DNA from: Eledone cirrhosa
Lineage: Eukaryota
DNA length: 64,000 nucleotides
Reading direction: 5' to 3'
Assembly (NCBI GenBank): GCA_964016885.1
Contig: OZ024760.1
Coordinates: 20,522,001-20,586,000, forward strand
Shown here: positions 1 through 64,000 of the stretch, one piece after another
Layout of the letters: every line of letters begins with the position of its first letter
Position numbering within the stretch: position 1 is the stretch's first letter
Position numbers and translations under genes: made by a program
The notes under the pieces: model-generated
Told to the model about the DNA's origin: nothing
Seen by the model: only the letters and a program-made list of their open reading frames with translations
Database searches by the model: none

Positions 1-197
1 GGTGCAGCCCCAATACCGCCACACCCTGGGCCTAGAGCCCACGCTTCTCCCATTCTCCTGAGACACTAGAGCCCTTGCCCTTCCTTTTCCGTTTTTATAA
101 CCACAAAAGTTACATGCATCTTTTCTCAAGCAACATTCCTAAGTTTTTTTGTTTTTTATTTTATCATCTCAAAAGCAAGAGAAACAATTCAAAATAC

Positions 198-24810
<24,613 letters not shown>

Positions 24811-25135
24811 CGTTGGTTGGTGTCTGGTGTTGTGTATATTCTATAGTGAAAGGTGATGGGGGTAAAAACACACACACAAGAATGAGGTGTTTGTCACCAA
24901 ACAACAATAATATATGAGAGAGATTGGTTGACAACGTTTAGAAGTTGGCGGCGAGGGAGAAGAAGAAGGAGGAAGCGAAGAAGAAGAAGAAGAAAAATGA
25001 AAGTTTACCAGACATACAACGATATAAAACTCACAGATGATATATAATATATAATATAATATATATACAACTAAATTAGAAAAAAAAAAAAATTTATAAT
25101 TAATCATGAGAACGTAAATAACATTGTTCTTAAAG

Positions 25136-25144
25136 TTTCCCGCC
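25136..25144. promoter_or_regulatory. E2F consensus site (TTTCCCGCC) in putative DNMT1 promoter
   Basis: matches TTTSSCGC about 330 bp upstream of the ATG; DNMT1 is a known E2F target in mammals. Confidence 0.4.
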
Positions 25145-26049
25145 TTATTTCTGGTCAGTCTATTATGAGATAAAGAGGGGTGTCAAGGCTATAAATCACC
25201 AACAGCAGCAGCTGTTTAAGAGGCTTTACTCCTAGTAGTAGTAGTAGTAGTGGTGTTAGTAGTAGTAATAGTGGTGGTAGTAGTAGCAATCGTGATAGTA
25301 GTAGTGGTGGTGGTAGTAGTGCGAGTAGTAATATTCGTGGGTGGTAGTAGTAGTAGTAGTAATAGTAGTGCTCGTAGTGAATTGGCAGAATTGGTTGCAA
25401 GTTTTTTTTTATTAATATCTTAACCATTATTTAACAAGTGAAGATATCGACATTTCTGTTTGTCCCAGATTACAGTACAATCACTACGAATATGAGAAGC
25501 ATGGTTTATAAATTTCATTAAAAAGTTAAACTTCTTATAAAATGGAATTTAAATTTCACCTCGTTATAACATCGTAGATGTGTTCTTTCCGCAATCCGTT
25601 TGTCATTTACAATTCCATCCATTATAAGATTAAAACAACCATAATTCCAGTGAGAATTTGGTTCTTCTGTATTCGGACTTGGTGTATATAAAAAAAATGG
25701 GTCTTTCTCACTACTTAAAATAAAATGTTCTTCCCTCGATACAGGAGATATACACACATTCCACTGGTGACTTTATTTTATCTAAACAAACCTTTCCTTC
25801 CATCACCGGAAGAATTAAAGATCAAGTTGACCCCGGTAGGATTTGAACTTAGGAATCTAAATGGCCAGAATTAAACCCCACAAATTAATTAATCCGATGT
25901 TTAAACCAATATTTCTATCCATTATCCACATCTTCATTCCTTAATGGTTTTTTGTTTTACGACAGAATTCTGATTTTTATTATTACGAAACTAAATAATC
26001 ATGGCTGAAGTGTCATCATTTTAGTGTTGCAAACACTGTGTAATCATCA

Positions 26050-27790
26050 TCACCACCGTTTTACGTCCGTTCTTCCACGCTAGCATGGGTTAGACGGGTT
26101 GTCCTGTTGTGGGCAGTGCCAGGCGGCTGACCTTGTCTTGCTCATACGGGAACTGATTCTGGCTTTATTTTTACAGCTGGATGACCTTCCTAACACCAAC
26201 CTCATTTACAGTGAGTGCTGAGTGTTTTTTTTTTCCATGGGCCTACATGTCCACTTTACAGTGTGGGCTGGGTGCTTTTTTGCCGTGGCACCTCCACGAC
26301 CACTTTGCAGTTGGAGTGGGTGGGGGAATATTGTCTATATGCTTCAGCTTCGGCCTGTTCCTGTGGGAGGGTCGAGTCTTCTGTATTACTGTGTGACGCC
26401 AGAGGTCACGGTCGTGTGTCATTGCCCTTGAGAGGTGCAATTGGGTAAGGTCGGCCTTTATCACTTCATCCCAGGTCTTCTTGGGTCTCCCCACTCCGTG
26501 GCTTCCATCGACTTCTAGTGCTCTGCACCTTTTTATGCAGCTGTCATCCTTCATATGCATCACATGTCCATACCAACGCAATCTCCTCTCCTGCACACAG
26601 CATTTGATTCCTCTTATGCTCAGTCTTTCTCTCAATTCGTTTATACTTTGCTGTTTGCGTATATTACTATTACACATCCATCGGAGCATGCAAGTTTCGT
26701 TTCTTTCTAATCTGCACAAGTCTTCTATAGTCAGCGCCCAGGTTTCACTTCCATGTAACATTGGTGTTCGTATACATGCATCATACAGTCTGCCTTTCAT
26801 TTTGAGGGAAAAGCCTTTTGCAGCTAGCAGTGGCAGTAGCTCCCTGAACTTCTTCCATCCTGTTCTTACCCTGGCTATTGTACTTTCTGAACACCCACCT
26901 CCGCTGATAATTCGGTCACCTAGGTAGCAGAAGCTGTCTCCTGTTTCTACAGAGCCCTCCCAGAGTTTGGTGGTGCTTGATTCCTGCTTGTTGTCCCAGT
27001 GCAACTGCTACATATGAAGCCTACATTCTTAGTTAAACTTCCTGAGATCCCACTACATCTCTTGTGTACCCATTGTTTGCATTTGGGGCAGAGGATGGTG
27101 TTCCTACCTACATACTGAGCAAGGCCATTTCCCTGAGGGGATCTGGGTTCTGTTTTCTCATCTACTTACAAGAACCTTAGTTTTTGTCAGGTTGACTTTG
27201 AGACCCTTTCTTTCTAGTCCCTGCTTCCATGTTTGGAATTTCTTTTCTAGTTCCACCATGGATTCAGCTATAAGTGCGAGATCATCTGCATATAGTAGTT
27301 CCCATGGGCATCCGGTCTTAAACTCCTCCATTATTGCCTGCAAAACTATAATGAATAGGAGAGGGCTAAGAACAGGGCCCTGGTGGACACCGACCTGTAT
27401 GCTAAATTCCTCGCAATAGTCATTGCTAACTCTAACTTTGCTGACTGCTCCTCTATACATGGCTTGTACAGCTTTCACAAGCAATTCATCTACTCCTAAT
27501 TTTCTAAGAGCCCACCAGATTATAGCACGGAGGACTCTGTCGAAGGCTTTTTCCAGATCGACTAATGCCAAGTAGAGCGGCTTACTTTTACCTAGGTACT
27601 TTTCCTGTAACTGCCTCACAAGGAAGAGGGCATCAGTGGTGCCTTTCCCTGGTACAAACCCAAATTGCATCTCATCTAGTTTCACCCGGTCCCTAATCAA
27701 CTGTGCTATAACTCTTTCCATTACTTTCATGATCTGGTCCATCAGCTTTATACCTCTATAGTTTCCTTTATCTAGTGCATCACCTTTGTA
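26050..27790 (-). mobile_element. 5'-truncated RTE-clade LINE (reverse transcriptase, frameshifted)
   Basis: ORF 27158..27742 (QFGFVPGKGTTDA, VDLEKAFDRV, GVHQG, LLYADD) and ORF 26243..27004 (FCYLG, RRLRWYGHV, GRPKKTW); (GAT)n tail; short 3' copy at ~18545-18920. Confidence 0.92.
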
Positions 27791-28231
27791 TATAGTTCCA
27801 CATCAGCTAGTAATCAGTCTAAGGTGAAAGAAATTGTTCTCAGAACTGGTGAACTAACTGTTGTGGAACTACTTCTACCAAACTCGTCCCATGGACCGAG
27901 TGCTCTACTACTACGGATATAACCCACCAGTGTTCTATATATATATGTATGTATGTATACACAAAGACTGTGCATTCTGATAAATATTGCCTGTACATAT
28001 AATCAAAGTGTGTATAAATTTGGGTGGGGGGCATCCTCTATATATATATATGGGCGGGCTGCTGAAAAGTCTATAGGCCGACTATGAAGGTGTGATGCCT
28101 GTGAAATCTTGCATGCATTAATTCCAATTCATGTCAGTAACCAACATAAACTATAGGGTTTCTCTTATGCAAACTATAAATTTATCAAACCGTAAATTCC
28201 CCAGTTTGTATGATTGTTCATCATCATCATC

Positions 28232-28560
28232 ATTTCATTTTACGTCCGCTTTTTCCCTGCTTGCAAGGGTGGGACGGGAACTGATTCTGGCTTGATTTCT
28301 ACAGCTGGATGCCCTTCCTAACACCAACCACATTTACATTGAGTGCTGGGTGCTTTTTTACCGTGGTACCTCCACGACCACTTTACAGTGGAATGATAGG
28401 GACCCCAGTCCCTATCATCTCATTTCTACAGCTGAGTAAACTGGAGCAATGTGAAATAAAGTGTCTTGCTCAAGGAAACAACACATCACCCGGTCTGAGA
28501 ATTGAACTCACAACCTTTCGATTGCAAGGCCAATGCTCTAACCACTAAGCCATGTGCCTC
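28232..28560 (-). mobile_element. tRNA-derived CORE-like SINE with RTE tail
   Basis: A box ggcttagtgg, B box gagttcaattc, core ccttgagcaagacactt, tail ...gcggacgtaaaa(tga)n; copies near 5604, 8270, 16110, 33003, 35946 and 40320. Confidence 0.82.
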
Positions 28561-30034
28561 CATCATATATCTAGTAATAGAGAGTTGTTCCAACCATGAC
28601 CCTATTGTATCTAGAACTACATTATATGTGTCCTTTCCCCTTTTTAAAGATAGCTGGCAGCTTCTTTTAGCAGATCAAATGACCATGTAGTTGTTTCTTT
28701 GTTGGTTCCAGATTTTTATTGTTATTGTTTAGCCCCAGGTCAGCCTTGAATGAGCAAATATGCAATTAAAGACATTCTGGCCATGACCATCCTGTACTTT
28801 TACACACAGTAAAGTGGTAGAGCTTGTCCTGTGATAAAAAACACCCAGTCCACCCTGTAAAGTGGTAGAGTTTGTCCTGTGATAAAAAACACCCAGTCCA
28901 CCGTGTACAGTGGTAGTGCTAGTACCATGATAAGTACCAAGTCCACCTTGTAAAATGGTAGGCAGTGCTGGTGCCACAAAAAGCACCCAGTAAGGTGGTA
29001 GAGCTGGTCCTGTGATAAAGAAACACCCAATCTAACCTGTAGTGGTAGAGCAGGTGCCATGATAAAACAGCACCCAGTCCACCCTGTAAAGTGGTAGTGA
29101 TGGTGCCACAACAAAAAGCACCCAGACCACCCTGTAAAGTGGTAGAACTGGTGTCATATGAAGCACTGTTAGTATGACATTAAAAGAAAAAAAATTGAAA
29201 TGGACATAGCTGGAATACTTTTGATCATGGGTCTGTGAGATCAGGGTCAACCTGTACCTCTGGACATACAAGCCCCAACAAACCAGCACCTTTTCATACT
29301 TCCACAACCGCTACTGACTTGATCTGTGAGATCAGGCTCAACCTATATCACTGAACAAACAAAATCCAACCCCAACAAACCTGGACCTTCTCATATCACA
29401 GAACCTCTACTGACAATAGAAATTACTGTTTAGACAGATTTTCAAAGATACAAACTATTGATCACCATGTGATCAACTGAAAGAAATAAAAACCAAGACA
29501 CAGAATGAAACAAGTATATTACAGTAAAAATATATATACAATTTTATTATTTTTTTTAAATTTTGGTTTTTAACTTTTTTCAATTACTGGACTGTGGCCA
29601 TTCTGGTACAGTGCCTTCAAAGGGTTTAATTGATTATATTGACCACATGACTGTGGCCATTCTGGGACAGTGCCTTCAAGGGGTTTATATTGACCACATG
29701 ACTTTCACTGGTATTTAATTGACTTGGTAAAGGAGAAAACTAAAGTTGACCTTGGCAGGATTTGAACTTAAAATTCTAAGGTGATGCAACCAAATATCAC
29801 ACAATAATGTCTCTTGCTCTACTGATTCTGTCACACATTGGCCTTTACACACACACACACACATATATGTAAAATGAGAAATTCGGGACCCCGACAGCTG
29901 AGCTAGATCTTAGCTCTAGTACTCCAAGTATCAAGTACTCTTGTGAGTCTCATGGATTTTACCGCTTCCATTCTGATATATATATATATATATATATGTA
30001 TACTTATATGTATGTATGTATATATATCTCTATG

Positions 30035-30071
<37 letters not shown>

Positions 30072-30189
30072 CAAAGGTAAAACTATATATACAAAGCTGT
30101 TTTAACACCAGAAGCCCTTCTTCTAGCTAATCCCTTTTAGTCACCTTTTACGACATACAGGGATATGGTGTACTTTTCTAAAGACCAGG

Positions 30190-30225
<36 letters not shown>

Positions 30226-31162
30226 TATGAACCCGTAACTCCTGAGGAATAGTAGAGGCACGATATTGACATATGGCGTTTCTAGGGCATTTAAAAAAAA
30301 AAACCTGGTGGAACCCATCTCTTTTCTCCAGGTCTAAATACAGTAAATTTCTTCCAGAGAAGGAGACAGAGTGAGAGAAAGAGATACAGATGGAAGAATC
30401 GACCCCAGTAGTTGACTGGTATTTTTTTCTCATCGACTTTGAATGAATGAAAGGCACAGTTGACCCCCAGCGGGATTTGAACTCAGACATCAAAGAGCCG
30501 AAATGAATACAACAAAGCATTTATCCGATGTTCTAATGACTCTGCCAAGTCGCTGCCCATATATATACATACACACACATGCATATATATATATATACAC
30601 ATACATATACGTACATATATATATATATACGCATTCACACAGTCAATGTTTTCTAAACAGGATTGACTTTATAAATACATTGAGGAGATGATGAAAGTTA
30701 TACAAAATTTTATTTCATTTTTCTCTATTTCTTCCCAGATGAATGATATATTATATAGAAACATGATAAAATACGCCCAGTCCACTCTGTAAAGTGGTCG
30801 GTGATAGGAAGAACATCCAGTAAGAAAACCTTCAATTAGAAAACTATGACTGGAACAACTGTCTAACCCATGCAGGAAGGTAAATAGCAAAATAGACATA
30901 AAATGGTAATGAGAAATTGTGACTGCCATTGCTCCACCTTGGAGTAATTAAAGGGTCCCTTTTTATTACTAAGAAGGGTCTACCTCTCTTGTACCCAAGT
31001 GTAGTGAGGATGTAGTGATGGCTGGGTGGTTACAGGTTTGGTTGCAGTCATGGGTGAATGATTAAGAAGGGGCTTCCTTTGTTTTGCACCCAACCAAGTC
31101 AGAGTTGATTGAAACAAAAAAAAAAAACAAAAAAAAAACACAAAACCAAATAAAAGCAATCG

Positions 31163-34100
31163 TCAAATATCAAACGTCATATCAATGTCCTCGTCTAAGT
31201 AAATAACAGCGTCTGGTCTCTTCCCCCGTTTCTCTGAAGGAGTCGGGGGTTGGTTCTTCACAGAATCCGTGCCTGGTTTCTTCCCCTGCTTCTCTGAAGG
31301 GACTGGGGGCTGGTCCTTCATGGAATCCGTGTCTAGTTTTTCCTCAGGGTCACAACCGTCAGCAGTGGGTTTCCGTTCACTCTGGAACTCCCTGTGACGC
31401 TTCAATAGCTCTGACATGTCCATATTGGCCGTGTCACTTGAAGCGGCAGAGCTGTTACTTTGGGAAAAGCTATCTTTGGAGTTACTATTAGAGTCTTCAC
31501 TGACGGCAACATTCAGTCTTTCCTCCGTCTGCTCCTCACCAACCGTTTCCATATTGGCATTCTCGTATGACCCCATTTCAGCTTCCAACCTCTTCTTCAG
31601 TTTGTTCTTGAAACGCTTGGCCCTGTAAAAAGTCAGTAAAATAAAGTATATAGATATGAACTGGTAGAGCAAATATTTATTATTAGCACAGATTAAAACT
31701 CTAAGCAAACAATTTCGCATAAGGGTGAAAACAGAAATTGTTTGATTAAACTTTTAATCTGAGCTAATAATAATAATATATATATGTAAAAGTAATAACA
31801 AAAATAACAAAATAAACGGCTCAGTACATGGAGGAAATATATTAGTTTAATGCTTGAAATAGCAGGAAGGGTGTCTTAACGTTTCGGACACTAGTCCTTC
31901 ATTACTAGACAGTTAAAAATAGAAGATAAATAGAAAATAAGAGTGGTGAGAGAAAAGAACGGGGAAAATGAGAAAAAAAACATACAAGTGCATATTCAGT
32001 CGGCCATCTTGGAGAATGTATGTATATATATATATATATATTATATATATATACACACAGTAATTTTTACAACATTAAATGAATATTTGGAATCTGGCTT
32101 TCTTTTTTCATTGTGTATGGTTTGCTAATTTGTCGTGGAACTAACTCTATACTGAACTTGTCCTCTGGATTGAGTGCTCTACTTACTACGGATATAACCT
32201 CCTGTTTTTTTTTACCACTGTATATATATATATATATTCGGTAGACAAGGACGCAATCCAATTCAAGCACTCAACGTCTTGTTACTTCTTAAGAATAAGA
32301 ATGATGGAATATAATTAGATTGAGGAAAATGTGAAGTTGTAGATGTTAAGGAGTCCTTTATTATTTAACCATTCTCGATCTCGTCAGACATCGACATTGA
32401 GTTGCTGTCTCACGAGATCGAGAATGGTTAAATAATCAAGTGACCATGTGACCATGATTGTCATTGAAATATGTATCACAGCTTTATTAATAAAGGACTC
32501 GTTAACATCTACAACCTCATATTTCCCTCATTCTAATTATATATATATACATTAAAAAATTCCTTTTGCAATCATAAGTTTACAAGCTATCTAAAAGTAT
32601 TTAAAAACAGATTCTATAATCTGTTGGGCCTTATAACATGGAAGTCTATCAAACCCATGCTAACACAGAAGACGTTGAACAGTGATGATGATGAGATATT
32701 TATTACCTTAAAATTTTCTTAGTCTTGGCCTTTTCCTTCTTTTCATCATTAAATATATCTTTCATATTCTGCTTCGACACTTGAGAATCAGTTTTCAACA
32801 GTTGGAAGAATACTCCCCCAGGAGTTCGCCGGCGCCCTCCATTCTACAATATGACAAAACAAAAAAGTTGTAACTAAATGTCACAAAGCAGTTTGTCTAA
32901 CACTTACAACACTGCTAATCTACCACCCTCCTTCACACCAATATAAAAGTTTTATTACAAAATTACTTTAAATTCTTCATTGTTTTCAAAATAAATTGAA
33001 ACATTGTGAGTTCAATTCGCAGACTGGGTGATGTGTTGTTTCCTTGAGCAAGACACTTTATTTCACATTGCTCCAGTTTACTCAGCTGTAGAAATGAGAT
33101 GATAGGGACTGGGGTCCCTATCATTCCACTGCAAAGTGGACGTGTAGGCGCCACGGAAAAAGAGACCCAGCACTCACTGTAAATGAGGTTGGTGTTAGGA
33201 AAGGCATCCAGCTGTAGAAATCAAGCCAGAATCAGTTCCAGTCCCACCCTTGCAAGCAGGGAAAAGCGGACATAAAATGATGATGATTGAAAATGTGTTT
33301 CATTAGAATTATTGGAACAAAGATCATCTTCTCTCACTTATTCCTGAGAAGGTTTTTGGGGAAGAGTTCTCAAACACCCCTTCCAGTGGGTCCTGTCAGA
33401 AGCAACTATCTACAATTGATCCAGCTGGGTCCCTAAGTGAGACCAAACGAGCCTATGGATGTTATCCAACTATCTTGCTCAGGGTTTGCCCGTGGGTCTC
33501 CTGCCAGTTGGTTTTGTCTGTAAAATCTGTCCAACGATTCTTTCCTTAGACATTCTAACCAGATGCTCGTAATATTGGAACAGTGATCATCTAATTCGGG
33601 AGAAATAGCAGCTCTTTGATCTATCCACTATCAAGTAACGTTACTCCAAAGACCCTTTGAGAGAAGCAAAGGCTCTACCTGAAGCGACTCTCTGATCTCC
33701 AAGCTCCACATTCTCTTGAGTAACCTTACTCCAAAAACCCTTTGGTAGAAGTAGCGGCTCTACCTGGAGCGACTTTCTGATCTCCAAACTATGCACCATC
33801 TCAAGTAACGTTACTCTAAAGACTCTTTAGCAGAAGTAGCGGCTCTACTTGGAGCTATGAACTCTACCCAGTAACATTACTCCAAAGATTCAGCAACAAA
33901 AATCTGTCTTATAAAATACATGTGTCTTGAAATCTTTACAATTACAGTGAAGTTTTGGCATGCTACCCCCCCCCCCCCCCCCCCACATATGTCAAGACAT
34001 CTTATGCTTCTAAATCATGGCATCAATAATTTTTTTGTAGGGACAAGGCATAAATATCCCAACTTCCTCAGCCTGTCTAAGAACCTGTTGTTATGTTGTT

Positions 34101-37100
34101 ACTTACATTTGTCATCATTCCACCGTGTTCTTCGACATCTCTGGTAAGACAGGCAATTTCCAGGGCCTTCTTTTTACCTAACACATGGACAACTTTCTCT
34201 GAATAAATAAAAATTAAAAAAAGCTCCCCATAAGAATCATAAATATCACAAATGTTACGAAAGTACAATTCTTTCTCTGTAAACCTAAGATAATAGGACT
34301 TGGATTCTTGGCTCCAGTTTTATGGTGTTAACCCTTTAGCATTTAAACTGGCTGTATCTAGCCAGAATTCTCTCAACCCTTTCTGTTCAAACCAGCTGTA
34401 ACTGGCCGCTGATACTGATATTAAGGTATTGTTCTCAAAATAGCTATCAAAATCTCATAAGTTTGATATTATATGAGGTAAAGCCTATATCATGAAAATA
34501 CAATAGTATATATAATGTAGATATTATGTGAAGTAAAGCCTTTGCCATGAAAATACAATAGTATACATAGAATAATGTAAATGGTAAAGGGTTAAATGGT
34601 TAAACAATAAACCCCATTCCTTGGAAATGTTGCTTGTTTATCAGGGGCAACATTCTCATCTTATTATTTTCTGAGCTGCTAGGTACTTCCATTCCTTGCT
34701 AGTAGGGAGAACAGATAGGTAAGTTCATTCCTTGTTAGCAGGGAGGACAGCTAGGCAATTCCAATCCTTGCTAGTAGGGAGGACAGCTAGGCAAGTCCAA
34801 TCCTTGCTAGTAGGGAGGACAGCTAGGCAAGTCCAATCCTTGCTAGTAGGGAGGACAACTAGGCAAGAAGGCAAGTCCATTCCTTGCTAGTAGGGAGAAC
34901 AGACGTTAAATCATAGTTAAAATCTTACCAATGAGGTAGACTTTAGATTCTTCCAGAGCATTAGCAATGGCTTCTGTCACAGTTTCTTCATCATCTTCAG
35001 CTGTGACATCAAAATTGTCCTTGGTCGTCTGTTTAGCATGCTGGGCTTTACCAAGACGTTTTTTGGCACTACGCCTTCTTTTCTCAGCTTTTCTATGAAC
35101 CCCAATGAAGTCCTCTTCAAGTTTTTCCAAATCAGGCACATTATCAAATGGTTCATCAGATTTTTTGCTGGTCATTTCAGAATCGACCACGGCTTCTACT
35201 GGCCAGGGGCGGTCATCTTTCAGAGCGTTTTTGAAGCAGTAAGATTCTACTTGTCGCTCTACGTAGCATTCTTCTTTCTGCTCCATGTCAAACCCACGGA
35301 ATCCCTGAGATAACATCTGGGACTGCAATACAGAGCCCCAGATGTTCTGACTTTTCTTTGGTTTAGCAGCAATTGGGTTGGAAGTTGGAATATTCTGGCC
35401 AAAAGAGAACTGTGCTGGATTGGTTGTTTGGTGAGTGCTGTTCTTACTAAGACAATTGCTAAAGTTATATTCCATAGACTTCTGGTGTTCTTTAGAAGCC
35501 TCATTATATTTTTTCTTCTTCCATGTAAACTGTTCCTCATCGCTCTCATCTGAACTTGATGTCCTCTTCACGTCAGATGTGACACGATATGAGGCAGAAT
35601 TAACGGGATTTCTGTAGCCCTGAGAAATCGTTGATGCAGCCTGAAATGGAGAAATAGCAAATTATTATTATTATAATTATAATATAAAACGAGAGCAGTG
35701 GATTAGCATTAATCGGTACAGCGTTGGACAAAATATCTTGCAGTATATAGTTACATCCCTTTACGTTCTGAGTTCAAATCCTGCCAAAGTTAGCTTTCCT
35801 TTCATCTTTATGGGGTCGATAAAATAAAGTACCAGTAACATACTATGGTTCGACAAAATAAAGTACCAATCTGAGGCAGGAATTTATTAAAATATAGTGT
35901 ATGTCATTAGAAATATGGTTAATGATGCTGACATATCATCATCATCATTTTACGTCCACTTTCCCCTGCTTGCAAGGGTGGGACGGGAACTGATTCTGGC
36001 TTGATTTCTACAGCTGGATGCCCTTCCTAACACCAACCTCATTTACAGTGAGTGCTGGGTGCTTTTTTTTCCGTGGCACCTCCACGACCACTTTACAGTG
36101 GAATGATAGGGACCACAGTCCCTATCATCTCATTTCTACAGCTGAGTAAACTGGAGCAATGTGAAATAAAGTATCTTGCTCAAGGAAACAACACATCACC
36201 CGGTCTGAGAATTGAACTCACAACCTTTCGATTGCAAGGCCAATGCTCTAACACCTAAGCCATGTGCTTCCATTCCATATATAGAGAGATGTAAAATCCT
36301 CACCACGGCACCAAGCGGTTTCAGCAAACCTTTTCAGTATTCCCATGATCAGTGGTCTCCCCTGTCTCAACACCACAGATTCTCTCTTTCCCTATATATA
36401 TATTATGTGTGTGTGAGTGTATATATATTTATATATACGTGTGTGTGTGTCTATGTGTATATATTTTTTATATAGAAATGGCTTCTCCAGGACTAAAACT
36501 GTTTCATTCGAATGAAACAGTCCTAGTCCTGTACAAGATATTTCTATATTAAACATTATATACTCTGCTATGTATTGAGTACCTTACTTACTATGGTTAC
36601 CCCCGATTGAACCCGGGATACACATATATATATATATGTGTGTATATATGTATATTTAATTTGTCTATATTTATGTATATATCATATGGAGCACATTTAC
36701 AATTTACTTGTAATATAAATATATTTCGTTAGAAAACTAAAACATTTAAAATTTTCTCAACAATGAAATATAAACATTCGAATATTATTATTATCATTTT
36801 GTTTCTCTTAAACAAAAGACACAATATAAAGAATGTGAGACGGGGGAGTTAAAAGATTTTACGTATTCTAGGCGAGGCCATGCTGGGGAATCGCCATTTC
36901 CGTTGTAAAATCATATAACGAATTTTTCAGTATAACTAAATTTTTTTCAATCCCCGGCCACACGCTCGATCTCGCTATAAAGAATTTTTTTTATACCCCC
37001 GTGAATTTCTTTATAACAGAATGTCACTGTATATATATATATATATAATGAAGGACGTATTGTAAGGAACCAGATTCAACATAACGCACCAGAATACTCA

Positions 37101-37232
37101 ATACTTAGGGTAGTAGAGTGGGTTATAGGAAAAAGTTTGACCCCCGTCGACGGCTATTTCTGGACTATTCTGGACGAGTCCAGTAATAGCCGTCGAAACG
37201 GCTTGAGCTCTGCCGTCGGGGTCAAACTTTTT

Positions 37233-37272
<40 letters not shown>

Positions 37273-38372
37273 AATATGATGATAATAATGGAGCTGCGGC
37301 GTTGCAAATGGGATACATATGAAAAAGTGAGTCCTTCATCAGTGACCCTCCAACCGTCCTCGCATTTCATCGCTTTAAGGGCCATATGCCTCAGGTTGGT
37401 GCGAACAACGGCTAAAAAAAGTCGTTGGGACACGTAACAAAGAGGGTTTGGTAAGATACCAGGTGGACCATGACACACCAGAGTACTCAATATTTAGGGT
37501 AGTAGAGTGGGTAATAGGAAAAGATTCAGGAGCACGAGGACTGAGCTCCGGCCGTTTCGACAGTTCGGATCTAGCTGTCGAAACGGCCGGAGCTCAGCCG
37601 TCGGGGCCCTGACTCTTTATATATAATGTGTGTGTGTGTATTATATTTATAAAGGTTTCTAGCAATAATTAATTGATTATATATATACGTATTCCTATTT
37701 AATCTTATATGATAATACTGAATATATAAAAAAATATAATTGCATTTTACAAGGATTAACAATTAGTAATACGTAGATTGTAAATTGGGGGCTTTTTTCT
37801 ATTCAAGTAATTTAAAATAAAAGTAGGGAGGGCCCGTTGACGCCCTTGTAGTGTGACCAATTGACGCAGTTTCTGTTAAATTGAGGGTTTTTTTTCTCTT
37901 TGATTGTATATTTTGGTGTATTATATTTATAAAATAAAAGTACCAGTAACACACTGGGTTGATTTAATCGACTTTCTCCTTCTCATCCCAAAACTGTTGG
38001 CCTTGTGTCTAAATCAGAAACAATTATATCTATAGGGTTACATGAATCCTATATTTATGTGAAACATCGTGATTATAATATATTTTATTGGTTTGTAAAT
38101 GTAGTCAGTTGTACTAAAATACGACACATACACACATATATATATATATGTGTGTGTGTTAAGTAGAAAAGGTATATATATATATTTGTGTCTATATTGT
38201 ATCTGTATTATTTTTGACCGCCGGTCAGTCAATGGCAACATTGAGGACCGAGTAAGTTAGATCGCAGATATATATATATAAAAGACAGCGAGAAGCGAAA
38301 ACCAACCAAACAGTGAGTGTGTTCTGTTATTAATTCTGGCAATATTACGCAAATATGACCCTCCCCAAATAT

Positions 38373-38415
<43 letters not shown>

Positions 38416-39070
38416 CTAGGATGAAACGATCGTGATTAATTGTTCTAAACACTCTTTGAGTGTTGTTTATAAAGTGTATATATATACATATATATCAGAA
38501 TGAAGGCGTTGAAACAAGCGGAGCTCAACCGTCGAGGTCCCGAATATTTCATATATATATATGGTAGCATATGCATATTAAGTGTATGAAACTTTGTTTA
38601 TACTATATATATATAGTATCTCTCTCATTCTCTTCAATGGGATATAGGCTTCTCCACGTTTAAAACAATGCATTGTTTTAAACGTGGAGAATCGATCCCC
38701 AATACTGGACTGATAACTTTCTTTTATCGATCTCCAAAAGACTAAAGGCAAAGTTAAGCTAGGCAGGGTTTGAACTGAGAGAGACAGTAGGGGACCAGAA
38801 GGAACACAGCAAAACATTTCATCTGAGACTCTAACAGCTCAGCCACCGTCCTTATATAAAAACGCACAAAAACAACATCGATTGATCGATATAAGCTTTG
38901 CTTACTAATCAAGAAATAGACAAATCAATACAATAACAACGACAAGCAATTTCCAATAAATGTTGACATAATATAAGATTGCTATAAACCTTGACTGGGA
39001 TATTTGAAGAGGTTTCATTATCAGAATCGGAGTCTAATATTTCCCCATCTTCTAGTTCACATGCCGCCAT
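31163..39070 (-). CDS. PHAX: Phosphorylated adapter RNA export protein (PHAX/RNUXA), 493 aa
   Basis: Exons 38990-39070, 34929-35640, 34107-34198, 32707-32843, 31163-31622 (1482 nt, in frame). Motifs ELEDGEI, NIWGSVLQ, ERQVESY and RNA-binding domain GGMMTNNGGRRRTPGGVFFQLLK. Confidence 0.95.
33630..33890. repeat. ~85-bp tandem repeat, ~3 copies
   Basis: agtaacgttactccaaagaccc...ggctctacctg recurs. Confidence 0.7.
34690..34903. repeat. ~36-bp minisatellite next to the PHAX exon 2 donor
   Basis: tccttgctagtagggaggacagctaggcaagtccaa. Confidence 0.85.
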
Positions 39071-39793
39071 AACGAATTGTAAGTTTCGCGGCATATGACT
39101 AAAACTTCCGGTCTTACGGACAAACAACAAAAAACCCCTTTTTTCATCATCCAACTTATTTTATCAGTGCAGTATTTATCGGCGTATAAGACACACACTG
39201 CCCCCTCTTAAAATCTACCTGCGTGTTATATTCGTATACAACCTTTTATTTTGTTAATAATTCTTTTGTACATAACCTTATTTCTATCAAAATTAAGGTG
39301 CGTGTTATATGTCGCTTAATGCTGTATTAAGGTGCGTGTTATATGCCGATACTGTATTAAATTAGTATGTTCTATTTATTTATTTTTGTTGAAGTTTAAT
39401 TTGATTTGCGTTTTTTTTTTATTCTTTTAATTTCATTTACACAAGGGAGAAATCTTCCTAAGACGACAGAGGAAGTTATATGGTGGAGGTACATATTTAT
39501 GGTTGACACCGCAGGAAAATGGTACAATAGGGTGTTTTATATATATATATATATTAATTGTGTCTACTTTTGGCACAAGTCCGACATCTACCCCAGTGTA
39601 TTATTGGTGCTTTATTTTATCGAACCCCGTAAGGATGAAAAGCAAAGTTGATCTCGGTGGGATTTGAACTCAGAACGGACAGGGCCATAACTCTATGCTG
39701 CAAAGCATGGTGTCTGACGCTCTACCGATACTACCAATCTCTATATATTAATGGGGTGATATCGTAGGGAGATGGCACAACAGTGAGGAGGTA

Positions 39794-39992
39794 CGAGGGT
39801 GGGCTGAAAGATTCATAGGCTGATTATGAAGAAGTGATGCTAGGGCTGCGGAATCTTGCATGTCATTAACTTCAACTCTTATTATTAATAGCTGCATTGT
39901 TTCTTTTCAGGGACCATGTTGAAAAATAAACCTCATTTGGTAATCCCATGAGAGTATCTTGGTGAGACTATGAACTTTTCAGTCAACCCTCG
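39794..39992. mobile_element. mariner-type MITE
   Basis: TIR cgagggtgggctgaaa / tttcagtcaaccctcg; partial copy near 28052. Confidence 0.6.
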
Positions 39993-41802
39993 TTATATTG
40001 AAGGGGTGACAAAAATGGCACAATAGAGGGAGACTATGACACCGTAGGCATATGACATTATAAAGGTGTTGGACATATGGTCACAATGTCGAGGGTTGAA
40101 TTCCTGGACTGAGTGTTGTGTTCTTGAGAAAAACCTTTCATTTCATGTAGCTCTAATATATCAGCTCACTGAAAATAAGTACCAACAATAGCTGGGGAGT
40201 TTAACCCTGCAATGGACTGGTGTCCTGTCCAGGGAAGAGTATTGTACTCTCAGTCACTTCACACCAGATAAATACTGTCCTGATGAGCCTCTGAGCTTGA
40301 AACAGATTTTAGTCTGTCGGCTGACCATGTCTTGCTCATACAGGAACTGATTCTGGCTTGATTTCTACAGCTGGATGCCCTTCCTAACACCAACCACATT
40401 TACAGTGAGTGCTGGGTGCTTTTTTGCCGTGGAATGATAGGGACCCCAGCCCTATCATCTCATTTCTACAGCTGAGTAAACTGGAGCAATGTGAAATAAA
40501 GTGTCTTGCTCAAGGAAACAACACATCACCCGGTCTGAGAATTGAACTCACAACCTTTCGATTGCAAGCCCAATGCTCTAACCACTAAGCCATGCACCTG
40601 AATGGAATAAAATTCTCTCGATGGTTTCAACAATAAATGTTTAGCTTTTCGATCATATAGTTGTCCAGCTGGTTGAGTATTCCAGACGCGTGTCTCAGTA
40701 TCATCTCTGTTCAATGTCTATTCCCCATGCTTCCATGGAAATAGTCAGGTTATCACATTATAAGACGAGGTTTATCAGGTAACCCCGTCCTTATATGTTC
40801 CATTTATGGTTTGTTTTCTAATGCTAACCAGTTTACAGGGAGGACTAGGAACTGTTTTCATTGCACAAGGCCAACAGTTTTAAGGGAGAGGAAAGTCGAT
40901 TAAATCGATTCCAGTACATTACTGGTACTTTATTTTATCAAGGCAAAGCTGACCTCGGTAGGATTTGAAACCAGACCATAAAGAACCATAACTATATGCC
41001 ATTGAGCATGTTGTCTGACGATCTACTGATTCTTCCAATCCACCACCAACAAATAATGCTTACTCTATTAGCCACACAGGGCTCACATTAAGGAGACATT
41101 AACCCTTTAGCATTTAAACTGGCCGAATCCAGTCAAAATTCTTTCACCTCTTTCTGTTCAAACCGGCCGTAACTGGCTGCTCATCCAACATTAAGGTATT
41201 GTTGTCAAAATAAATAATATCAAAATCTCATAGATTCGATATTATCTGAGATAATTAAATAAGATAAAACCTTTACCATGAAAATATAATAGCAAATATA
41301 GAGTAATCATCATCATCAACGTTTAACGTCTATCTTCCACGCTAACATGGGTTTAGACGGGAATTGTCCTGTTTGAGGCAAGATTGGTCGGGTGACCGTG
41401 TCTCACTCATATAGGATGCCCTTCCTAACACCAACCATGTTTACAGTGTGGATGCTAAAGGGTTAAAGATGGTACAGGACGAAAGTGTGGCTTTTTTTGT
41501 GCAAAATAAAATTTCTAACAACAAATAATGAACTCTTATATAGGCACAAGGCCAGTATTTTGGGGGAGGGGGAAGTCGATTAAATCGACCCTAGTACATT
41601 ACTGGTGCTTTATCGACCCAGTAAGGATGAAAGGCAAAGTTAACATCGGTGGGATTTGAACTCAGATCATAAAGGGATGTAACTAGGCCGCAAAGGATGG
41701 TGTCCGACCCTCTACCGATACTGCCAATCCACCGCCTTAACTCTAACAACAAATAAAATAATAAAAACAAAAAATAACAAATAAAAAAAAAGGGAAGTTT
41801 TA

Positions 41803-42452
41803 TTATTTATAAACACAGGAATAATATTCATCTTCAAGTTCGTAAAGTTCAGTCGCCATGTCATCTCGTAACGTTAATAACTTCGTGTCCAGTTCACTCT
41901 GTTTCTGTTTGTAGAGTTTTGTGTTCTGACCAATTACTTCATTAACTGACGGGAAGTCGTTTAAGATGAGGAACTGTTTCAGATCTGATACCAGCTTCAT
42001 TAGTGACTCTCCAGCACGGACCTGTAGCCATTGGAAGTAACAGAAGAAAAGAAATATGAGATGAGGAGGAGCAGGTCAAATAATTAGATATGTGTGTGTG
42101 TGTGTGTCTAATATTATAGTTAACCCTTTAGCATTTAAACCGGCCATATCTAGCCAGAATTCTCTCACCTCTTTCTGTTCAAACCTGCCATAACAAGCCA
42201 CTCATACTGATGTTAAGGTATTGTTCTCAAAATCTCAGATTCGATATTATGTGAGATATTTATGTAAGGTAAAGCCTTTACCACGAAAAGACTATAGTAA
42301 ATGTAGAGTAATGTAAATGCTAAAGGGTTAAATATATAGACGTGTGGTAAATAAATATATATATATGGGTGTGTATCTAGGACTACATCATGGTTAAATA
42401 TATAGATGTCTGTAAATCAATGTGTATGTGTGTCTACGAGTACCTTATGGTA

Positions 42453-42487
<35 letters not shown>

Positions 42488-43781
42488 AATGAATGTGTAT
42501 GTATATGTGTATCTAGGACTACATAACTGTTAATTAAATAGATGTGTATATCCAAGACTACATTACAGCTAAATATATATAGATATGTGTAAAAGAATTG
42601 TGCGTGTGTATACCCTGGACTACATTATGGTTAATTAGCCTTATATTATAGTTAAATAATTAGATATATGTAAATAAATATATATGACCGCTGGGTAAAG
42701 AAGTGCCAAGAAATCCCAGTAGAAGGAAGACGCAGTAGAGGTAGACCACGTAAAAACTGGGCGGAGGTGGTGAGAGCAGACCTCAGATCATTGAAGCTCA
42801 CAGAGGAGATGACGAAGGACCATGACAAGTGGAGAGATGCTGTGCTGAATAGGACCCGTCCAACCCTTGCAAGCAGGGAAAAGCGGACGTAAAATGATGA
42901 AGATATATATATATGTGTGTGTGTGTATCTAGGACTACATTATGATTAAATGTAAATGTGTAAATGAATGAGTATGTACATCCAGAACTATATTATGGTT
43001 CAATAAATAGATGTGTGTGTGTGTGTGTGTGGGGGAAGGCATATCTGGAATAATAGATGTGATAGTAATACCTAGTTGTTTGGTTGACAATCTGAATGAT
43101 GGCAGAGAGAGAAAGAGATGAAAGTAGGAAGAAAATAGGTAGATAGAGAGATAGATACAAGCAGTGCCTTGCTCATTAGTACTTACGATATTTGAAGCCC
43201 TGACTTGCATCTCATATTGGTCTTGTTCTGCCTGAGTCATTCTGGAGATCTGGGTATCGTCTTCAACCTGGGATCATGAAAAAATAAACAACAAAAGACA
43301 TTAAGTACAACGTGCTTTAACCCTTTACCATTTACATTACTCACATATATTCATGGTAAAGGCTTTAACTTACATAACATTAAATCTATGAGATTCTGAT
43401 GTTATTTATTTTAAGAACAAAACCCTAACATCAGTATAAGTGGCCAGTTACAGCCGCTTTCAACAGAAAGAGGTGAGAGAATTCTGGCTGGATACAGCCG
43501 GTTTAAATGCTAAAGGGTTAAAAAAAATATTTTCAAACAAATATTTTCATCAGCTTTTTATTGCTTAATTAACCCTAATCCTTAACTCACATACAAAATA
43601 CTGGGATATGATTATCACTTCCTTTTCGTGCCGGTCACTGCCAGGACCTCTGGTGTCCTCGGTCCCCTGAACTGACATTTTCCTCTGCAAAATTGGGATG
43701 AGTGCACCCTCCCCCCTCACATAAGGTCGAGTGGTTGATGCAGTGGGTGTCACTGGCTGTTCTCTGCAGCAATGGTTTCGC

Positions 43782-43837
<56 letters not shown>

Positions 43838-46800
43838 AATATAGATATAGTATGTATGTAGTTTGTATATATGTATGGACCCATAACTCCTGATGAAGTC
43901 ATAGGGGTTTTGTCGTGACACCTGTCATATCTAGGGCACCTTTCAAACCTGTCACAGCCCATCCCATCTGTAGTAGGTCTTTTAACCAAAACCCAGGTTG
44001 ATCATATCGATCAGAGATGTTTTACTAGCTGTGACCAGTAAATTATCAGAGTTGTGAGAGAAGCAGTGACTGAGACACCAGAACATTGGATGAAAATGTC
44101 TTCTGTTATTTCACAGTTTTAAAACAAAAGAAAGAAAATATTTCAATATTTTTTCCATCCACATAAAAAAATGTGATTATACAATTGATTAATTTTAGCA
44201 GTGAGGCTTAGAAATAAGATTTTAAAATATCTATATATATATATTATAAAGAGTTAGGGCCTGATGGCTGTTGAAATGACAAGAGCTCAGCTGTCGGGCC
44301 TCAACTCTTTATAATATAGTCTGTTCCACTACCCCAGGTATCGAGTACTCTGTTGAGTAATGGTCCAACTAGTTTTATCTGGTTCTATCTGGATATACAT
44401 ATATTTTATATCTCTATATATAATATATCTATTTTTTATATATCTATATACATATTAAATATTTCATCAAAAGAATTCATCAATAAATGAACATAAACAC
44501 AAACATGCATCGTTAGTCACTAATTAGTCACCAATTAGTAAGATAGTGGGTACCAAACCCAATGATGATAGATAAGTCATGTTAAGAGTTAGTGGAGAGA
44601 GAGAGATGAGAGGAGCTAATGATGTGGTGGACAGTGGAACCAGTGTTATTTCAATGGTTAATTACATCTAATTAGCCAAGATAGTTAATTGAGTGTCAAG
44701 ATATGCAAAATAATGCTTTTAAATTGAAAAAACACAAACATAAACAGATACACAAAACACACACACATATATGAAATCTACAACTCTTTCCTACAATCAG
44801 ACTGGACACAATGCAACAATGGATCACAGACTGGCAACTGAAGCTGGCTGTGCACAAGTGTACCACCATGCATTTTGGTAGGAAAAATCCAGCGTCCACA
44901 TACTCCCTCCACAACACTGATATCAAGAAGTCCTCTTGTGAACGTGACCTGGGCACTACTGTCAGCAGCGATTTGCGTTGGACAAAGCATGTCTCTAAGA
45001 TTGTCAAGAAGGCCAAGGGTGTCTTGGCATCACTCAGCAAGACCTTTGTTAGCCGCTCTCCAGCCATCTATTTAAAGCTGTATACAGCTATGGTACGACC
45101 ACACTTGGAACCCCTATCTTGCTCAGAACATTGACCTCCTGGAAACTGTTCAGAGACGTGCAACCAAGCGCATACCCTACATCAGACACCTACCATACTC
45201 TGAACGCCTTGCTTCCCTGGGCATGGATTTATTGAAGCTCCGGCGTCTGGCAATAGACTTGGTAAACACCCACAAAATTATTAACCATCTCGCCAACAAC
45301 AACCCTGAGCACCTTTTTGATCTCCATGTGTCTAACACACACGTGGACATGCCTACAAAGTCAGAAAACAGCACAGCTCCCATGACTTTCAGAAACATTT
45401 TTTGATGCTCAGAGTTGCTGAAGCATGGAACAAACTGCCTGCGTCAGTTGTTAGCTGCCGAGACACTGCATCCTTTAAGACACTCATGCTTCCCGAAATT
45501 TGCCAAAACTACACCTGATGTACCCCTCCCATACACATGCACACATGTGTATATCATGACTTATGCACTGTTCATTTTCCTGACGTTTGTACATTACCCT
45601 ATGTACTATACATACACTTTTTGTTGAGTTGTAGTGCACCTGAGTACTGTACACAATATTTCATTATTATTATAGTGGTTAGGATTCCTGGCTTTCATCC
45701 AGGCGGCCTGGGAACGTTTATTTCGTGTTAGGAAGGGCATCCAGCTGTAAAAATCAAGCCAGAATCAGTTCCCGTACTACATAACACCACTCCAATGCTA
45801 CACCACTCCAACACTCCACCACTAGACCATTTCATCATTCCAACACTACACCACTCCATCACTCTACCACTCCAACACTATATCATTCCAACACTACACC
45901 ACCTCATTACTCCACCACTCCATTCTATTGATTAAAATAATATTACAATAATCCACTAAAAAAGGTAAAACAAATTATAAGGAAACCTTATATAAGTTAC
46001 TCCATTAATAAATCCTACATCTGGTGGATGAGGGTGAAGTTATTTTAAACAACAGATAAACCAGACTCCTGTGTGTTGTATGAGGAAACTTAATTTAAAA
46101 AAGCCTCATGTATGCTACTATACTATATTAACAATACATTCTCCTCCACCTTCTCCCCCTTATCATCATCATGAGTAGTACTAAAATACTAACATATGGA
46201 CTAAGTGAACAAACAACAACAACTACAAATGAAATTACAACAACAATATAACAATCCATCTGGTTCAGAAATTGAACTTAAGACCTTACAATCGAGAATC
46301 TAATACTTAACCACAAAGTAAGGGTTTATGAACCCTACCTAATTACAAGGTCAGGGTACATAAACCCTAGCTTATCACAAGATCAGGGTACATAAATCCT
46401 ACCTAATCACAAGGTAAGGGAATATAACTAAACACTTACTAACCCCATGGTCAGGGTACATATACCCTAGCTAACCCCAAAGTAAGGGAAGATAACTAAA
46501 CCCTTACTAATCACAAGGTAAAGGTACATATACCCTAGCTAACCCCAAAGTAAGGGAATATAACTAATCCCTTACTAATCACAAGGTAAGGGAATATAAC
46601 TAATCCCTTACTAATCACAAGGTCAGGGTACATAAATAAATCCTTACTTTGAAATGTTAGACCTAGACAAATGTTTAAGGCAGATGTCATGACCCAGAGT
46701 TTGAGAAATATTTGTAATGTAATGGGGATATTTTATAACATTTTAGGTTTTTAAACCAACATCTACCATGTAAGTAGATCTAGTATTTGACACAAAATGT

Positions 46801-47705
46801 AAACTTACTCCAGAAAATTAAATTTAGACCTGCACAAGCAGGGGTTTCCAATAATATCTGAACCTACTCCACAAAGTTAGATTTAGAACTACACAAATCT
46901 TTAACCCTTTAGCATTTACATTACTCTATATTTACTATTGTATTTTTGTGGTAAAGGTTTTACTTCACATAATATTGAAGCTACGAGACTTTGATTTTAT
47001 TTATTTTCAGAACAATATCTTATCAGTATGAGTGACCAGTTAGGGCCGGTTTGAACAGAAAGAGGTGAGAGAATTCTGGTCGGATACAGCCGGTTTAAAT
47101 ACTAAAAGGTTAAAGTATTTCAACCAACATCTACCATGTAAGGATATGTAGTATTTGGTATAAAATGTTAACTTACTCTAAAAAATTAGATTTAGGTCTG
47201 CACAAGCAGGGGTTAAATGCTATTTATCTAACTTACATCACAAAGTTAAGTTTAGAACTATACAAATTTTTAAGAGTTAAAGCAGGTACCATGACCCAGT
47301 GTTTGATATCCTCTGAGTCTGAGAAGTATCTGTAATGTAATGGCTATTTTTTGAAACATTTTATGAGTGTTTTAAGTCTTTTAACCAAAATCTACCATGT
47401 AAGAGTATCTAGTATTTGACATAAAATGTAAAATTTATGGTAGAAAATGATGACTTATAATAACTAGAGAAACAGGAGTGGACTTCACGTTAATTTGACA
47501 ACATTTGACACACAACACCAGACAAACATTAAACAATGAGAGAATGGAAGAATTTTAAACACACAATTCTACAAACCCGTGCTAGTTTGATAATCTCTCG
47601 AAAGTTATCAACCATTGATTTCACATCATCTTTCAGTCGTTTATTGTAGGATCTCAGTAGAGCTTCTTTGCTTTGTGACAAAACTCTTTGAGGGTGTGTA
47701 GACAT
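41803..47705 (-). CDS. MED22: Mediator subunit 22 (SURF5), 142 aa
   Basis: Exons 47577-47705, 43187-43267, 41803-42021 (429 nt): [25 protein letters not shown]...[33 protein letters not shown]. Probable non-coding exon 1 ends at a gtaagt donor near 49408. Confidence 0.96.
42124..42327. mobile_element. piggyBac-type MITE (TTAA TSD, CCCTTTAGCATTTA TIR)
   Basis: ttaa-ccctttagcattta...taaatgctaaaggg-ttaa; family members near 15142, 34328, 41099, 43317, 46902 and 58752. Confidence 0.8.
42690..42900 (+). mobile_element. RTE LINE 3' fragment, second subfamily
   Basis: [22 protein letters not shown]...[21 protein letters not shown] followed by tgatga tail. Confidence 0.8.
44780..45672 (+). mobile_element. 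CR1/L2-clade LINE 3' fragment
   Basis: [30 protein letters not shown]; frameshifts; (TTA)n tail. Confidence 0.82.
45673..45712 (+). pseudogene. tRNA-Glu(TTC) fragment
   Basis: tagtggttaggattcctggctttcatccaggcggcctggg matches the D and anticodon arms; acceptor and T arms missing. Confidence 0.6.
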
Positions 47706-48367
47706 AACTGTCTGCTTGGTGATTATGGTAATCTGAGAGAAGAAAACCAAATGGGGAAAAATTAATAAACAATGAGTTAAATATTACAATTATTATTTTT
47801 ACTGTTAATCTCATATTTATAGTTGTGAGCAAGACATCACCAGACATATCATCACTTGATATCAATACGAGAAGCAATAATTAAACTTGAGTGGGTGGTT
47901 GGTCCACTCCTTCTCGAGCCTGCACTTAAAAATGTTGACCAATTCAAGGAAACTCCGAGTACTCTAGAAGGTATATGTCGGCTGGGATATGAAATATATA
48001 TATGAGTCCCGGGTTCAATTGGAGGTAATCGCAGTTAGTAAGGTACTCAATACATTAGTAAAATGTAAAAATCAGGTTTAATATAGAAATTGCTTCTACA
48101 TCACTAGAACTGTTTCATTCAAGAAATCACCAGGAAAGAGTTCTAGTCCTGTCCTGTAGAAGCCATCTCTATATTAAACTTGATATATAAAGGAACGATC
48201 GACTTTCGTCAAATCGGATCGAGGAAACAATGTTTCCATTGGTCTTTCCAATTGCTAATACTATCTATCAGTCGCAACTCCAAGTAAAAGGAGCAACGTG
48301 AAATAAAGTGTCTTGCTCAAGGACACAACACATCGCCCAGTCCGGGAATCGAACTCACAACCTCACT

Positions 48368-48445
<78 letters not shown>

Positions 48446-48557
48446 ATAATAATAGTAATATACTTTATATCATCTCTAATTATTTCGAAGTTTTATGTAT
48501 AACATAAACCAGAGCATATCTTTTTCAAACAAAATACATGAGATGTATAATTTTTCA

Positions 48558-48830
48558 TGATATGGTGGTAGTTCGTTTGTATACCAGCATGATATAAAGT
48601 ATATTACTATTATTATTATTTATGTGTATATATATATATATAAAGTTTAATATAGAAATGGCTTCTACAGGACTAGAACTCTTTCCTGGTGATTTCTTGA
48701 ATGAAACAGTTCTAGTGATGTAGAAGCAATTTCTATATTAAACTTTATATATATATATATACACATAAATAATAATAATAGTAATATACTTTATATCATG
48801 CTGGTATACAAACGAACTACCACCATATCA
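48558..48830. repeat. ~270-bp near-perfect palindrome in MED22 intron 1
   Basis: tgatatggtggtagttcg... and ...cgaactaccaccatatca; central unit also occurs at 22680-22790, 36470-36550 and 48075-48180. Confidence 0.85.
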
Positions 48831-49519
48831 TATCTCAAATAAATAGAGATGATGTAAAGTATATATCTTTCGGTTTATTACTATTATTATTATAATACTC
48901 CGGATAAATCTATACCGTTGAGAGCTTGGCATCTGTTATATATGAGTCAGTTGATTACAAATCAACTAACTCTTTTTTCATTGATTATATATATATATGT
49001 CTGATGAGCTTTTGATTCCAAAGTCGGGCCTGATCGATACAGATCCAACCCTGAGCTGATCAATCGCGAAACGCGCGCCACACCTCAATAAACGTAATGG
49101 ACATTTGACACCTCGTTCATATGATATATATATATATGAATTATTTCCGTAGGAGTAAAGGAAAGGAGAGTGCTTTATATAAGCTACAGAGCTATTTAGT
49201 TATGTAATAAACAACATTGTCTTATATATATATATATATATATATACATACATACATACATACATACACAGTGAGGCTAATTTGTTATGGAAACCGTAAG
49301 AGCCTAACTGGGAGCTGTGTATATATATATATATATATATATACATATATATATAGTAATTTCTCCCTCTCAATACATACATTATATATACTCACAAATA
49401 TACTTACAAATAATGAAGACCCTCAACAAGAACCCTACACAAAATTTATAATATTCGGGAAACACCGGTTGTTGTTTTGGTTTATTTTCTTAATATTTTT
49501 ACATTTGTTAATATTTTCG

Positions 49520-49927
49520 ACATTTCCGGCGGAAAAGAAGTTCTCGTTAGTTTCGATGTAATATTAAAAAGAGTTGATAAATATCAGAAATAAAAGTTTA
49601 ACCAAAACGATAATTTTTTTCAGTAAGAAATAAATATTATTAATTTCTTAAATCTAGAAATAGTTTGATTGTAATATTATTTATAAAAATATAATTAATT
49701 AAAAAAGAAAGTCCTGTTTGCTTTTAAAATTATATATTTGATATTCTAGAAATATTTATTTTTGAAACATATGTTTATTGATATTAAATTTTACCATAAA
49801 ATAACAAAATATTGTGATTATATGTATAAATATATTTTATACGTAACAGTGGCTTCAGAACAAGATGGTAGTGTAGCTCCACTCATTTTGGCCACCTATC
49901 GGCCTTTTTATCTTAGGTATCATCATG
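49520..49927. promoter_or_regulatory. Divergent MED22/RPL7A promoter with 5'TOP/TCT start (cctttttatctt, ~49903)
   Basis: pyrimidine tract just upstream of the RPL7A ATG; about 400 bp separates the two divergent first exons. Confidence 0.65.
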
Positions 49928-50352
49928 GTGAGTACTCGTGTCATTTTATCCATTTTTCAATCTTCGATCATCTGCATTTATTTGCACTACAAACCGTTCA
50001 TACAATATATATGTTACATCTTGTAAAAGTGTAGAATATATATTAAAAGAGATTTTGTAAAAATACTCGGCATATGAGTGTATTTAATCGTTGCAAATAT
50101 ATGTGGTAAGCTATGCCTTCTTTTTCTCCCATCCATTTAACGATCATGAATTTTCTCGTGTCACTTCATTTATTAACGACAATCGGAATTGAAATATATA
50201 GTTTAAATGTCTTAAAAAGAAAATATTTATTTAAGAAAGAATCCTATTATATTAGGTTAATATTCTTTACCGTGTTCGTAGAATTAATATAGAAATAGAT
50301 GCAACATATATATTACACACGTGTATCGTCTCCACTTCTGTTCTCACATGTA

Positions 50353-50398
<46 letters not shown>

Positions 50399-50611
50399 AT
50401 ATTTATACACTGGCTGTGAAAGATTTATTTTATATTTCTATCCACATGGTTCTGCAAAAAATATTAAATCGATCCCAGTTGATCCCCAGAAAAGTAGCAA
50501 ACTTTTATATATCTCGGCAATCTTTAAACCGGGAATATGGACGATCGTAACTAAATAGTGAAGTGATTGAGCTAAAAAAATATCCTAAATCCGAGATTAA
50601 TATATTTGATG

Positions 50612-50655
<44 letters not shown>

Positions 50656-51271
50656 GGGTCCAGACTCTTTATTATAGTATAACCGTACTCTACTATCGTA
50701 AGAATCGAGTACTCGGTTAAGTAATGGTCTAACTAGTTTGAAATTGAATCTATCCTGATATATATTTATATATATATTATAAGCATTTGATGTTATTCCA
50801 AATTGAAGGATAAGTGTTTCAAACTTTGTTTTATCATGAGTTAAAGGTCTATAGATTTTTCCATGGATTTTACTAAATTCTGTGGATGAATTTATATCCT
50901 GATTCTCTTTTGAGATGAGTTTGAGTTATTTTTCCTAAATCTTTCGTTAACTACTTTTCCCATCTTGACGTTATAGTCGCATAAATGTTATAGAATGCCG
51001 TTAGCTTCTTGCTAAAACAATCTCTATACGTCTCATTTATATATATATATATATATATATTCCGGGTTTGATGCTAAATTATATTGGAAAAATAACGATT
51101 TAAAATATATAACTGGTTAGGGTTAGTAACATGATAAAAGCTGACCCAAATGTCTTAACTTTACATCGTTTTTATGTTCCTTTTGTTTTCTATATTGGCA
51201 TGGGTTGGACATGTTACCAAGGCATTACTTAGTAGGAGCTGATATCATATTTTTAATAAGGACCTTAAAAA

Positions 51272-51309
<38 letters not shown>

Positions 51310-52529
51310 GTGTGTGTATGTAGTTGGCTTAATATATTTGGGAGTTCCTTTACATGCTTCGATTTATACGTTAGATGACGGCATTGGAAAATGTCCGTGG
51401 AGTAGCAACAATATGAGATGCTCTGGTCTTTGACCTATAGATCTGTTTGATGAGGAAGGGGTCTTGGATTGAAAATATCGATATTTGATACATTGGAAAT
51501 GTATAATTACTAAAATATTGCTATTATATCAATGTTGGCGTGTAGTGTTGTATGTACAGGAGGAGGCCTGTGGTGAGATGGAAGAATCTTTGGATGTGTC
51601 TCTGAGAAATATGTATATATTGCTGATGTGTCGGTTATTTAATGGGACATTTATTTATTATGTTTGGCTAATATTTCGGTATAAGTTCGAGATTTCCGTA
51701 TGTTTCCACCGTATTCTTCCTCTTTAGGGACATACGTTAATGGGATTTTTGCTATGTATTAAACATTTACTACTTTAAATTTACTTATCTATTTTCTTGG
51801 ATAATAATGTTCTTTCATAATATATAATTCTGATATACATATAAATGAGTAAGGTTCGCTTTCTTTTAATTTACGATTATTGTCGAATATTTTTACGGAG
51901 ATTACCGGAAGTGTCTGATCTTAAATTAGTTACTGAGATAAAATGGCTGAAGTATATCTTTTAATGTCTAGTGAGTGGTGGTGTTTCTTGAGTAGTAGTA
52001 TGGTTAGATAGGAGAATACTTCCGAAGCCTTTCATTTATTCCCTTCGGGTCGATCAGATAAAAATGTTAAAATATTTTGTTTCTGTTGCTGAATGTCGGA
52101 ACATTGAAAAATCTTTCTCTGTTAACACGAACTACAACACTTGTGTGGGCTTTCAGATTATATTCCAACTGTGAACTGCCTTTAAGACTTTAGAGTTGTG
52201 TGTATAAATGAACACTTAGAGCCGCCCTAGGAACAATCCAGTAGATAAATGGTGCCATATTAAAAGTGCTTAATTTGCACGTGAAATCAATAAAAAATGC
52301 ATAACATTGTTTCCCTTGTGTATAATGATTTAACAATTTTTGAAGTACAGAATTTTCTTAATGGCCTTTTTCCCCCCCTTTGATTTCCTTCCTATCACAT
52401 GTCTCCAGCCTTTGAAATCGAAGAAGGGAAAAAAGAAGCTTCCACCGGTTCCTACCGTTGCTAGGAAGATTGAACCAAAGAAAGTGGTCAACCCTCTTTT
52501 TGAGAAGAGACCAAAGAACTTTGGTATAG
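49925..52529 (+). CDS. RPL7A: 60S ribosomal protein L7a (eL8/SURF3), exons 1-2; later exons not seen in window
   Basis: ATG-only exon 1 (ATG 49925-49927 then gtgag). Exon 2 52409-52529 reads [41 protein letters not shown], with a gtaagt donor. Confidence 0.93.
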
Positions 52530-53857
52530 GTAAGTCAATCAATTTAGTTTTCGTCTGGTAATTGGTTTGTTTTACTACCATTCTTCCATGCTAGCTTGGG
52601 TTAGACGAGTTATCCTGCTCATACAGATTTAATTTTGCGTAGATTTTTACAGCTGGATGCCCTTCCTAACGCCAACCTTATTTACGGTGAGTACTGGGAG
52701 CTTTTTGTCCTGACACCTACACGACCACTTTACAGTGTGGAGTGGACCAATGATCGGACGGGTTGGTTAGCTAAACCTAGTCCCCTTTCTGGTGTTTTTG
52801 ATATTAGCGTGAATTAATGGCAAGGGAAACTTCTTTTGCGGGGTTTTAAAGGAATATTGGAATTCTCTAAGACTAACCATTTCATTACCATATTTCTAAT
52901 GAAATATACTGCCTGTGGTTCTCAAATAATTTTTTAATTTTAACTAAAGAATTTGTAGGAGTTTTAGATAAATATAAAAACTTAACCCTTGGTGAATTGC
53001 AACAATTTGGACAGGTTTAATAATACAACTAACTTTCCCATTATTAAGCTGGTGTTTGGAGCATAATTTAAACATCCTTAAAATTACGATGGAGTTGGTT
53101 TAGATATATTTTAAAACAGTCCTGTCATAGAAGTAGGGGCAGTTTTAGGGGATTTTTTTAATATGAAAGTGGTTACTGACATCTTTTGGGGGCTGCTTTC
53201 TTCACGAAAACAGGATTTTGACAAGGGCCAGGAACCCTGATTTATTCAATGTTCAGGCAATGATGGAATTTAGAATATTTGCTACATGAATGTTAATGAT
53301 TACAATTTCTTTGCTGAGCCTGACAAAAGTTTCCAGAGTTAGAAGGGATTTACAGTTTTTTTTCCCTCAGGATAAAATGTAAGTTGTGATTTATAGGATA
53401 AAATATAAAACATTTAGATAAAAAATAATTGTATATATGAACTTGGTTCTAAAATCTGTTATGTTATTTTATTAGAAACTTCCTTCACTTAGATTTCTGT
53501 GTTATAATGGAGTTAGTTTTTGTGAGATATATTTATTGAAAGAAGGGGGGCTACATCCAGTCTAGATGGGATTACATGTGTCCAAGGATTTCAAAAATAT
53601 GTAGAACTGATAGGGAGATCAGGGGAAGACAACCTAAATATTTCACCGATGGTTTTATTGACATTAAGCAACAGAATATGTGACTCCCTCTTAGAGGGAG
53701 CACCAGTCTATTGTCTGGTTGTTCCCTCCATGATACTGGGTGGGTTGGAGCAATGTGAAATAAAGTGATTTTCCTTAAGGACAACATGCTATCTGGTCTG
53801 GGAGTTAAAATTGTGTCTTTCTCTGATCTTGTTCCCAACACCTTTAACCCCTTATTG

Positions 53858-53926
53858 GACGGTGATGACACCAGTTATTAAATATGAGGTTTCTCTATGA
53901 AATATAATCCCTTGGCTGTCTGAGTC
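53858..53926 (+). ncRNA. SNORD53: box C/D snoRNA, SNORD53/snR64-like, copy 1
   Basis: gac stem, C box GTGATGA, guide TCCCTTGGCTGT then D box CTGA, gtc stem. Guide is complementary to conserved 28S ACAGCCAAGGGA; the D+5 rule points to the C equivalent to human Cm3848. Confidence 0.85.
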
Positions 53927-54045
53927 ACTCTGCATTTATGTAAATATCTGTTAAAATTGGGCTGTTTGTATCATTGGGAGTGGAGGGGGGGGTAATTTCA
54001 GGTGGGTTGTGGCTGCTTTATCTGGGAATTGTCATTCTCTGATTT

Positions 54046-54101
54046 GACAGTGATGACACCAATTATTAAATATGAGGTTTTTTTCTGAAATATAAACCCT
54101 T
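54046..54101 (+). pseudogene. 3'-truncated SNORD53-like copy
   Basis: C box and 5' half intact; guide and D box lost. Confidence 0.65.
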
Positions 54102-54567
54102 ATTTTGTTGCTATTTCAAATGAAATACACTTCTATCTCAAATTTCTGCAACTCCAGACATTATTATTTTGTGTGACTTGTCATGTGGCGGTATATGTTC
54201 TATATTTGTATAGAGGTGTAACTTCTATACAAATAGCACTGAGGCATTTAGTGGTGTATATAACCATACTTTATTTCTTAGGTACATAGCCAGTGTGTTT
54301 ATAGACCTGGAAGGTTTGTGTATATAACCATGCTATATTTCTAAGCTACACAGTCAGTTTCAATGAATTTTGAGGAATCTAATAATAGAGCTTAACTAAT
54401 TAATTAACATTATTTGATGGTTCAAGGGCGGTGGATTGGCAGTATCGGTAGAGTCGGACGCCATACTTTGCAGCAGAGTTACGGCCCTTTATAATTTGAG
54501 TTCAAATCCCGCTGAGGTTAACTTTGCCTTTCATCCGTATGGGGTCAATAATTTTAACCCCCTATTT

Positions 54568-54659
54568 GACAGTGATGACACCAGTTATTAAATATGAGGT
54601 TTCCCAATTATTAAATATGGGGTTTCTCTCTGAAATATAATCCCTTGGCTGTCTGAGTC
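54568..54659 (+). ncRNA. SNORD53: SNORD53-like snoRNA with 23-nt internal duplication
   Basis: C box, guide, D box and stem intact. Confidence 0.75.
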
Positions 54660-55100
54660 ACTTTAACTTTTTTTTTTTTTTTTGTTATTTCATGTTTGGA
54701 ACATTATTTGACAAAAGGTTCTAATCTAGGTTTTTAATGTAAATATATGGTAAAATGGGGCAATTTCAGCTGGGTCGGTGTTTAGAGGGATAAAACAACA
54801 TTTGAAGTGTTCTAAATTGTGAGTTATATTCAAAATTCTTGATTGTTTCCTAAATTATGTTGAAATATTAACCAGTAAAATTATAATGGAAGGGATAAAT
54901 TCCAAATTGGAGTTTTTATTGAAGTAGGTGGAAGGGCTATACGCTGTATGAGTTTTTTTAACTATATAATTAAGAGGATCAGGAGAAGACAGCACATATA
55001 TTACAGACTCCCAAGCTAATATGATAATGAAGGGTTAAAATAATGTTTTTATTAGCATTAGATGACTTGCCTTATATTTCAGGTGGGTTGTGGCTGCTTT

Positions 55101-55157
55101 GACAGTGATGACACCAATTATTAAATATAAGGTTTCTTTCTGAAATATAAACCCTTA
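55101..55157 (+). pseudogene. 3'-truncated SNORD53-like copy
   Basis: same truncation as the 54046 copy. Confidence 0.65.
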
Positions 55158-55490
55158 TTTTGTTGCTATTTCAAATGAAATACACTTCTATCTCAAATTT
55201 CTGCAACTCCAGACATTATTTTGTGTGACTTGTCATGTGGCGGTATATGTTCTATATTTGTATAGAGGTGTAACTTCTATACAAATAGCACTGAGGCATT
55301 TAGTGGTGTATATAACCATACTATATTTCTTAGGTACATAGCCAGTGTGTTTATAGACCTGGAAGGTTTGTGTGTATAACCATGCTATATTTCTAAGCTA
55401 CACAGTCAGTTTCAATGAATTTTGGGAATTTTGAGGAATCTAATAATAGAGCTTAACTAATTAATTAACATTATTTGATGGTTCAAATTA

Positions 55491-55684
55491 GGGCGGTGGA
55501 TTGGCAGTATCGGTAGAGGGTCGGACGCCATGCTTTGACGCATAGAGTTACGGTCCTTGCCATTCTGAGTTCAAATCCCGCCGAGGTTAACTTTGCCTTT
55601 CATCCTTTCGGGGTCGATAAAATAAAGTACCAGTAATGCACTGGGTAATTGCTGGCCTTGTGCCAAATGTAGAAACAATTATTT
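55491..55684 (+). mobile_element. tRNA-derived Meta/MESC-type SINE
   Basis: A box tggcagtatcgg, B box gagttcaaatcc, core gcctttcatcctttcggggtcgataaa, flanking direct repeat attatttgatggttcaa; more than 10 further copies (e.g. 1603, 3830, 6068, 35697, 39560, 41530, 54425, 55695). Confidence 0.8.
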
Positions 55685-55836
55685 GATGGTTCAAGGGCGG
55701 TGGATTGGCAGTATCGGTAGAGTCGGACGCCATGCTTTGCAGCAGAGTTACGACCCTTTATAATCTGAGTTCAAATCCCGCTGAGGTTAACTTTGCCTTT
55801 CATCCGTATGGGGTCAATAGTTTTAACCCCCTATTT

Positions 55837-55903
55837 GACAGTGATGACACCAGTTATTAAGTATGAGGTTTCTCTGAAATATAATCCCTTGGCTGTCTGA
55901 GTT
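55837..55903 (+). ncRNA. SNORD53: SNORD53-like snoRNA
   Basis: GTGATGA...TCCCTTGGCTGT-CTGA. Confidence 0.8.
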
Positions 55904-55928
55904 ACTTTAACTGCTTATATTATGTAAA

Positions 55929-56464
55929 CTAGCAGAAAAACCACCCTGGGGTGGTTTCCTACTAGCATGTGTAGTGTGTATATTGATCAAATAAAATCGT
56001 AATTGACAATATACACAGAAATTGAGCGAAGTCTATGTTACAGTCTTCTGTAATCAGTAATGTAATCCACGATACATTTAAAAAAAGATATGGATAAACT
56101 GCACTAGGAGAAAATTAGCGACGGAAATATATATGCAATATTTTTATAAGTGTTATATAACTTTCTACTTTTGGCACAAGACCAGCAATTATCACAGTAC
56201 ATTACTGGTACTTTATTTTATCGACCCCGTAAGGATGAAACGCAAAGTTAACCTCGACGGGATTTGAACTCTGACCTTGAAACTTTTAAAGAAGTGAATC
56301 TTTAAATAAGCTATAAAATATATTTAATCAACAGCCACAAAATTTAGCAGATAAATTATGTAATATTCATTAATTATTTATTCAAAGTAATCCAACTTAT
56401 TTTACAAACGGGGTAAAAAAATATATTCTGGACGCAGTCCCGCACTCCTTTATTATGGTTAAGA
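55929..56464 (-). mobile_element. non-autonomous Helitron, same family
   Basis: reverse-complement homolog of 1488-2116; empty paralogous site ttatgtaaa|tatctgttaaaattggg at ~53940. Confidence 0.78.
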
Positions 56465-56575
56465 TATCCGTTAAAATTGGGCTGTTTGTATCATTGGGTG
56501 GATTTCAGGTGGATTGTGGCTTCTTTATCTGGGAATTGTCATTCTCTGATCCTGTCTCCTTTTAACTCCCTATTT

Positions 56576-56667
56576 GACAGTGATGACACCAATTATTAAA
56601 TATGAGGTTTCCCAATTATTAAATATGGGGTTTCTCTCTGAAATATAATCCCTTGGCTGTCTGAGTC
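56576..56667 (+). ncRNA. SNORD53: SNORD53-like snoRNA with internal duplication
   Basis: paralog of the 54568 copy. Confidence 0.75.
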
Positions 56668-57125
56668 ACTTTAACTTTTTTTTTTTTTTTTTATTTCATG
56701 TTTGGAACATTATTTGACAAAAGGTTCTAATCTAGGTTTTTAATGTAAATATATGGTAAAATGGGGCAATTTCAGCTGGGTCGGTGTTTAGAGGGTTAAA
56801 ACATTTGAAGTGTTCTAAATTGTGAGTTATATTCAAAATTCTTGATTGTTTCCTAAATTATGTTGAAATATTAACCAGTAAAATTATAATGGAAGGGATA
56901 AATTCCAAATTGGAGTTTTTATTGAAGTAGGTGGAAATACGCTGTATGAGTTTTTTTAACTATATAATTAAGAGGATCAGGAGAAGACAGCACATATATT
57001 ACTGACTGTCCCAAGCTAATATGATAATGAAGGGTTAAAATAATGTTTTTATTAGCATTAGATGACTTGCCTTTTTGTTTTTGGAAATAGTTAAGAATGC
57101 AGATGTAACTTTGCTGGAAATCTGA

Positions 57126-57275
<150 letters not shown>

Positions 57276-57449
57276 TATAGATGTGACGAGGTCATGGAGA
57301 GTAGGATTTGACGAGGTCATTGGAGATATGATTTCTTAAATGAAACAGTTTTACAGATAATATAATATATATAAACAAGAAAAATAGGGTTTTTTTTTTG
57401 TGGACTTCACTTTTGGAAACACTGGTAATTAAAAAGCATATGATTTCTT

Positions 57450-57517
57450 AGCAATGAGGATGACCTTGCCCTCTCTGATAATGATGAGACATTTTTCATA
57501 CGCATTCTTTCTGAGCT
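57450..57517 (+). ncRNA. box C/D snoRNA, SNORD103/SNORD85-like
   Basis: agc/gct stem, C box ATGAGGA, guide CTTGCCCTCT then D' CTGA, C' ATGATGA, D CTGA. Guide pairs with conserved 18S GGAGGGCAAG (human Gm601 site). Confidence 0.75.
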
Positions 57518-58217
57518 TTGGGAATAAATATGCTTTTGTATTTTGTGTTTGTAGAGTGTATTTATCGTAGTTTCTAGTGTCTGATGATGTTTTGGAAGTT
57601 GGATACAGAAAAAATTGTTTTTTGTAGACTTGGTTGGTAGTTTTAAAGACTGAAATTCTAAGTAGTGTCTTGAGTTAATTACACGTGGTATTGGTCACTT
57701 ATGTGCTATACTATCCCGGTTTTTAGAAAGGATCTACTGTCTTTGCAGTAATTTGAGTTAAATAGTTGAAACTGCAGGTGGTCTGAAATCTGATGTGTGT
57801 ATTTTAATGTTTGTGATCTCTTCTCATCCATTCTATTTCTTTCTTATCACTTCTTCGAGGTAATGTTTTACCCAATGCTGTTTTTACAGCATTTTGCTGT
57901 TTTAACAGCTTCCTATGAATATATATATATGGCAAGAAGTGTCCAGTAAAGTGGTCGTGAAGGTATCACAACAAATCACCCAGTACACACTGTTAATTCG
58001 GTTGGTGTTGGGAAAGGCATCCGGCTGTAGAAACAGCCAAAATCAGTTCTGTATGGGCAAGAGCTGGTTATGTGAGCTGGCTTGTCTCACAATAGGACAA
58101 CTCTTCTAACCCATGCTAGCATGAAGAAATGAATATTAAATGGTGATGTGTGCGTATATATATATATATATATATATTTCACAGGTGTCCCCTGGTTTAA
58201 TATAACCCCCTTTAAAT

Positions 58218-58285
58218 TGACTGTGATGACATGTTAAATATATGAGATTTCTCTCTGAAGTATAATCCCTTGGCTGTCTGAGTCA
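58218..58285 (+). ncRNA. SNORD53: SNORD53-like snoRNA, divergent subtype
   Basis: tgac/gtca stem; boxes and guide conserved while the spacer diverges. Confidence 0.82.
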
Positions 58286-58998
58286 CTTTTGTTATATGAA
58301 AGAACCTACTTGTAATTTGAAATGGTAGTACATTGTTTCCTTGCTTGCCGTAAAAAAACAACTAAAAATAACTAGCTGTAAAACATTTAATCCAACCCAT
58401 GCCAGCCTGGAAAGGGATGACAGTTAAGTCTGGCATGTATTAGTGTTTGTCTTTGCTTTGAATTTGGTATTGCTAGTATGGTGGGACTTAGGTCCCCCAA
58501 CATAGTGGTTTGATTGGCAAACCCCTCTACTTTTGTTTTAAAAGATAACCCTGTTCGAGTGTTGCCATCATGAAAGACATTCAGCTGTAGTATATTTCCT
58601 GGAAAAGTCTACAAGGTGTCCCAGCATGTCCTTGGCCTCTAGGCTGGAACATGTACTAGAGTTACAGTAGGTTTATAACTACAACTAGTGGTTGATAAAA
58701 CAATGACCAGCAGTTCAAATCTCACTGGTATGCCCTGGTTTAATATACACTCTAACCCATTAGCATTTAAACCGGCCATATCTGGCAAGAATTTTCTAAC
58801 CTTTCTGTTCAAACCGGTCGTAACTGGCTGCTCATACTGATGCAAACTTATTTTTCTCAAAATAAATATCAAAATCTCGTAGATTCGAAATTGTCAAATA
58901 AAGCCTTTTCTGTAAAAATATAATAGTAAATGTTAAAGAATTAAACTGATAACATTATCTTTTGTCTTTTGTCCCCTGGTTTAATATAACCCCATTTA

Positions 58999-59075
58999 AA
59001 TTGACTGTGATGACATCACGTTAATGATATGAGATTTCTCTCTGAAGTATACTCCCTTGGCTGTCTGAGTCAGTT
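58999..59075 (+). ncRNA. SNORD53: SNORD53-like snoRNA, divergent subtype
   Basis: aattgac/gtcagtt stem; boxes and guide conserved. Confidence 0.82.
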
Positions 59076-59407
59076 TTGTTATATTTAGAATGAAAGAAGC
59101 CAGCCTATAATTTGAAATGAGCAGGTTTGGTGTAAATATAAAATGTGCAGAAGACTTGCATTCTACTGGTGGTAAATTGAAGTTTCAACTGGTTTCTATG
59201 TTATTGGAAGTGTGCTTGGCTAAGTCACTCTATTAAAATATGAGGTTTGATTCTTTGTAGTAACTGCTGGCAGCTCCCTTTTCCATTTATAAGGGTCAGT
59301 GCCTTATTTAGATGGAACCCATAGCATTTAATACCACTGTCTGGTGTTCTTTGGGAAATTGAGGAATTCGGTGTAAGTTCTACTGAACTATGTGTTTCTA
59401 TGTTGAT

Positions 59408-59536
59408 GGAGGAGTGCTGCACACTTGTACACTCTGGTACATTTGTACGTAAAACTCTTCCTATATTAAACTATGGCAGTTGTAGGACACTGGTCATTTC
59501 TATATGTAACTGGTGATTTAGATATCTGTCACATTC
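59408..59536 (+). ncRNA. H/ACA snoRNA candidate, family A, copy 1
   Basis: hairpin ggaggagt..actcttcc, H box ATATTA, hairpin ggcag..ctgtc, ACA plus 3 nt; 129 nt. Confidence 0.65.
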
Positions 59537-59589
59537 TCTTGGAGAAATGTTCTTGTTTCTTTTAACCATTTCATTGTTCTGGGGTTGAA

Positions 59590-60295
59590 CCAGCTGTGTA
59601 TTGGAGTCCAGGTCAACTTTACCATTCATTCTTCTAGGGTTGGTAAACATAGAATATAGTGCAAGCTGTCTATTGGGTCCAGGTCAACTTTACCATTCAT
59701 TCTTCTAGGGTTGGTAAACATAGAATATAGTGCAAGCTGTCTATTGGGTCCAGGTCAACTTTACCATTCATTCTTCTAGGGTTGGTAAACATAGAATATA
59801 GTGCAAGCTGTCTATTGGGTCCAGGTCAACTTTACCATTCATTCTTCTAGGGTTGGTAAACATAGAATATAGTGCAAGCTGTCTATTGGGTCCAGGTCAA
59901 CTTTACCATTCATTCTTCTAGGGTTGGTAAACATAGAATATAGTGCAAGCTGTCTATTGGGTCCAGGTTAACTTTACCATTCATTCTTCTAGGGTTGGTA
60001 AACATAGAATATAGTGCAAGCTGTCTATTGGGTCTAGGTTAACTTTACCATTCATTCTTCTAGGGTTGGTAAACATAGAATATAGTGCAAGCTGTCTATT
60101 GGGTCCAGGTTAACTTTACCATTCATTCTTCTAGGGTTGGTAAACATAGAATATAGTGCAAGCTGTCTATTGGGTCTAGGTTAACTTTACCATTCATTCT
60201 TCTAGGGTTGGTAAAAAATATAGTACCTGCTGTGTATTGGGGTTCAGGTCAACTTTACTATTCATTCTTCTGTGGTTGGTAAAATAAAGTACCAG
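59590..60295. repeat. 71-bp minisatellite (~10 copies) derived from the Meta-SINE core
   Basis: period 71 (59607 to 59678); unit ggtcaactttaccattcattcttctagggttggtaaa resembles the SINE core. Confidence 0.88.
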
Positions 60296-60504
60296 GTGTG
60301 TACTTAACTATCATCATCATAGTTTAATGTCTATCTTCCATGGGTTAGACGGGATTGATCTACCTGAGGCAAGTTTGGTTGGGTGACCCGTGTCTTGCTC
60401 GTATAGAACTATCTGGCAGGTTTTCTATGGCTGGATGCCCTTCCTAACATCAACCACATTTACAGTGTGGACTGGGTTCTTCTCATTAATTAACAATTTT
60501 GAGA

Positions 60505-60662
60505 GAATGATTTATCACTGATATCAATGCATTATGATTTCTCTTCTGTATGTATATCTTTGTGAGTAATTAAGCAACTTTTCACAGGGTGATATTCCAC
60601 AGATTTCAGTGATATGACTTCTCTCCTGTATGTATACGTTTGTGGTTAGTTAAGGCACTACC
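60505..60662 (-). pseudogene. degenerate C2H2 zinc-finger fragment
   Basis: [18 protein letters not shown] followed by stop and frameshift. Confidence 0.65.
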
Positions 60663-61007
60663 AGTTTAACTGAATTTCATCCCACACCCCACCTCCAAAT
60701 TGCTGGGGTTATTTTATCTAAAACTTGGTGAAACTGTGCAGTGATTGCTATCAACATCATCGTCTATCTTCCTCGCTAGCATGGGTTAGATGGGTTTGTT
60801 CCATTTGAGGCAAGTTTGGTCAGGTGACTGTCTTGCTCGTTATAGGACTGTTTCTGGCTGGTCATAGATACCAATCCCCATGTCTTATAATACCACATTA
60901 CATGAAACTTTGTCTTACAGATACTATATATATAAGCAAAAAATATTTTTTTTTTTTTTTTTTTTTTTTTGTGGACCCCACTGGTAATTGAAAGCATATG
61001 ATTTCTT

Positions 61008-61075
61008 AGCAATGAGGATGACCTTGCCCTCTCTGATAATGATGAGACATTTTTTATACGCATTCTTTCTGAGCT
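61008..61075 (+). ncRNA. SNORD103-like snoRNA, copy 2
   Basis: near-identical to the 57450 copy; a degenerate third copy lies at ~62600-62668. Confidence 0.75.
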
Positions 61076-61758
61076 TTGAAATAAATAAATATGCTTTTGT
61101 AGAGTATATTCTTCATAGTTGATCCTTTCATTATTCCATTTACAAAAACTCTCCACTGTTCGAGATTTGCTCAAAGTTGTTCAATTCAGTCATTTCCCTA
61201 ATTTAGACGGAACTTATAGCATTCAATACCACTGTCTGGTGTTCTTTAAATTTGGAAACAGGCTTCAGTGTAAAGTCTGTGCTGTTTCTAGGTTATTGAA
61301 AGAATGTCTTGTTAATGTGGTTTCTGTGAAACATTGCAGTATTAGAATAAAAATTTCAACTTGTAAATCTACAAGATGGGTGTATTTTGACTGGTTCTTG
61401 TATATTATATAGGAAGACGTTAACTTTTGTTACCATATTTCTGGCAGAGAGAGAGAGAGAGATGAGATTTGATTTGATTCCTTGTAGTGATTAATGGCAA
61501 CAATTTTTCCTAAGTTTGAAAGTTTGAGTTTTGCATGTGTTTGGTTCCTTGTAGTGACAGCTGGCAACTCCCTTTTCCATTTATAAGGGCCAGTGTTTCG
61601 TTTCGTAAGTTTGATGCTTGTTTACTTGTTCAATTCAGTCAGTTCCCTAATTTAGATGGAACTCATAGCGTGCAATATCACTGTCTGGTGTTCTTTAGAC
61701 TTTGTGAAATTGAGGAATTCGGTGTAAGTTCTACTGAACTGTGTGTTTCTATGTTGAT

Positions 61759-61887
61759 GGAGGAGTGCTGCACACTTGTACACTCTGGTACATTTGTACG
61801 TAAAACTCTTCCTATATTAAACTATGACAGTTGTAGGACACTGGTCATTTCTATATGTAACTGGTGATTTAAATATCTGTCACATTC
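61759..61887 (+). ncRNA. H/ACA snoRNA candidate, family A, copy 2
   Basis: as copy 1; gacag/ctgtc substitution keeps pairing. Confidence 0.65.
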
Positions 61888-62263
61888 TTTTTTATAAGAA
61901 ACCTACTTAGAAGGTGAAGATTGGTGTGTAATTTTACACTAGAGTGTGTTACACAGTAAAACTATTTGTAGTTTCAAATATCTAAACAGGTTTGTGGAAT
62001 ATTACAGTATTAGAGTAAAAACTTCATGTTGAACCCTTTTGTTATGATGAAAGACCCTGCCTATTGTTTTCAAATGATTTTGAAAATAATCAAGAATTCA
62101 GATGGATTAAGTAATTACAGACTTTCTCATTAATTTGGTTTTTGAAACGACTTAAAAAAAGGTTCTTTTATAAAATTGTGCTGAAAGGTTTATAGCTGAA
62201 CATTATAAATACTTAGCTATAAATGTATAGGTTTACTTTGTTTTAAAACCCATTTGTTTCCAT

Positions 62264-62344
62264 ATAAATTGACTGTGATGCAATACTTTAGGATTAGGTA
62301 ATATGAACATTGATGATTTATAACTTTTGACTGAGTCAATTTAT
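62264..62344 (+). ncRNA. orphan box C/D snoRNA candidate, copy 1
   Basis: 10-bp terminal stem ataaattgac/gtcaatttat, variant C box GTGATGC, D' ATGA, C' TTGATGA, D CTGA. Confidence 0.6.
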
Positions 62345-62367
62345 TAAAACATAATAGGTTTTATTTC

Positions 62368-62496
62368 ATATCTATGAGATGGATGTATTTTGACGGGTTC
62401 TTGTATATTATTATAAGATATTAACTCCTTTGTTACCATATTTCTGGCTGAGAGGATGTGAGATTTGATTCCTTATAGTGACTAATGGTAACAACT
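62368..62496 (+). ncRNA. possible H/ACA-like RNA, family B
   Basis: 3' hairpin taccat..atggta then ACA, ANANNA upstream; relatives at ~61367-61505 and ~63688-63815; 5' hairpin is weak. Confidence 0.35.
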
Positions 62497-63276
62497 ATTC
62501 TTATCTAAGTTTGAACTTTGCATGTGATGTTTACATTTTCAAATCTGTTTGATACAGTCAGCTCCCTAATTTAGATGGTAAAATGTTGTCAGATCCCTTA
62601 ACTGAAGGAGGTTAACTTTGCTTTCTCTGACTGATGAAATTTGTTTATATATACATTCTTTCTGAGCTTTGAAATAGATATCCTTTTGTTTGTAGACTAT
62701 ATTCTTTATAGTTGATCCTTTTGTTTGTAGACTATATTCTCCATGGTTGATCCTTTTCAATTAAGGTTTTAAATTAGGGAATTTGGGCTGGGCCTTTCTA
62801 ATTACCCAAGAAATCTCTTGAGATATGCAAGGGCAGCTAAATCTGCTTATGTGTAAGCTGTACATTTCATTTCAAGAAAGATAGGAAATTATTGCATTCA
62901 ATACCACTCTCTGGGAGTCACACTCTTTGAAATTGAAGAAGTCAGTGTTAAGTGTAAGATCTGTTACCATAGAAACTGACTGATGGCAATATTTTAGGGT
63001 TATTTGAGAATTTTTAAAATGTAATGCTTGACTGAGTCACTAGTAAAATACGATGTTTGGTTCCTTGTAGTGACAGCTGGCAGCTCCCTTTTCCATTTAT
63101 AAGGGCCAGTGTTTCGTTTCGTAAGTTTGATGCTTGTTTACTTGTTCAATTCAGTCAGTTCCCTAATTTAGATGGGACTCATAGCGTGCAATATCACTGT
63201 CTGGTGTTCTTTAGACTTTGGGAAATTGAGGAATTCGGTGTAAGTTCTACTGAACTGTGTGTGTTTCTATGTTGAT

Positions 63277-63405
63277 GGAGGAGTGCTGCACACTTGTACA
63301 CTCTGGTACATTTGTACGTAAAACTCTTCCTATATTAAACTATGGCAGTTGTAGGACACTGGTCATTTCTATATGTAACTGGTGATTTAAATATCTGTCA
63401 CATTC
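63277..63405 (+). ncRNA. H/ACA snoRNA candidate, family A, copy 3
   Basis: as copy 1. Confidence 0.65.
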
Positions 63406-63584
63406 TTTTTTATAAGAAACCTACTTAGACGGTGAAGATTGGTGTGTAATTTTACACACGATTAAATATAACAATTTTCTCACTAATTTGGTTTTGGGGA
63501 CATAACTTAAAACAGGTTCTTTGATAAAATTGTTCTAAACGATTTACTTTGTTTTAGGGAGAAATAAAACCCATCTGTTTCCAT

Positions 63585-63664
63585 ATAAATTGACTGTGAT
63601 GCAATACTTTAGGATTAGGTAATATGAACATTGATGATTTTACTTTTTGACTGAGTCAATTTAT
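63585..63664 (+). ncRNA. orphan box C/D snoRNA candidate, copy 2
   Basis: paralog of 62264; degenerate relative at ~62975-63040. Confidence 0.6.
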
Positions 63665-64000
63665 TGAAACATACTGGGTTTTATTTCATATCTATGAGAT
63701 GGATGTATTTTGACTGGTTCTTGTATATTATTAGAAGATATTAACTCCTTTGTTACCATATTTCTGGCTGAGAGGATGTGAGATTTGATTCCTTATAGTG
63801 ACTAATGGCAACTAAGTTTAGCTTTGCCTGTGATGTTTACCTTTTCAAACCTGTTTGATCAGTCAGCTCCCTAATTTAGATGGTAAAATGTTGTCAGAGG
63901 TCAATGGTTAGAGTACTGCTGCTGTGTGGGATTTGATGTTTGAGTCCCTGTAGTAACTGCTAGTAACTCTTCTGTCTCTAGGTCTTTACCTGATTTTATA

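What the first reader, a model, noticed from the sequence alone, without database searches (positions are those of the whole stretch)
53850..64000. Amplified multi-family snoRNA cluster in a giant RPL7A intron
Seen: after RPL7A exon 2 there are more than 11 kb with no recognisable RPL7A exon 3 (expected GQDIQPKRD-like). The stretch holds about 17-20 same-strand snoRNA-like units from 4-5 families, spread by local block duplications. Known: vertebrate snoRNAs are normally one per intron, and vertebrate RPL7A hosts SNORD24/SNORD36, which I do not see here. Inference: this is either a polycistronic intronic snoRNA cluster (unusual in animals) or an RPL7A promoter co-opted to drive a non-coding snoRNA host transcript.
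Basis: partly seen in the sequence, partly recalled or inferred. Interest (0 to 1): 0.85.

Follow-up and report, generated by a model that had tools for sequence, protein, structure and literature searches.

The report
Six snoRNA families in one intron
An octopus gene for ribosomal protein L7a is intact and holds 15 intact-looking small nucleolar RNA genes of six families inside one predicted 12-kb intron; they are likely cut apart after splicing, whereas animals mostly keep one such RNA per intron.

Summary
RPL7A exon 3 lies 501 nt beyond the window and the exons give an unbroken 266-codon frame, so the promoter was not co-opted. Intron 4 holds six more, including SNORD36. The guides pair with this genome's own rRNA. 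Four families searched genome-wide occur only here. Some copies are more conserved than their flanks, and the H/ACA unit is kept in a second species. Read depth argues against an assembly duplication. I found no excess of splice signals that would give each unit its own intron, apart from one candidate 8-nt stop-making microexon, but the splice model was crude and no RNA data were available. Best reading: a mixed C/D + H/ACA intronic cluster grown by local duplication, processed by cuts in the spacers (inferred). Intronic clusters are a known category; the scale and mix in an animal protein-coding intron are unusual.

The parts
49925..49927 (+). Probable RPL7A exon 1 start codon (ATG followed by a GTGAGT donor, pyrimidine-rich leader); a second ATG-GT candidate lies at 49865
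   Evidence: (donor 9.2 bits); the assignment is inferred
52409..52529 (+). RPL7A exon 2 (40 codons + 1 nt)
52530..64000 (+). RPL7A intron 2; continues 500 nt past the window (11,971 nt in all); exon 3 is L002:501-650
53254..53321 (+). SNORD24/snoR124-like C/D snoRNA; D' guide 13 bp to own 28S C2105 (numbering from the Rfam match start)
53371..53378 (+). Candidate 8-nt microexon (acceptor 13.1 bits, the best in intron 2; donor 7.5); would put a stop after exon 2; unverified
   Evidence: 10 of 100 shuffled introns also hold an acceptor of 13 bits or more
53857..53927 (+). SNORD53/92-like C/D copy B1; D guide 12 bp to own 28S C3802
54046..54101 (+). Truncated SNORD53-like copy (most of the D guide and the D box lost)
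54567..54660 (+). SNORD53/92-like copy B2 with a 23-nt internal duplication; boxes and guide intact
55100..55156 (+). Truncated SNORD53-like copy
55836..55904 (+). SNORD53/92-like copy B3
56575..56668 (+). SNORD53/92-like copy B4 (same internal duplication as B2)
57448..57518 (+). SNORD103/85-like C/D copy C1; D' guide 9 bp to own 18S G752; C box has one mismatch
58218..58285 (+). SNORD53/92-like copy B5
59002..59072 (+). SNORD53/92-like copy B6
59408..59536 (+). Unnamed H/ACA snoRNA copy E1 (hairpin-H-hairpin-ACA; 5' pocket 4+6 bp around own 28S U4426); no Rfam hit
   Evidence: fold z -2.8; kept in a second species
61006..61076 (+). SNORD103/85-like copy C2
61759..61887 (+). H/ACA copy E2
62269..62339 (+). 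Unnamed C/D family copy D1; 10-bp terminal stem; 10-nt complement to own 18S 111-120; target nucleotide uncertain
62605..62671 (+). Decayed SNORD103-like copy
   Evidence: 24 bits
62979..63039 (+). Decayed copy of the unnamed C/D family
   Evidence: 11 bits, E 0.006
63277..63405 (+). H/ACA copy E3
63590..63659 (+). Unnamed C/D family copy D2 (the 15th unit, SNORA50-like, lies past the window at L002:272-403)

Best explanation
[quoted passage not shown] Shown: the gene structure as an open frame, the units, their strand, their boxes, their pairing to own rRNA and the duplicated blocks. Inferred: transcription from the RPL7A promoter; removal of 52530-64500 as one intron; snoRNP proteins protect each unit; endonucleolytic breaks between units (enzyme unknown, no shared signal found) give entry points for 5' and 3' exonucleases. 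The ancestral SNORD24/SNORD36 cargo is kept. The two guides of SNORD24 sit on separate RNAs (D' guide in intron 2, D guide in five copies in intron 4).
For: Open 801-nt frame with AG/GT junctions; exons 2 and 3 are adjacent in a solved octopus L7a chain. C/D hits 10 on + and 0 on - in intron 2, against about 0.4 per 10 kb outside the gene. Guides pair 12-13 bp with own 28S at the +5 register for the SNORD53-like and SNORD24-like units. Whole-genome searches return the H/ACA family (3 places), the SNORD53-like family (6), the SNORD103-like family (2) and the unnamed C/D family (2) only in this intron; a C-box + guide pattern gives 6 hits here and 1 elsewhere that lacks a CTGA D box. So if these rRNA sites are modified, this intron is the likely source. 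Units differ less than their homologous flanks: 7/338 vs 52/656 substitutions over 4 pairs, p 6.5e-5. A run of a second species has a 131-nt contig on the H/ACA unit with 9 differences, while exon 2 has 18 in 138. Acceptor scores 35-130 nt behind 21 units equal background (median 4.7 vs 4.5 bits; 7 bits or more in 4 of 21 vs 21% of random positions), and the 184-nt and 381-nt spacers between H/ACA and C/D units have best exon scores of 1.1 and 3.0. AG/GT recursive sites occur in 3 of 14 spacers, at about background density once one tandem repeat is counted once.
Against: No RNA was seen, so expression and processing are unshown. The splice matrix is generic and recalled, and one true acceptor of this gene scores only 2.1 bits, so weak real sites would be missed. 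Only 3 of 8 paralogue pairs show significant unit-over-flank conservation (the H/ACA and SNORD103-like pairs); the three SNORD53-like pairs, the unnamed C/D pair and the youngest H/ACA pair do not, and gene conversion could give the same signal. No intron-2 unit reaches an Rfam gathering score. Flanks form no shared duplex that could serve as an RNase III signal (1 of 15 units in the lowest 5%). In human cells two snoRNAs in one intron give a joined sno-lncRNA, not two RNAs (PMC5054931, PMC11028025; passages). Genome searches score only the best candidates, so diverged guides for the same sites elsewhere are not excluded.
Confidence: 0.55

Rival explanations
1. The 12-kb intron is subdivided in a minority of transcripts by cryptic non-coding exons, alternative acceptors or stepwise splicing, so that each snoRNA leaves in its own lariat and the spliced product is destroyed by nonsense-mediated decay.
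For: An 8-nt candidate microexon 49 nt behind the SNORD24-like unit has the strongest acceptor in the intron and would add a stop. Human multi-snoRNA hosts use alternative splicing with NMD (PMC4233243, passages). Efficient expression favours a position about 70 nt from a 3' splice site (PMC5054931, passage). A true acceptor in this gene scores 2.1 bits.
Against: No excess of acceptors behind units, and two short spacers have no plausible exon. Recursive sites are not enriched. An acceptor of 13 bits arises in 10 of 100 shuffled introns.
Confidence: 0.27
2. Only one or a few copies are live; the inner units are mostly pseudogenes, or the intron is trimmed only from its ends to a long RNA capped by the first and last snoRNA (a sno-lncRNA).
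For: Four copies are visibly decayed and two carry a 23-nt insertion. Five of 8 paralogue pairs show no excess conservation. Up to about 65% of annotated human C/D genes are unexpressed (PMC12309372, passage). Two snoRNAs in one intron give sno-lncRNAs in human.
Against: The inner families have no other detectable copy in the genome. The H/ACA and SNORD103-like copies, which lie in mid-intron, are the best conserved, and the H/ACA unit is kept in a second species.
Confidence: 0.14
3. The extra copies are an assembly duplication of a few real snoRNAs.
For: Two block pairs are 97-98% identical (54552-55073 / 56560-57073; 61538-61939 / 63054-63457).
Against: Most blocks differ by 7-25% with their own indels. 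In run X1, contigs on duplicated blocks have depth 20.4-27.4 (4 pieces), against 9.6-10.8 on single-copy pieces (4 pieces); X1 may be the assembly's own sample and X2 is noisier. Six different families would remain even if all copies collapsed.
Confidence: 0.03
4. The RPL7A promoter was co-opted for a non-coding snoRNA host and the protein gene is broken.
For: None after looking past the window edge.
Against: Exons 3-7 follow within 7.8 kb of the window end and the frame is open.
Confidence: 0.01

Closest known systems
Vertebrate RPL7A (SURF3) host of SNORD24/U24 and SNORD36/U36
   Same: Same host gene, same two families, a SNORD24-like unit in intron 2 as in human (PMC3412847, passage). SNORD24 or SNORD36 hits in 8 of 11 other RPL7A loci scanned from metagenome contigs.
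   Different: In those loci no intron had two hits at or above a gathering score, and the exon 2-3 gap was 59-438 nt in the 17 of 80 loci where it exceeded 40 nt. Here it is 11,971 nt with 15 units, five families are added, and the two U24 guides lie on separate RNAs.
Intronic snoRNA clusters (several snoRNAs in one intron); Drosophila intronic H/ACA clusters (Huang et al. 2004, J Mol Biol 341:669)
   Same: Several sense-strand snoRNA genes in one intron of a protein-coding gene, grown by local duplication. Category defined in PMC11028025 (figure legend passage).
   Different: Here mostly C/D, mixed with H/ACA, six families. PMC5932544 says H/ACA beside C/D is 'not common in Drosophila' (passage). 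That fly C/D snoRNAs are one per intron is my recall of Huang 2005, which was not held; of Huang 2004 I saw only the title.
Plant and yeast polycistronic snoRNA clusters processed by RNase III-type cuts (Rnt1)
   Same: Different families in a row on one precursor, which needs cuts between units (PMC10557570, passages).
   Different: Spacers are 184-1,469 nt with SINE and tandem-repeat DNA; no flanking duplex signal was found; the precursor is an intron of a ribosomal protein gene in an animal.
Human sno-lncRNAs (two snoRNAs in one intron)
   Same: More than one snoRNA inside one intron.
   Different: Those are pairs that stay joined (PMC5054931); here 15 units, whose inner members look conserved and have no detectable copy elsewhere.

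Membership tests
Box C/D guide snoRNA | C box, D box and terminal stem, 55-100 nt | tested here: met
   11 C/D units in intron 2; the SNORD103-like C box has one mismatch; 2 of the 11 (B1, C2) were missed by the strict scan and added from profiles
Box C/D guide snoRNA | 10-21 nt guide to rRNA next to the D or D' box | tested here: met
   13 bp (SNORD24-like), 12 bp (SNORD53-like x6); 9 bp for SNORD103-like; 10 bp with unclear register for the unnamed family
Box C/D guide snoRNA | Accumulates as a discrete RNA bound to fibrillarin and directs methylation | not testable with these tools
   no RNA holder listed
Rfam SNORD53_SNORD92, SNORD103, SNORD24, SNORA50 | Score at or above the gathering threshold | tested here: not met
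   29-36 vs 46; 32-34 vs 45; 33 vs 41; 38.6 vs 90. The guides align to the models, so I use '-like' names
Rfam SNORD36 | Score at or above the gathering threshold | tested here: met
   36.2 vs 30, L002:5126-5196, intron 4; D' guide 12 bp to own 28S A3657
Box H/ACA snoRNA | Hairpin-H box-hairpin-ACA with a bipartite pocket 14-16 nt from a box | tested here: met
   E1-E3: pocket 4+6 bp at 28S U4426, 16 nt from H. SNORA50-like: 6+5 bp around 18S U35 by inspection; the automated scan instead returned 18S U1190. Two candidates also passed on the - strand, so the scan alone is not specific
Intronic snoRNA cluster | Two or more snoRNA genes between two consecutive exons of the host | tested here: met
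   for the coding exons:
Intronic snoRNA cluster | No non-coding exon or intermediate splice between the units | tested here: inconclusive
   sequence scans show no excess but use a weak model; one candidate microexon; no RNA data
Polycistronic snoRNA precursor | Endonucleolytic release of single snoRNAs | not testable with these tools
   no flanking duplex signal; needs RNA end mapping
Non-coding snoRNA host gene (UHG/GAS5 type) | Spliced exons lack a functional reading frame | tested here: not met
   open 266-codon L7a frame

The most novel reading that the evidence does not exclude
Octopuses have dropped the one-snoRNA-per-intron habit genome-wide, for C/D as well as H/ACA RNAs, and use a splicing-independent cutting pathway to release guides from tandem-grown intronic arrays. 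Other loci in this genome hint at it: RPL7A intron 4 (6 units, 2 families), a U14 locus with 8 C/D units in 3.5 kb, four of them within about 900 nt with no exon pair scoring 5.5 or more, six C/D-like units in 2.1 kb at the SNORD15 locus, and two SNORD18 copies in what appears to be one RPL4 intron. Against it: the other two SNORD18 copies in RPL4 sit alone in their introns, and the hosts of the U14 and SNORD15 loci look non-coding, where short exons are easy to miss.
Probability: 0.3. Interest if true: 0.72.

Novelty: new variant of a known kind. Interest (0 to 1): 0.5.

Why it matters
Animal snoRNAs mostly come one per intron because trimming works from the intron's two ends; a second unit tends to yield a joined long RNA. 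A conserved ribosomal protein gene whose single intron carries 15 units of six families, several with no other detectable copy in the genome, must solve this somehow: by an uncharacterised cutting activity or by hidden splicing. Either answer can be had from one RNA experiment, with copy-specific bases as markers. It also gives predicted rRNA modification sites for the octopus ribosome, which now has a cryo-EM model (9EHO). None of the intron-2 units reaches an Rfam gathering score, so standard annotation would likely miss them. The individual RNAs are ordinary guides; the interest is in the arrangement.

Tried and rejected
RNA evidence: no RNA holder listed. Run X4, which I hoped was RNA, showed no exon 2 piece among the listed ones and no listed splice joint; only 32 of about 482,000 pieces and 15 of 4,885 joints were shown, so this says nothing on expression. 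Reads were laid only on 49700-59560, so the 3' part of the intron was not tested for depth or for the second species. Rfam at gathering level: no snoRNA in the window. Rfam on window 1-52400: the only snoRNA-family hits were two weak sno_ZL1 matches among microsatellite-type miRNA hits. Repeated spacer motifs with AG/GT or AG/GC ends (61488, 62479, 63071, 63799 and kin) looked like 9-nt microexons but score 4.5-5.1 bits, as background. Other repeated spacer blocks (61350-61505, 62355-62500, 63675-63820, 61530-61710, 54690-54935) do not fold better than shuffles (z +1.2 to -1.4); a single H/ACA-like candidate at 53540-53666 has z -0.3 and was not counted. A 10-mer rRNA complement alone is weak (7 of 16 background C/D hits have one). 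RNase III-type flanking stems: not found. No cephalopod RPL7A locus among 80 metagenome loci (best identity 82%). No earlier notes on this genome. snRNA targets were not searched. The SNORD24-like and SNORA50-like units were not searched genome-wide.
Full report
Setting. The window is G000:C21:20522001-20586000 in a 3.0-Gb genome. The genome's own 28S carries the 8-nt helix 88 motif that PMC13321053 describes as specific to incirrate octopuses (passages read). The L7a exons match chain G of PDB 9EHO, that paper's octopus ribosome, almost exactly. Coordinates above 64000 continue the window into L002 (L002:1 = 64001).

The host gene is intact. Exon 2 is 52409-52529. Exon 3, with the expected GQDIQPKRD start, is at 64501-64650, and exons follow at 64891, 69464, 70379 and 71672. 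With an ATG they give 801 nt with no internal stop and AG/GT ends at every junction. The likely exon 1 ATG is at 49925; this is inferred from a 9.2-bit donor. The introns are 2,481, 11,971, 240, 4,352, 784 and 1,223 nt.

Inventory of intron 2. Rfam gives no snoRNA at gathering level but many sense-strand C/D hits below it. A strict scan for C box, D box and terminal stem gave 10 hits on + and 0 on - in intron 2, 6 and 0 in intron 4, 0 and 0 in intron 1, and 16 in 383.6 kb of strand outside the gene. Profiles built from the units, an H/ACA scan and Rfam on L002 give, in order: SNORD24-like 53254; SNORD53/92-like 53857, 54567, 55836, 56575, 58218, 59002; SNORD103-like 57448, 61006; an H/ACA 59408, 61759, 63277; an unnamed C/D 62269, 63590; SNORA50-like 64272. 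That is 15 intact-looking units of six families. Four decayed copies lie at 54046, 55100, 62605 and 62979. Intron 4 has five copies of a second SNORD24-like RNA and one SNORD36 above its gathering score.

Predicted targets, in this genome's own rRNA (loci; numbering from the Rfam match start). SNORD24-like D' guide: 13 bp, 28S C2105. Intron-4 copies, D guide: 9-14 bp in 4 of 5, 28S C2091. Human U24 guides two cytosines 14 nt apart, C2338 and C2352 (PMC3412847, passage), so its two guides appear to be split over two RNAs here. SNORD53-like: 12 bp, 28S C3802. SNORD36: 12 bp, 28S A3657. SNORD103-like: 9 bp, 18S G752. Unnamed C/D: 10 bp to 18S 111-120, without a clean +5 register. H/ACA: pocket of 4+6 bp at 28S U4426. 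SNORA50-like: 6+5 bp at 18S U35 by inspection, while the scan returned U1190. The last three are weak taken alone.

Origin and reality of the copies. Self-comparison shows overlapping direct duplications of up to 530 nt at 75-98% identity, interrupted by repeats that recur in the flanking 200 kb. In run X1, contigs on duplicated blocks have depth 20.4-27.4 and single-copy contigs 9.6-10.8 (4 pieces each among the 8 listed). That fits real copies, though X1 may be the assembly's own sample and only 49700-59560 was laid.

Signs of function. Whole-genome searches found four families only in this intron; these searches give lower bounds. A box + guide pattern found 6 hits here, 1 elsewhere without a CTGA box, and 0 for the reversed control. 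Within duplicated blocks, units carry fewer substitutions than flanks in 3 of 8 pairs (E1/E3 1/129 vs 19/197; E1/E2 2/129 vs 10/117; C1/C2 1/71 vs 17/124). The other five pairs, including all SNORD53-like pairs, show no difference. Pooled over one pair per family: 7/338 vs 52/656, p 6.5e-5. A second species (run X5) has a 131-nt contig that covers exactly the H/ACA unit with 9 differences, while its exon 2 piece has 18 in 138. A contig that stops at both ends of the unit, with a second contig overlapping it, suggests more than one copy there too (inference).

One intron or many? I scored splice sites with a generic, recalled matrix. True internal acceptors score 2.1-9.9 and donors 6.7-11.6, so the test is weak. 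Behind 21 units the best acceptor at +35 to +130 nt has median 4.7 bits, against 4.5 for random positions. Best exon scores per spacer in intron 2 range from 1.1 to 8.3, with a median of 6.0 in shuffled 800-nt windows. The 184-nt spacer between H/ACA E3 and C/D D2 scores 1.1, and the 381-nt spacer E2-D1 scores 3.0. AG/GT sites for recursive splicing occur in 3 of 14 spacers. One exception stands out: an acceptor of 13.1 bits at 53371 followed 8 nt later by a GTAAGT donor, 49 nt behind the SNORD24-like unit; inclusion would add a stop. Ten of 100 shuffled introns reach such a score, so it is a lead only. If real, it gives the ancestral SNORD24 its own intron in an NMD isoform and leaves the other 14 units together. 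No RNA run was available.

Mechanism. Most likely the RPL7A promoter drives everything, the intron is removed whole, and breaks in the spacers let exonucleases trim each protected unit. The cutting step is inferred from yeast and Xenopus precedents (PMC10557570, passages); I found no shared flanking duplex. I put this at 0.55, hidden splicing with NMD at 0.27, mostly dead copies or a sno-lncRNA at 0.14.

Comparison. Animals follow 'predominantly' one snoRNA per intron, and intronic clusters are a recognised minority class (PMC11028025, passages; PMC1821038, passages). Of 80 RPL7A loci from metagenome contigs, 17 had an exon 2-3 gap above 40 nt, all 59-438 nt. Of 11 scanned, 8 had SNORD24 or SNORD36 hits, and none had two hits at or above gathering in one intron. 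These contigs are of unstated organisms and none is a cephalopod. Other loci in this genome also show tight C/D arrays: 8 units in 3.5 kb at a U14 locus, 6 in 2.1 kb at SNORD15, and 2 SNORD18 in one apparent RPL4 intron while 2 others are single.

Literature. Seven searches listed no paper on cephalopod snoRNA gene organisation, judged from titles and abstract starts; 'snoRNA' + 'octopus' gave 58 papers, of which 20 were listed. The library lacks most subscription journals. Huang 2004 was seen as a title only and Huang 2005 was not held; the size and make-up of the fly clusters, which bear on novelty, are therefore from recall. I read passages only of PMC3511168, PMC1821038, PMC11028025, PMC12309372, PMC11014333, PMC5054931, PMC13321053, PMC5932544, PMC10557570, PMC12205218, PMC6984369, PMC3675471, PMC3412847 and PMC4233243, and no supplements; the supplement of PMC11028025 may give cluster counts per species.

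Verdict. A real mixed intronic snoRNA cluster in an intact RPL7A gene; a new variant of a known arrangement; processing untested. Interest 0.5.

Noticed in passing
window 41806-42075 (-) and 47532-47783 (-): MED22 (SURF5) exons lie head-to-head with RPL7A (SURF3) (Pfam PF06179). The same neighbour as in the vertebrate Surfeit locus, by recall.
   Followed up: partly
L002:1112-5463 (RPL7A intron 4): Five copies of a SNORD24-like RNA with the other U24 guide, three of them in a tandem block of about 610 nt, plus SNORD36, in one 4,352-nt intron.
   Followed up: partly
G000:C5:33003688-33007162 (-), loci L134-L135: Six U14-like copies, an snR56-like unit and another C/D unit in 3.5 kb with no recognisable coding exon; single U14 copies also at C4:98683081 and C3:305036424.
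   Followed up: partly
G000:C18:42089696-42091767 (+), loci L138-L139: SNORD15-like unit followed by five more C/D-like units within 2.1 kb; host not identified.
   Followed up: no
G000:C4:327461841-327469073 (+), loci L136-L137: RPL4 with four SNORD18 copies: two single in their introns, two apparently sharing one.
   Followed up: partly
window 59606-60244: Tandem array of a 71-nt unit, about nine copies, nearly identical, right behind the first H/ACA copy.
   Followed up: no
window 57126-57272 (+) and 60572-60675 (-): C2H2 zinc-finger fragments inside intron 2 in opposite orientations, 78% alike.
   Followed up: no
window 54165-54375 and 55215-55424: A duplicated 210-nt block with a long hairpin (fold z -3.25) that matches no snoRNA type I tested.
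   Followed up: partly
window 57820-57949: Strongest local fold in intron 2 (z -4.6, 25 shuffles), single copy, not explained.
   Followed up: no
window 27161-27802 (-): Reverse transcriptase fragment (RVT_1), likely a LINE relic.
   Followed up: no
L025 (own 18S): The 18S rRNA match is 2,876 nt, about 1 kb longer than the Rfam model.
   Followed up: no
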